Origin: Promethearchaeota archaeon
Lineage (GTDB): Archaea > Asgardarchaeota > Lokiarchaeia > Sigyniarchaeales > SOKP01
Length of the DNA stretch: 45,162 nt
Assembly: GCA_019894975.1 (NCBI GenBank)
Contig: JAGXNO010000032.1
Coordinates: 1-45,162, forward strand
Reading direction: 5' to 3'
Each line of letters starts with the position of its first letter. Position 1 is the stretch's first letter. The notes beneath the pieces were generated by a model. The model saw only the letters and a program-made list of their open reading frames with translations. It ran no database searches and was not told the origin of the DNA. The position numbers and the translations under genes were made by a program. This document shows positions 1-45,162 of this stretch, piece by piece.

Positions 1-531
1 GTTTAATGGGACAAAAGGTACTCCCATAATCCCATATGGGCTAAATGCAAGGGATAAATTATATGTCTGTCGTAAAAAACTTGATGTATCATTCACAATA
101 TACCAAATACTGTTAAATAATGAATTATAATCTGAATCATGAGGTAATTCCCATCCAAATTGAGCATAAACAGGAATTGATGTCATTGATGTGTTATCAA
201 CGGGAGATAGGATGGATCCAGTTAATTCTGGGCCCATGGCTGTTATACTAAAAGGCCAATACGCTTGAGGTGGACCATGTTGCCAAGGAAGCCACTCAAA
301 ATAAACATTGATTAAAGCTAACGATCCTAATGGCCAGAGATTCTCTAATGTTTCTGCAAAATTACTCATAATAAACACCCCAAAATTAGCCTTATATATA
401 CTGAGTCTCCATAGATATTTATTCCCATCTTGAACCCCAACATAAGACTCTTGAGCTGGAGAGAATTTAACAGAGGGAAGAAAAAGGAGCAAGCCAATTA
501 GAAGAAAGCTTAACTTTTTAGTTTTTTTCAA
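1..531 (-). CDS. Secreted/surface protein, partial (runs off window start)
   Basis: Not in the ORF track. Hand translation from TTG at 531 gives MKKTKKLSFLLIGLLLFLPSVKFSPAQESYVGVQDGNKYLWRLSIY...GIMGVPFVPLN, open to position 1. Basic N-terminus plus hydrophobic stretch and SPA suggest a signal peptide. Confidence 0.75.
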   Translation of the reverse strand, partial: MKKTKKLSFLLIGLLLFLPSVKFSPAQESYVGVQDGNKYLWRLSIYKANFGVFIMSNFAETLENLWPLGSLALINVYFEWLPWQHGPPQAYWPFSITAMGPELTGSILSPVDNTSMTSIPVYAQFGWELPHDSDYNSLFNSIWYIVNDTSSFLRQTYNLSLAFSPYGIMGVPFVPLN

Positions 532-713
532 TTCCTGCTAACCTTATATTTATTAATTACATTATGAGTAAATTTTACTCATTATATTCACTTTCATTAT
601 TTAGACTATTTAAACTTTTCAAATCAACTTGATTACGAACGTAAATATCATAGATAATTGATAGGAAAAGATTTTTAACTTGTTTAAATTTAATTATAAT
701 TTTTTAAACGTTA

Positions 714-2054
714 CTATCCCATTGCATTTTCGACTTCAGTAAAGGCAAGATCAAGAATTTCACAGGCTTTTTCAGTTTGTTCATGAGTTAATTCAAGCGG
801 TGGTTGTATCCTTATAACGTTACCATCAATACCACCTTTACCTATTAGGAGTCCATTTTGTCGGCATATTTCCATTACTTTTAACATTTCTTGAGTAGCC
901 GGTTCCTTCGAATCTCTATCACGAACAAGCTCAATCCCTAACATCATTCCTTGTCCACGTATCTCTCCAACTATATCATGTTTCGCTATTAGTGGCTGTA
1001 GAAGTGTTTTAAACTTCTCACCGAGAGTAGTAGCTTTTTTAAGATATTGTTCTTCCTGGATAATTTCAATAACCGCCACCGCTGCAGCACAAGATAAAGG
1101 GTTACCTCCAAATGTGGTGAAAGAATCAGTAGTAGTATATTCTGCAGCATATTCTGGGCGAGTTAAAAACCCTGCAATAGGAATTCCACTCCCAAAGCCT
1201 TTAGCAATAGTAATAATGTCAGGATTTACTTTAGCATTTTGAATACCCCACCAATGATCACCAGTGCGTCCAAATCCAGTTTGCACTTCATCTGCAATGT
1301 AAATACCATCATATTCTTTCACAATTTCATAGGTAATCTGAAAAAATTCTGGAGGGGGTTGAATGATACCTCCAACTCCTTGGATCGGTTCGACAATAAA
1401 TGCGGCGATAGCGTTATTTGTTTGAGTTCTAATTACTTCACGTAAATAGCGAGCACACTCAGTATCACAGTCGGGATATATTTTTCCAAAAGAACATCGA
1501 TAACAATACCCATATGGTGTAAATCGAATACCAGGTGGGTGAGATTCTGGTATAGTACGCCAACCAGCACTAGAGATCTCTCGTGTTAACTGTGTCCGTC
1601 CATGATAAGCATGGGTACAGGCCACAATATAAGGATTTTTTTTATATTTTCGTGCCATGAACAGTGCGGATTCATTAGCTTCAGATCCACTATTTACAAT
1701 AAAAGTCTGGGTTAAACCAAAAGGAGCAATTTGAGCAAGTTTTTGTGATAATACGGCATATGGAACTGTTGAATACAGACTACTGGTATATATCAGCTGG
1801 TCTATCTGCCATTTAAGTGTTGCAATGAACTTTGGATGATGATGACCTGTAATCTTTGTGCATATACCTGAAAATAGGTCAATATATTGCTTCCCATTAT
1901 TGTCGTTTACCACGGCACCATCACCTCCTACAATAAGGATAGGATTTTGATAATAATGAGTAACTGCAGGAATCATATGTTTTTGTTCGATGGAGAGAAT
2001 CTCCTCGTTGGTATATACTTTGCGAAGATCCTTAGGAACTAGGTTTTCATTCAT
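714..2054 (-). CDS. Class III PLP aminotransferase (AGXT2 / beta-alanine / 4-aminobutyrate aminotransferase-like)
   Basis: NSGSEANE, YHGRT, IVEPIQGVGG, IADEVQTGFGRTG, PDIITIAKG (PLP lysine), TFGGNP; GGTGG SD upstream. Confidence 0.92.
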   Translation of the reverse strand: MNENLVPKDLRKVYTNEEILSIEQKHMIPAVTHYYQNPILIVGGDGAVVNDNNGKQYIDLFSGICTKITGHHHPKFIATLKWQIDQLIYTSSLYSTVPYAVLSQKLAQIAPFGLTQTFIVNSGSEANESALFMARKYKKNPYIVACTHAYHGRTQLTREISSAGWRTIPESHPPGIRFTPYGYCYRCSFGKIYPDCDTECARYLREVIRTQTNNAIAAFIVEPIQGVGGIIQPPPEFFQITYEIVKEYDGIYIADEVQTGFGRTGDHWWGIQNAKVNPDIITIAKGFGSGIPIAGFLTRPEYAAEYTTTDSFTTFGGNPLSCAAAVAVIEIIQEEQYLKKATTLGEKFKTLLQPLIAKHDIVGEIRGQGMMLGIELVRDRDSKEPATQEMLKVMEICRQNGLLIGKGGIDGNVIRIQPPLELTHEQTEKACEILDLAFTEVENAMG

Positions 2055-2072
2055 TTAATCCACCTGAAAATT

Positions 2073-2193
2073 ATGTTAATTAACATTATATTAACAAAAT
2101 TAAATGTAGTTCTAACTTTAATTATTGTTACTGATTTAATATAATAAAAATTATAAAAGTATTATTTAACTAATTCAAAATATTTAACTAATT
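2073..2193. promoter_or_regulatory. Divergent promoter region with palindrome ATGTTAATTAACAT (2073-2086) and direct repeat TATTTAACTAATT (2163-2175, 2181-2193)
   Basis: Motifs read directly. The region is extremely AT-rich, so significance is uncertain. Confidence 0.35.
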
Positions 2194-2196
2194 AAC

Positions 2197-3675
2197 ATGA
2201 AAGTCTTAAAGAACTATATTAATGGAAAATTCGTTGACTCAAAAAGCGAACGATTCATAGAGTTCATGAATCCTGCTTTAGATGAACCCCTCGGAAAAAC
2301 CCCAATGTCAACTAGAGAAGAGGTGGAATCAGTCGTTAAAGCAGCTCGCGATGCTTATTTCGAATGGAGAAAAGTACCGGGAGTTCAAAGAATCCAACCT
2401 CTTTTTCGGTTATTAAACCTAATTAAAGAAAATATTGATGATATCGCAGAATCTATAGTTATAAACCATGGAAAAGAATGGAATGCAGCAGTGGGAGAGG
2501 TAATTCGAGCTTATCAAATGATTGAAGCCTCATTTACCGTACCGGAATATCAAAAAGGGCAGTACATGCCCAATATTGCTACTGGGATTGATGAATATTC
2601 AATTCTTGAACCCTTAGGCGTTTTTATTATGATCCCCCCATTTAATTTTCCGGCTATGATCCCCTTCTGGTTTTGGCCATTTGCAGTAGCCACAGGGAAT
2701 ACTTACATCATAAAATCAAATGAACAAACCCCTTTAGCATTTCAACATATTTTTAAATACATTGATGAGGCAGGTTTTCCTCCCGGGGTTATCAATTTTA
2801 TACATGGTGATGTAGAAATAGCGAATCAACTCATTGAACATCCTGATGTTGTAGGTGTGTCTAGTGTAGGATCAACTCCCGTAGCTCAAGCTATTTATAA
2901 AAAAGCAAGCAGTTTTTGCAAGCGTGCACAATGTCATGGTGGAGCTAATAACTTTCTGGTTATTACCGAAAAGGCTAATGTTGAACAAATTATGACCAAC
3001 TTGTTGAATTCACTTTTTGGCAACTCTGGACAACGATGTTTATCCGGTGCGGTAGTTATGATAGTAGGAAAGCAATCCTTTTATGAGCAATTTAAGGAAA
3101 AGCTTTTAAATGCTACGAAAGCACTGAAAATTGGTTATGGTATGGATAAACAAACGTTTATGGGACCTGTTATATCAAAGAAATCCCTTAATAACCTTCA
3201 CTCACAAATTCAAAACGGTATTGATGAGGGTGCAAAGCTTATACTAGACGGGAGAGGAATTAAGGTTAAGGAGTATGAAAAAGGTTATTTTTTAGGACCT
3301 TGTCTATTTGAAAATGCTAAACCTGGAATGACAATATATGATGAAGAAGTATTTGGTCCAGTTGCATGTCTTGATCGTGTAGATAATTTAGAAGAAGCAA
3401 TAAAGATAATCAATCAAAACCCAAAGGGAAATGCTGTAACTATATATACTGAAAGTGGTGAGGAAGCTCGATTTTTTCGAGATGAAATCTATAATATACA
3501 ACTTGGAATAAATATTGGTGTGGTCGCACCTCTTGCTTGGTTCCCCTTTGCTGGAGCAAGGAACTCGTTTTTTGGTACGCTACGAGCACAAGGGTATGAG
3601 TCGGTAAAGTTTTTTACCCAAGAACGTGTAATAATTGAGAAATTCCATGGAAGTACAAAAATTGAATGGGATTAG
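2197..3675 (+). CDS. mmsA: CoA-acylating methylmalonate/malonate-semialdehyde dehydrogenase
   Basis: ALDH fold with MMSDH hallmarks: PFNFPAMIPFW, VGSTPVA, GNSGQRCLS (catalytic Cys), EEVFGPV, GINIGVVAPLAWFPFAG..SFFG. Confidence 0.88.
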   Translation: MKVLKNYINGKFVDSKSERFIEFMNPALDEPLGKTPMSTREEVESVVKAARDAYFEWRKVPGVQRIQPLFRLLNLIKENIDDIAESIVINHGKEWNAAVGEVIRAYQMIEASFTVPEYQKGQYMPNIATGIDEYSILEPLGVFIMIPPFNFPAMIPFWFWPFAVATGNTYIIKSNEQTPLAFQHIFKYIDEAGFPPGVINFIHGDVEIANQLIEHPDVVGVSSVGSTPVAQAIYKKASSFCKRAQCHGGANNFLVITEKANVEQIMTNLLNSLFGNSGQRCLSGAVVMIVGKQSFYEQFKEKLLNATKALKIGYGMDKQTFMGPVISKKSLNNLHSQIQNGIDEGAKLILDGRGIKVKEYEKGYFLGPCLFENAKPGMTIYDEEVFGPVACLDRVDNLEEAIKIINQNPKGNAVTIYTESGEEARFFRDEIYNIQLGINIGVVAPLAWFPFAGARNSFFGTLRAQGYESVKFFTQERVIIEKFHGSTKIEWD

Positions 3676-3749
3676 AATAGGAAAACTATTTTAAAAATAA
3701 ATTATGATACAGTAATTAAAATAAACAAACAAAATGAGGATTAAAAAGT

Positions 3750-5027
3750 ATGTTATATGAAACTGCTTTCACAATGGATACCTCCAGTATCAAATACGGT
3801 CCTGGTGTGACTAAGGAGGTAGGATATGATATGAAAAAGCTTGGAGCAAAACGAGTTATGGTAGTTACAGACCCAAACTTAACTAATAGTGAAGCTGTAA
3901 CTGTCACTCTTAAAGCTTTACAAGAAGAAAATATTGAGAACGTCTTGTTTGATAAAGTGAGAGTTGAACCAACTGATAATTCCTTTAAAGAAGCTATTAA
4001 ATTTGCTATCGATGGTAAATTTGATGGATTTATTGGCGTTGGAGGAGGTTCGAGTATGGATACTGCTAAAATAGCGAATTTGTTTTCAACTTATCCTGCA
4101 GATTTTTTAGATTATGTTAATAAACCGATTGGTAAAGGAATTCCTGTACCAGGTGCTATAAAACCGATGATTGCAATTCCAACAACTGCAGGAACTGGAA
4201 GCGAAACAACAGGAGTCGCAATATTTGATTTAGAGGCAATGCATGCAAAAACCGGCATTGCACACCGAGTATTACGTCCAATAATAGGTATTGTTGATCC
4301 TAACAACACTCGAACCGTACCGAAAATTGCAACTGCTTCATGTGGTTTCGATGTGCTTTGTCACGCTTTGGAATCAATTACAGCTGTTCCTTTTAGCAGT
4401 CGTCCAGCACCCGAAAGCCTTGATTTACGTCCTTCTTACCAAGGTGCTAACCCAATCAGTCATCTTTGGGCTTCTAAAGCAGTAGAAATGGTTTGTAAAA
4501 ATATTGTGCGTGTTGTTCAAGATCCATCAGATGACAAAGCTCGATCAGAGATGATACTTGCATCTACATTCGCAGGTATTGGTTTTGGTAATGCTGGGGT
4601 TCATTTAGCTCATGGTATGTCATATCCTATTTCAGGCATGGTTAAAGAATACCTTCCTGAAGGGTTCAAATCGGATTACCCAATAATCCCACATGGTATG
4701 TGCGTTGTGCTTGCTTCCCCTGCTGTATTCCGTTTCACTGCGAGAACGAACCCAAAATTACATTTAGAAGCCGCGCAATTAATGGGTGTTGATATATCAA
4801 ACTTAAAAGAAAGTGATGCAGGAGATATTCTTGCATCTGAAATAATTAAACTGATGAAAGCTACGGGGATGCCAAATGGTTTGGAAGTAGTTGGTTATGG
4901 ACCAAGTGATATCGAAGAACTTGTACAGGGTACCTTACCACAACATCGTGTAACCAAATTATCTCCGAGACCAGCTAGCGCTGAAGATCTAAGGCAGTTG
5001 TTCACTGAATCAATGACTTTGTGGTAA
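3750..5027 (+). CDS. Hydroxyacid-oxoacid transhydrogenase (ADHFE1/HOT family iron-ADH)
   Basis: ETAFTMDTSSIKYGPGVTKEVG, GGGSSMDTAK, PTTAGTGSETTGVAIFD, RPSYQGANPISH, GNAGVHLAHGMSYPISG, PHG, LPQHRVTKLSPR. Confidence 0.9.
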   Translation: MLYETAFTMDTSSIKYGPGVTKEVGYDMKKLGAKRVMVVTDPNLTNSEAVTVTLKALQEENIENVLFDKVRVEPTDNSFKEAIKFAIDGKFDGFIGVGGGSSMDTAKIANLFSTYPADFLDYVNKPIGKGIPVPGAIKPMIAIPTTAGTGSETTGVAIFDLEAMHAKTGIAHRVLRPIIGIVDPNNTRTVPKIATASCGFDVLCHALESITAVPFSSRPAPESLDLRPSYQGANPISHLWASKAVEMVCKNIVRVVQDPSDDKARSEMILASTFAGIGFGNAGVHLAHGMSYPISGMVKEYLPEGFKSDYPIIPHGMCVVLASPAVFRFTARTNPKLHLEAAQLMGVDISNLKESDAGDILASEIIKLMKATGMPNGLEVVGYGPSDIEELVQGTLPQHRVTKLSPRPASAEDLRQLFTESMTLW

Positions 5028-5076
5028 AGGTGTTTTTTAGAATAAGAACCTCTGAATGAATTAATCATTAAAAATA

Positions 5077-5700
5077 TTAAGAAACCTTCTTTTTTCTTTC
5101 CTCTACATATTTGTCCCATGTACTTATTTTTTTTGTCCATTCATTATATGTTTCTTTCCTTTCAGGTCCTCTTGACAACTGATCTAAAAATACCTTTACA
5201 TCTTTTAATTTCCCACTAATTATATTTACAGCAACAGGACGAGTAAAAACAGGTTCTTCAAAATTTGGACCTGTCCATTGGTGAGCTTCATGAATGAGTC
5301 TATCAATTAGGATCATTTTATCTTCTGGTGTTCTCGCTTTCGGTAATTTGGCTACAAAATTTTTAAAAGCTCCTAAAGCACCCCCCCCATGAAGTTGTTT
5401 TTTTTGATAACTCTTCAAATAGGTACCCCAGGTTGTCTCCCATGAGCATTTATTGCAACTAAGTACTTCATCTTTATTCCAATTATGGTGTATGATGTTT
5501 TCGCATTTAATACATTTCACCTTACCTAAACTCGCGTCTGTGACCGTGATAATATCTTGACATCTCATAAAAAAACTAAATGCAATATCATCAATCAATT
5601 CATCATCGACTATCCCCTTTGCATCTTGTTCATATAATTTACGGATTTTTTGTTGGGATACTCTGGGGGACCATCTGATTAGTTCTCTATCTGAATTCAT
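5077..5700 (-). CDS. Hypothetical protein with two CxxC pairs (possible Zn ribbon)
   Basis: 207-aa ORF with CIKC...CNKC, 33 nt downstream of the SDR gene. Confidence 0.7.
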   Translation of the reverse strand: MNSDRELIRWSPRVSQQKIRKLYEQDAKGIVDDELIDDIAFSFFMRCQDIITVTDASLGKVKCIKCENIIHHNWNKDEVLSCNKCSWETTWGTYLKSYQKKQLHGGGALGAFKNFVAKLPKARTPEDKMILIDRLIHEAHQWTGPNFEEPVFTRPVAVNIISGKLKDVKVFLDQLSRGPERKETYNEWTKKISTWDKYVEERKKKVS

Positions 5701-5733
5701 TTTCTAAAAAATTTTGAATAATTTTAGATTAAT

Positions 5734-6534
5734 TTATCCTATTTTTGATGCTTGACCTCCATCTACAGGAAGTATAACGGAAGTAATAAATTTTGCCTCA
5801 TCAGATGCCAAGAAAAGTGCCGCATAAGCTGTATCCCATGCATCACCCATTCCCCCTTTTAAAGGAACCATTTTATTCCTTTGTTTTATTAAATCCTCTT
5901 TATTCATCACTCTTGCTTTTGATATTCCTTCAATAGCCATAGGAGTATTCATTAAGCCTGGCATTATTGCATTTACACGAATACCATTTTTAGCATACTT
6001 CATAGCAAGCTGATGGGTTAGAGAATTAACTCCTGACTTTGAAATTTTATAAGCTACATATCTAACAGCACTAATAGCTGCAACCGAAGAGATATTTATT
6101 ATTGATCCACTTTCCTGTTTCTCCATTACGGGTAAGACATATTTACAAGTAAAAAACATTCCCTTTAGGTTTACATCGAAAATATTATCCCAAACCTCTT
6201 CCTTCAAATCAACTAACTTCCTATCTCCGGTGGCTATCCCTACATTATTTACAAGGATGTCGATCCTACCATAAACATCAACACATTTTTTTGCGATTCT
6301 CTCACAATCATTTTCTTTAGTGATATTAGCTTCAAAAACAAAGGATTCTCCACCTTCTTTATCGATCATAGATTTTGTTTCTAAGGCTGAATCAAGATTT
6401 TTATCAACCAACATTACTTTTGCGCCTTCACGGGCAAAAAGGAGTGACATTGCTCTTCCATTTCCTATATTTTCTCCAGGATGTTGACCTGCTCCAATAA
6501 TTATGGCTATTTTTTCCTCTAATCGTTTACTCAT
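5734..6534 (-). CDS. Short-chain dehydrogenase/reductase (SDR)
   Basis: Rossmann GA...IGNG, DILVNNVG, NISS, YKISK (YxxxK), IRVNAIMPG, LPVDGG; AGGAG SD. Confidence 0.93.
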   Translation of the reverse strand: MSKRLEEKIAIIIGAGQHPGENIGNGRAMSLLFAREGAKVMLVDKNLDSALETKSMIDKEGGESFVFEANITKENDCERIAKKCVDVYGRIDILVNNVGIATGDRKLVDLKEEVWDNIFDVNLKGMFFTCKYVLPVMEKQESGSIINISSVAAISAVRYVAYKISKSGVNSLTHQLAMKYAKNGIRVNAIMPGLMNTPMAIEGISKARVMNKEDLIKQRNKMVPLKGGMGDAWDTAYAALFLASDEAKFITSVILPVDGGQASKIG

Positions 6535-6633
6535 AATATTTCTCCTTTTTTTGAGGATTTGTAGAATTTACAAAATATGAAACCAAGGTAATAGATAAAA
6601 ATTTCCCTTTTTTATACCAATTATCTTGAAAAA

Positions 6634-8670
6634 TTAACCGATATATTCAAAATTCCCTTGTAATCGAATATCTCTTGAAGAACTCCCTATTAAAACGTTG
6701 AATTCTCCTTTCTCTGCAATCCAATTTTGGAGATTTTCATTGTAATAAGAAAGGTCATCTTTTGATAGATCGAAACTAACAGTCGATTTTTCATTTGGTT
6801 TAAGATTAATCTTTTTAAAACCTTTTAATTCTTTAAGAGGTCTCTCTACGCTTGATTTGACATCTTGTATATATAATTGGACGACCTCAGCGCCTTCATA
6901 GTCGCCAGAATTAAGTACATTAAGAGAAATGGTGAGAGATTCATCTCCTGAGATTTTTTTGTTAGAAAATTTAAGATTCTCATAGGTAAAATTAGTATAG
7001 GATAAACCATGACCAAAAGGAAACAGTGGTTCAATTCCTTTTGTATCAAAATGCCGATATCCTACATAAATGCCTTCATCATAAAATACATTTTGATCAC
7101 CAGGGTATGTTCGTTCAGAAACGTGTGCTGGAGAATCTGAAAGTTTTTTAGGAAAAGTTATAGGTAGCTTACCTGAAGGATTTATATCCCCAAATATTAT
7201 CCCCGAAAGCGCATGTCCCGCTTCCATGCCTGCATACCATAATTGTATTACAGCAGGTACCTTTTCAATCCATTCATGCATAGATACAGGTGTTCCAGTA
7301 AGAATTAATATAGTATTTGGATTTTCTTCAACAGTACTTGTAATTAGCTCTATTTGAGAAGTAGGCAATTTGAAAGCTTTTCTATCTTCTCCTTCAACAT
7401 CCATTCCTCGCTTATGTCTTAAACCTGCAATGATTAAGGTTACATCTGCTTCTGAAGGAGAGTCAACTATCTCAATTTTCCCATTACATTTCTCAGTTAA
7501 TCCCTCAAGAGGTTTAATTTCATAGGGAGGAAAATTTGTGGAGCTACCCCCTTCTAGATATGTTCTTTTATTTAACATTGGACCGAGTAAAGCGATCTTT
7601 TTCGTTTTTTCCATATTTAAGGGAAGGATGTTTTTTTCATTTTTTAATAACACCATACCTTCTTCAGCAATTCTACGAGCTAAGTTTTGATGATCAGAAG
7701 TATTTCTACTACCCTTTGGTAAAGTACTGTAATCATCAAAGAGTCCAACTAGAAGCATTACTCTTAGTAGTCGTTTTATATTATCATTAAGGATTTCTTC
7801 AGTGAATTTATTCTTATCCAATGCCTTCTCCAATATAGATGGGACATACTTATTTTCAGTTGGCATCTCAAGCGTTAAACCTGCATTCATTAAACTTTCT
7901 GTACTTGTACTAGTTCTTGTAGCACCCCAATCCGAAACTACAAACCCTCTAAATCCCCATTCATTCATCAGTACCTCTCTGAGAAGATGTTCATGCTCAG
8001 AACCATATGTTCCATTTACTTTATTATAACAACTCATTATTGACCATGCATCTGCTTCTTGGATAGCTGCTTTAAATGCGGGATAATATATCTCTTGTAA
8101 TGCTCTCTCGCTTACTTCTGAGTTCACGGTAAACCGGTTTGTTTCTTGATTATTACAGATGAAATGTTTTACACATGCAGCAATTCTCTGACTTTGAATA
8201 CCCTTTACAGTCTCAACTGTTAAAATCTTGTTTAAAAATGGATCTTCAGTTTGATATTCAAATGTTCGTCCACACATAGGAGTCCTTTGAATATTTATCC
8301 CAGGAGCAAGAAGCATGTGTGCTCCGACTTCCCGTATTTCTTCTGCTATTGCAACTCCGAATTTATGAGATAATTCGGGATTCCATGTAGCAGCTCTGCA
8401 TATCCCAGAAGGAAAATATGTACTTTGAATCTCTCCTTTGTTGTCGACTCGAACGCCATGAGGTCCATCATGCATGGCAAATGACTTAATACCTAGCCGT
8501 TCTATTGGCTTTGTATACCACCAACGTTTACCAGACATTAAACTAAATTTTTCATGTAGGGTTAATCGATTCAATAGATCCACTACTCGTTCCTCAATAT
8601 CAAGGTTACTATTCATAAAAGCTAATTTTAATAACTCATCTTTAGATTTTTCTTCACTCACTACAAACAT
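6634..8670 (-). CDS. Glycoside hydrolase family 3 beta-glucosidase with C-terminal Fn3 domain (cytoplasmic)
   Basis: DGPHGVR, APGINIQRTPMCGRTFEY, KHF, VVSDWG (nucleophile Asp), NPSGKLPITFP, PLFPFGHGLSYT, EVVQLY. Confidence 0.93.
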   Translation of the reverse strand: MFVVSEEKSKDELLKLAFMNSNLDIEERVVDLLNRLTLHEKFSLMSGKRWWYTKPIERLGIKSFAMHDGPHGVRVDNKGEIQSTYFPSGICRAATWNPELSHKFGVAIAEEIREVGAHMLLAPGINIQRTPMCGRTFEYQTEDPFLNKILTVETVKGIQSQRIAACVKHFICNNQETNRFTVNSEVSERALQEIYYPAFKAAIQEADAWSIMSCYNKVNGTYGSEHEHLLREVLMNEWGFRGFVVSDWGATRTSTSTESLMNAGLTLEMPTENKYVPSILEKALDKNKFTEEILNDNIKRLLRVMLLVGLFDDYSTLPKGSRNTSDHQNLARRIAEEGMVLLKNEKNILPLNMEKTKKIALLGPMLNKRTYLEGGSSTNFPPYEIKPLEGLTEKCNGKIEIVDSPSEADVTLIIAGLRHKRGMDVEGEDRKAFKLPTSQIELITSTVEENPNTILILTGTPVSMHEWIEKVPAVIQLWYAGMEAGHALSGIIFGDINPSGKLPITFPKKLSDSPAHVSERTYPGDQNVFYDEGIYVGYRHFDTKGIEPLFPFGHGLSYTNFTYENLKFSNKKISGDESLTISLNVLNSGDYEGAEVVQLYIQDVKSSVERPLKELKGFKKINLKPNEKSTVSFDLSKDDLSYYNENLQNWIAEKGEFNVLIGSSSRDIRLQGNFEYIG

Positions 8671-8775
8671 CCCCTTTTTTAGATAGAAAATATTATCTAA
8701 AAAATAAGAATTATGAAATTTGATATTAATTTAAAATCTAAGTTCGACAGTTTCCTTTCAAATTGGTGAATCTTT

Positions 8776-9936
8776 ATAAAAAAACAATATACTTTTTTAA
8801 TTCCCTTATTTTTTATATGCCTTGGACTGTTTTCTTATTACTTACCATATTTTTCCTCAGATAGAGTCCAAGTTCAAAATCTAAATATACAACTAAACTT
8901 TGATGGGGATTCTGCCTATGCTCACATTGAAGAGCAATTGGATATTGGGTTTCGTATACCAGGGACAGAAGAGAGAGTTAATTGTGCTAATTACTTTATC
9001 TCTCAATTTCAGAATATAGATATCAATTTTACATATGTTTTACATAATTTTACAGTTCAATCCATTGAATGTCAAAATGTTTTATTCAAATTGAATCAAA
9101 ATCATGAGAACATCATTATTTTAGGAGCACATTATGATTCACGGGCAAAAGCAACAAAGGATCCTAATCCTATAAATAGAAGTGATCCCGTACCAGGAGC
9201 CAATGATGCTGCCAGTGGATCTGCGGTTCTTATTGAATTAGCTCAAAAGCTTTATCAGAAAAGAGCAAATTTATCTTGTCAAGTATGGTTTTTATTTTTT
9301 GATGCAGAGGACCAAGGAGTAGATAGTGGTGGTTCAGGGATGATTGGTTGGGATTGGTGTGAAGGATCTGACAGATTTGTGACAGATATTAATAACTTTT
9401 ATAATGATAACAATGAAACTTTTGACTGTATGATTCTTTTAGATATGGTGGGTGGAGTAAATTTAAGATTTATTAATGAATTATATTCTACCTCTTCTTT
9501 ATTGGATGAATTATTTGCAATAGGTAGAGCATTGGGGTATACTAGTCAATTTCCTTCCAACCCTCAAGATAATCAAATAATTGATGATCATAGAGCGTTT
9601 CTTTATATTGGAATCCCCTCAGCAGATTTAATAATTAATTTTTGGGATAATCCAAATTGGCCATTTCACCATACTGTTACTGATAATATAACATATATAG
9701 ATAGTGATAGTCTACAAGCTACTGGCAGAACTGTAGAACAATTCATATACAATAACTATTGGAACATTCCGAGTAATCCATATAATGGTAATTACCCCTG
9801 GAGTGAGGATATTGATAAACAAAGTATAGAGATAATTACAATCTTAATATCTACAATAGTTATTATTGCTATTGCTATTTTAACATTTAATGTCATCAAA
9901 TATAATTCTACTACACGTATTTCGGAAGTAGAATAG
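8776..9936 (+). CDS. M28 family Zn peptidase / glutaminyl-cyclase-like, membrane-anchored at both ends; start uncertain
   Basis: GAHYDSR, GANDAASG, FFDAEDQG, LLDMVG, IIDDH, HHTVTD. The frame stays open 54 codons upstream of the track's TTG (8938), encoding IKKQYTFLIPLFFICLGLFSYY (TM/signal) and FDGDSAYAHIEEQL. C-terminal TM helix. Confidence 0.85.
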   Translation: MKKQYTFLIPLFFICLGLFSYYLPYFSSDRVQVQNLNIQLNFDGDSAYAHIEEQLDIGFRIPGTEERVNCANYFISQFQNIDINFTYVLHNFTVQSIECQNVLFKLNQNHENIIILGAHYDSRAKATKDPNPINRSDPVPGANDAASGSAVLIELAQKLYQKRANLSCQVWFLFFDAEDQGVDSGGSGMIGWDWCEGSDRFVTDINNFYNDNNETFDCMILLDMVGGVNLRFINELYSTSSLLDELFAIGRALGYTSQFPSNPQDNQIIDDHRAFLYIGIPSADLIINFWDNPNWPFHHTVTDNITYIDSDSLQATGRTVEQFIYNNYWNIPSNPYNGNYPWSEDIDKQSIEIITILISTIVIIAIAILTFNVIKYNSTTRISEVE

Positions 9937-9960
9937 TAGGATCATTACAAGAACATTAGA

Positions 9961-10818
9961 TTAGTTATTTTTTATTATCATCCCACATTGTAAACAAAAA
10001 GCTGTCTTCTTAGGAATTCTAATACCACAGAAGTTACAGAAAGAAGGTTTTAACTTGGGTTTTCTCCTTTCTATTTCAGCAATTGGTGGTATTGGGGTCA
10101 AGATTTCAGTACTAACCAATGCAAGTTCTTCTTTGTTTGCTTTTAAAACGGGATGTATAAATTGTGGTTTTGGGAGAGAGATAGTTTCAGGCTTTTCTTT
10201 TCTAATTTCTGAAACGGGGTGTGTAAGTTCTTGTTCTGGAGGAGAGATAATTTCGGGCTTTTCTTTTCTAAATACTGATTCTAAAGGTTCTGATACTATT
10301 TCTTCAACCTTTATACCACATGTAAAACAAAATTTTGCTCCTGTAAGCAATTCCTCCCCACATTTAGGACAACTACTAATTGGTTTCTTCTCCTCTTTCT
10401 CTTCAATTGAAGTGATAATTTGCTTCTCTTCAATTTTTTTACCACACGTAAAACAGAATTTAGCCCCCTGCAGGTATTCCTCCCCACATTCGAGACAATT
10501 TCTAATTGGGCTCTCTTCTTTTTGTTCTTGGTGAACGAGTGATATTTGCTGCTCTTCAAATTTTTTCCCACAAATACCACAAAATTTTGCTCCTTCGGAA
10601 AAATTGGTTCCACATTGAGGACATTTGCTCCCTAACTCAGAAGGTTTCTTAGTATGCAATAATTCTGAGATTGGAGGAAACATTTTTTCATGAGAGTTAT
10701 CTCTAGGTCTTAATTTTTGCTGCGGTTCGCCAAAGAATCTGTATCCACATGTAAAACATAAATTATATCCCGGAGATCTTTTAACTCCACATTTTGGGCA
10801 GCGATCTTTTTTTGGCAT
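9961..10818 (-). CDS. Multi zinc-ribbon (double zinc ribbon-type) repeat protein
   Basis: Five CxxC-x10-CxxCG units separated by Glu/Lys/Pro linkers. Probable ATG at 10818 (MPKKDRCPKCG). Confidence 0.85.
   Translation of the reverse strand: MPKKDRCPKCGVKRSPGYNLCFTCGYRFFGEPQQKLRPRDNSHEKMFPPISELLHTKKPSELGSKCPQCGTNFSEGAKFCGICGKKFEEQQISLVHQEQKEESPIRNCLECGEEYLQGAKFCFTCGKKIEEKQIITSIEEKEEKKPISSCPKCGEELLTGAKFCFTCGIKVEEIVSEPLESVFRKEKPEIISPPEQELTHPVSEIRKEKPETISLPKPQFIHPVLKANKEELALVSTEILTPIPPIAEIERRKPKLKPSFCNFCGIRIPKKTAFCLQCGMIIKNN
10146..10277. repeat. Imperfect 66-bp tandem duplication (22-aa repeat) inside the zinc-ribbon gene
   Basis: aaacgggatgtataaattg...ggcttttcttttctaatttctg versus aaacggggtgtgtaagttc...ggcttttcttttctaaatactg. 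Protein: RKEKPEIISPPEQELTHPV / RKEKPETISLPKPQFIHPV. Confidence 0.8.
10300..10625. repeat. Three 126-bp (42-aa) zinc-ribbon repeats
   Basis: CPQCG...GAKFCGICG, CLECG...GAKFCFTCG and CPKCG...GAKFCFTCG recur at exact 42-aa spacing. Confidence 0.8.
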
Positions 10819-10936
10819 GGATGATCTACCTGAAGTTCTGCTTGTAAAGTATTTGAATCTCAAAAATTTTAAACTAATATACTTATAGATAATTTAACAT
10901 TTAAACATTCAGATGCTTTTATCTTTACACTACTGT

Positions 10937-11563
10937 TTACTTTCTTATTCCTAAGATAGCTCTATGATCAGTATTATCGATATAATTTTCTATTAGATTA
11001 AATGATTTAAAGACGGTTTCAATTTCCTTCAATGAGAAAAAATGATGTAATAATCCTTTTTCTTTTCCTTTTTGAGGGAGGAAAGTGTTCCCTTCAATCC
11101 TTTTTAAGTTCCAATTATCATTTTTTATATTTTTTTTTAAATATGGGAAGTTAATATATATAAAGCCTCCTTTGTTTAAGACTCTTTCAATTTCTTTAAT
11201 GGTCTTTAATATGTTTTCCATTAAATTATGATGTATTACTTGAATGGAAATGATTGCATCAAAAAAGTTATCCTTATAAGGGAAACTATGCTCAATTCTG
11301 CAACAATTAGTTTCTACACTTATTCCTTCTTCAGATAACCATTTTTGTGCTATTTCAATACCTCTTGGGGATGCATCAATTCCAAATATTTCAAATCCTT
11401 TTTTGGAAAAGAAAAGTAGATGACGACCTGTCCCACATCCAAGATCTAAAATTTTTTGAACATTATTTTTCTTGAATAATTTTACAAGTCTTTCCATATC
11501 TGCATGAGGTTCTAAAAATACTTTACCCCTTTCAGTGAAAATCTCATTCCAGTCTGGCATCAA
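10937..11563 (-). CDS. Class I SAM-dependent methyltransferase
   Basis: ILDLGCGTGRH, FGIDAS, FPYKDNFFDAII, RVLNKGG. Confidence 0.9.
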   Translation of the reverse strand: MMPDWNEIFTERGKVFLEPHADMERLVKLFKKNNVQKILDLGCGTGRHLLFFSKKGFEIFGIDASPRGIEIAQKWLSEEGISVETNCCRIEHSFPYKDNFFDAIISIQVIHHNLMENILKTIKEIERVLNKGGFIYINFPYLKKNIKNDNWNLKRIEGNTFLPQKGKEKGLLHHFFSLKEIETVFKSFNLIENYIDNTDHRAILGIRK

Positions 11564-11587
11564 ATTTTAAAGAATTAATTTTATCGA

Positions 11588-12544
11588 TTAATGATCACAT
11601 TCCCAGAAATAATGACCATATTTCTCTTTAAATGCTTCTGCTACTTCATTTACTTGAGGTCGAATAAACTCATATCCGTCTTTTAAAGTTTCATAAGTAA
11701 CAGGTAAATGTCCTAACATTTCACCGTCCACTTGACATAAGTACGAATCATCTTCAGGATTTAACATTTCAATTCGAACTTTCTTACTTTGATATTCATA
11801 AACATCCGAATGGGGTGATAAAGAGCCACTGTACATTCTTTTAAATTGAAATAATAATTTGAGTTTTTTAATATTTGCGATGCTGATATCAAACAAACCA
11901 TCATCAACTTTAGCTTTTTGACAAATATACATTCCACCGCCATAAGAACCTCCATTGCCTACTGCAACTAGATTCGCGTGTCCTTCATATGTTTCATTAT
12001 CCATTATAACTTTAACTTCTTTACTTTTCCATGCAAACAGTGCTTTAATGACCATAGCATTATAATTTTTTTCTTTATTTTCATTTACTCTTCTTGCAAC
12101 CTCAGCATCAAACCCTTGACTTCCTACACCAAGAAAATATCGCTTAATTCCATCGTCTTTGAGTGCTAATCCAACGTCAGATTTACCAGTATAATCCTCA
12201 GCAATTATTTCACATGCTCTTTTAATATCGGGTATAATTCCGATTGCTGCGGGAATATCATTCCCAGAACCCATAGGAATAAAACCACATAATACTCCCG
12301 TATTCGAGCTAATGACTCCATGAAGAACTTCATTACATGTTCCATCGCCTCCTGCTCCAATAACGCGATATCCATCTTTTGCTAACTGAGTGGCTAATTC
12401 TATAGCGTGTCCTGCATAATCTGTATCAAATAATTTATAAGATACGTTTAAATTATCTAGATATTCACTTGCAAATTCAATAGGTCTTTTACCTTTTTGC
12501 GGCTTTCCAGCAAGCGGATTACAAATAATAGCATAATCTTTCAT
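11588..12544 (-). CDS. Diacylglycerol kinase family (YegS/DgkB-like) lipid kinase
   Basis: IICNPLAG, GGDGT.NEV, PMGSGND, GFDA, GGGM, DDGLFD, QVDGE. Start placed at ATG 12544 with upstream GAAGTGA. Confidence 0.9.
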   Translation of the reverse strand: MKDYAIICNPLAGKPQKGKRPIEFASEYLDNLNVSYKLFDTDYAGHAIELATQLAKDGYRVIGAGGDGTCNEVLHGVISSNTGVLCGFIPMGSGNDIPAAIGIIPDIKRACEIIAEDYTGKSDVGLALKDDGIKRYFLGVGSQGFDAEVARRVNENKEKNYNAMVIKALFAWKSKEVKVIMDNETYEGHANLVAVGNGGSYGGGMYICQKAKVDDGLFDISIANIKKLKLLFQFKRMYSGSLSPHSDVYEYQSKKVRIEMLNPEDDSYLCQVDGEMLGHLPVTYETLKDGYEFIRPQVNEVAEAFKEKYGHYFWECDH

Positions 12545-12664
12545 TTTTATCACTTCGTATTTTAAATTATATAAATTTTCAAATAAATATAGTAACCCTT
12601 TAAATAACGAAATATATAAAACTATTCTCAAATAGACTCTAGTTTCATTTTTTAGAAAGAATAA

Positions 12665-13450
12665 CTATCTCCAATCCCAACCACATCTACCGCAATATTT
12701 ACTCTTTCCATAAATGCGGGGGTAATCCATTAATACTATACTCTTATCTGTAACCTCATGGATTGAACTTTCATCTCCACAACTAGGGCATCTTCTCCGT
12801 CCTGTAGGATTTTCAAGTACTACTACACCATTATTAAAGGATTCTATAGGATTATTGACTTCGGGGCCTTCTAATATCGTTGTGATAGTATCTGAGGAAG
12901 GCTTAGTTTGAATTGATGCTTCAGTTTGCTCTGAAATATAATCTTCATTTATCATTATTACATAACCTTTAACTATAGTGCTTATTTCCTCATTTTTGGG
13001 TAGTCTTCCATATTTTAAATAGAAATTTTCAAGAAATCCTTGAGCGTCCCCATAATCAATTGAATAACCTTTTAATTTGATTAATTCAATAATTTGATAG
13101 ATCACATCTTCTTTAGTTGGGAGGGTAACCTTTTTCTCCTTTACTTGTGTAGTTAAATGTAAATCTCTTTCTAATTTCATCCATATCTTTGCCACTTGCT
13201 CGTCTCTTAGCTTTCCTTTTACTTGAATATAAATTCTTCTTTTTGGCTCTTGTAGTATAGTTATCCTATTTTCTTTTTGCTTATCTTTATCTAATTTATC
13301 ATTAAAATAATTAATTCGGAGTAATGATTTCCCTAATCTTGTGGTATTGATGGAATAGTTTAAATCTTTTTGTAAAATATTTTCTAGCTTTTGTTGAATA
13401 CCCTGATAGTTCTGGCCATTCATATCAAATGATTGAGTTTTCTCAAGCAT
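12665..13450 (-). CDS. Hypothetical protein with C-terminal Zn ribbon (CPSC...CGRC)
   Basis: 261-aa ORF ending RRRCPSCGDESSIHEVTDKSIVLMDYPRIYGKSKYCGRCGWDWR. Confidence 0.75.
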   Translation of the reverse strand: MLEKTQSFDMNGQNYQGIQQKLENILQKDLNYSINTTRLGKSLLRINYFNDKLDKDKQKENRITILQEPKRRIYIQVKGKLRDEQVAKIWMKLERDLHLTTQVKEKKVTLPTKEDVIYQIIELIKLKGYSIDYGDAQGFLENFYLKYGRLPKNEEISTIVKGYVIMINEDYISEQTEASIQTKPSSDTITTILEGPEVNNPIESFNNGVVVLENPTGRRRCPSCGDESSIHEVTDKSIVLMDYPRIYGKSKYCGRCGWDWR

Positions 13451-13686
13451 TTAGAAGATCTTAACCCTTATCAAGTTTTATAATAAGATATAATGAATTA
13501 TTAAAATCAAGGAATTATTGTTTAAAATATTAATGCAAATTTCATTCAATGAAAATGAGTTTTATGTACAATAAATTTAGATAAATTCAAAGGGAATCCT
13601 TTTTTTTTGTCGATAGATACATGGACTATAGAAAATTTTAATTAGGATTTTAATTAATTAGTGCTTAAGACGACTATATTAAAACT

Positions 13687-14352
13687 ATGAAAAGAAAAAA
13701 TATTAAAGCACCAGTAAAACAAGAAAAAGAAGCTTCATTGAAGAGAAAGATAATTGTAACTGTAATTTTACTTGGTTTAGCTTTCTCTGGAGCCTTTCTA
13801 ATCTACTATATCATGCAAATTGCTTTAAATACCGATTCACCTATGGTAGTTGTTGTTTCAGGTTCCATGGAACCTAAATTACATAGGGGTGATTTATTAT
13901 TTTTGAAAGGGAAAGATGCTGAAAATATAAAGAATGGTACAATTGAAGGAAAGGAAGGAGATATTATTGTATTTGATGCGCGTGGATTATGGATAACTGC
14001 TCCAAGTGATCCAATTGTTCATCGTGTTGTCGATAAAAAATATGATAATGGTTGGTTTTTTTTAACAAAAGGAGATGCGAATACCAGTCCTGATGCTGAA
14101 TGGGTTCCTGAACCAAGAATTCTGGGTGTTGTTGTAGGTAGGATTCCATATATAGGGTGGGTAAAAATTGCTTTAACAGATTCAGGTTTATTAATTCCTC
14201 TCTTGGTCATCGTTTCCTTATTACTGGTTATCAGTATAGTCTGGGATTTATTTAATAAAGAAGAAGAAACAGACTCAGAGATTAAAAAGAAGATCTATAA
14301 TGAAGAAAATATCGAAAAAGAAATTGAACTTGATTACACGAACAATAATTAA
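13687..14352 (+). CDS. sec11: Signal peptidase I, archaeal/ER Sec11 type
   Basis: N-terminal TM, VVVSGSMEP (Ser), GDIIVF, PIVHRV (His), TKGDAN, IPYIGWVKI, C-terminal TM. Confidence 0.93.
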   Translation: MKRKNIKAPVKQEKEASLKRKIIVTVILLGLAFSGAFLIYYIMQIALNTDSPMVVVVSGSMEPKLHRGDLLFLKGKDAENIKNGTIEGKEGDIIVFDARGLWITAPSDPIVHRVVDKKYDNGWFFLTKGDANTSPDAEWVPEPRILGVVVGRIPYIGWVKIALTDSGLLIPLLVIVSLLLVISIVWDLFNKEEETDSEIKKKIYNEENIEKEIELDYTNNN

Positions 14353-14455
14353 ATAGATTATACTTATGATATATTAAGTAAATTAATATAATTCTACTAC
14401 TTTTTAATACAATATCAAACACAAATTATAAATTACTAAAAAAAGTGATTGGAAA

Positions 14456-14689
14456 ATGGGATGGACTCCACCAACCAAAATTACTGTTATTATAGCATTT
14501 CTTTTAATGGCATTTGGAGTATATATCATAATTGATTTAGTCTTTTTAAACGTCGATGGATTATTAATTGATACAGATTTTACCATAGGTGATTTTAGTT
14601 TATTGGAAACATGGATGCTAATTGCTGTAATTGTGATATTTCTCTCATGGTTTATATTCTTTTTAGGTGTAAAATTAGCAGGGATGTAA
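14456..14689 (+). CDS. Small two-TM membrane protein
   Basis: 77 aa with two hydrophobic helices, followed by a T-tract. Confidence 0.7.
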   Translation: MGWTPPTKITVIIAFLLMAFGVYIIIDLVFLNVDGLLIDTDFTIGDFSLLETWMLIAVIVIFLSWFIFFLGVKLAGM

Positions 14690-14822
14690 GTTTCATTACA
14701 CCCTAATTTTTTTTCTTTTTTTATATGACCTAATTTTCTGTAAGGATATGCAACAAATTATCAAAAATCTTTATTAAACGGACAATAAAGTTTAAAAAAT
14801 TTCCAAAATTTCAAGAAAATGT

Positions 14823-14874
14823 TAATACCGTAATTTTAGATTGAAATTACGAGAAAACACTAATACGTAATACG
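14823..14874 (+). promoter_or_regulatory. Inverted repeat CGTAATTT-N7-AAATTACG plus tandem TAATACG x2 upstream of alba
   Basis: Arms at 14829-14836 and 14844-14851; direct repeat at 14861-14874. TATA-like TTTATTAAA near 14770. Confidence 0.5.
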
Positions 14875-14942
14875 GAAACGCAAAAAAGCTATAAACAATA
14901 TAGAAATACAATTATAAAATAAAAACCAAAGAGGAAATTATT

Positions 14943-15221
14943 ATGGCAAAAGAAGAAAATGCTGTCTTTGTTGGTCGTCGTCCAACTATGAACTATGTGA
15001 TGGCCACTATGATGATCCTTAATAAAGGTGAAGAATGCACTGTCAAAGCCCGAGGTAGAGCTATTTCCCATGCTGTTGATGTATGTGAAATATTAAGAAA
15101 TAGATTCCTAAAGGGTACTGAATATAAGGACATCAAACTTAGCACTGAACAATTAGAAGGAGAAAATGGACAAAATAACAATGTTTCTAGCATTGAGATT
15201 ATACTGACACCACCAAAATAA
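14943..15221 (+). CDS. albA: DNA/RNA-binding chromatin protein Alba
   Basis: VFVGRRPTMNYV, VKARGRAISHAVDVCEILRNRF, NVSSIEIIL; GAGG SD. Confidence 0.96.
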   Translation: MAKEENAVFVGRRPTMNYVMATMMILNKGEECTVKARGRAISHAVDVCEILRNRFLKGTEYKDIKLSTEQLEGENGQNNNVSSIEIILTPPK

Positions 15222-15262
15222 AAGAGATTTACCTTTTCTCTTCGCTCAAACAAAATTACAAC

Positions 15263-15280
15263 CTTTACCTTTTTTTTTAT
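15263..15280 (+). terminator. Oligo-T archaeal terminator after alba
   Basis: ctttaccttttttttta about 45 nt after the stop. Confidence 0.5.
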
Positions 15281-15521
15281 ACTATTTATGTTTTCAAATT
15301 AAAGAAGACTTACAATTTCCATAGTTAAGTTCTAATCCTTTTTTATTTAGTTCTTCCTTAAAATCGTTTGAAAAAGTAGAATTTGAAATTGTTTTGCTAA
15401 AATTACAAAGATTTAATAATACAGTTGAAAAAATAATACTTAATACAAAAATTATTTTAATTCAATATTAAGCAGTATTCTAAACAAAGTTTTAAAAAAT
15501 TTAAAAAGAGGAAGAATTATT

Positions 15522-15710
15522 ATGGCAAAAACTGATCCGTTGTTTGTTAAATCAAAAGTAAGGGAATTTATTAAAGGGAAGGAATGCAATACAAGCAGTG
15601 GTGTCCTTGATGGAGATACTTTAAACAAAATCATCATGGACATGCTTGATAAAGGCGTTAAACGAGCAAAAGGAAATAATAGAAAGACCGTGAAGGCACG
15701 GGATCTATAA
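15522..15710 (+). CDS. Short histone-fold protein with truncated alpha3 (face-to-face / Bd0055-HTkC-like prokaryotic histone)
   Basis: LFVKSKVREFIK (alpha1), NTS loop, long alpha2 ending RAKGNN, RKTVKARD (histone RxTxxxxD), ending one residue later. GAGG SD and oligo-T terminator. Confidence 0.85.
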   Translation: MAKTDPLFVKSKVREFIKGKECNTSSGVLDGDTLNKIIMDMLDKGVKRAKGNNRKTVKARDL

Positions 15711-15726
15711 ACTTCGTTACTACCAA

Positions 15727-15741
15727 TTTTTTTTTATTTTT
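15727..15741 (+). terminator. Oligo-T terminator after the histone gene
   Basis: tttttttttattttt 17 nt after the stop. Confidence 0.55.
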
Positions 15742-15900
15742 CTAATTCTATATCTTTCATTTTTTGTTTAAAAAAATTGAATTTCATATACTATTAATAA
15801 AAAATTAAATATTTGTCCGAAAACTGTTAAATCTGTTGAGTCTAAATGATTTATTAATAACAATGATATATAATGAAAAACTAGCATCAAAATTATAAAT

Positions 15901-17037
15901 ATGTGTGCTGATAAAAGACAAGGTCCATTAAAAGAATGCGTGGAATTTATAGAAAAGCACAAACTGGAATATCTCAAAGAAGATAAACCTTATTCTTCAG
16001 ATCCAGAAGAAGAAACATTTGAAATTCAAGAAGATAAAATATTTGAAATCCCTAAATGCGATGACTTACATGTCAAGAATATTGGTTTTGTTGATGGGGG
16101 AAATGGACCCATTCTGAGAAGTGCAGATTTCAATATAAGCCTGAATCGTGTAGCAGGAGCATTATTCTCATCAAACCAATGGACTGAGCCTATTGATACA
16201 CCTGTCAAAATTGAGTTTTACAGCGCAACAGTTTTAGATCTTCTTGATGATGATTCATTAGCATATATTACTCGCTTTTTTCCAACAGAATCTCGATTCT
16301 CAGAGTATCTCCCTCATAATGAATTGAATTTTCCAATAAATGATCCCACTATTAGAGAAAAGGGATATCGATTACCGAATATTGACGTTTTTGGGGGAAT
16401 AGCTATGAGATTTGCTGAATGGACATATGCTAATAAATTTATTTCTACAGAATTGGATGAAGGAAGCATTTTTGTAAGAGATGGTTCACTCCAAACAGGA
16501 TATACTGGAGAGACTGAAATTGCTGAAAATCTATATAAAACTGCGATTAAAAAGGATGTTATAGTTACAGGACTCTCAAAAACATGTCGTTTAATAACAA
16601 AAACCGGTAATTCATTAAATTCACTCATTCATTATACCTCTAATAAAAAATTTCCAAATAATGCTTGGTATTACCATCCTATATATAGAATCACAAAAGC
16701 TCAAGAACAAGCTGATTTATATTTTGTAAAATTACAGAAGAATTCAAATTATTCTTTTCGATTTGATATATTATTAGATCAAGCAAAAAAAATTTCTAAA
16801 GACGAATGTGAAAAAATCATATCGAATATAGCTAATAATTCTAATGATCTTTCATATCCGGGATATCCTTATGGACTTATCAAGGTAGACCAACTTGCTG
16901 CTATTAGTGTTAAGGAACTTGAACCCCAGAAGATCCAATTAATAGCTGAATTTAATCAAGAGGATTATAATGAATTTATTTTACCGCGTCTTCGATCAGT
17001 AAATGCACATGATTTATTAAACGTAATAAGAAGATAA
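15901..17037 (+). CDS. nurA: DNA double-strand-break repair nuclease NurA
   Basis: GFVDGG, RFAEW, VRDGSL, GLSKT, GYPYGLIKVDQLA; directly upstream of herA-mre11-rad50. Confidence 0.88.
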   Translation: MCADKRQGPLKECVEFIEKHKLEYLKEDKPYSSDPEEETFEIQEDKIFEIPKCDDLHVKNIGFVDGGNGPILRSADFNISLNRVAGALFSSNQWTEPIDTPVKIEFYSATVLDLLDDDSLAYITRFFPTESRFSEYLPHNELNFPINDPTIREKGYRLPNIDVFGGIAMRFAEWTYANKFISTELDEGSIFVRDGSLQTGYTGETEIAENLYKTAIKKDVIVTGLSKTCRLITKTGNSLNSLIHYTSNKKFPNNAWYYHPIYRITKAQEQADLYFVKLQKNSNYSFRFDILLDQAKKISKDECEKIISNIANNSNDLSYPGYPYGLIKVDQLAAISVKELEPQKIQLIAEFNQEDYNEFILPRLRSVNAHDLLNVIRR

Positions 17038-17041
17038 TTTA

Positions 17042-18634
17042 ATGTTAATGGTGAAAAAATTGAGTGAATTAGGAAAAAAAATTGGTAGTTTTGTAACAGG
17101 CACATCTTTAGTAAAATTAATATTAAGACAGAAATCGGATCAAGAATTTGAATTAGGACAGCTTTTTATTGCTGGAAAAGATAATAAAAATTACAGCATT
17201 TATCAAATTAAAGACCTTTTCTTTGGAAGTCAAATTCCCGATAACGTACTCGAATTAATGGCAGGTTATGGACTAGAACGAGATAACAGTGACTTGAAAG
17301 TCTATGAACCAGAATTAAGAAATTATGTAATGGCCCTAGCAAGACCATTAATATATGTCAAAGAAAATGAATTATTCCTTCCTAAACGATTACCTAGTTT
17401 TTTTTCAGATATTTTCGATATTGACGACAATCATTTGGAATTTTTTAGGGAGAAAATAATCGAAAATCCTATAACCCTTGGAAAGATTCGTTCTGGATCT
17501 AAAGTTTTAAATACAGAAGTAAAACTGGAAGCAGATAAAGTATTAAGTCATCATGTTCTAATTCCCGCAACAACGGGAAGAGGAAAATCAAATTTAGTTA
17601 AGACAATCCTGTTTAATTTAATGGAAAATGATGAGTGTGGTAAGCTAGTATTTGATCCTCATAATGAATATTATGGGACTATTAGTCAGAAAGGGCTTAA
17701 AGATCATCCAAAGAGCATGGAGAATTTAAAATATTTTACAATAAGAGATATCCCTGGAAAATTAGATCTTAAATTCAACATAAAAAGTTTATATCCATCA
17801 CATGTAGTAGGAACTCTGAGTTTTAGTCCCCCTCAAAAAGATGCTTTATATACTTATTACAAGAAGTATAGAAGAGATTGGATAGAAAAACTATTTGATG
17901 AATTAACAAAAACCCCAGAGGGTATTCAAGATGTAACTATTTCGGTAATAAGAAGAAGATTAGCACTTTTATTAGATGTTGAGACAAATGAAGTAGGACA
18001 GATAATCAAGGAAAGAGGCATATTTACACTTAGTAGTCATGAGACTACAATTGACTCTATTATAAAATTCTTAATGGAAGGAAAAACAGTAATTATTGAT
18101 ACTTCATTATTTAGTAGCTCTGAAGAAATCTTTATGGCAACCATTATAGTTGATGGATTATTTAAAAAATATAAGAATTTAAAATATGAAGATAAATTAA
18201 TCGATAAACCAGTTATAACAATAGTTCTAGAGGAAGCTCCAAGAGTTATTGGTCAAAAAGTATTAGAAGCAGGGGAAAATGTTTTTGGAAAAATAGCACG
18301 TGAAGGAAGGAAATTTAAAATCGGATTAATCGCATTAACTCAATTGCCAAGTTTAATCCCACGAGAAATTCTAGCAAATATGAATACAAAAATTATCCTA
18401 GGGAATGAAATGGGCCCTGAAAGAGATATTCTAATAAAAAGTTCTGCCCAAGATCTTTCGGATGATAGTCAAGCAATAGCAAGTTTAGATATTGGTGAAG
18501 CTATTATTACATCGAATTTTACGAAGTTTGCAATCCCTATTAAGATTCCTTTATTTGATGATCTATTAACAGGCATAAAAAATGATCCGAAATCAGATAA
18601 AAAGATAAGAAAAGCATTTCCCGGTATAAATTAA
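17042..18634 (+). CDS. herA: HerA helicase/translocase ATPase
   Basis: N-terminal HAS-barrel-like region, HVLIPATTGRGKS (Walker A), VFDPHNEY, IVLEEAP (Walker B), IAREGRKF, TQLPS, LDIGEAII. Confidence 0.92.
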   Translation: MLMVKKLSELGKKIGSFVTGTSLVKLILRQKSDQEFELGQLFIAGKDNKNYSIYQIKDLFFGSQIPDNVLELMAGYGLERDNSDLKVYEPELRNYVMALARPLIYVKENELFLPKRLPSFFSDIFDIDDNHLEFFREKIIENPITLGKIRSGSKVLNTEVKLEADKVLSHHVLIPATTGRGKSNLVKTILFNLMENDECGKLVFDPHNEYYGTISQKGLKDHPKSMENLKYFTIRDIPGKLDLKFNIKSLYPSHVVGTLSFSPPQKDALYTYYKKYRRDWIEKLFDELTKTPEGIQDVTISVIRRRLALLLDVETNEVGQIIKERGIFTLSSHETTIDSIIKFLMEGKTVIIDTSLFSSSEEIFMATIIVDGLFKKYKNLKYEDKLIDKPVITIVLEEAPRVIGQKVLEAGENVFGKIAREGRKFKIGLIALTQLPSLIPREILANMNTKIILGNEMGPERDILIKSSAQDLSDDSQAIASLDIGEAIITSNFTKFAIPIKIPLFDDLLTGIKNDPKSDKKIRKAFPGIN

Positions 18635-18656
18635 TAAAAATTAATAAGGTTTGGAT

Positions 18657-19955
18657 ATGAAAATCAAATTTGCACATATTTCTGATGTTCATTTAGGTGC
18701 ATGGCGTAGTGAACGAATGAACAAATTAGGATATAAAGCATTCGAAGAAGTGGTCAATAACGTCATTAAGGAAAATGTAGATTTTGTTATTATTAGTGGA
18801 GATTTATACGATGTAAGCAATCCAAATGTAGAAGTTATAGATTTAGCTACAAGGGAATTGAAAAAATTAAAAGATCTTGAAATCCCCGTATATGGGATAA
18901 TGGGTTCACATGATTTTTCTCCGTCAAACAAATCAATGGTCAGACCTTTGATTACAGCAGGTTTATTTATAGATGTTTGGGATCCAGAGCTCGATGATGA
19001 TAATAAAATAAGATTAAATTTTCTTATAGATCCAAAAACGAACATCAAATTAACAGGTTTAAGGGCTAGAAAACGTAGTTTAGAGATAGAAGAATATCAA
19101 GAATTAGATAGACAAACTCTTGAGGCCGAAAAAGGACCTAAAATCTTCATTCTCCACACAATGTTAAGTGAATTAAAACCTAAAGAATTTAAAGACATGG
19201 AATCCGCTCCAAAATCCTTACTACCTCAAAATTTTGATTATTATGCAGGAGGTCATCTCCATAAACTACTTCCGGAAAAACTGAAGGTAGATGGAGTGAC
19301 ATTACAAGTCAACGAGAAAAATAACATAATATATCCTGGCTGCGTCTTCCCTACAGATTTCAGAGAGTTAGAAAGAGTTAAACATGGGGGATTTTGCTTG
19401 GTATCAGGTGAAATAAGAGGGGAAAAACTGGTTTTAAAAGTAAAATTCAACCCTGTTAAAGTAATCGATATAAGAAATATCGTTTTGAATTGTAACGATA
19501 AATCCGTTTCTGAAGTTTTAGATCAATTGAGACATGAGTTATCAAATCGAGATTGTCAAGATAAAATTGTAACAGTCAGATTATTTGGGATCCTATCTTC
19601 GGGTAAGACATATGATATAAAATCCAACGAACTTATTCAAAAGCTTAAAGAGAATGGTGCTTATGAGGTGTTTATTAATAAAAATGCTCTTACTACAGTG
19701 GAATATCAAGCAATAAGTGTATCAACTGGAGAAAGTAATGAAGAAATTGAGGCAACCCTAATAAAAGAGCATGCTAGCCAAGTAAAAATTAAGAATTTTC
19801 CAACTGATAAGATTGAAAAGAAGATTCATCAACTTCTCGTTTCCCTTGGATCAGAAAGGCAAATTGGAACAAAAGTAATGGATTACAATGATTCTTTGAA
19901 ACAAACATTTTTAAGCATTTTTGAAATCCATAAGACTAAGGAGCGGAAACAATGA
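18657..19955 (+). CDS. mre11: Mre11 nuclease
   Basis: HISDVHLG, SGDLYD, GSHD, ILH, YYAGGHLH, YPG. Stop overlaps the rad50 start (ATGA). Confidence 0.93.
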   Translation: MKIKFAHISDVHLGAWRSERMNKLGYKAFEEVVNNVIKENVDFVIISGDLYDVSNPNVEVIDLATRELKKLKDLEIPVYGIMGSHDFSPSNKSMVRPLITAGLFIDVWDPELDDDNKIRLNFLIDPKTNIKLTGLRARKRSLEIEEYQELDRQTLEAEKGPKIFILHTMLSELKPKEFKDMESAPKSLLPQNFDYYAGGHLHKLLPEKLKVDGVTLQVNEKNNIIYPGCVFPTDFRELERVKHGGFCLVSGEIRGEKLVLKVKFNPVKVIDIRNIVLNCNDKSVSEVLDQLRHELSNRDCQDKIVTVRLFGILSSGKTYDIKSNELIQKLKENGAYEVFINKNALTTVEYQAISVSTGESNEEIEATLIKEHASQVKIKNFPTDKIEKKIHQLLVSLGSERQIGTKVMDYNDSLKQTFLSIFEIHKTKERKQ

Positions 19956-22039
19956 TCCTAGAGTCAATTGAAATATCAAATATTAGAAGTATTAGGAATG
20001 AAGAAATAAAATTTCCTTCATCAACAATGTTGTTCTTTGGAGATGTAGGTAGTGGTAAGTCCTCAGTCTTGAAATCAATAGAATTTGCATTATTTGGGAC
20101 TTTAACTCACGCTGATTTAAGCGGAGATTCTCTTTTAAGAAGGGGAAAAGGCACTGCTTCAGTTAATTTAACATTTTTAATTGATGGTAAGAAATATTCA
20201 ATTAAGCGCAGTTTATCAAAAGATAGAAAGGGAAATGTTTCCCAAAAAGAATGTGTTTTTATTGATCATGATAATGGAACAAGTATTACTTATGCCCCTA
20301 CAGATATGCGCAGAAAAATATTGTCTCTGCTCTCATATTCTGTCCCTCGATATGAAAAAGCAACTAAGCTTCCCTTATTCAGATATACTGTATACACACC
20401 TCAAGAACAGATAAAAGAAATCATTCAAGCAGAACCAGATGATCGATTTGAGATTCTAAAAGAAGTTTTTGGGATTGAAAAATATGAAATTACGTTGAGA
20501 AATATAGATTTCATCAAAGATTTCCTAAATGATAGAGTAAAGGAATATAAGATCAGAATTGAGCAGATTGGTGATCCTGAGGAAAAAATTCTTCAGCAGA
20601 AGAAAGAAATAGTGCAAACAAAACAGAAAATTAGTAAAATTGAAAATGAAATTAGTACAAAAGAAAAGGATATAACTTCTCAAGAATTAGTTGTTGAAGA
20701 ATTTCAAAAAGATTTGGATAATTTTTTAAAAAAATTTGCACAAATTGAAAATAAGGAGTCCAATATCCTTGAATATAGAGCTAAACAAAAGAAAATTAAA
20801 ACTGCACTAAATAAAATTCAAAAAGAAATAGTTGAAAAAGAAGGAGAGTTAAAGGAATTAAAGGATATAATAATACCTACAAAACTTAGCGAAGCTCAAT
20901 TAGAATCTCAATTGGAACAATTACAAAATTTGAAGTCTCAAAAAGAAAAAGAGAGTGCTGTTGTAAAAAAAGTATTAGCAGACGTAGATAAATTATTGAA
21001 GGAAGGGAAATGTGCTTTATGTGGTCAAGCGATTCATGAGAAAGATAGATTTGAAAAGGAATTTCAAGAAGCAAAAATAAAAATAGGAAATCTTACAAAT
21101 GAAATCGATAATCTACTGTTAAAAGTGAATGAACAAAAGAAACTGCTTAAAATCAAACGTGAATCCCAGAAAGTTAAAAATAAAAAAGATTCGTTAAATA
21201 ATCTAATTTCAGAAAAGCAGAAAAGACTAACAGATTTGAATTCTCGAATAAATGAACTGTTTGTTAATATCAATAATAATCAAGAAGATATACTTACTAT
21301 CTTATCAAAATATAAAAATACCAACTTACTCAAATTTAAAGGCATGGGAGAAGAGATAAAAGTTAAACTTAAAACAGAAAAAAAAGCTCTAAATGAACTG
21401 AGCTTGGGAAAAGAATCATCTGGAAAAGAGTTAAGTGCCCAAAACAAAACTCTTGAATATTTACAGAAGGAACTAGCAGAAATAAATTCGAATATAGAAC
21501 TAAAAAAGGAAATACAAGGTGATTTAACCCATTACTCCCAACTTAAAAATTGGGTTGGCGAGGGATTCCCTGTGTTAATCAGAGATATCGAAAAAAGAAT
21601 ACTTTCCTCAAGTGCGCATCAATTTAATTCCTACTTTAAAGAATGGTTTCATGAATTAGTAGAAGATAGAAATATTGAAGTTGAGATTAAAACTGATGAT
21701 TTCCAACCTATCATTCATGTTAACGGTTATGAATCACCATTCAAAGACTTATCTGGGGGAGAAAAAAGCGCTCTTTCTTTAGCTTATAGATTAGCTTTAA
21801 ACAAAATTATTAATGAGAGATATCAAGAAGTAAAAACAAAAGGTCTTCTGATTTTAGATGAACCAACAGATGGTTTCAGCCAGCAACAAATTAATCGAAT
21901 GCAGCCTATATTTGAAAAATTAAATACTTCTCAAATGATAATTATATCTCATGAAAGAAATCTTGATTCGTTCGTAACTGACATATTTCATTTTCAGAAA
22001 GAAAATCACATTACCAAGGTTAAAAAAGAAACTAGCTAG
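19952..22039 (+). CDS. rad50: Rad50 ATPase (short coiled coil)
   Basis: NIRS, GDVGSGKSS, Q-loop YTPQEQI, coiled coil with Zn hook CALCGQ, LSGGE, LILDEPT, IIISH. Confidence 0.94.
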   Translation: MILESIEISNIRSIRNEEIKFPSSTMLFFGDVGSGKSSVLKSIEFALFGTLTHADLSGDSLLRRGKGTASVNLTFLIDGKKYSIKRSLSKDRKGNVSQKECVFIDHDNGTSITYAPTDMRRKILSLLSYSVPRYEKATKLPLFRYTVYTPQEQIKEIIQAEPDDRFEILKEVFGIEKYEITLRNIDFIKDFLNDRVKEYKIRIEQIGDPEEKILQQKKEIVQTKQKISKIENEISTKEKDITSQELVVEEFQKDLDNFLKKFAQIENKESNILEYRAKQKKIKTALNKIQKEIVEKEGELKELKDIIIPTKLSEAQLESQLEQLQNLKSQKEKESAVVKKVLADVDKLLKEGKCALCGQAIHEKDRFEKEFQEAKIKIGNLTNEIDNLLLKVNEQKKLLKIKRESQKVKNKKDSLNNLISEKQKRLTDLNSRINELFVNINNNQEDILTILSKYKNTNLLKFKGMGEEIKVKLKTEKKALNELSLGKESSGKELSAQNKTLEYLQKELAEINSNIELKKEIQGDLTHYSQLKNWVGEGFPVLIRDIEKRILSSSAHQFNSYFKEWFHELVEDRNIEVEIKTDDFQPIIHVNGYESPFKDLSGGEKSALSLAYRLALNKIINERYQEVKTKGLLILDEPTDGFSQQQINRMQPIFEKLNTSQMIIISHERNLDSFVTDIFHFQKENHITKVKKETS

Positions 22040-23397
22040 ATTTCTGAATTTAATGGTTCCCCACACTTAGGGCATCTTTTAGTGGAGGGGGAACATAGTA
22101 ATCCACAGAAATGACAAGGAGTTCTTGTTACTTTTGTTTCATTGATATCTAACATCTTTAATTGTGTTATAACCTTAGATTTCGATATATCTCTTTTTAT
22201 CTTCCTCGTTGGTGAGAAAATCTCATGGATAACAACATTTCCATATTTTCCTACGTGTACTTCGACTTTGTTTTTGTAACCTAATGTAAGATATCCGTTT
22301 ATAATTTCTACCGTCGAGTTTTTTGTTAAATTCTCATCTTGAAATAATCGTTTCCTTATTTCATCATTCCATATAACAACGCGAACAATTCCAGATTGAT
22401 CTTCTACCATAAAGGATGCAAAGGAGCCTTTTGAACCATCAGCTCTTTCAAAACTGTGTCTCTTACCTACTTCTTTCACTGTTCCAATAATATTTATACA
22501 TTGAAGATCCAGATCATTACTAATCTCTTTTACTCTTGATTTCTGAGATATCTTACTTTTGTAAATTTTATTAAGGAAGTGTATCAAATGAGGGAATCCA
22601 CTATATGAAGAAGTAAAATAGTCTTTTAACTCAGAAGTAGACATCTTTTTATGCAAACCCCCTAATTCTAATAGGCTAAAAAGAAATATGACAAATTCTT
22701 CTCGAAGTTTTTCATATTTGGTGATATAATATCCCGTAGTCCTAAAAACGATAGTTTCCTCGAAATACCCATTCAAATCCTCAATTTTTCTTACTATCTC
22801 ACTCGTCTCTTTTATTTTTTGTCCAATGTGTAGAACCCTCGTATCTGTAAAACTCTTATTAAAATATATACAAGTGTAGAACCCAATTTTAAATACCGCT
22901 TTTGAAAATTCTTTCTTCGCAACATTCTGGTTTTTTTCTCCGAGACTTTTATCGAGGTGATACAAACCTCTAGCTAAAATATCATCAAAATCAAATTCTA
23001 AGCTTTTAATATTTGGCAATTGATCTCGAATATCCTTCCCATAGAGCAACGTAGAGTTTTTAGGGTATTTAATATCTAGTATGCTCCATTCATAATTTGA
23101 AAATGATTGTGATCTGAACAAGTCTTTAGTTTGATATCCTTCCAATGAGTTAAAACCAATCCATACCTCTTTACCTTCTATCTTTCTTTTTAAGAACTTT
23201 ATCTCAGTCCAATCAACCTTAGGAAATCTCTTTAACGATTTCACAATTACAATGATGTCAATATCATTATTCTCCCATGAGCTTGGAATTTCCTCATCGA
23301 AATAACTTCCTATTCCATAAATTGCAACGATATCTTCTTTATACCTTGCAATTAGATCCTCGAGAACTATCTTTATAACAGTATCTTCTTTACTCAC
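22036..23397 (-). CDS. Pol-beta-superfamily nucleotidyltransferase + helical domain + RPA/SSB-type OB fold + Zn ribbon fusion
   Basis: IYGIGSYF-x11-DIDIIVIV and LLYGKD (MNT-like). INIIGTVKEV..FERADGSKGSFASFMVEDQSGIVRVVIWND..VEVHVG (archaeal RPA OB). C-terminal CHFC..CPKCG. Confidence 0.78.
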   Translation of the reverse strand: MSKEDTVIKIVLEDLIARYKEDIVAIYGIGSYFDEEIPSSWENNDIDIIVIVKSLKRFPKVDWTEIKFLKRKIEGKEVWIGFNSLEGYQTKDLFRSQSFSNYEWSILDIKYPKNSTLLYGKDIRDQLPNIKSLEFDFDDILARGLYHLDKSLGEKNQNVAKKEFSKAVFKIGFYTCIYFNKSFTDTRVLHIGQKIKETSEIVRKIEDLNGYFEETIVFRTTGYYITKYEKLREEFVIFLFSLLELGGLHKKMSTSELKDYFTSSYSGFPHLIHFLNKIYKSKISQKSRVKEISNDLDLQCINIIGTVKEVGKRHSFERADGSKGSFASFMVEDQSGIVRVVIWNDEIRKRLFQDENLTKNSTVEIINGYLTLGYKNKVEVHVGKYGNVVIHEIFSPTRKIKRDISKSKVITQLKMLDINETKVTRTPCHFCGLLCSPSTKRCPKCGEPLNSEI

Positions 23398-23455
23398 TAA
23401 AATCAGTAAACTTGTTAAATTTCATTGGAAAATGGTTGGATGGTATTAAAAAATC

Positions 23456-24142
23456 CTATATTTTAAGAACTTGACTTGCTATCATATCAGCTACATGAAT
23501 TAAAGATGCTAGTTCATTCATTTCTTGTGGAAGGTATTTGCTCCAACTTCCATGATGGAAAATTATACCAATATACATCTCATTATCGAATAATGATTTA
23601 TGCTCACTTAAATATTTTTTAATAACTGCGATGGCGTTTTCTACGTGTCTGTCTTTCCCTGTTAAATTGAACTTCTCCCAAATTTCTGAACGAATAAGGT
23701 CAGCTTCATCGAAAGAGATTTTAATCCTTCTTTCTCTCACCTTAAGCTTAGTACTATAATAAGAAATTTTACCAAAATCATGGCAAATCGCAGTTAATAT
23801 AACTTTTTTTAGCCAAGATTGATCCTTTAGAGATTTGCAGATATAATAAGCATAATTAACTACTAATAGTGTGTGGTCGAATAATCCACCTGGATAAGCT
23901 CCATGAAAGTTCCCCAATGCGGCAGGTAACGATTTCATCTCATTGAGGATAATAATTAGCTCTTTTCGAGTAGTCTCATCAACCTCAACAGTATCAAAAA
24001 AGAAATTAAAGTCGTACAGTGGAATAACAACTAATTTAGTAATGTCCTTATTGATAAAGGGATCACCAGAGGTCTCTTGGTTTTGCTGATGTGAGCTAAT
24101 GAACTCCATTAATGATGTACTAGAATTTTTCTTCTCTTCCAT
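23456..24142 (-). CDS. Stand-alone HD-domain phosphohydrolase (YhaM-like catalytic domain, no OB fold)
   Basis: PAA..FHGAYPGGLFDHTL, AICHDFGK, H, FHHG, IHVADM; AGGGA SD. Confidence 0.85.
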   Translation of the reverse strand: MEEKKNSSTSLMEFISSHQQNQETSGDPFINKDITKLVVIPLYDFNFFFDTVEVDETTRKELIIILNEMKSLPAALGNFHGAYPGGLFDHTLLVVNYAYYICKSLKDQSWLKKVILTAICHDFGKISYYSTKLKVRERRIKISFDEADLIRSEIWEKFNLTGKDRHVENAIAVIKKYLSEHKSLFDNEMYIGIIFHHGSWSKYLPQEMNELASLIHVADMIASQVLKI

Positions 24143-24260
24143 ATCCCTATAATAACTCTTTTCTTATTTAAAAAAGAAGACTCATACAATTTTAAAGGTG
24201 AGGATTAACCAGAAAATAATTAAGTAATTTACTTCTAGTTTTCTTTTAAAGTAATTTAGC

Positions 24261-26429
24261 TCATTTACTTGTTTTTTTCTTTTTTAATAATTTATCTGCA
24301 GTTTGAAAAAGTGATTTTTGAGGACTTTTTGCCACTTTTTTTGTCCGTTCTTTTGAAGATCCGACATATACTGAGGATTTTTTATATACTCCAGGATTCA
24401 ACTCTGAAATAAACGGGGATGTTCTTAAAGTTTGGAATCCTCTAAAACCCTTCATGACAGAGGGAGATATTAGATATAGTTGATCTTTCGTTCGTGTTAC
24501 AGCTACATAAAAAACACGACGTTCTTCTTCAAACCCTTCCATATCTCCTTTTACTCTGGAAGAAGGAAAAGAATCTTCACATAACATTGGTATAAATACT
24601 ACTCTCCACTCGAGACCTTTTGCTCTGTGGATAGTAGACAGTATTAAGGGTTTTTCTTCTTCTTTCTGACTTCCTGCTAAAACTGTTTTAGATTCCAAAT
24701 TGGATATGTTTAGACTTAAATTCTCTAACAATTTACGTATGGTTGGAAAATTTTTGGCATAGATACTTAACTGATTTAAATCATCTAATCGATCTTGCCA
24801 ATTATCATATTTTGCTTTAATGTAATTGGTTAAAACTGCTATTAATTTTTTAATTATCTCAGAAGGGGGATCTTCTGAGGTTAATCCTTCAAGATTCTTG
24901 ATATGCGATATAGTATTTTTTATTCCTTCTTTGGGTATTTTAGATCCTTTTAACTTTTCAGTAAAGAACATCTGGTCTTTTAGTGCATCAACAGGATTCT
25001 CAACTTTGGATATAACGTCAAAGATTTTTGTTCCTGAAGTAGTACCTATTCCTTGAATAATGGAAAAAACACGAGACCATGAAATTTCATCAAATGGGTT
25101 CTCTATTATCCGTAAATGAGCTATCATATCTTTTATATGAGCTTTTTCAAAAAATGCAACTCCTGCTCTTACTTCATATGGAATATTTTTATTTCTAAGT
25201 TCAAGTTCAATTCGTAGAGTGTGAAAACCAGCTCGGACTAGAATAGCTATATCTTCTAAGAGAATACCTTCTGATCTTAATTTCAAAATCTGATTAGCTA
25301 TAAATCCTGCCTGCTCCCAATCATCTCCCACGTTAACTTGAAAAGGCTTTATTCCATTAGAACGAGTTGCTCGCATCAACTTCTTAAATTGATTCACGTT
25401 ATGAAGAATGGAATTATTAGCTAGAGCCAATATTTGTGGTACACTCCTATAATTATAGGTAATAGTATATCTTTTACAGTCCTTATATTTTTTTTCGAAA
25501 TTTAAAATATTCTGGAAATTGGCTCCACGAAATGCATAAATACTTTGAGCGTCGTCTCCTACAGCTATAACATTATGTTCAGGATTTTGTTTTACAATTT
25601 TATATATTATTTCATCTTGAATATAGTTAGTATCTTGATATTCATCAACAAGTATATATCTAATATTTCGTGCGATTAATTGGGCAACTGATCTTTCATC
25701 TAATAACTGATTCCAATATATTAGCAAATCATCAAAATCAACTAAATTATCCTGAGCTTTTTTCTTTCCATAAATTTTAAAGACTTGCTCTAATTTTTTA
25801 ATTACATCTTCCTTATCATATTGAGAATACTTCCAAAGAATTACATCTCGGATTGCTTTATTACAATTAATCGAATAAGACAAGATCGATTTTGCCATTC
25901 TAGAATTAGGAAAGCGTTCTCCAATTTCTTTCACATCTGCTTTCTCAATTGAAAGTTTCATTAGTGCTCTAGCATCCGTTTCATCCATTATTGTATAATT
26001 TGCTTTCAAACCAAGTGTCTTTGCATATATTCGAATAAATCTATTTGCAATCGAATGAAAGGTACCACCCCATATCCCTTTTGGACGCTTCCCAAGTAGA
26101 ATTTCTACTCGTTTGATCATTTCGTTAGCAGCTTTATTTGTAAAGGTAACTAACATGATCTGACTAGGTTTTACACCAGAGGATAATAGTTTAGCAACGG
26201 AATAAGTGATTGTTCTTGTTTTACCACTTCCTGCTCCTGCAATGACTAACATCGGTCCTTTTATATTATTGATGATCTCAAGTTGTTCATCGTTTAAATC
26301 TTCCTCAAAATTGACTTTCTTATATTGCTCTTGCTCTTTTTGTATTTCCAATTCTAAGGATTCAGTATAATCATCATCATAGAACTCAAATACATATTCT
26401 TCTGCGGAATCTTCTTCTTTTGAATTCAA
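24261..26429 (-). CDS. SF1 UvrD/PcrA/Rep-type DNA helicase
   Basis: LNDEQ, AGAGSGKT, TFTNKAA, TFHS, LVDEYQDTN, VGDDAQSIYAFRGA, NYRS, STIHRAKGLEW, EEERRVFYVAVTR. Confidence 0.95.
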   Translation of the reverse strand: MNSKEEDSAEEYVFEFYDDDYTESLELEIQKEQEQYKKVNFEEDLNDEQLEIINNIKGPMLVIAGAGSGKTRTITYSVAKLLSSGVKPSQIMLVTFTNKAANEMIKRVEILLGKRPKGIWGGTFHSIANRFIRIYAKTLGLKANYTIMDETDARALMKLSIEKADVKEIGERFPNSRMAKSILSYSINCNKAIRDVILWKYSQYDKEDVIKKLEQVFKIYGKKKAQDNLVDFDDLLIYWNQLLDERSVAQLIARNIRYILVDEYQDTNYIQDEIIYKIVKQNPEHNVIAVGDDAQSIYAFRGANFQNILNFEKKYKDCKRYTITYNYRSVPQILALANNSILHNVNQFKKLMRATRSNGIKPFQVNVGDDWEQAGFIANQILKLRSEGILLEDIAILVRAGFHTLRIELELRNKNIPYEVRAGVAFFEKAHIKDMIAHLRIIENPFDEISWSRVFSIIQGIGTTSGTKIFDVISKVENPVDALKDQMFFTEKLKGSKIPKEGIKNTISHIKNLEGLTSEDPPSEIIKKLIAVLTNYIKAKYDNWQDRLDDLNQLSIYAKNFPTIRKLLENLSLNISNLESKTVLAGSQKEEEKPLILSTIHRAKGLEWRVVFIPMLCEDSFPSSRVKGDMEGFEEERRVFYVAVTRTKDQLYLISPSVMKGFRGFQTLRTSPFISELNPGVYKKSSVYVGSSKERTKKVAKSPQKSLFQTADKLLKKKKTSK

Positions 26430-26648
26430 AATAATACCTAAGGATATAATTTATATATTTAGTAGTAGGTTGATTAGTTCAAGATCTCATGATTAATAAT
26501 TTTGTCTTTTATTATCTTGTATTATTATTTCAGTGATAATTAATATTGGTTTAAGTAATCAATGATTTATATCAAAACTCTCTGCAAATTTTTCTAATAG
26601 AAACCGAAGATTTATCTATAATAAATTACAGCTCTTTCATTATTAATA

Positions 26649-26942
26649 TTATACAAGCCCTACAAATATTTTAAACGCGGCCGTTTCGTCTCCTTCGTCA
26701 ATTGAATGAATCATGAAGCTAATATCATGTTTATCCCTTATGTGCAGTGCTGTTTGAGAAGAAACAAACTTCATTCTTGTAGAAGTATTATCTCCTTGCC
26801 AAACCCAGACATTTCTCTCATGAACATCGACAAATAGTAGGATTTTATTCGAATCCAATAACTCGAATAAAGGGACATTTTCTACTAATACTGTTTCTTC
26901 AAAATCTCCTAATTCTTTATTAAATTGATAAGTAATGATCAA
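26649..26942 (-). CDS. Single-domain gelsolin-like protein (Asgard actin-regulator type)
   Basis: LLDSNKILLFVD...VWVWQG..TSTRMKF..SQTA..IRD...IHSIDEGDETAAFK matches the gelsolin repeat consensus L.S...filD....vW.G......ek.......i......EG.E...F. Confidence 0.8.
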   Translation of the reverse strand: MIITYQFNKELGDFEETVLVENVPLFELLDSNKILLFVDVHERNVWVWQGDNTSTRMKFVSSQTALHIRDKHDISFMIHSIDEGDETAAFKIFVGLV

Positions 26943-27140
26943 ATTTAATCCGTTGAATTTCTTTTTTAACTATATTATAAATATTTTAATTGGTAATTTA
27001 TAAATTTATAACCTTTTCATGTCCTAGAAGACAAAGATTACAAAAATTTACTAAATTAAAATGAGAAAGCAAGGAACCATAACCTGATAATTATGGGCGT
27101 AACAAATTTTATCTATTCAAAATTGTGTTTAAAAGCAATA

Positions 27141-27308
27141 TCAGATGTTTAACTCTACAGACTCCAAATTACTGAAATAAGGAGTTATGTATCTATTCTT
27201 GTTTTCAAGTTGAACTTTTTTATAATAATCCATAAAATCTTTCCCATAATAATAACAATTTTGACTATTAAATACAGGACAATCTAAGCAATTGAAGCCT
27301 TTACACAT
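27141..27308 (-). CDS. Small Cys-rich protein (55 aa), absent from the ORF track
   Basis: Hand translation: MCKGFNCLDCPVFNSQNCYYYGKDFMDYYKKVQLENKNRYITPYFSNLESVELNI*. Starts 22 nt after the preceding gene's stop on the same strand. Confidence 0.55.
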   Translation of the reverse strand: MCKGFNCLDCPVFNSQNCYYYGKDFMDYYKKVQLENKNRYITPYFSNLESVELNI

Positions 27309-27330
27309 TTTGATCAACCACTTTTACTAT

Positions 27331-27699
27331 TTAAAAATTATTTTGGAATTTCCTTCGTCTTAATGTTGAAATTAAATGACCCCTTGAAAGGAGTTGTAAT
27401 CCAAATTGTGAACTATAATCCCTGGAAAAATCTGTTATAACATTACATACCATAATACCTCCTTGGATTGAAGTATCGATACATGCCTTATGTAATTGTC
27501 GAAGCTGCGTAATTGAAATTTCTCTTTTCCAATCCCGAATAAACACCCCAAAAGTGTTCAATTTATTTTTTACAACAGCATCAAAGGTCCAAGACTTTCC
27601 AGAATTACCTTTAACTTGTACAGGACCCTTGACAAATTCATACTTGTCAGAAAAAACATTTTTTGCTAAATCGTTTAAACTTTTATCTGAAAATGCCAT
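27331..27699 (-). CDS. Stand-alone Mrr-like restriction-endonuclease-fold protein, catalytic motif degenerate
   Basis: VKGNSGKSWTFDAVV...GVFIRDWKREISITQLRQL...GGIMVC...GLQLL follows the Mrr_cat pattern, but FIR replaces ExK/QxK. Confidence 0.65.
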   Translation of the reverse strand: MAFSDKSLNDLAKNVFSDKYEFVKGPVQVKGNSGKSWTFDAVVKNKLNTFGVFIRDWKREISITQLRQLHKACIDTSIQGGIMVCNVITDFSRDYSSQFGLQLLSRGHLISTLRRRKFQNNF

Positions 27700-27853
27700 T
27701 TAAAATCACAATTGATGTTTATACTTATTCTGATGGTATTATGTAAATATTATTTCAATAATATTTTATATATAATAGTATTATGCAGAGAATACATTCA
27801 TCTCATACGAGTATTGAAATTTGGAGCTTTACCTATTCTTATTCCCGACGAAA

Positions 27854-28675
27854 TTATTCTACTAGTTTTAGTTCATTAATTAAATACTCCCCGACTACAT
27901 CTACTCCCATTTTGTGTACATAATTGTTAATATTTTGTTGTAAAAATTTAATGATTTTTTCAGAAACTTTATCACAAACTGACTTACATTCTAAGAATTC
28001 ATTATGTAAAATCAACTCACAAGAAGCATTTACTTTAGTACATAATTTTTTTAATTGTAAAGAGATACCCTCTGCAGGAAGAGTAGTAAAGTTATCCCAA
28101 CTATCCCTAAAACCAGAGATTTGACTCGGAGATGTATTTTCCAACAATTCTTTTAAACTACCGTCTGATAAACTCCTATTAACCCGATCGGTTATATGGT
28201 TTAATTCTTTTTTGGCTTCCAGTTGGCAAAGAAAGACATAATATTTTAATAATTCTTCAGCTTCTTTAGTTTTCTTGGAATCAACAATTGTCCATCCATT
28301 CGTCTTTTTACAACTTAACTCTTTCTTTTCAGGATTCGAAAAATTAGTGGGGTAAATCCAACATTGCGGTGGTTTAATTCCTGAATTATGGACAAGGCAA
28401 CCATTTATCTTCTCATCATATAAAAAACATTTTCCTTTCTTTTCATCAAACCTTAACTTAAAACTAAAAACATCGCTTCTGATAAAATCACTCTTAATAG
28501 CATAACCCCGTTTAATATATTCTTTTACTAAGATTTTGGGGATATCAATCTTAATTGAACAACAATCACCCTTACATATATCTAAACAATTTGGACCAGT
28601 AATTGCCTCCTTCATTAAAATATTGAATTTTTTAACTATTTCCCAAAATTTGTCGTCGACCACAGTATTACTCAA
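27854..28675 (-). CDS. YkgJ-like (CxxCxxCC) cysteine-cluster Zn/Fe-S protein
   Basis: CLDICKGDCC, KCFLYD...GCLVH..KPPQCWIYP, plus further C-terminal Cys. Confidence 0.75.
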   Translation of the reverse strand: MSNTVVDDKFWEIVKKFNILMKEAITGPNCLDICKGDCCSIKIDIPKILVKEYIKRGYAIKSDFIRSDVFSFKLRFDEKKGKCFLYDEKINGCLVHNSGIKPPQCWIYPTNFSNPEKKELSCKKTNGWTIVDSKKTKEAEELLKYYVFLCQLEAKKELNHITDRVNRSLSDGSLKELLENTSPSQISGFRDSWDNFTTLPAEGISLQLKKLCTKVNASCELILHNEFLECKSVCDKVSEKIIKFLQQNINNYVHKMGVDVVGEYLINELKLVE

Positions 28676-28848
28676 TAACTTTATTATTATCTCTAATCCT
28701 TAAGAATGATTATCATTTAAAATTCATCATATAAGGATGTATGGAAATACAAGATTTTAAATTGACTCACTTTATTATTTAGTAAATTTTGATAACAAAT
28801 TTTGTAGATTTTTCAAAATCAAAATAATAAAAAACGAGTAAAAGTAGA

Positions 28849-30960
28849 ATGTCCGAAAACCTAGTAATTATAGATATAACTGATTTCGAATTTATAACTC
28901 TCGATGGCTCACAAAACCTTAAAGATATATCCGGAAACGGAACGCTGGTTGTGAAGAATCCAACACAAAGAAGTAGATTATGGAATCTTATATGTAATGT
29001 TAAGGAAAATGTAAACACTTCTATAGAAGCGAAAGAACTTACAGTAGGAACATTAAATCCTGCTCAAGACTTCACAAAAGAATATGAAATCAAGGATCTT
29101 AAAAGATCATCCTTAAAAGTCGAAGAGATTTTTGATACTGATAAATCTGATTCAGGTAAAGTAAATAATGCATTTCTTTATAAAACTGATAACAAATGTA
29201 GTTTGAAACTTACATTAACTAATCCTTTGAATTTACCCGTCTTAGAGATAAAAGTTAAAAGGGACATGCCCGAATTTATTCAAGAAATTGAAATGAGAGA
29301 TCCAAGTAGTGGGGAAGCTAGCTTAAAAGAAGAAGAAGGAAAGCGAATTCTTTACTGGGAGTTAACCTCTTTGGATGCAGAAAACAAGGCAGAACTTGAA
29401 ATTTTCTTTACAGCTAATATTAAAGAATTATCTTCTCAAGAGATTGGTAAGTTAACTGTAAATTATCTTATAAATAATTATAAATTAACAATGATGAATC
29501 CTGAAGTCAGAGGACTAACAGATTCAATGAGTGGAATCGATAGAGACGAAGGGACTCAACCTGGAGCATGGGATTGTAATGTGGAATTTATTAATGAATC
29601 TGGATTCCAAGTTAAACTTGAAGATGTGAAAGTATCGCAAACAATTACGACAGGAGTAGAAACAGTGGTTTCTCAAACTCCAGATAGAGTCTTAAATCCA
29701 GATGAGTCATGGGATTTCGATTTTCAAGTTGAGGCTAAAGATGTACCAGAACTTAGCTCTGAAATTGGATCTACTCCTTTATTTGTGGTGATTCCAAGAG
29801 TGGTCGGTGAAATCGTAAAAGAATCTACTATTTACGATGTATTAAGTGCTACAATTGATAAAAATATTAATCCTCCTGAGGTAGATGCTTATGCTAATAC
29901 TGATATGTCAATTACAAATACGATTGTAAACGATGGATCTTCTGCAGTTGATAAGTTTTTCTTATCAGACGAAACTCCTCCTGATTTTATTCCTCCTTCT
30001 GTAAAAGATATAAAAATTCTTTTAGGGGATATAGATATAAGTTCACGAGAGGAATTTGTACAAAAAATTTTGATAGATCCTAGCGATCAGGATTTTTCTC
30101 ATAAGCATCAAATATATGTAGAATTGCATAATCTTGCAAATGAATTTCTTCCGGGAAAACAAATGGTGATATCATATCCACTTCTAGCAAGAAATCCTAG
30201 ACCCCCTACTGAAACAAAGTACATGACTCCAGTGAAAATTGATATTAACAGTCCAGTAGAAGGTAAATCTTATATTAGAAGCCCTGATGAAGAGCCAGAG
30301 CTTAAAGTAAGATATGTAAAGCGTAAGTTAAAAACTCTTAAAAGTATCAAACCAGGACTTAGTGAAGGAGAGTTTAGTATTGGTGTAAGAGTTCAAAATA
30401 AAGGAGATGTAGAATTGGAAAACGTGTTAGTCAAAGACATTATTCCTACTGGTTTTAATCTCACAGAATTTACACCCCCTGTTGATGCCACCCATGAAGT
30501 AGTACAAGTAGGAGATTTATCTGAATTACATGTAAAAGTTCCTGAGATAAAAGGAGGTTCATCAGTAAGTATTAATTACAACTGCTCTGGCTCAGGTGAT
30601 TATCCTCGATCTGAGCCTGTGATAATCGTTTTAGGTAGAGGTGGAGGTGAAACAACTGGATCTTCTGAAACACCTCAAGCAATGGCCGAATCTCAAAAAG
30701 CTCATGTAGTTGACTCTCAAGCGGGTAAAATACATGATACGTTTATTGAAATATATAAAGCTGTTGATCGAGCACCCACTGGTGAAGTTTTAGGTGATAT
30801 CTTAGAAAAACGAAGAGACGAGTTTCCACCCGGGCCTATACTTCACCAGTTATTAGCATTTGCTAAAGAAATGAGAGCTCTTGGGGATAAGATTATTGTA
30901 GGTTCTTTGAGAGACGAAGTAATGATAAAATTACAGAGTTTTAAAAGTAAATATGCCTAA
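28849..30960 (+). CDS. 703-aa cytosolic multi-beta-sandwich protein: N-terminal mu-homology (adaptin mu/delta-COP)-like region, DUF11-like Ig domains, helical C-terminus
   Basis: No signal peptide or TM. ENLVIIDITD.EFITLDG.QNLKDISGNGTLVV and EIKVKRDMP...GEASL...RILYWELTSLDAENKAELEIF...LTVNYLI resemble MHD strands. VRVQNKGDVELENVLVKDIIPTGF is DUF11-like. The CDS is certain; the MHD call is inferred. Confidence 0.55.
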   Translation: MSENLVIIDITDFEFITLDGSQNLKDISGNGTLVVKNPTQRSRLWNLICNVKENVNTSIEAKELTVGTLNPAQDFTKEYEIKDLKRSSLKVEEIFDTDKSDSGKVNNAFLYKTDNKCSLKLTLTNPLNLPVLEIKVKRDMPEFIQEIEMRDPSSGEASLKEEEGKRILYWELTSLDAENKAELEIFFTANIKELSSQEIGKLTVNYLINNYKLTMMNPEVRGLTDSMSGIDRDEGTQPGAWDCNVEFINESGFQVKLEDVKVSQTITTGVETVVSQTPDRVLNPDESWDFDFQVEAKDVPELSSEIGSTPLFVVIPRVVGEIVKESTIYDVLSATIDKNINPPEVDAYANTDMSITNTIVNDGSSAVDKFFLSDETPPDFIPPSVKDIKILLGDIDISSREEFVQKILIDPSDQDFSHKHQIYVELHNLANEFLPGKQMVISYPLLARNPRPPTETKYMTPVKIDINSPVEGKSYIRSPDEEPELKVRYVKRKLKTLKSIKPGLSEGEFSIGVRVQNKGDVELENVLVKDIIPTGFNLTEFTPPVDATHEVVQVGDLSELHVKVPEIKGGSSVSINYNCSGSGDYPRSEPVIIVLGRGGGETTGSSETPQAMAESQKAHVVDSQAGKIHDTFIEIYKAVDRAPTGEVLGDILEKRRDEFPPGPILHQLLAFAKEMRALGDKIIVGSLRDEVMIKLQSFKSKYA

Positions 30961-30990
30961 TTTTTCTTAATTTTTCTTCTATTTTTTTCT
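30960..30990 (+). terminator. T-rich terminator after the 703-aa gene
   Basis: tttttcttaatttttcttctatttttttct immediately after the stop. Confidence 0.45.
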
Positions 30991-31123
30991 AATTTAGTTA
31001 TTAAATGTAATTAATCATAATTTGACTCTATTGGAAAATGTTGAGTTAAAAAAAAAAACTTATTTCATACAATATAGTTTAATTAATTAGTAGTAAAAAA
31101 ATATTAAATTTGTAATTGTTAAG

Positions 31124-31765
31124 ATGATAATTGAATTAACACTTAGCCTATTTTTTACATTCATTTCAAGTCTTATTATATACTGGGTAATACATTTAAA
31201 AGTGGAGGATAAGAACAAAAAAGTAGTTAAAATCTTTTATAACTTTCATTCTGTAATCTGGGCTTTCACTTTAATAACAATTCCTATTATAAATTCAAGT
31301 TTTTTAAGATTTTTTCTTCCCGAAAATATTAGTTATTTCAAGGATTATTGGATATTGTTTGCTCTCTTGGGTATTGTATTCATCATATTAGGTATTAACT
31401 TTGCTAGAAGAGCTAGTAAACTAAAAAAAAATAAGCTTAAAAATGAAAATAATTCCAACTTGATAACATCTGGAGTTTTTAGAATTATTAGACATCCAAA
31501 TTACTCTGCATGGATAATAATATTTTTTGGAATAGCTTTAATATCTGATTCACTTGTTTCTTTAATTTTCTGTCCTATTGTTTTATTACTATTGGAGATT
31601 CATGCTTCAATTGAAGAAAAACTAGTTTTAAAACCAAGATATGGCAATAATTATGATATTTTCAAGGAAAAATCACCTTCTCGCATTATTCCCACACCTT
31701 TGAACCTTTTACTAGTAATAATTGCGATGATAATAGTATATGTTGGATTTCTAAACATCTCTTAA
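31124..31765 (+). CDS. ICMT/PEMT-family integral membrane methyltransferase
   Basis: Multiple TMs, LITSGVFRIIRHPNY, EEK.L...YG..Y. Confidence 0.85.
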   Translation: MIIELTLSLFFTFISSLIIYWVIHLKVEDKNKKVVKIFYNFHSVIWAFTLITIPIINSSFLRFFLPENISYFKDYWILFALLGIVFIILGINFARRASKLKKNKLKNENNSNLITSGVFRIIRHPNYSAWIIIFFGIALISDSLVSLIFCPIVLLLLEIHASIEEKLVLKPRYGNNYDIFKEKSPSRIIPTPLNLLLVIIAMIIVYVGFLNIS

Positions 31766-31805
31766 AATCCAAACCTTACAAGATATAAAAAAGATGTGAA
31801 AGTAA

Positions 31806-33095
31806 ATGAGTAAATTACATAAGATTAACAATGTTGCAATAGTCGGGGCTGGTATAATGGGTAGTGGAATTGCCCAAGTTGCTCTACTAAGTGGTTATCA
31901 GAAAGTTGCGCTTATTGATGTGAGTGAAAAAGTTCTCATGAAAGCAAAAGAATCAATCCAGCTTTGGATTCAGTTTCTCAATACTGAGGAAAAATTTAAT
32001 GAATTAATCGCTAACGATTATGTCATGCAAAATGTTATGAAAAATACAACTTTTGAAAAAATTAGGAATTCATTTAAATCTGTAGGGATCTTGGCTGAAA
32101 ATTTTACTGTAGATGAAATCATTGATCGGTTAATCTGTGAGGTTAATCTTAAAAATGCTGTTTCAGATTCCGATTTTATTATTGAAGCGGTGCCCGAGAA
32201 TTTAGATCTGAAAATCGAGATATTCAAGAAATTAGGAGAATACTCTCCTTCTCATGCAATTTTAGCTTCAAATACCTCGACAATCAGTCCATCAAAACTC
32301 GGTCAAAGTACAAATAGACCGAATAAAGTAATAGGAATGCATTTTCATGGATCTTTTCCCATTAGGGGGCGTCTAATTGAAATTACTGGTGGGAACAGAA
32401 CGACTGAAGAAGCTTTAAGTTTCGGATATCAAGTTGCTGAAAAATGTCCTTCTATAGCAGGTGATAGATTTACACTCCGTCTTAAAAAAGAAACCCCTGG
32501 ATTTGTAGCTAATAGATTGACTCTTGCACGAGCAATTCATTTAAACTGGATTTTAGATAACGCAGATTTACAAGAAATCTCAATAGATCAATTATTAGCA
32601 GGGGGTTTACGATTGATAGGCTTAGATATTGTTGGTTTAGACACAATCTATAATACATGGAAATATTTAGAGGAAAATCTATCTCCCGATTTTGCCCCAG
32701 GAGAAGTAATAACAACCTTAGTTCGGAAAGGTCATTTGGGAAAGAAAACAGGAAAGGGCTTCTTTGAATGGAAAGAAGGTAAACCTATTATTAAAGAAGT
32801 TCTCGTGGATGATTCGACGAAGGAATTTTTGACCGTAAATAGGGATAAAAATCTTGCATTGGCAATAAGAATGAATGAGGCTTGTCGTTTAATAGAGGAA
32901 GGTGTTATAAAGGGATACGGAACCATTAATAAAGTTGATATTATTGGAGACAACCGACAAGAAACATTTGTGTTAGGTTGGGAGAAATATAAAAAATGGT
33001 CTGAGATTTTAGAAAATTTCGCTCAAAAACTAGGGAAGCCATATCTAAAACCATGTGATATGATGAAATTTGGCAGATTTAAAGATTTTCCTTGA
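31806..33095 (+). CDS. 3-hydroxyacyl-CoA dehydrogenase family protein
   Basis: VGAGIMGSGIAQ, IIEAVPENL.LK, LASNTST, GMHF...LIEI, PGFVANR, D.VGLD, LGKKTGKGF. Confidence 0.9.
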   Translation: MSKLHKINNVAIVGAGIMGSGIAQVALLSGYQKVALIDVSEKVLMKAKESIQLWIQFLNTEEKFNELIANDYVMQNVMKNTTFEKIRNSFKSVGILAENFTVDEIIDRLICEVNLKNAVSDSDFIIEAVPENLDLKIEIFKKLGEYSPSHAILASNTSTISPSKLGQSTNRPNKVIGMHFHGSFPIRGRLIEITGGNRTTEEALSFGYQVAEKCPSIAGDRFTLRLKKETPGFVANRLTLARAIHLNWILDNADLQEISIDQLLAGGLRLIGLDIVGLDTIYNTWKYLEENLSPDFAPGEVITTLVRKGHLGKKTGKGFFEWKEGKPIIKEVLVDDSTKEFLTVNRDKNLALAIRMNEACRLIEEGVIKGYGTINKVDIIGDNRQETFVLGWEKYKKWSEILENFAQKLGKPYLKPCDMMKFGRFKDFP

Positions 33096-33190
33096 AGTTG
33101 AGATAATTTACGGAAAAATAACTTCAAATTTGTGGAATGATTTGAAATATAGGAAGAAATTATAATATATTTCTCAAAGAAATAAGAACT

Positions 33191-34432
33191 TTAATAAACC
33201 GATTCAATTCTACTTTTTTCCTTTGTTACGAAACTTAATAAAACATTAATTTCTTCAATTTGTTTGTTTAATATTGAAATCTTCTGTTCAATCATGTCAG
33301 AATTAGATAATCCCTTCTTTTCTAACTCTTTTCTAATTATTACGTAAGACCTTATCTGGTTGATTGTTTGTTGCATTTTCTTTAGTTTTATTTCAAAATT
33401 CCTTTTATAAATTTTAAGTTTTTCAAAGACAAGTTCAATTTGATCTAGAATCTTAAAACATTCATCAATGTTCTCTTCCTTTTTTAAAATTTGTATATTT
33501 TCTATAACATCTTTTAAAATTGATAATATAATTTCGCGATTTTGCATTTCTACGGGTTTCTTTATAACAATTTGTTCTGGAATTATCTTGTCAAGAATAT
33601 TTTTCGCATATTTTATTTCTATTTTTTTGTTTAGCATCCCCAAAGAATTAGGTTCAGATTTACTGGCGATTGTCTTATTTGAGATCTCAAACTCATCTAA
33701 GTCTGTTATCAATTCTAACTCATCTATTTCAAGTTGAGTTATTAAAGGCGAAAATTTTACTTGTAATTGTCGGTTACCATAAAACTCATCATTTTGTCTT
33801 AGTATCTGAGTATAAGTTTGGACAAAATCCTGTCCAATAGGTGCGAAAAGTACACCTCCATCCCTATCCAGTTGTTTTAGCAAAGGAAATATTTTTGTTT
33901 GTTCAATGGCACCAGTTACTAATATTTTTTGCCACGGGCTTAAATCGGGCATCCCGTTTAGAGGATTTTTCACAATAATGTTAATGTTATTATCCAAATT
34001 TAATTTCTTAAGGTTTTCGGCTGTTAGTTTAGCAATTTCAGAGTTAGCTTCAAGAATAACAATTTTACCTTTCGGTGCTAACTGATGTGCTAAAGCAGAT
34101 ATATAACCTGATTTAGCACCTAGAATAAGAAGATCGTCATTTGCTTTTAGTGCTAATCCTTGAAGCATAATTGTGATCATATGAGGTGCAGAAATCGTAC
34201 GGTAACTTTGGGGATTATGTTCATCATAATAAAAGAGATTTGGTTTATCTTCATAAAGCTGTACCATGTTTTTCAACTTACCAGGAATAAATTTCTCAAG
34301 TGGAATTTCCATAAAAGCTTTTATTAACCGTTTATCTTTCAGGATTTCATTTACAACTAACGTATCCAATAAGCGTTTTTTCTTATTCTTTAACGTTTCC
34401 TTAAATGATTCGTCTCTGTTCAAATTTATCAA
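33191..34432 (-). CDS. pcm: Protein-L-isoaspartate O-methyltransferase-like protein with long helical C-terminal extension
   Basis: LIKAFMEIPLEKFIP, TISAPHM, LGAKSGY, PWQKILVTGA, LLKQL..GGVLFAPIG, VKFSPL, then about 180 aa of charged helical tail. Confidence 0.78.
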   Translation of the reverse strand: MINLNRDESFKETLKNKKKRLLDTLVVNEILKDKRLIKAFMEIPLEKFIPGKLKNMVQLYEDKPNLFYYDEHNPQSYRTISAPHMITIMLQGLALKANDDLLILGAKSGYISALAHQLAPKGKIVILEANSEIAKLTAENLKKLNLDNNINIIVKNPLNGMPDLSPWQKILVTGAIEQTKIFPLLKQLDRDGGVLFAPIGQDFVQTYTQILRQNDEFYGNRQLQVKFSPLITQLEIDELELITDLDEFEISNKTIASKSEPNSLGMLNKKIEIKYAKNILDKIIPEQIVIKKPVEMQNREIILSILKDVIENIQILKKEENIDECFKILDQIELVFEKLKIYKRNFEIKLKKMQQTINQIRSYVIIRKELEKKGLSNSDMIEQKISILNKQIEEINVLLSFVTKEKSRIESVY

Positions 34433-34653
34433 CCTATGATCTTAAAAGAATAATATAAAAGTAAATTATTATATTTTGCCATAATATTTTTTAACACTTT
34501 AGTTCAATTCTAACTTAGTATGGATACGAATATATGTTTTTCTTGGATATCGAACCTCTAAAATTGGCTAAAATTACAGTTGTACTAATTTTCATAAATG
34601 TATGCTGTTTTTTGATTTTCAATTTAATTTTACAAGAAAATTTTATTTTATTC

Positions 34654-35334
34654 TTAATCCAAATTAATCGAAAGTTTTTTTTTTTTATTTCTTAAGGCAA
34701 TCTCCATTGAAAAATCTTTTGCACAGAATGTGTTTATAGAACAAACGTCACATTTAGGATGATTAGGTAAACAAATTTGTTGTCCAAATCTAACTAATAC
34801 TCTATTGAGACGAATCCATTCAATTTTTGGAATAATTTTTTTAAGTTCTTCCTCCGTTTGGTTAGGGCGAGTTGTCTTTATCCAACCTAACCTGTTCGGT
34901 ATACGATGCACATGTGTATCTACCGGAATTGCGGGGATCTTAAAGGCGTAGACTAAAACACAATTAGCCGTTTTAGTACCTACACCAGGTAAATTTATTA
35001 AATCCTCAAAATCTTTGGGAACTTGACTATTATATTCTTCAAGTATGATTCTCGATACTTCTCTTACACGGGCGGCTTTAACTTTGTAAAATCCAGATAC
35101 TCTAATAAGATCTTCAATTACCTCTATTTCTTCTTCAGCTATCAACTTCGGTGTATAATGGTTTTTAAACAGTCTTTCAGTTGCCAGCTTTGTATTTGAA
35201 TCTCTAGTTCTTGCTGATAATATAGTAGAGATTAAAATTTTGAAAGGGTCTTGTTTATTATCAGCTAATTCATCTAAATGTGCTGATCCCTCCAAAATAT
35301 CCTCTATTTCGTCTAAAATCTCTCTATAATTCAT
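34654..35334 (-). CDS. nth: Endonuclease III (HhH-GPD glycosylase, 4Fe-4S)
   Basis: PFKILISTILSARTRD, LPGVGTKTANCV, VDTHVHRI, C-x6-C-x2-C-x5-C. ATG at 35334, 1 nt after the upstream stop. Confidence 0.93.
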   Translation of the reverse strand: MNYREILDEIEDILEGSAHLDELADNKQDPFKILISTILSARTRDSNTKLATERLFKNHYTPKLIAEEEIEVIEDLIRVSGFYKVKAARVREVSRIILEEYNSQVPKDFEDLINLPGVGTKTANCVLVYAFKIPAIPVDTHVHRIPNRLGWIKTTRPNQTEEELKKIIPKIEWIRLNRVLVRFGQQICLPNHPKCDVCSINTFCAKDFSMEIALRNKKKKLSINLD

Positions 35335-35335
35335 A

Positions 35336-36745
35336 TTAACTCTTTTTTTCAAAAACAAAAATCTTTCTTTTTATGACTTGTCCTTTTTTGGCATCTATTA
35401 AGGCTTTATGAGGATTCTTAAGAAAATGAAGTTTTGGATTTGATTTATTGAAAAATCTATTCGAGTCGATTACCGGTACTTGACTAAAACCATTTTCCAT
35501 TGCGATTTTTTCAATATTTAATTGAATATCACTTCCATCCATAGTGCTAATAATTGGGGCAATAAAACAGATTCTTCCCGTATCCTTCAGTAATTTGTAG
35601 GATTCTCTAAAGAATCGATTATATAAGGGTTCCAATTTTGTATATATAATTTCTTTAGCTTGTAGATAGTAAGGTTTTTCTAGAAAAAAGGGACCTAATT
35701 CTGGTTCAGTGCAAATCCCATCAAAAAAATTCTTCTCAAAACGGGTTGAAATTTCTTCTACATTTGCAATAAATATTCTTTCGTTTACAAATAGAGGAAC
35801 ATCTTCTTCTAATTCTTCTAATAACCAATTAAAATTTCGTTTGGAATTTTTAACCTTTATTTCATCAATATCTGACCCATAGATTTGGAAATCTTGTACA
35901 AGGGCAAATAACATAATTGTACCATTTCCCAAAAATGGATCAAGGATTTTCATATGTTCTCTATTTTCAAATAGATTTAAGAAATTCAACATTATTAATG
36001 CTAATTTGGGGGGGATACTGCTTTTAAATTCTTTATACGGGCGTTCTTCATCAATTTTTTTTTTGAAATTCGGATTATCTACAGTAAAGGTTCTGGCAAC
36101 GTAAACTCCTTCTTCTGTGAATCCAAAAATGATTTCTGCTCGGTTTTCAGTGAGAAGGTCATATTTAATAACAACATGTGGAAAAATTGGATTTAGATTG
36201 CCTGATTTTAGATTTTTTTCTGGATATTTATAGTATAAAGCTTTTGTAGCTCCTTTTTCTTTTAAAATTTCCATCAAAGATTTATTAAGGAAAGGTAAAA
36301 AATGCTTCACTAAAACTTTAGGATAGTATTCATCATCATAAAGATTTGGGTAAATTGATATACAGTAAAACATACTTTCATATATTTTAGGGAAAATCTG
36401 TTCTTTCCCGATAAGAAGTTTATCAATTATATTTATTATCTCTTTTCGGGTTCTTTCTACTTCTTTGTATTTTTCAATATTAAAAGGAAAAGCGTTAAGA
36501 ATAGTTTGAATATCAATAAAATTAAAAATTTTTCCAATTTTTTGACATCCTCCCAAAGTAAATTGTATTTCCATTAAATCATTGATATAATATTGCTTTT
36601 TATGTAATTCTTCAAATTCAACTACAGCGATATTTGCTGAATAATCAATGATTTTCCCCTTATGTTGAGAATACTTGAGATAATTGTCGAGTTCTGCGAG
36701 TGCTAGTTGCCAATTAGACCCTAATACAAAGATGAATCTGTCCAT
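35336..36745 (-). CDS. Trm11-like (THUMP-related) RNA methyltransferase
   Basis: N-terminal FVLGSN..LALAEL, ERP..SSIPPKLA.IMLN, ILDPFLGNGTI, YGSDID, FDGICTEPELG. Confidence 0.75.
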   Translation of the reverse strand: MDRFIFVLGSNWQLALAELDNYLKYSQHKGKIIDYSANIAVVEFEELHKKQYYINDLMEIQFTLGGCQKIGKIFNFIDIQTILNAFPFNIEKYKEVERTRKEIINIIDKLLIGKEQIFPKIYESMFYCISIYPNLYDDEYYPKVLVKHFLPFLNKSLMEILKEKGATKALYYKYPEKNLKSGNLNPIFPHVVIKYDLLTENRAEIIFGFTEEGVYVARTFTVDNPNFKKKIDEERPYKEFKSSIPPKLALIMLNFLNLFENREHMKILDPFLGNGTIMLFALVQDFQIYGSDIDEIKVKNSKRNFNWLLEELEEDVPLFVNERIFIANVEEISTRFEKNFFDGICTEPELGPFFLEKPYYLQAKEIIYTKLEPLYNRFFRESYKLLKDTGRICFIAPIISTMDGSDIQLNIEKIAMENGFSQVPVIDSNRFFNKSNPKLHFLKNPHKALIDAKKGQVIKRKIFVFEKKS

Positions 36746-36795
36746 AAGGATTCAATTACTATTTATCTTATTAGTAAGAATGAGGACTCATTAAT

Positions 36796-38049
36796 TTACT
36801 TTTCTTGTTTCTTTTCTAACCATTCTTTAAATGCGACTGTTGCGTTCCCATGCCATACTGCTTTTTTGGGAAACACTTTCTCGAATTCTATTATATCTTC
36901 ATTTGTGTAGCTTAAAGAAGATGTTGCATCTATTAATTCTTCTTCTTTATCTAAATCTATTGACATCTCAAAATGTTCTCCCGAGACTTCTTCTAAAGCG
37001 GTGATGATATCTACAAGATCTTCTTTTTTTCTTTCTATAATAGGGATCTTCTCAAGAATTTTTTCCTCACTTATTTCTTTATCAGCATCGACTCTTGCTT
37101 TTTCATAGGCTTTTCCTTTCTCCAATTTTTCTTTTCTTATTTTCTTAATTTCTTCTATAATTTCTAAGTAATTATCTTTAAAATATTTCAAGCTGACATT
37201 GATTAGATCTGAAATACCCTCCCATTTCTCCTCTTTAATTATTTTTTCTACCCAATAGAATAAATCCAGATTCAATTCAATTGTTACTGGTTTTCCCTCA
37301 GATTCTAAAGTTCCTGTTAACCAACTCAAAATATTAGCAATTAGAATATTATTATCTAAAGCATTAAATCCATATTCTCTCGCGAGAGAAGAAAAAATAC
37401 TAATATTCCCAAATCCTACAACTTTTCCCGCATAATATTCAATCGCTACTAGTAGAGGAACTTTTGGGCTATCTTCCTCTATCCAGTCTTCTCCGTTATA
37501 TAATTTATGCCAACTGTTCAATCCAGAAATAAGGATTCCATCAACTTTTACATTTTTCTCATCCTCAAGAAACTCTAAAACCTGAGTGGTGCATGAGCTT
37601 GAAAAGACGATTTTTTGTAGCTGTTCTGTTATCACATGAGGTTTAAAATTTGTGATAAGTGGTCTTTTTTGAAGATGAACGAAATTAACTGAATCATTAA
37701 TTTCATCCGGTATAAATTCAAAACCGAAAGTTCGCGTTAGATCATTTAAGTTTGTATTATTTCCATAATCTCCCCCACTAGAACTTGTTATTAAAAGATT
37801 TCCTCCACCTTTTACATATTTTGTAAGGTTTTCTATTTCGGTGGGTTCCAAGTTTGTATTTTTTGGTGTTGATAGAATAATAGTTCTATATTTTCTTAAT
37901 TCAGGAATAGAATTAAACCCTGATTCAATTTTTCCAATCTTATAACCAGATGTAAATAAAAATTGCGTGAAGTCAGCAAAACTAGATGATTCTAATGTTA
38001 AAATATTTCCATGGCTATAATCAAGACCAATTATTACTTCTCTTGTCAA
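36796..38049 (-). CDS. GIFT (GldG/IFT52/DUF4350-like) domain protein with putative RHH and charged tail
   Basis: LDYSHG, IILSTP...EIENLTKYVKGGGNLLI...GGD....TNLNDL...FG, GKVVGFGN..IFS...DN..LIANILSWL. Then PVTIELNLDLFYWVEKIIKEEKWEGISDLINVSLKYF (RHH pattern). Confidence 0.7.
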   Translation of the reverse strand: MTREVIIGLDYSHGNILTLESSSFADFTQFLFTSGYKIGKIESGFNSIPELRKYRTIILSTPKNTNLEPTEIENLTKYVKGGGNLLITSSSGGDYGNNTNLNDLTRTFGFEFIPDEINDSVNFVHLQKRPLITNFKPHVITEQLQKIVFSSSCTTQVLEFLEDEKNVKVDGILISGLNSWHKLYNGEDWIEEDSPKVPLLVAIEYYAGKVVGFGNISIFSSLAREYGFNALDNNILIANILSWLTGTLESEGKPVTIELNLDLFYWVEKIIKEEKWEGISDLINVSLKYFKDNYLEIIEEIKKIRKEKLEKGKAYEKARVDADKEISEEKILEKIPIIERKKEDLVDIITALEEVSGEHFEMSIDLDKEEELIDATSSLSYTNEDIIEFEKVFPKKAVWHGNATVAFKEWLEKKQEK

Positions 38050-38148
38050 TTTAATTCATTTCCTTTACTATTGAATTCTGTAAAAAGAAAAAATCTCTTC
38101 ATCTATCCCTTATAAGATATATTTCTTCTATTCCATAAATAAAATTAT

Positions 38149-39006
38149 CTAATTTTTTAGTACAAATATATCTAGAACCACATGATATAAATTTGGACCA
38201 TAGCTTTTAACTAGTCGAAATGACTTTAACTCACATGTATAATGTTGATCCTTTGCTACTGCATTGAAATCGTCAAATAGAGATATATGGTTTTCTTTTT
38301 CGACCACTCCTTCAAAATGGAATACACTACCCTCTTCTTTGGTTAATGTTAAAGCTTCTTTTATATAATTTAAAGGTGCAGGGAATACACCCATAATTAC
38401 ACGGTCTGCCCTTATGCCAGAGTCACTTAATTTCAAAACCTCTTCTTTGCAGTCACCATTTATGGCTACTATTTTTTCCTCTAAATGATTGATTTTAATG
38501 TTTCCAACCAAAGCATTGAAGGAATTTGGGTTAAGCTCTATACTATAAATCTTATCAACACTAGAATGCTTTCCAATAGGTAATGAAAAATAACCAATAC
38601 CCGCAAACATGTCTACAATAATCTCACCCTCCTTTACAAAAGTTGCTAGTGTTTTCCTTTCCTTTAGATTTCCTTTACTAAACATGATTTTAGTTATGTC
38701 AAATCGATAAGTTATTCCATGTTCTTTATGGTCAACAATAGGATCGTCTACTCCCGCTAAAAACTCTATATTTTCTGGTTCTCTAAACTCACCTGTAATC
38801 TTACCCCTATTTATATAAACAGATTTTATACTTGGAAGTAATTCCATATATGCTTTACCAATTATTTCTTTTTTATTTAACAATTCAGGTTTTAACTTAA
38901 GAATAATCACATCCCCTAAAGTTTGAAAACCACGTGGAAGAATAGATAATTCTGAAACTGTTAATAAATTGGCTAACTTATCAGCTATTTTTTTTTTAAA
39001 TTTCAT
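38149..39006 (-). CDS. taw2: tRNA(Phe) wyosine aminocarboxypropyltransferase Taw2 (Trm5/TYW2 family)
   Basis: GEFREP, HKEHG..Y.FD..KIMFSKGNLKER, VDMFAGIGYFSLP, IELNP, ADRVIMG, VKSYGP..YHVVLD. Confidence 0.8.
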   Translation of the reverse strand: MKFKKKIADKLANLLTVSELSILPRGFQTLGDVIILKLKPELLNKKEIIGKAYMELLPSIKSVYINRGKITGEFREPENIEFLAGVDDPIVDHKEHGITYRFDITKIMFSKGNLKERKTLATFVKEGEIIVDMFAGIGYFSLPIGKHSSVDKIYSIELNPNSFNALVGNIKINHLEEKIVAINGDCKEEVLKLSDSGIRADRVIMGVFPAPLNYIKEALTLTKEEGSVFHFEGVVEKENHISLFDDFNAVAKDQHYTCELKSFRLVKSYGPNLYHVVLDIFVLKN

Positions 39007-39259
39007 AAGTTTTGGGTATTTTAGTGAAATATTTATTTGTCTATTATTTTGAATAACTACATTTAATTTTTTTCTCCTTCTTATCACCTTACATTAATAA
39101 AAAGTCTTTTAATGCTGAAATTGTCTGTTATAATGATACAATCTAATAGTAAATCAAGTTAAATTATTATAGTATAATAAATCAATCATAATATACTAAC
39201 AATATTTTTATCTTAATTCAATAATATTGAAATAAGATTCATTTAAGAAGTGAATAAAA

Positions 39260-41144
39260 ATGCCGAGTTTAGATGATTTTATAGTTGACGAAAATAAAGT
39301 TTGGTTCACTGAAGGCTATTGGCCAGAAGGCGTCCCAAAACAATTAAAAGATGTTGATGGAGTAAAAATCACTCCAATGTGGGAAGGCTATCTCCATTCA
39401 GCGGAATATTATGGGACGTTGGATAATGATATCTGTGTGTTTGTCTATAAGTCATACATGGAACGAGTGAAACTGAAAACTCTTTTTGAATATGCTAAAA
39501 GGTTTGGAACTTATCTTTCCGATAATTTAGGAGTAAAACAAGGGGATGTTGTTGCGATTGATGTACCTAATTCCATCAACTTTGTCGTTGCTTATATGGG
39601 TTGCCAATATATTGGTGCGATCGCACAGGGCATTAACATGACATATAAATCAATGGAACTTTTACATTCTTTAAAAATGACAGATGCAAAGGTTTTTGTT
39701 ATGATGGATATGCTCTATATCGCAGGTCCCAAAGATGTATTACCTCAAACAAACGTAAAACATGTAATTCCTACAAATTTTGTAGATTTCTTAACTGCAG
39801 ATCAAGAGACTATTGAAGGATTAGGAATTCCAAGCGGTAAAGATAGTATCCCTGACGAGACCGAACATTACAAAGTACATTGGATGAAAGATATTATCAA
39901 AAATACAGAACCTAAAGAAATAAAAGTTGAGATTGATCCTTGGACGACTCCTGCTGTGTATCTAATGACTGGTGGTACTACCGGATTACCTAAAGTAGCA
40001 ATGCTTAGTCATGCGAATTTGGTTGCTAACATCTATATGGTTAAAGAGTGGGTAAACTAAAACTCTATACGATTTTAGTCTCAAAAATCTTAAACCAGGG
40101 ATGATTACCATTGGAAGTATCCCATTTTTCCACAGCTTTGGGATGACTTGCGTCATGAATGGTGCTTTAAGTTTAGGTATGCAGATGATTCTTTTTCCAA
40201 GACCTCCTACTGATGATTTATTATGTGAAACAATAAATAAGTTGGACGCTCCTCAGGGAATCATGTATACTGGGGTAGAAATGCTATTCAAAAGGCTGAC
40301 AGAATTTGTAGATAGCGTGGGTGTAGAAAAGTTTAAGGAGAAATATGATTTCTGGAAAAAACTCAAATATTGTACATCCGGGGCAGGACCCTTACATGAT
40401 TATGTGAGAGTTCCGTTTGAAGAAATCTTTTGTCCAATAAGGGTTGGTTATGGTTTGACAGAAACCTCTCCTATTCATAGTGTAGCACCTTTCTGGGGAC
40501 CAACTAAAACGGGAAAGTTAGGACTACCGATGCCAGGTGCAGACTGGGCTATATTCGATTCGGAGAATTTTGAAGCAGGACCTATTTGTGACGGAACTAA
40601 GGAAAAAGGTGGTTTTGGACCCGATAACATTGGTGAGATTTGCATTGCTGGTCCACATGTAATGATGGGTTACTTAGGAACTCAGAAAGAACAAGAAGAT
40701 AACTTGAAAATGTGGAATGGACAAAGGTGGCTATTAACAGGTGATATAGGATTTATGGATGAACAGGGGTGGGTTGAGATAATGGATAGGAAGAAGTCTT
40801 TAATAAAGGTTTCTGGTCATTCAGTCTTCCCAAAAGAAGTAGAGGAGTTGCTTGGTCATCATGAAATGATTGATGAAGTTGCCGTAGCTGGTCTCCCAGA
40901 TGAGATGACAGGAGAAGCTGTAAAAGCATGGATAACTCTCAAGAAGGGCTTTAAAGCGGGAAAGGATATTGAAAGTGAAACATTAAAAGAATGGGCAAGA
41001 GAGAACATGGCTAAATGGAAAAGCCCAAAGTATATTGAATTTGTCCGAAAGCTACCCGTCAGCATGACTGGAAAGGTTCAGAGAAGAGAACTTCAAGAAA
41101 AAGATATGGCTAAACTAGACGAAGGAAAAGAGATTAAAGGTTAG
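39260..41144 (+). pseudogene. Long-chain acyl-CoA ligase (AMP-binding) split by a +1 frameshift near 40054
   Basis: ORF1 ends just after the MTGGTTGLPK P-loop (WVN*). ORF2 carries PFFHSFG, GYGLTE, TGDIG, DRKK and GKVQRR in another frame that is open from 40056. Removing one A from GTAAACT restores ...WVTKTLYDFSLKNLKPGMIT... Confidence 0.85.
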
Positions 41145-41187
41145 TCAGTTTTAATTTTCTATTTTTTATATTATTTTTTTTATATTT

Positions 41188-41550
41188 TTAACTGTTAATA
41201 ATAGCAGCATTTATTAATTCACTTAATTCTACACTTTTCTTTTTACCATGGCTCTTGTCATCTGCCATTGTAAGTGAAAATATATAACCATCTCTAGTTT
41301 CAATTATTACAGTGTAGATTTTTCTTTGCTTAAAACTATAAGCTTTTTTAACTTTAGTTAGGGGGATTTGGTAATCTTTATGGAAATCATCAACGGAGGT
41401 TCCTATTTCTGTCAATGAGATTTTTGACTTTTTAACAAGGGAGATCTCTTGATCAGTTAACAGAATCTTTCCATATTGCATATTTAATTGCCAATCTTTT
41501 CCCACTTCTCCTTCACAGAAATATCCTTCTGAAACATAGAGTATATTCAT
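41188..41550 (-). CDS. Small PH/GRAM-like fold protein
   Basis: YGKILLTDQEISLV...YQIPLTKVKK...VIIETRDG.IFSL plus a C-terminal helix. Confidence 0.55.
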   Translation of the reverse strand: MNILYVSEGYFCEGEVGKDWQLNMQYGKILLTDQEISLVKKSKISLTEIGTSVDDFHKDYQIPLTKVKKAYSFKQRKIYTVIIETRDGYIFSLTMADDKSHGKKKSVELSELINAAIINS

Positions 41551-41737
41551 AATTCTCACATTATTATTGTTAAATTGTTATATGATTATATTCGATATTT
41601 TATTTTTAGTCTATCTAATTGTCGTTCTACTAAAATTTTTAAGGGCAAAACTAGTTAGTTACCTTAAAGACCATGAAATAAAAGGTTTAAGTAATATAAT
41701 AGGATTTTTAAAAAAAAAAAATGAAGGTTTGATAAAA

Positions 41738-42268
41738 ATGTCGTTACAAAAAACTAGAGATTTTATGCTTCAAGAAAAAATGATTTCTCTCAAGGATAAA
41801 GGCAAAATAATGAATCTGGATAAAGAAGTAATTGGAACATTTGCAGGGAAGTTAATAAAAATTGGTAACACTTACAGAATAAGGGATCTTGACGAAACTC
41901 CTGTACTAACAGTTCATGAAAAAGTGATATCAATGCGATCCAGTTATACTTTCTATGAAGGTGGTGAACAAGATGATGATAAGTATATTGGTAAATTAAA
42001 AAGGAAAATTGTTTCAGTAAAACCTAGTTATTGGTTTGAAGATCCAAAAGAGAATAAAGTCTTTACAATGAAGGGAAACATTTTTACCTTGAAATTCAAA
42101 ATTCTAAAAGATAATAAGGTAGTTGCGGAAATACATAAAAAACTCTTTAAAAGCCTAATCAAGGGAACTTATGGAATAAAAATGTCACCTGATTTAGATG
42201 ATGATTCTGCTATGTTAGTTTTAGGAATTGTCTTAATGCTCCATCATGAAAAAGAAGAGAATAGATAG
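41738..42268 (+). CDS. LURP1-related / scramblase / Tubby-C-like protein
   Basis: Repeated EK.IS.R/K beta motifs, MKGNIFTLKFKI..DNKVVAEIHKK...GTYGI and a single C-terminal hydrophobic helix. True start likely ATG 41738. Confidence 0.8.
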   Translation: MSLQKTRDFMLQEKMISLKDKGKIMNLDKEVIGTFAGKLIKIGNTYRIRDLDETPVLTVHEKVISMRSSYTFYEGGEQDDDKYIGKLKRKIVSVKPSYWFEDPKENKVFTMKGNIFTLKFKILKDNKVVAEIHKKLFKSLIKGTYGIKMSPDLDDDSAMLVLGIVLMLHHEKEENR

Positions 42269-42479
42269 TATATTTTTTTTATTTTTTTTTTAATTTGTGT
42301 TTCTTCAGTATTTAGCATAATTCCATATCTTTTCCAAACAATTTACTGGTCGATCCCAGAATTGGGAGACAAATCTTATGTAGACAGAAATACTAAAAGG
42401 AATAGCAAAGATTATAAATAACAAAATTTAAACCGTAATTAAAAAAAATTATATTACAAAATAAATAGAAAGTGATTAT

Positions 42480-43577
42480 ATGACAATAGAAACAAAAATT
42501 ACCAAAATGTTTGGTATAAAGCACCCAATAGTATGTGCTCCTATGGGTCCCTTCTACACGACTGATATGTGCGTAGCAATTTCTGAAGCAGGAGGTTTGG
42601 GAATATTATCTCATACCACCGTTAAACGTGGACAAGATATTGGAGATGAAACAACAACCGCACGACTTGGTGCTGATGCAGTTGTTGCAATGAAAGAAAA
42701 CATGGAATATGTCGTCGAACATACAGATAAACCTTTTGGATTTAATGTAAGAACGTCTAGAAATGAATTGCAAGCAGAAAAACTCTGTACAGAAATCCCA
42801 AAATTTATTTTAGAGAATCAAAGGATTCGGGAGCAGTGTGTATATGCCCTTACTAGTGCAGGATCATCTAAAACATTACCTGCGAGTAAATCCTTTCAAG
42901 AGCTAAAACAAAAGTCTGAAATCAAACATTTTCATGTCGCTCCCGCTTTATGGCTTGCTGATAAATGTGTTGCTTCTGGTGTAGATGGTATAGTAGTAAC
43001 TGGTGGAGAAGGTGGAGGTCATCAATCTTATGAAAAAGTAAGTTCTCTTGTTTTACTTCAACAAGTCCAGAAAAAACATCCTGACGTCCCAAAAATTGCT
43101 TGTGGGGGCTTTGCGACTGGTCCGGGTTTAGCAGCAGCATTATCTGCAGGAGCTGACGCTATAGCTATGGGTTCTCGCTTTATAGCAAGCAAAGAAAGCG
43201 AATTTCATGAAAATTACAAGGGAGTTGTACCTCCTGCTAAAGCCCAAGATACTATTTTAGTTACAGGTGCTTTGGGACCAATCCGTTTATGGAGAAATGA
43301 GTATTCGTTACACCATGGACTTGTAGCAGATAAAAACGCGAAAATTGCTGAAGAAGAAAGACTAAGATCAATGTCTCGAGAAGACATGATAAAAGAATTT
43401 CTAGCGACATCTAATGCATATCTTGCTGCATATAGGGGAGATATAACTTCTGGGGCAGTACTCTTAGGACAAAGTATTGGTGTAATCGAAAGTATTGAAA
43501 GTTGTGCTGATATAATAAATGAAGTCGTCTCTGATGCTGAAAGCTTAATCAAGAACGTTGCTGCTGGTATTAAATAG
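42480..43577 (+). CDS. Nitronate monooxygenase / FabK-like flavin oxidoreductase
   Basis: HPIVCAPMG, SEAGGLG, TDKPFGFN, GVDGIVVTGGEGGGH, ACGGF, GADAIAMGSRF, GQSIG. Confidence 0.88.
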   Translation: MTIETKITKMFGIKHPIVCAPMGPFYTTDMCVAISEAGGLGILSHTTVKRGQDIGDETTTARLGADAVVAMKENMEYVVEHTDKPFGFNVRTSRNELQAEKLCTEIPKFILENQRIREQCVYALTSAGSSKTLPASKSFQELKQKSEIKHFHVAPALWLADKCVASGVDGIVVTGGEGGGHQSYEKVSSLVLLQQVQKKHPDVPKIACGGFATGPGLAAALSAGADAIAMGSRFIASKESEFHENYKGVVPPAKAQDTILVTGALGPIRLWRNEYSLHHGLVADKNAKIAEEERLRSMSREDMIKEFLATSNAYLAAYRGDITSGAVLLGQSIGVIESIESCADIINEVVSDAESLIKNVAAGIK

Positions 43578-43673
43578 AATTTTCATCTTTTTATTTTTTT
43601 TTCATTCAAATTTGTTCTTTCTTGAAAATATGTCCCAAAACTTAATTTAGGCTTAAAAAAAGAAAAAAAATCA

Positions 43674-45161
43674 TTATTTATTCAACCTTTTATACGTTTT
43701 TCCCATAGTTTTATAAATATTTACATATTCTCTGAAAAGCTTATCATAAATATTCCTATTTTCTGGATTAGGAGTAAATTCTTTAGAAATCTCACAACAA
43801 GTTTGAATCTCATCCCATTTAAGATATCCTAGAGCCACTGAAGCGATATAAGCAGCACCACGAGCATTCGCTTGAATAGGATCTGTCACCTGTTTAATTT
43901 TTCTATCTAGAATATCCGCTATAATTTGGCACCAGATATCACTTTGAGCTCCTCCTCCAATCATGTTGAGTTCTGGTATAATATTGCCCTTTTTTGGAAT
44001 TCCACGCTCCTTTACTACCCATTTTCTTATAAAACTCTCAATTGTGGCTAGCAACCATTTTATATTATACCCAACACCTTCGAATATCGCTCGAATTATA
44101 TGCTCTCTTGACATTTCAAAAGATAAATTATATAAACCTCCACGAATGGTTGCATCATCTACGGGTGATCTTTCACCTATAAGCCAAGGAGTAAAAATCA
44201 GATTATTTGAGCCTGCAGGAACTTTTTCAACAATTTGATCGAAAATCTTATATACATCTGGTACCGCTTCTTCTTTTAATAATTCATCTTTATGATAAAG
44301 AATCTTATCTCTCAGAAAAGATAGAGCCCCTCCTGCTATGTTTTGTTCATTTCCTACCATGTATCTTCCAGGAATAGCTGAGGGTATAGCACCTAAGTTA
44401 TGAAATATATCCGTTTTCTTATAGGGAATATGAGTAAAGATCCAATCACTTGTACCAATATATATATGAGCTTCGTAATCATTTACCGCACCAGAACCAA
44501 TTGTGGCAGAATGTATATCTGGAGCACCCATGACCACCTGTGTATTTTTTTCCAAGCCCAATTCATCAGCTACTTCTTTTTTAAGTGGTCCTAAAACATC
44601 CGTACATTTCTTCAATTCAGGAAACTTGTTCTTATCGACCTTAAACATCTTCAATAGCTTTTTAGAATAATGGATGTTGTTTAGATCTCTCGTATCTGTC
44701 AGCCAATGAAGATGAATTGATGCAGTAGATGCCGCAAATTTCCCAGTTAATTTAAGATTAATATAATCTTGAGGTTCTAAAAATACAAACGTTTTTTCAT
44801 ATATATCTGGAAGTTCCTCTTTAATGACTAAGATATGGGCAATAGAATCTTTACCATGTTGAGCAGGTCCTCCTGCAGTTCTCTTTATTAAACTCAAAAT
44901 TTTTCTTAAATTATAACCTGAGACTTTTAACAATCCTTTGTTGAATTTTTCTAAATGTTTTGCGCCTCTTGTATCCATCCAAATAATTGAGTTCATTAAA
45001 TGATGACCATCTTTATCCACTGCAACGGTACCACTCCATTGACTAGAGTTGCATATTCCTACAATATTCTCGACTTTAACTCCACTATTATCAATAACTT
45101 TTTTAGCAGTTCTTTTAATAGCATCCCACCAATCATCTGGATTTTGTTCCACAATACCACC
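43674..45161 (-). CDS. FGGY-family carbohydrate kinase (xylulokinase-like), 5' end beyond the window
   Basis: VEQNPDDWW, IIWMDTR, IGTS, FTPWLIGERSP, RAIFEGV, GGGAQSDIWCQIIADIL. Frame is open to the window edge and the N-terminal DxGT motif is missing. Confidence 0.9.
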   Translation of the reverse strand, partial: GGIVEQNPDDWWDAIKRTAKKVIDNSGVKVENIVGICNSSQWSGTVAVDKDGHHLMNSIIWMDTRGAKHLEKFNKGLLKVSGYNLRKILSLIKRTAGGPAQHGKDSIAHILVIKEELPDIYEKTFVFLEPQDYINLKLTGKFAASTASIHLHWLTDTRDLNNIHYSKKLLKMFKVDKNKFPELKKCTDVLGPLKKEVADELGLEKNTQVVMGAPDIHSATIGSGAVNDYEAHIYIGTSDWIFTHIPYKKTDIFHNLGAIPSAIPGRYMVGNEQNIAGGALSFLRDKILYHKDELLKEEAVPDVYKIFDQIVEKVPAGSNNLIFTPWLIGERSPVDDATIRGGLYNLSFEMSREHIIRAIFEGVGYNIKWLLATIESFIRKWVVKERGIPKKGNIIPELNMIGGGAQSDIWCQIIADILDRKIKQVTDPIQANARGAAYIASVALGYLKWDEIQTCCEISKEFTPNPENRNIYDKLFREYVNIYKTMGKTYKRLNK

Positions 45162-45162
45162 T

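Follow-up and report, generated by a model that had tools for sequence, protein, structure and literature searches.

A recurring HD hydrolase-nucleotidyltransferase gene pair beside the Mre11-Rad50 operon of an Asgard archaeon

Three co-oriented genes face the end of the Mre11-Rad50 operon in a Promethearchaeota genome, and the question is whether they form a single system or whether only some of them belong together. The window, the whole stretch of 45,162 nucleotides that was analysed (JAGXNO010000032.1:1-45162), carries the NurA-HerA-Mre11-Rad50 operon on the plus strand (15901-22039); its NurA, HerA (DUF87), Mre11 (Metallophos) and Rad50 genes were confirmed by domain search. Convergent with it, the minus strand encodes a UvrD/PcrA-like SF1A helicase (P0003, 24261-26429; ORF and domain search), a short stand-alone HD phosphoesterase of 228 aa (P0002, 23456-24142; PF01966) and a nucleotidyltransferase (NTase) with an OB fold and a zinc ribbon (P0001, 22036-23397; ORF, domain search and structure model). 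The ORFs were found exactly where the preliminary description had placed them, separated by 118 nt between UvrD and HD (24143-24260) and by 58 nt between HD and NTase (23398-23455). The overlap of stop codons is also real, as the rad50 TAG (22037-22039) and the opposite-strand NTase stop (22036-22038) lie in the common palindrome CTAG. Taken alone, the same orientation of three genes is not remarkable.

The HD and NTase genes were found adjacent and co-oriented in five genomic contexts. In context A, the order UvrD, HD, NTase-OB and Rad50 occurs in the window, L061, L064, L105 and one JGI contig. In context B (G002 (= L062) and L104), the pair lies between NurA and alba, at the opposite flank of the operon and away from UvrD. 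The surroundings are PGDH and P-type ATPase genes in context C (L063, L102, L106) and acyl-CoA dehydrogenase in context D (L071, L100), and context E is represented by L085. Three of the contexts have neither UvrD nor Rad50 nearby. The HD-NTase spacer is mostly 38-60 nt long outside the window, reaching 149-156 nt in L100 and L105, and the T6 run found 3' of the HD stop in the window is not kept in relatives. Moreover, L088 (9977-11512) encodes a fusion protein of 511 aa in which the NTase core is followed by an HD domain of the same family as the short HD (hhalign probability 100, E 1.7e-57, 43% identity).

The pair also has a common upstream element of about 75 nt, TATTTTCTGGTTAAT-N7-TTTAAAA...CTT...TTTAAATAAG, located in the window on the minus strand (24143-24219), downstream of the UvrD stop and before HD. 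Its second TATA-like box (24164-24173) lies 22-31 nt 5' of the HD ATG. The element is conserved in nine loci, comprising contexts A-C and the lone-HD locus L103, and occurs once in the 3.9-Mb genome, where the reversed control pattern gave no hit. An Rfam search with it produced no match. Judged by its sequence, the element is promoter-like and travels with the pair. The earlier suggestion that HD and NTase form a functional pair was thus borne out by the five contexts, the L088 fusion and the common upstream element, and the two genes are a genuine, recurring and self-contained two-gene module.

The third gene behaves differently. Its assignment to the SF1A UvrD/PcrA/Rep helicases was confirmed by the UvrD-helicase (E 5e-74) and UvrD_C (E 2.6e-51) domains, the Walker A motif GAGSGKT and the DExQ-type motif DEYQD; the protein scored 446 bits as PcrA/UvrD in NCBIfam, which falls short of the pcrA, uvrD and rep equivalog cut-offs. 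The protein also matched the PADLOC GajB profiles (E 3.7e-86), but its identification as Gabija GajB was rejected, since the similarity is generic to SF1A and the gene is core, syntenic and better described as PcrA/UvrD. No GajA/OLD nuclease was found among the flanking genes examined, where UvrD is bordered by HD and by a gelsolin-like gene. The helicase gene belongs to the core of the genus, being present in 23/24 genomes as a single copy, and adjoins the double-strand break (DSB) repair operon in G002, G005, G011 and G012 without an intervening HD-NTase pair; in G005, G011 and G012 the pair is missing beside UvrD. The claim that the helicase is a system component was therefore not supported. 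Comparison of gene neighbourhoods in related genomes showed that UvrD becomes unlinked, whereas HD and NTase stay together. UvrD is simply conserved beside the Mre11-Rad50 operon and does not belong to the HD-NTase module; the slot between UvrD and Rad50 is variable and occupied here by the cassette. In sister genomes this slot holds an RNase_T exonuclease (G012) or an MBL-fold protein (G002). Neither terminal repeats nor an integrase were found at the cassette flanks.

A single system composed of UvrD, HD and NTase-OB would account for the co-orientation, the short gaps and the order convergent on Rad50, which recurs in four assemblies besides the window (63-82% protein identity). It would also fit a second NTase gene, of the DUF4037 type (355 aa), found by Pfam directly upstream of UvrD in three relatives (e.g. 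L061:5906-6973 and L060:9028-10101). The window retains a remnant of the 3' end of this gene (about 150 nt, minus strand, 26492-26648), seen as a translated match with five stops in the syntenic position and by blastn (71-74% identity over 102-148 nt, E 1e-12 to 2e-17). However, the three-gene linkage is confined to these five assemblies, which count as one event because they are close relatives, in contexts B-E the pair is not accompanied by UvrD, and the promoter-like element lies between UvrD and HD and moves with HD. A three-gene system is thus largely refuted by synteny, and we consider it very unlikely.

The HD assignment holds for P0002 (PF01966, E 2.9e-7, 31.2 bits against a cut-off of 22) and for the whole family, PF01966 being found in 32/32 members. 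The motif set H..HD..H..HH..D is complete, with H80, D89, H90, H121-D122, H166, H196-H197 and D219 invariant (alignment A3). Secondary profile matches within the family, all below the curated cut-offs, were to TraI_2 (MobH relaxase HD, 12/32) and Cas3_HD (11/32), and the phage HD family phrog_5889 was matched with E 1.2e-15. Membership in the Cas3'' HD nucleases was not supported by TIGR01596 (19.2 bits against a cut-off of 43.45) or PF18019 (below threshold), and the surroundings of HD were free of cas genes at the loci examined. The family resembles the Cas3'' and MobH-relaxase HD nucleases in its motif pattern and weak recurrent profile matches but, unlike them, is neither fused to a helicase nor found in a CRISPR-Cas or conjugation context. 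A long HD form of 331 aa bears an N-terminal SWIM-like Cys/His motif, and none of these long forms adjoins an NTase in the loci examined. Every short HD of the phylum sample (G000, G307, G171) adjoins an NTase. Two loci, L098 and L103, have a short HD with no adjacent NTase, so the partnership is facultative.

The NTase call was upheld by the motif and the fold, although the Polbeta match is below threshold. The metal-binding motif hG[GS]...[DE]x[DE], represented by G30-S31 and D45-x-D47, is invariant in alignment A1 and at least 90% conserved in A2, and R143, Y146, H147, K166 and K170 of the helical bundle are nearly invariant. The core (aa 1-290, 22528-23397, minus strand) comprises a Pol-beta-fold head followed by a helical bundle. 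Searches with its AF2 model (pLDDT 88) matched ANT(3'')(9) (7uy4, Z 12.6 over 218 aa), AAD(9) (6sxj, Z 11.5), KNTase (6nlt, Z 9.9) and HalB (9dbh_A, Z 11.5 over 191 residues, rmsd 4.5; Foldseek E 2e-5), in agreement with the two-domain ANT/KNTase architecture of an NTase head and a helical substrate-binding bundle. That small-molecule adenylyltransferases are among the best structural matches counts against an ssDNA-directed enzyme. The curated families PF01909, PF18765, KNTase_C and DUF4111 were not matched above threshold; the sole match was PF18765 in 3/22 NTase members (16.8-18.7 bits against a cut-off of 26.9; 16.8 for the window protein), and a PDB sequence-profile search with the NTase gave no match. 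The core is fused repeatedly to nucleic-acid modules, namely OB plus zinc ribbon, SNase, an Exo5-like domain and TFIIB repeats. The hydrophobic segments of one of these fusions, the SNase-CARDB-NTase protein P0338, suggest an extracellular nuclease and a cytoplasmic NTase. With the two domains on opposite sides of the membrane, the SNase and the NTase could not act on the same DNA, and this makes a purely 'cut and tail' function less likely. Divergent NTase homologues occur in dense clusters of small ORFs together with DNA methyltransferase and LPD1 and have the look of mobile elements.

The OB fold of P0001 (aa 295-395, 22213-22515, minus strand) is of the RPA type, as had been proposed: NCBIfam RPA models matched aa 283-388 down to E 1.4e-13, PF01336 gave E 4.4e-6, and SSB/RPA OB folds were matched with Z of about 12. 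The aromatic residues F316, F329, W343 and Y369 are conserved, and the domain is 31-42% identical to the OB of RPA genes of about 580 aa in same-genus genomes. The adjacent C4 zinc ribbon (C428-x2-C431...C442-x2-C445; 22054-22125, minus strand) was likewise confirmed, its four cysteines being present in 31-33 of the 34 OB-bearing homologues. P0001 is not a full-length multi-OB RPA (50.8 bits against an equivalog cut-off of 362, with a single OB), and a distinct gene of the same genome encodes a 579-aa RPA. The OB-zinc ribbon module clearly resembles archaeal RPA (replication factor A) but differs in having just one OB, attached to an enzyme; it is an RPA-derived, optional appendage of the NTase, and the OB probably binds ssDNA.

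Essentially all occurrences of the two protein families fall within a single GTDB family of the Asgard phylum, and the carriers there are all MAGs. Even in that GTDB family they are patchy (20/68 genomes), with up to three copies in G021. The NTase is commonly found without the short HD, as in 13 syntenic loci beside rpoB/TFE, and in genus g14 the NTase is present in 9/27 genomes and HD in 1/27. A local rearrangement, and not independent insertion, may account for contexts A and B, in which case the closeness of the pair to the repair operon may reflect one historical event.

The view that no described module corresponds to the pair was sustained, since PADLOC had no model for the NTase and none was found in the literature searched. 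GlnD, the class II CCA-adding enzyme and RelA/SpoT combine an NTase-type transferase and an HD hydrolase in one chain. The L088 fusion agrees with GlnD in its NTase-helical-HD order. The likeness lies in the coupling of an NMP or pyrophosphate transferase to an HD that undoes or repairs what the transferase has made; the HD described here differs in its extended motif set and its Cas3/MobH affinities, the usual form consists of two genes, HD and then NTase, and no sequence membership in any of these three families was detected. YhaM, a 3'-5' exonuclease, similarly has OB and HD within one functional unit, whereas here the OB is on the NTase and HD is bare (short form) or carries the SWIM-like motif (331 aa); YhaM models were not matched in Pfam/NCBIfam searches. 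As to MNT-HEPN (type VII toxin-antitoxin), the partner is an HD, no HEPN match was obtained by PADLOC/Pfam, and the Rx4-6H motif contrasts with R143-x3-H147, of non-canonical spacing, in the helical domain of the NTase itself. HalB of the Hailong system is an oligodeoxyadenylate-synthesising NTase and a precedent for template-independent DNA synthesis (PMC13434031). It has a similar two-domain fold but only 12% identity to the window NTase, whose partner is an HD; none of the HD-linked loci has a membrane protein next to the NTase, and no counterpart of the transmembrane effector HalA was found nearby.

Our tentative reading, with a probability of roughly 0.45, is that the two genes encode a pair for ssDNA-directed NMP transfer and hydrolysis with its own promoter-like element, as suggested by the pairing, the L088 fusion, the common upstream element, the domains and motifs and the structure model. 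An alternative is a conflict or defence module in which the NTase would be a constant regulator or sensor, comparable to MntA of type VII toxin-antitoxin systems or to HalB, with HD, SNase and Exo5-like PD-(D/E)XK as swappable nuclease effectors and the OB-zinc ribbon sensing invader ssDNA. The patchy distribution and copy number, the many genomic contexts, the HalB-like fold, the HD affinities to Cas3_HD and the phage family and the mobile-element-like clusters of divergent homologues favour it, as do an AAA_15/AAA_21/DUF3696 ATPase (G003) and an RVT_1 gene (L103) among the neighbours. We nevertheless regard it as rather unlikely, considering that PADLOC had no model for the NTase and gave the HD only weak Cas3-HD matches, and in view of the lack of HalA-like or HEPN partners, the stable housekeeping surroundings by rpoB/TFE, the synteny of context A in five assemblies and flanks free of terminal repeats and integrase.

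Somewhat more doubtful is a dedicated accessory of DSB repair that would act with NurA-HerA-Mre11-Rad50 and UvrD, HD cleaning or trimming blocked 3' ends and NTase-OB adding a few nucleotides to resected 3' tails, by analogy with the phosphoesterase and polymerase of LigD or the PHP and Pol-beta parts of bacterial PolX. The cassette or the NTase lies by the operon in three arrangements, at the Rad50 end (context A), at the NurA end (G002, L104) and in the more distant genome of L070, where the NTase is two genes from a NurA of 51% identity; the other nucleases in the UvrD-Rad50 slot and the RPA-type OB point the same way. On the other hand, the majority of family members are far from the operon, most genus genomes have the operon and UvrD without the NTase, the NTase has no finger and thumb domains of templated polymerases, and the upstream element has no regulon-wide copies. 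Adenylylation of an antibiotic or metabolite (cf. ANT/AadA/Lnu) beside an unrelated HD would agree with ANT(3'')(9), AAD(9) and ANT(4') as the best whole-domain structural matches and with the head carrying GS...DxD before a helical bundle that the NTase shares with ANT(3'')(9)/AadA, AAD(9) and ANT(4'). Identity to these enzymes is only 11-16%, though, Pfam/NCBIfam resistance models were not matched, and the NTase is confined to one family of Asgard archaea, with nothing pointing to an antibiotic substrate. The repeated fusions of its core to OB-zinc ribbon, nuclease, TFIIB and HD modules and the conserved HD adjacency make this explanation the least probable.

According to the preferred reading of ssDNA-directed NMP transfer and hydrolysis, the HD phosphoesterase and the ANT/KNTase/HalB-like NTase would be expressed, in this order, as a two-gene unit from the promoter-like element, and the two proteins may bind each other. 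The OB-zinc ribbon module would dock the NTase on ssDNA, for example on 3' tails made by NurA-HerA-Mre11-Rad50, so that a role in break repair is conceivable. There the NTase would transfer NMP without a template onto an acceptor, most likely a 3'-OH of DNA or a primed oligonucleotide, as in HalB. HD, which resembles DNA-cleaving Cas3/MobH HDs, would hydrolyse the NTase product or trim ssDNA, and together the two enzymes would constitute a write/erase or tail/trim pair in this family of Asgard archaea.

The NurA-HerA-Mre11-Rad50 operon lies on the plus strand of the window, from 15901 (start of NurA) to 22039 (end of Rad50). Three minus-strand genes converge on it. They encode a UvrD/PcrA-like helicase (24261-26429; 722 aa), an HD protein (23456-24142; 228 aa) and a nucleotidyltransferase (NTase; 22036-23397; 453 aa), in which a Pol-beta-type head with the GS...DxD motif is followed by a helical region, an OB fold and a C4 zinc ribbon. 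The genes are separated by 118 and 58 nt, and the palindrome CTAG forms the overlap of the NTase and rad50 stops. A check of ORFs and domains confirmed the preliminary description of these genes, gaps and overlap. Its proposal that the three genes form one system was upheld for the HD protein and the NTase, whose linkage recurs in five gene neighbourhoods (contexts A to E) and as a fusion, but not for UvrD, a core gene that is syntenic without the pair and is linked to it only in close relatives.

The HD protein and the NTase are a real pair. In all five contexts, including the window type (A), a short HD gene (222-252 aa) directly precedes the co-oriented NTase gene, mostly with a gap of 38-60 nt. 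NurA and alba flank the pair in context B (L062 of genome G002, and L104), a phosphoglycerate dehydrogenase and a P-type ATPase adjoin it in context C (L063, L102, L106), two acyl-CoA dehydrogenases in context D (L071, L100), and context E is a fifth neighbourhood (L085). Neighbouring HD and NTase genes in related genomes do not count as separate events; across the contexts, identity to the window proteins drops in parallel, from ~75% to ~40% for HD and from ~74% to ~44% for NTase. At locus L088, an NTase core is followed by an HD within a single protein of 511 aa, and this HD part matched the HD family profile with an hhalign probability of 100 (E 1.7e-57). In the 301-genome phylum sample, the short HDs all adjoin an NTase, and none of the long HDs does so at the loci examined. 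Short HDs without an adjacent NTase are found at L098 and L103, which shows that the partnership is not obligate; the 227-aa gene that follows the short HD at L098 was considered as its partner and ruled out, as it is not an NTase. Just downstream of the L088 fusion (12990-13697) and of the L104 pair (3468-4130) there are homologous genes of 220-235 aa whose family was not recognised and which possibly encode a third partner in some lineages. A search for terminal repeats flanking the cassette gave none that was convincing, only short AT-rich matches.

UvrD is not part of this unit. It is a single-copy gene present in 23 of the 24 other genomes of the genus (72-83% identity) and, at 36-43% identity, across most of the order, and its upstream neighbours are constant (a gelsolin-like gene of 97 aa, a 122-aa gene, a 273-aa CxxCxxCC protein and a 703-aa protein). 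In G002, G005, G011 and G012, UvrD stands beside the NurA/HerA/Mre11/Rad50 operon in differing orientations, with no HD or NTase gene between them. The arrangement in which UvrD, HD and NTase-OB converge on Rad50 was found elsewhere only in four assemblies of close relatives (L061, L064, L105 and a JGI contig). Between UvrD and Rad50 lies a variable site gathering nucleic-acid enzymes, occupied by a DnaQ/RNase_T-type exonuclease in G012 (L059:8180-8728, minus strand) and by an MBL-fold hydrolase in G002 (L013:258-1046, plus strand). The synteny of UvrD and the operon is genus-wide in at least three orientations (L058 in G011, L059 in G012, L060 in G005, L013/L057 in G002), with the co-directional order UvrD-NurA-HerA-Mre11-Rad50 in G011 and the order NTase(DUF4037)-UvrD-HerA-NurA-Mre11-Rad50 in G005; a link of UvrD to the archaeal resection operon is absent from a review of NurA (PMC13748450). 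The flag of one internal TAG in many UvrD orthologues was dismissed, since this TAG probably marks the normal end of the ORF, past which the alignment extends into a Lys-rich tail; the UvrD ORF of G005 is uninterrupted (711 aa). The DUF4037/NTP_transf_2 NTase gene is intact (355-363 aa) about 10-16 nt upstream of UvrD in L061, L064, L105 and G005, which indicates that a second, unrelated NTase was ancestrally coupled to UvrD. The genome of the window has lost this gene, of which a 3'-end remnant of ~150 nt is left on the minus strand (26492-26648). Comparison of the DUF4037 NTase, as a single query sequence, with the alignment of the NTase family by hhalign gave no detectable similarity.

Presence and absence calls rest on genome samples, and all genomes compared are metagenome-assembled. 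In the evenly drawn phylum sample of 301 genomes, one GTDB family is represented by 68 genomes, of which the NTase profile matched 20 and the HD profile 25. Among the 233 others, the NTase profile had no match and the HD profile one that was weak and partial. An exhaustive profile search among 1.84 billion representatives retrieved 105 proteins with the NTase core (45 with E <1e-30). Inside the family, the distributions of the two genes coincide only in part. Most genomes of the window's genus lack the NTase and carry an HD form of 331 aa in an unrelated conserved context (L051:8245-9240, minus strand, and likewise in 16 other genomes of the genus). Its extra N-terminus of ~105 aa contains a conserved H-D-C-x-D-[YF]...F-C-[KR]-H pattern resembling a SWIM zinc finger, and it may be either a paralogue or an orthologue of the short HD. 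The 331-aa gene adjoins two acyl-CoA dehydrogenases, the same neighbourhood as that of the L071 and L100 pairs. In genus g14, the HD is missing and a stand-alone NTase of 295 aa has a stable neighbourhood that includes rpoB and TFE-alpha. Locus L093 (DATKTW010000034.1), filed as 'Candidatus Nanopelagicaceae bacterium', has the Asgard rpoB/TFE/NTase synteny found in a dozen Promethearchaeota MAGs, and this contig is probably mis-binned.

The NTase core is not covered by Pfam. PHROGs gave nothing for the NTase, searches of PDB sequence profiles with the NTase and HD alignments gave nothing meaningful, and feature matches in the ESM Atlas were limited to generic HD/NTase clusters. An AF2 model from the single sequence was unusable (pLDDT 35), whereas the one used, built from a 69-row alignment, reached pLDDT 88. 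Structure comparison of this model showed residues 1 to ~265 to adopt a two-domain nucleotidyltransferase fold matching ANT(3'')(9) (Z 12.6 over 218 residues), AAD(9) (Z 11.5), Hailong HalB (Z 11.5 over 191 residues) and KNTase (Z 9.9). HalB synthesises oligodeoxyadenylate without a template (PMC13434031), so this fold is able to polymerise DNA as well as to adenylylate small molecules. Residues 295-395 form an RPA/SSB-type OB (Z ~12), which shares 31-42% identity with the OB of the genus's own RPA and matches NCBIfam replication factor A models (E 1.4e-13); in the OB-bearing homologues, its aromatics and the four cysteines of the ribbon are retained. The closest relative outside context A, the G002 NTase (68% identity), has 295 aa and lacks the OB, and no OB/Zn remnant was found after it. 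The OB/Zn module is thus optional.

In other members, the core is fused to SNase and CARDB domains, to an Exo5-like nuclease region (PD-(D/E)XK; P0254, 547 aa), to two TFIIB/cyclin repeats (P0069, 481 aa) or to an N-terminal extension of ~65 aa. The membrane-spanning SNase-CARDB-NTase fusion P0338 (L068:8588-10852, plus strand; also P0040, P0047, P0241 and L016:8279-10267) runs from a signal-like N-terminus through SNase and CARDB/Ig-like domains and a single TM helix to the NTase core. Two hydrophobic stretches, the signal-like one at the N-terminus and a later helix with basic residues after it, suggest a nuclease outside the cell and an NTase inside, and the accessory domain here resembles a sensor or an anchor more than a co-acting nuclease. 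At L014:10692-13386 (G003), the genes after a full-length NTase-OB are those of an AAA_15/AAA_21/DUF3696 ATPase and of a 317-aa protein; such a pairing is typical of defence loci. Divergent NTase homologues (26-36% identity; L114:4247-5879 and L115:4258-5861) sit among densely packed small ORFs that share one orientation and lack annotation, together with genes for a DNA methyltransferase, a ubiquitin-like protein and LPD1; these clusters have the appearance of mobile elements or viruses. The homologues have in common a conserved upstream partner of ~240 aa; these genes (237-244 aa) were considered as HDs of the window family and ruled out.

The invariant residues of the HD family are H90, H121-D122, H166, H196-H197 and D219. 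Beyond the generic HD model, its members matched only TraI_2 (12 of 32) and Cas3_HD (11 of 32), all below threshold, so that the family bears a sub-threshold resemblance to two DNA-cleaving HD families, that of MobH relaxases and that of Cas3. It also matched a phage HD family to which no function is assigned. A sequence of ~75 nt upstream of the HD start (24143-24219, minus strand, in the window) is nearly invariant in nine loci (contexts A, B and C and L103). It reads TATTTTCTGGTTAAT-N7-TTTAAAA...CTT...TTTAAATAAG, and its second TATA-like box (24164-24173) lies 22-31 nt before the HD ATG. Since this element is kept across the nine loci and occurs once in the 3.9-Mb genome, the cassette brings its own promoter-like region, situated in the window downstream of the UvrD stop. 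The lack of a second copy in the genome gives no sign of a regulon, and as Rfam detected no RNA family in 21900-26700, the element is not a known riboswitch. A sigma-70 promoter scan was set aside as irrelevant to an archaeon.

The reading best supported by structural and genomic evidence is that an ANT/HalB-type transferase, here with a predicted ssDNA tether, and a full-motif HD phosphoesterase form a unit. The NTase would most likely transfer NMPs without a template to the 3'-OH of ssDNA or a primed oligonucleotide, and the HD protein would hydrolyse the product or trim the strand. Three overlapping readings of the role of this unit were considered. It may be a housekeeping or regulatory write/erase pair. 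It may also be an accessory of break repair, as the cassette or the NTase adjoins the operon in three arrangements, one of them (L070) in a more distant genome, although contexts A and B could derive from one event followed by local rearrangement. Patchy distribution, multiple copies, defence-like or mobile-element-like neighbours at some loci and divergent homologues inside mobile-element-like clusters would fit a conflict system with swappable nuclease partners; the stable rpoB-side context of the NTase and the lack of a known defence signature argue against it. The idea of a defence role found no backing in PADLOC, which had no model matching the NTase and returned weak Cas3-HD matches for the HD protein and generic GajB matches for UvrD.

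A broader reading, which we regard as unlikely, is that the NTase core is a modular, sensor-triggered output enzyme of one Asgard family with the HD protein as its dedicated degrader. The accessory domain would be the sensor, either an RPA-like OB/Zn module that binds ssDNA, TFIIB repeats that bind promoter complexes, or an SNase/CARDB ectodomain that is anchored in the membrane and probably extracellular. On binding, the core would produce either a DNA tail or a signal in the form of a nucleotide or an oligonucleotide. The pathway of the window would report or process ssDNA from the neighbouring NurA-HerA-Mre11-Rad50 and, if this reading were true, archaeal relatives of eukaryotes would have a new route of damage signalling or of DNA-end tailing.

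Pairings of NTase and HD domains serve reversible nucleotidylation (GlnD), alarmone turnover (RelA/SpoT) and RNA 3'-end repair (CCA-adding enzyme), and neither the pairing principle nor the folds are new here. The new elements are a lineage-restricted NTase family that had not been characterised, the HD protein dedicated to it and the fusion of the two, together with the RPA-derived targeting module and the travelling promoter-like element. The literature searched contained no description of the HD-NTase pair or of a link of NTase or HD to the NurA operon. The narrow phyletic range limits the present weight of the module. A speculative three-gene 'system' has been reduced to a well-supported two-gene module, a concrete and testable unit with an unannotated NTase family, a dedicated HD, a Rosetta-stone fusion and a promoter-like element moving with the pair. 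HalB provides a precedent for DNA signals made by this NTase fold. In the Asgard archaea, the lineage closest to eukaryotes, the predicted ssDNA-tethered pair beside the end-resection operon is a plausible entry to new DNA-damage processing, signalling or defence.

What the first reader, a model, noticed from the sequence alone, without database searches (positions are those of the whole stretch)
28849..30960. Large cytosolic protein with an adaptin-mu/delta-COP-like mu-homology domain plus extra Ig-like sandwiches
Seen: no signal peptide or TM despite Ig/DUF11-like domains that are usually extracellular. Inference from remembered consensus: residues 1-37 recall the first MHD strands (NEvfiDv.E.v...G.....i.G.i), and residues ~115-220 (RILYWELTSLDAENKAELEIF) recall the delta-COP/mu segment (l.W.l..id..n....leF). 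Three or so further beta-sandwiches and a helical tail follow. It could be an archaeal cargo-adaptor/coat-related protein, 2 kb from a gelsolin gene. Adaptor-related domains have been reported in Asgards, so the novelty would lie in this architecture.
Basis: inference. Interest (0 to 1): 0.75.

Follow-up and report, generated by a model that had tools for sequence, protein, structure and literature searches.

The report
Asgard protein with mu-homology domain
This 703-residue cytosolic protein of a Loki-type Asgard archaeon really does start with the cargo-binding 'mu-homology' fold of eukaryotic vesicle-coat adaptors; the family was already listed in a 2023 catalogue, but here it turns out to be present in nearly every Asgard genome and to be built from ordinary prokaryotic DUF11 sandwiches.

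Summary

After the MHD come two DUF11-type sandwiches, a disordered linker and a four-helix bundle. The best structural match of the bundle is the Vps28 C-terminal domain, but that match is weak and sequence does not confirm it.

However, direct orthologues are already listed as Adap_comp_sub candidates in Eme et al. 2023, and this scan flagged the same family in at least 8 other genomes.

New here:
- The family profile finds it in 276 of 301 genomes of the phylum. Pfam's model finds it in 55, and in 13 above threshold, so the published "patchy" distribution is a detection artefact.
- MHD subdomain B is homologous to the protein's own DUF11 domains (hhalign 95%).
- The helical tail is confined to the window's order.
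- A paralogue is paired with a BBS7-like beta-propeller.

Function is inferred, not shown: a cytosolic interaction adaptor.

The parts
28849..30960 (+). Whole gene, 703 aa plus stop; cytosolic multidomain protein
   Evidence: ORF; full-length orthologues; no TM or signal peptide; AF2 model with pLDDT 89.1
28849..29157 (+). MHD subdomain A, first part (residues 1-103, six strands)
   Evidence: Secondary structure. VIA alignments to mu2, mu3A, mu4, delta-COP, SGIP1 and Syp1 start at model residue 1-4.
29158..29496 (+). MHD subdomain B (residues 104-216), a DUF11-type sandwich inserted into subdomain A; carries the invariant W170
   Evidence: Scanned alone it hits Adap_comp_sub at E 7.2e-5. Of 18 orthologues, 16 hit Adap_comp_sub and 17 hit DUF11. 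hhalign against the C-terminal DUF11 domain gives prob 94.7%, E 6.4e-8. W170 is invariant and aligns with the Trp of AP-3 mu.
29497..29826 (+). MHD subdomain A, second part (residues 217-326); holds the most conserved motif of the family (PGxWDCxxEFxNxS, residues 238-252)
   Evidence: VIA alignments run to model residue 325-328 and to the last residue of the solved MHDs. Conservation scan. Weak DUF11-like signature: hhalign E 1.2e-3, prob 19%.
29836..30315 (+). Third sandwich (residues 330-489): a DUF11-related domain with an insertion; its fold resembles pilin, cohesin and alpha2-macroglobulin receptor-binding domains
30316..30639 (+). DUF11 Ig-like domain (residues 490-597)
30640..30708 (+). 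Disordered Gly/Ser/Thr-rich linker (residues 598-620)
   Evidence: pLDDT below 50 over 598-620; lowest conservation in the protein
30709..30957 (+). C-terminal four-helix bundle (residues 621-703), found only in the window's order; fold resembles the Vps28 C-terminal domain

Best explanation
The gene encodes a soluble cytosolic scaffold.

Shown:
- The first 326 residues fold as a mu-homology domain. This is the two-subdomain beta module that AP mu subunits, delta-COP and muniscins use to bind short peptide motifs of cargo and accessory proteins.
- The MHD is followed by two DUF11-type Ig sandwiches, a flexible linker and a small four-helix bundle.
- The MHD fold, the domain order, the absence of export signals and the near-universal presence of the family in Asgard genomes are all direct results.
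- Three of the sandwiches (MHD subdomain B, the third sandwich and the DUF11 domain) are homologous to one another.

Inferred:
- The protein works as a protein-protein interaction adaptor. The MHD and the Ig sandwiches would bind short linear motifs or partner proteins, possibly the cytosolic tails of membrane proteins.
- In the window's order, the tethered helical bundle docks the whole assembly onto another machine.
- The most specific candidate for that machine is ESCRT-II or ESCRT-III, because the bundle's best structural match is the Vps28 C-terminal domain. I put that last step at only about 25%.

The protein is not a mu or delta subunit of an AP or COPI-like tetramer: it has no longin domain.
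For: - Sequence: subdomain B alone hits Adap_comp_sub at E 7.2e-5, and 16 of 18 orthologues do the same. The relative P0160 exceeds Pfam's cut-off (34.4 bits against 31.6). The family profile against PDB sequences returns AP-3, AP-1 and AP-2 mu, delta-COP and the gamma ear. The invariant W170 aligns with the mu Trp.
- Cytosolic location: no signal peptide or TM.
- Conservation: 276 of 301 genomes of the phylum, 79 of 90 high-quality genomes, with almost fixed length.
- Tail: Vps28-CTD is the top hit in both structure searches. BLASTP of the tail against the Vps28-C region of a UFL1-PCI-Vps28C fusion protein of the same genome gives E 0.013.
- Literature: orthologues are listed as Adap_comp_sub ESP candidates (PMC10307638 supplement). 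Asgard proteins with Vps28-C plus adaptin-like Ig domains have been proposed as ESCRT-0 analogues (PMC10936438).
- Paralogue: it sits next to a BBS7-like beta-propeller in 15 of 15 genomes where both genes are on one contig.
Against: - Identity to solved MHDs is only 8-13%.
- The full-length protein gives no Adap_comp_sub hit. Its own genome gives none at E 1e-3. The domain-only score of 22.7 bits is below Pfam's cut-off.
- I had no coordinates or residue-level superposition, so I could not examine the strand-by-strand topology or the motif-binding pockets.
- No trafficking genes flank the gene. Its conserved neighbours are housekeeping genes: a nurA-herA-mre11-rad50 operon, an MBL-fold hydrolase and tRNA-modification genes.
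- No experimental data exist for any member.
Confidence: 0.6

Rival explanations
1. It is a general cytosolic Ig-array scaffold with no role in membrane traffic, for example an accessory of genome maintenance or of a housekeeping hydrolase. On this view the MHD fold is simply one way of packing DUF11 sandwiches.
For: Synteny is conserved across at least four families of the phylum. An MBL-fold (Lactamase_B_3) gene lies directly upstream on the same strand. A divergent nurA-herA-mre11-rad50 operon is adjacent, and the same operon lies 7 kb upstream in the window. No trafficking gene is nearby.
Against: The neighbours are housekeeping genes whose order is probably conserved by descent rather than by function. 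In the window's own family the immediate neighbours are different. The MHD fold is otherwise known only from trafficking adaptors. The paralogue is paired with a BBS7-like propeller and lies near an Arf-family GTPase.
Confidence: 0.2
2. The resemblance to the eukaryotic MHD is not specific homology. A nested pair of DUF11-type sandwiches arrived at a similar arrangement independently, or shares only the general Ig-like ancestry.
For: Identity is 8-13%. Pfam scores are mostly below threshold. Subdomain B matches DUF11 as often (17 of 18) as it matches Adap_comp_sub (16 of 18). It is clearly homologous to the protein's own DUF11 domains.
Against: The match covers both subdomains and 85-90% of every solved MHD in a single superposition, and all known MHD types rank first. 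Some relatives exceed Pfam's curated cut-off: 34.4 to 40.9 bits. Profile hits in the PDB are almost exclusively mu subunits. The family occurs in the closest prokaryotic relatives of eukaryotes.
Confidence: 0.12
3. It is an exported cell-surface or adhesin-like DUF11 protein that leaves the cell by a non-classical route.
For: DUF11, pilin-like and cohesin-like sandwiches are typical of surface proteins. NCBI and JGI name relatives 'DUF11 domain-containing' or 'TIGR01451 repeat protein'.
Against: No signal peptide, TM segment or anchor is present, and the acidic N-terminus is conserved. One or a few copies per genome, nearly fixed length and 55-94% identity within the order are unlike fast-evolving surface proteins. 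The C-terminal helical bundle is a cytosolic type of module.
Confidence: 0.05

Closest known systems
C-terminal mu-homology domain of AP-1 to AP-4 mu subunits and of delta-COP (Pfam PF00928, Adap_comp_sub)
   Different: No N-terminal longin domain, so it is not a medium subunit of a tetramer. The module is about 326 aa rather than about 270. It is followed by two more sandwiches and a helical bundle. The sequence score is below Pfam's cut-off for this protein. Motif-binding pockets were not examined.
Muniscin, SGIP1 and Syp1 mu-homology domains (PF10291) and stonins
   Different: In those proteins the MHD is C-terminal, after an F-BAR domain or disordered regions. Here it is N-terminal and is followed by Ig domains.
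Asgard 'Adap_comp_sub' eukaryotic-signature-protein candidates of Eme et al. 2023 (Nature 618:992, Supplementary Table of ESP candidates)
   Same: This is the same family. Lokiarchaeales entries in that table share the N-terminus, the GLTDSMSG motif and the EFINES motif with this protein, and a Jordarchaeia entry is visibly homologous.
   Different: The paper reports only Pfam-domain presence and calls it 'sparsely distributed'. It gives no fold, architecture, tail or paralogue context. Here the family is found in 276 of 301 genomes.
Asgard multidomain proteins with a Vps28 C-terminal domain plus adaptin-like Ig domains (Liu et al. 2021 bioRxiv 10.1101/2020.10.19.343400; Makarova et al. 2024 mBio, PMC10936438)
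   Same: Ig-like adaptin-type domains joined to a small helical bundle whose best structural match is Vps28-C. Those authors propose such proteins as ESCRT-0-like adaptors.
   Different: Here the Vps28-C assignment rests on fold alone and fails sequence tests. I could not establish whether those papers drew this exact architecture, because figures are not held.
Prokaryotic DUF11 / TIGR01451 repeat proteins (PF01345)
   Same: The C-terminal Ig domain passes the DUF11 cut-off. The third sandwich and MHD subdomain B are homologous to it.
   Different: Typical DUF11 proteins are secreted repeat arrays. This one is cytosolic, and its first two sandwiches are nested into an MHD.

Membership tests
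Mu-homology domain superfamily (Adap_comp_sub PF00928 / muHD PF10291) | Elongated all-beta module of two sandwich subdomains, with subdomain B inserted into the chain of subdomain A | tested here: met
Mu-homology domain superfamily (Adap_comp_sub PF00928 / muHD PF10291) | Sequence score at or above Pfam's gathering threshold (31.6 bits) | tested here: not met
   The full-length protein gives no hit even at E 10. Residues 104-216 alone give 22.7 bits, E 7.2e-5. The window's genome gives no hit at E 1e-3. Relatives do pass: P0160 at 34.4 bits, and 13 of 301 genomes are over the cut-off.
Mu-homology domain superfamily (Adap_comp_sub PF00928 / muHD PF10291) | Conserved Trp in the subdomain B strand (the W-x-I/V motif of mu subunits) | tested here: met
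   W170 is invariant in 54 diverse family members. It is aligned with the Trp of AP-3 mu1 in the HMMER alignment.
Mu-homology domain superfamily (Adap_comp_sub PF00928 / muHD PF10291) | Peptide-motif binding pocket (YxxPhi in mu1-4, WxW in delta-COP, DPF/WxxF in muniscins) | not testable with these tools
   No model coordinates and no residue-level structural alignment were available.
Medium subunit of AP/COPI-type heterotetramers (mu-adaptin, delta-COP) | N-terminal longin domain (Clat_adaptor_s, PF01217) fused to the MHD | tested here: not met
   The MHD starts at residue 1-4, and there is no longin hit. The N-terminal extensions of paralogues show no longin match either.
Medium subunit of AP/COPI-type heterotetramers (mu-adaptin, delta-COP) | Assembly with two large adaptin-type subunits and a sigma/zeta subunit | not tested
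   No such genes are in the neighbourhood. No complex prediction was available.
Vps28 C-terminal domain (C-terminal half of PF03997) | Compact four-helix bundle of about 90 residues | tested here: met
Vps28 C-terminal domain (C-terminal half of PF03997) | Detectable sequence relationship to Vps28-C | tested here: inconclusive
   There is no Pfam VPS28 hit on the tail or on 29 tail-bearing relatives. The PF03997 genome scan of 41 genomes never lands on this gene. hhalign of the tail against Asgard Vps28-C gives prob 2.6%, E 0.017. BLASTP against the Vps28-C region of a same-genome fusion protein gives E 0.013.
DUF11 (PF01345) | Score above Pfam's gathering threshold | tested here: met
   28.4 bits against 24.6, residues 509-558. 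25 of 29 relatives also match.
Asgard Adap_comp_sub ESP candidates (Eme et al. 2023) | Orthology to the listed sequences | tested here: met
   Motif look-up in the paper's supplementary table returns Lokiarchaeales entries with the same N-terminus and motifs over at least 400 residues.

The most novel reading that the evidence does not exclude
This family is the vertically inherited Asgard forerunner of the eukaryotic mu-homology domain. It is preserved in a state where its assembly from nested DUF11-type sandwiches can still be read. In Lokiarchaeales it acts as an ESCRT-0-like cargo adaptor: the MHD and Ig domains hold cargo tails, and the Vps28-C-like bundle docks on ESCRT-II. A paralogue works with a BBS7-like beta-propeller as a primitive coat module.
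Probability: 0.2. Interest if true: 0.8.

Novelty: new variant of a known kind. Interest (0 to 1): 0.5.

Why it matters
Whether Asgard archaea have cargo-sorting machinery is central to models of how the eukaryotic endomembrane system arose. Adaptor-complex domains in Asgards are currently described as sparse and patchy (PMC10307638; PMC12962969). A 2025 preprint on a Heimdallarchaeion with internal vesicles notes that the relevant homologues may be too divergent to detect (10.1101/2025.11.06.686947).

This work makes four points:
- One MHD protein is close to a core Asgard gene that Pfam misses in four out of five genomes.
- It supplies a profile that finds the family.
- It links the MHD to the common prokaryotic DUF11 sandwich.
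- It names concrete partners to test: ESCRT-II or ESCRT-III for the tail, and a BBS7-like propeller and an Arf-family GTPase for the paralogue.

The existence of the family is not new, and no function has been shown, so the advance is incremental.

Tried and rejected
- **Longin hypothesis.** Many relatives carry 125-175 extra N-terminal residues, which could have been the mu-type longin domain. The alignment shows a short conserved hairpin and helix plus an acidic linker. By eye, some carry HEAT/PBS-like repeats. Pfam finds no longin. Rejected on present evidence, but these extensions were not folded.
- **Tail as Vps28-C by sequence.** Pfam, a profile against PDB sequences, hhalign and a PF03997 genome scan all failed or were marginal. 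I keep it only as a structural lead.
- **Tail as a free-standing or otherwise fused domain.** A search of shorter proteins found only contig-end fragments of the same family.
- **Gene-neighbourhood inference for the window gene.** Conserved neighbours are housekeeping genes. No trafficking link was found.
- **Relatives outside Asgards.**
  - The Atlas lists Thermoplasmatota DUF11 clusters as look-alikes, which is a lead only.
  - The MHD-only profile search listed only Asgard-labelled proteins among its best 120.
  - Cluster look-up named one distant relative, a Borrarchaeum NACHT fusion.
  - No non-Asgard phylum was searched, so restriction to Asgards is not shown.
- **Tool availability.** Context was taken from the genome search and the fetch from genomes instead.
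- **Smaller MHD-only profile against PDB sequences.** It gave only non-significant hits, E 0.1-0.6, though still mostly adaptors.
Full report
**The gene.** The window has about 31% G+C. It holds one uninterrupted ORF at 28849-30960 on the + strand, 703 aa. A word-indexed search of 5.8 billion proteins returned 262 relatives. The best 120 are nearly all 701-704 aa, 55-94% identical, and come from MAGs labelled Promethearchaeota, Lokiarchaeia and related Asgard names. This confirms the start codon and shows strong purifying selection. The protein has no hydrophobic N-terminus and no segment above a 19-residue Kyte-Doolittle mean of 1.27, so it is cytosolic by default. On the full-length protein Pfam sees only one DUF11 domain, at 509-558.

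**Fold.** I aligned 54 diverse relatives, drawn. With that alignment AlphaFold2 gives a confident model: mean pLDDT 89.1, pTM 0.66. It is all-beta from residue 6 to 594, disordered from 598 to 620, and has four helices from 622 to 702.

VIA-align compared the whole model with 48,161 PDB representatives. All eight best matches are mu-homology domains:

|---|---|---|
| AP-2 mu2 (9fiw_M) | 15.9 | rmsd 3.3 A, 224 of 252 residues, model 2-326, chain 169-435 |
| AP-3 mu3A | 15.8 | |
| AP-4 mu4 | 15.8 | |
| mu2-FCHO2 chimera | 15.6 | |
| AP-2 core mu2 (2xa7_M) | 15.3 | |
| bovine delta-COP | 14.9 | |
| AP-1 mu1 | 14.8 | |
| SGIP1 | 14.4 | |

Each alignment leaves at most about 30-40 target residues unmatched and runs from the first to the last residue of the solved domain. 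All three chain segments of an MHD must therefore be matched in one rigid superposition: the first part of subdomain A, the inserted subdomain B, and the return to A. Other hits to this region are single-sandwich matches of about 130 residues, or multi-domain adhesins at rmsd 5-20 A.

Foldseek on the whole model is dominated by generic multi-Ig proteins. It also lists many mu2 and mu3 chains with target TM-scores of 0.5-0.64. One caveat: I saw alignment summaries, not coordinates.

**Sequence evidence for the MHD.**
- Some orthologues carry precomputed PF00928 hits. Rescanned, they give E 6e-7 to 6e-6 at 26-29 bits, below the 31.6-bit cut-off, over residues about 94-215.
- A more distant relative, P0160, passes the cut-off at 34.4 bits.
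- The 54-sequence profile searched against all PDB sequences returns 33 hits. All but three are adaptor proteins: AP-3 mu (E 3.4e-4), AP-1 mu, AP-2 mu and delta-COP for positions 107-217, and the gamma-adaptin ear (E 1e-3) for the DUF11 domain.
- In that alignment the family's invariant W170 pairs with the conserved Trp of mu3A.
- Cut out on its own, residues 104-216 of the window protein hit Adap_comp_sub at E 7.2e-5. Of 18 orthologues from across the phylum, 16 do so.

**The protein is an array of DUF11-type sandwiches.** The same excised subdomain B hits DUF11 in 17 of 18 orthologues. Profile-profile comparison gave these results:

| Comparison | hhalign probability | E-value |
|---|---|---|
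| Subdomain B vs C-terminal DUF11 domain | 94.7% | 6.4e-8 |
| Third sandwich (330-489) vs DUF11 domain | 95.3% | 2.3e-8 |
| Second part of subdomain A vs DUF11 domain | 19% | 1.2e-3 |
| Second part of subdomain A vs subdomain B | 0.5% | 0.11 |

So at least three of the sandwiches are paralogous, and one of them is the inserted subdomain of the MHD. This suggests that the MHD arose by nesting common prokaryotic DUF11 sandwiches. That is an inference. I found no paper that makes this link, but the search covers only open-access text.

**Distribution.** The family profile hits 276 of 301 sampled genomes of the window's phylum at E 1e-5 or better. That is 79 of 90 high-quality genomes and 65 of 70 genera. 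By my count, about 250 have a best E below 1e-50, and the roughly 150 matches listed all cover nearly the whole 590-position profile. It was not found in three small-genome families (0 of 4, 0 of 3, 0 of 1).

On the same sample Pfam's PF00928 model hits 55 genomes at E 1e-3 and only 13 above its cut-off. All those hits lie in ORFs of about 350-780 aa, mostly about 583-778, and those whose coordinates I compared (for example G213, G192 and G096) fall inside this family's matches. The window's own genome is not hit.

The literature calls Asgard adaptor domains sparsely or patchily distributed (supplement of PMC10307638; PMC12962969). For the MHD this is largely a sensitivity artefact.

ORFs are about 690-740 aa in the window's order and about 583-668 aa elsewhere. 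The helical tail is therefore an order-level addition.

Sequence tests do not confirm it:
- No Pfam VPS28 hit.
- A PF03997 scan of 41 genomes of the order finds the canonical Vps28 and an approximately 790-aa UFL1-PCI-Vps28C fusion, but never this gene.
- hhalign against 13 Asgard Vps28-C sequences gives probability 2.6%.
- BLASTP against the Vps28-C region of the same-genome fusion gives E 0.013, with 32% identity over 78 columns.

Liu et al. 2021 and Makarova et al. 2024 describe Asgard proteins that join Vps28-C to adaptin-like Ig domains and propose them as ESCRT-0 analogues. This protein may belong to that class. I rate that at about 25-30%.

**Context.** In the window the neighbours are:
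- a divergent CxxCxxCC-domain gene at 27854-28675;
- a 122-aa ORF;
- a 97-aa gelsolin-like ORF;
- a UvrD helicase;
- downstream, an ICMT/PEMT-family methyltransferase and a 3-hydroxyacyl-CoA dehydrogenase.

I compared 18 orthologous loci from other genomes. In the window's family the CxxCxxCC gene and the 122-aa gene recur. In four other families, including the Thorarchaeota-labelled one, an MBL-fold gene lies directly upstream on the same strand, flanked by a divergent nurA-herA-mre11-rad50 operon and by tRNA-modification and helicase genes. The same repair operon lies at 15901-22039 in the window. This is ancient conserved gene order among housekeeping genes. It argues for vertical inheritance and says little about function.

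**Paralogue.** The genome has a second family member on another contig. It is 714 aa, has an N-terminal extension and lacks the tail. About 150 bp downstream of it, on the same strand, lies a 549-aa beta-propeller whose best Pfam match is the BBS7 propeller (E 5e-16). An Arf-family GTPase lies 4 kb away. The paralogue and the propeller are adjacent and co-oriented in all 15 genomes, from two genera, where both were found on one contig. Across those genomes the proteins are 64-73% and 48-67% identical. This is the only trafficking-flavoured context found for the family.

**Prior knowledge.** Eme et al. 2023 list 44 Adap_comp_sub candidates. Entries from Lokiarchaeales share the N-terminus and internal motifs of this protein. 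First readers of this scan flagged the same 703-aa protein in at least eight other genomes. The central claim is therefore correct but not new.

The additions here are the fold-level confirmation, the near-universal distribution, the DUF11 link, the order-specific tail and the paralogue-propeller pair.

**Verdict.** This is an MHD-fold protein (about 90% sure). It probably acts as a cytosolic interaction adaptor (about 60%). A link to ESCRT through the tail is possible (about 25%). It is not a mu or delta subunit. Interest is moderate.

Noticed in passing
L065:9046-11190 (-) and L065:7248-8897 (-) (own genome, contig C97): A 714-aa paralogue of the MHD family is followed about 150 bp downstream, on the same strand, by a 549-aa beta-propeller whose best Pfam hit is the BBS7 propeller (E 5e-16; also BBS2_Mid, FG-GAP, Itfg2). 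The pair is adjacent and co-oriented in 15 of 15 genomes of two genera where both genes lie on one contig. An Arf-family GTPase (377 aa) lies at L065:14989-16122.
   Followed up: partly
L035:561-2933 (+) (own genome, contig C66): A 790-aa fusion protein with zinc fingers, DDRGK, E3_UFM1_ligase, four PCI stretches and a C-terminal Vps28-C domain (Pfam E 8.5e-5). Orthologues of about 790-830 aa recur across the order. It matches the UFL1/Vps28 fusion mentioned by Liu et al. 2021.
   Followed up: partly
window 26649-26942 (-): A 97-aa ORF with a weak Gelsolin-repeat hit (E 0.035, profile positions 12-75 of 76). It is probably a single-domain Asgard gelsolin. The same ORF recurs at the same place in a same-genus genome (L026).
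   Followed up: partly
window 31124-31765 (+): Directly downstream and co-oriented is a 213-aa membrane methyltransferase of the ICMT/PEMT family. It is conserved next to the gene in 3 loci of the window's family. In eukaryotes ICMT processes prenylated small GTPases; no link was tested here.
   Followed up: no
L019:8211-8915 (+) and equivalents in L016, L017, L020-L023, L027, L028, L030, L031: Outside the window's order, an MBL-fold (Lactamase_B_3) gene of about 230 aa lies immediately upstream of the MHD gene on the same strand in 11 of 19 loci from four families. Next to it is a divergent nurA-herA-mre11-rad50 operon.
   Followed up: partly
P0248 / P0280 (Candidatus Borrarchaeum sp., 1322 aa); P0136 (797 aa): Distant family members are fused to other modules. 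One carries a C-terminal NACHT NTPase and a second Adap_comp_sub-like stretch. Another has a family-2 glycosyltransferase in front of the C-terminal half of the protein, tail included.
   Followed up: no
Alignment A2: P0201, P0224, P0227, P0262, P0263: By eye only, the N-terminal extensions of some paralogues look like HEAT/PBS-lyase-type repeats placed in front of the MHD. This is reminiscent of adaptin solenoids. It was not tested with any profile or fold.
   Followed up: no
G069:C105:179288-181051, G052:C88:3902-5620, G067:C8:59364-61109: Three orthologues in other genomes carry a single in-frame stop (TAG or TAA) inside the match. This could be sequencing error, a pseudogene or recoding; not examined.
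   Followed up: no
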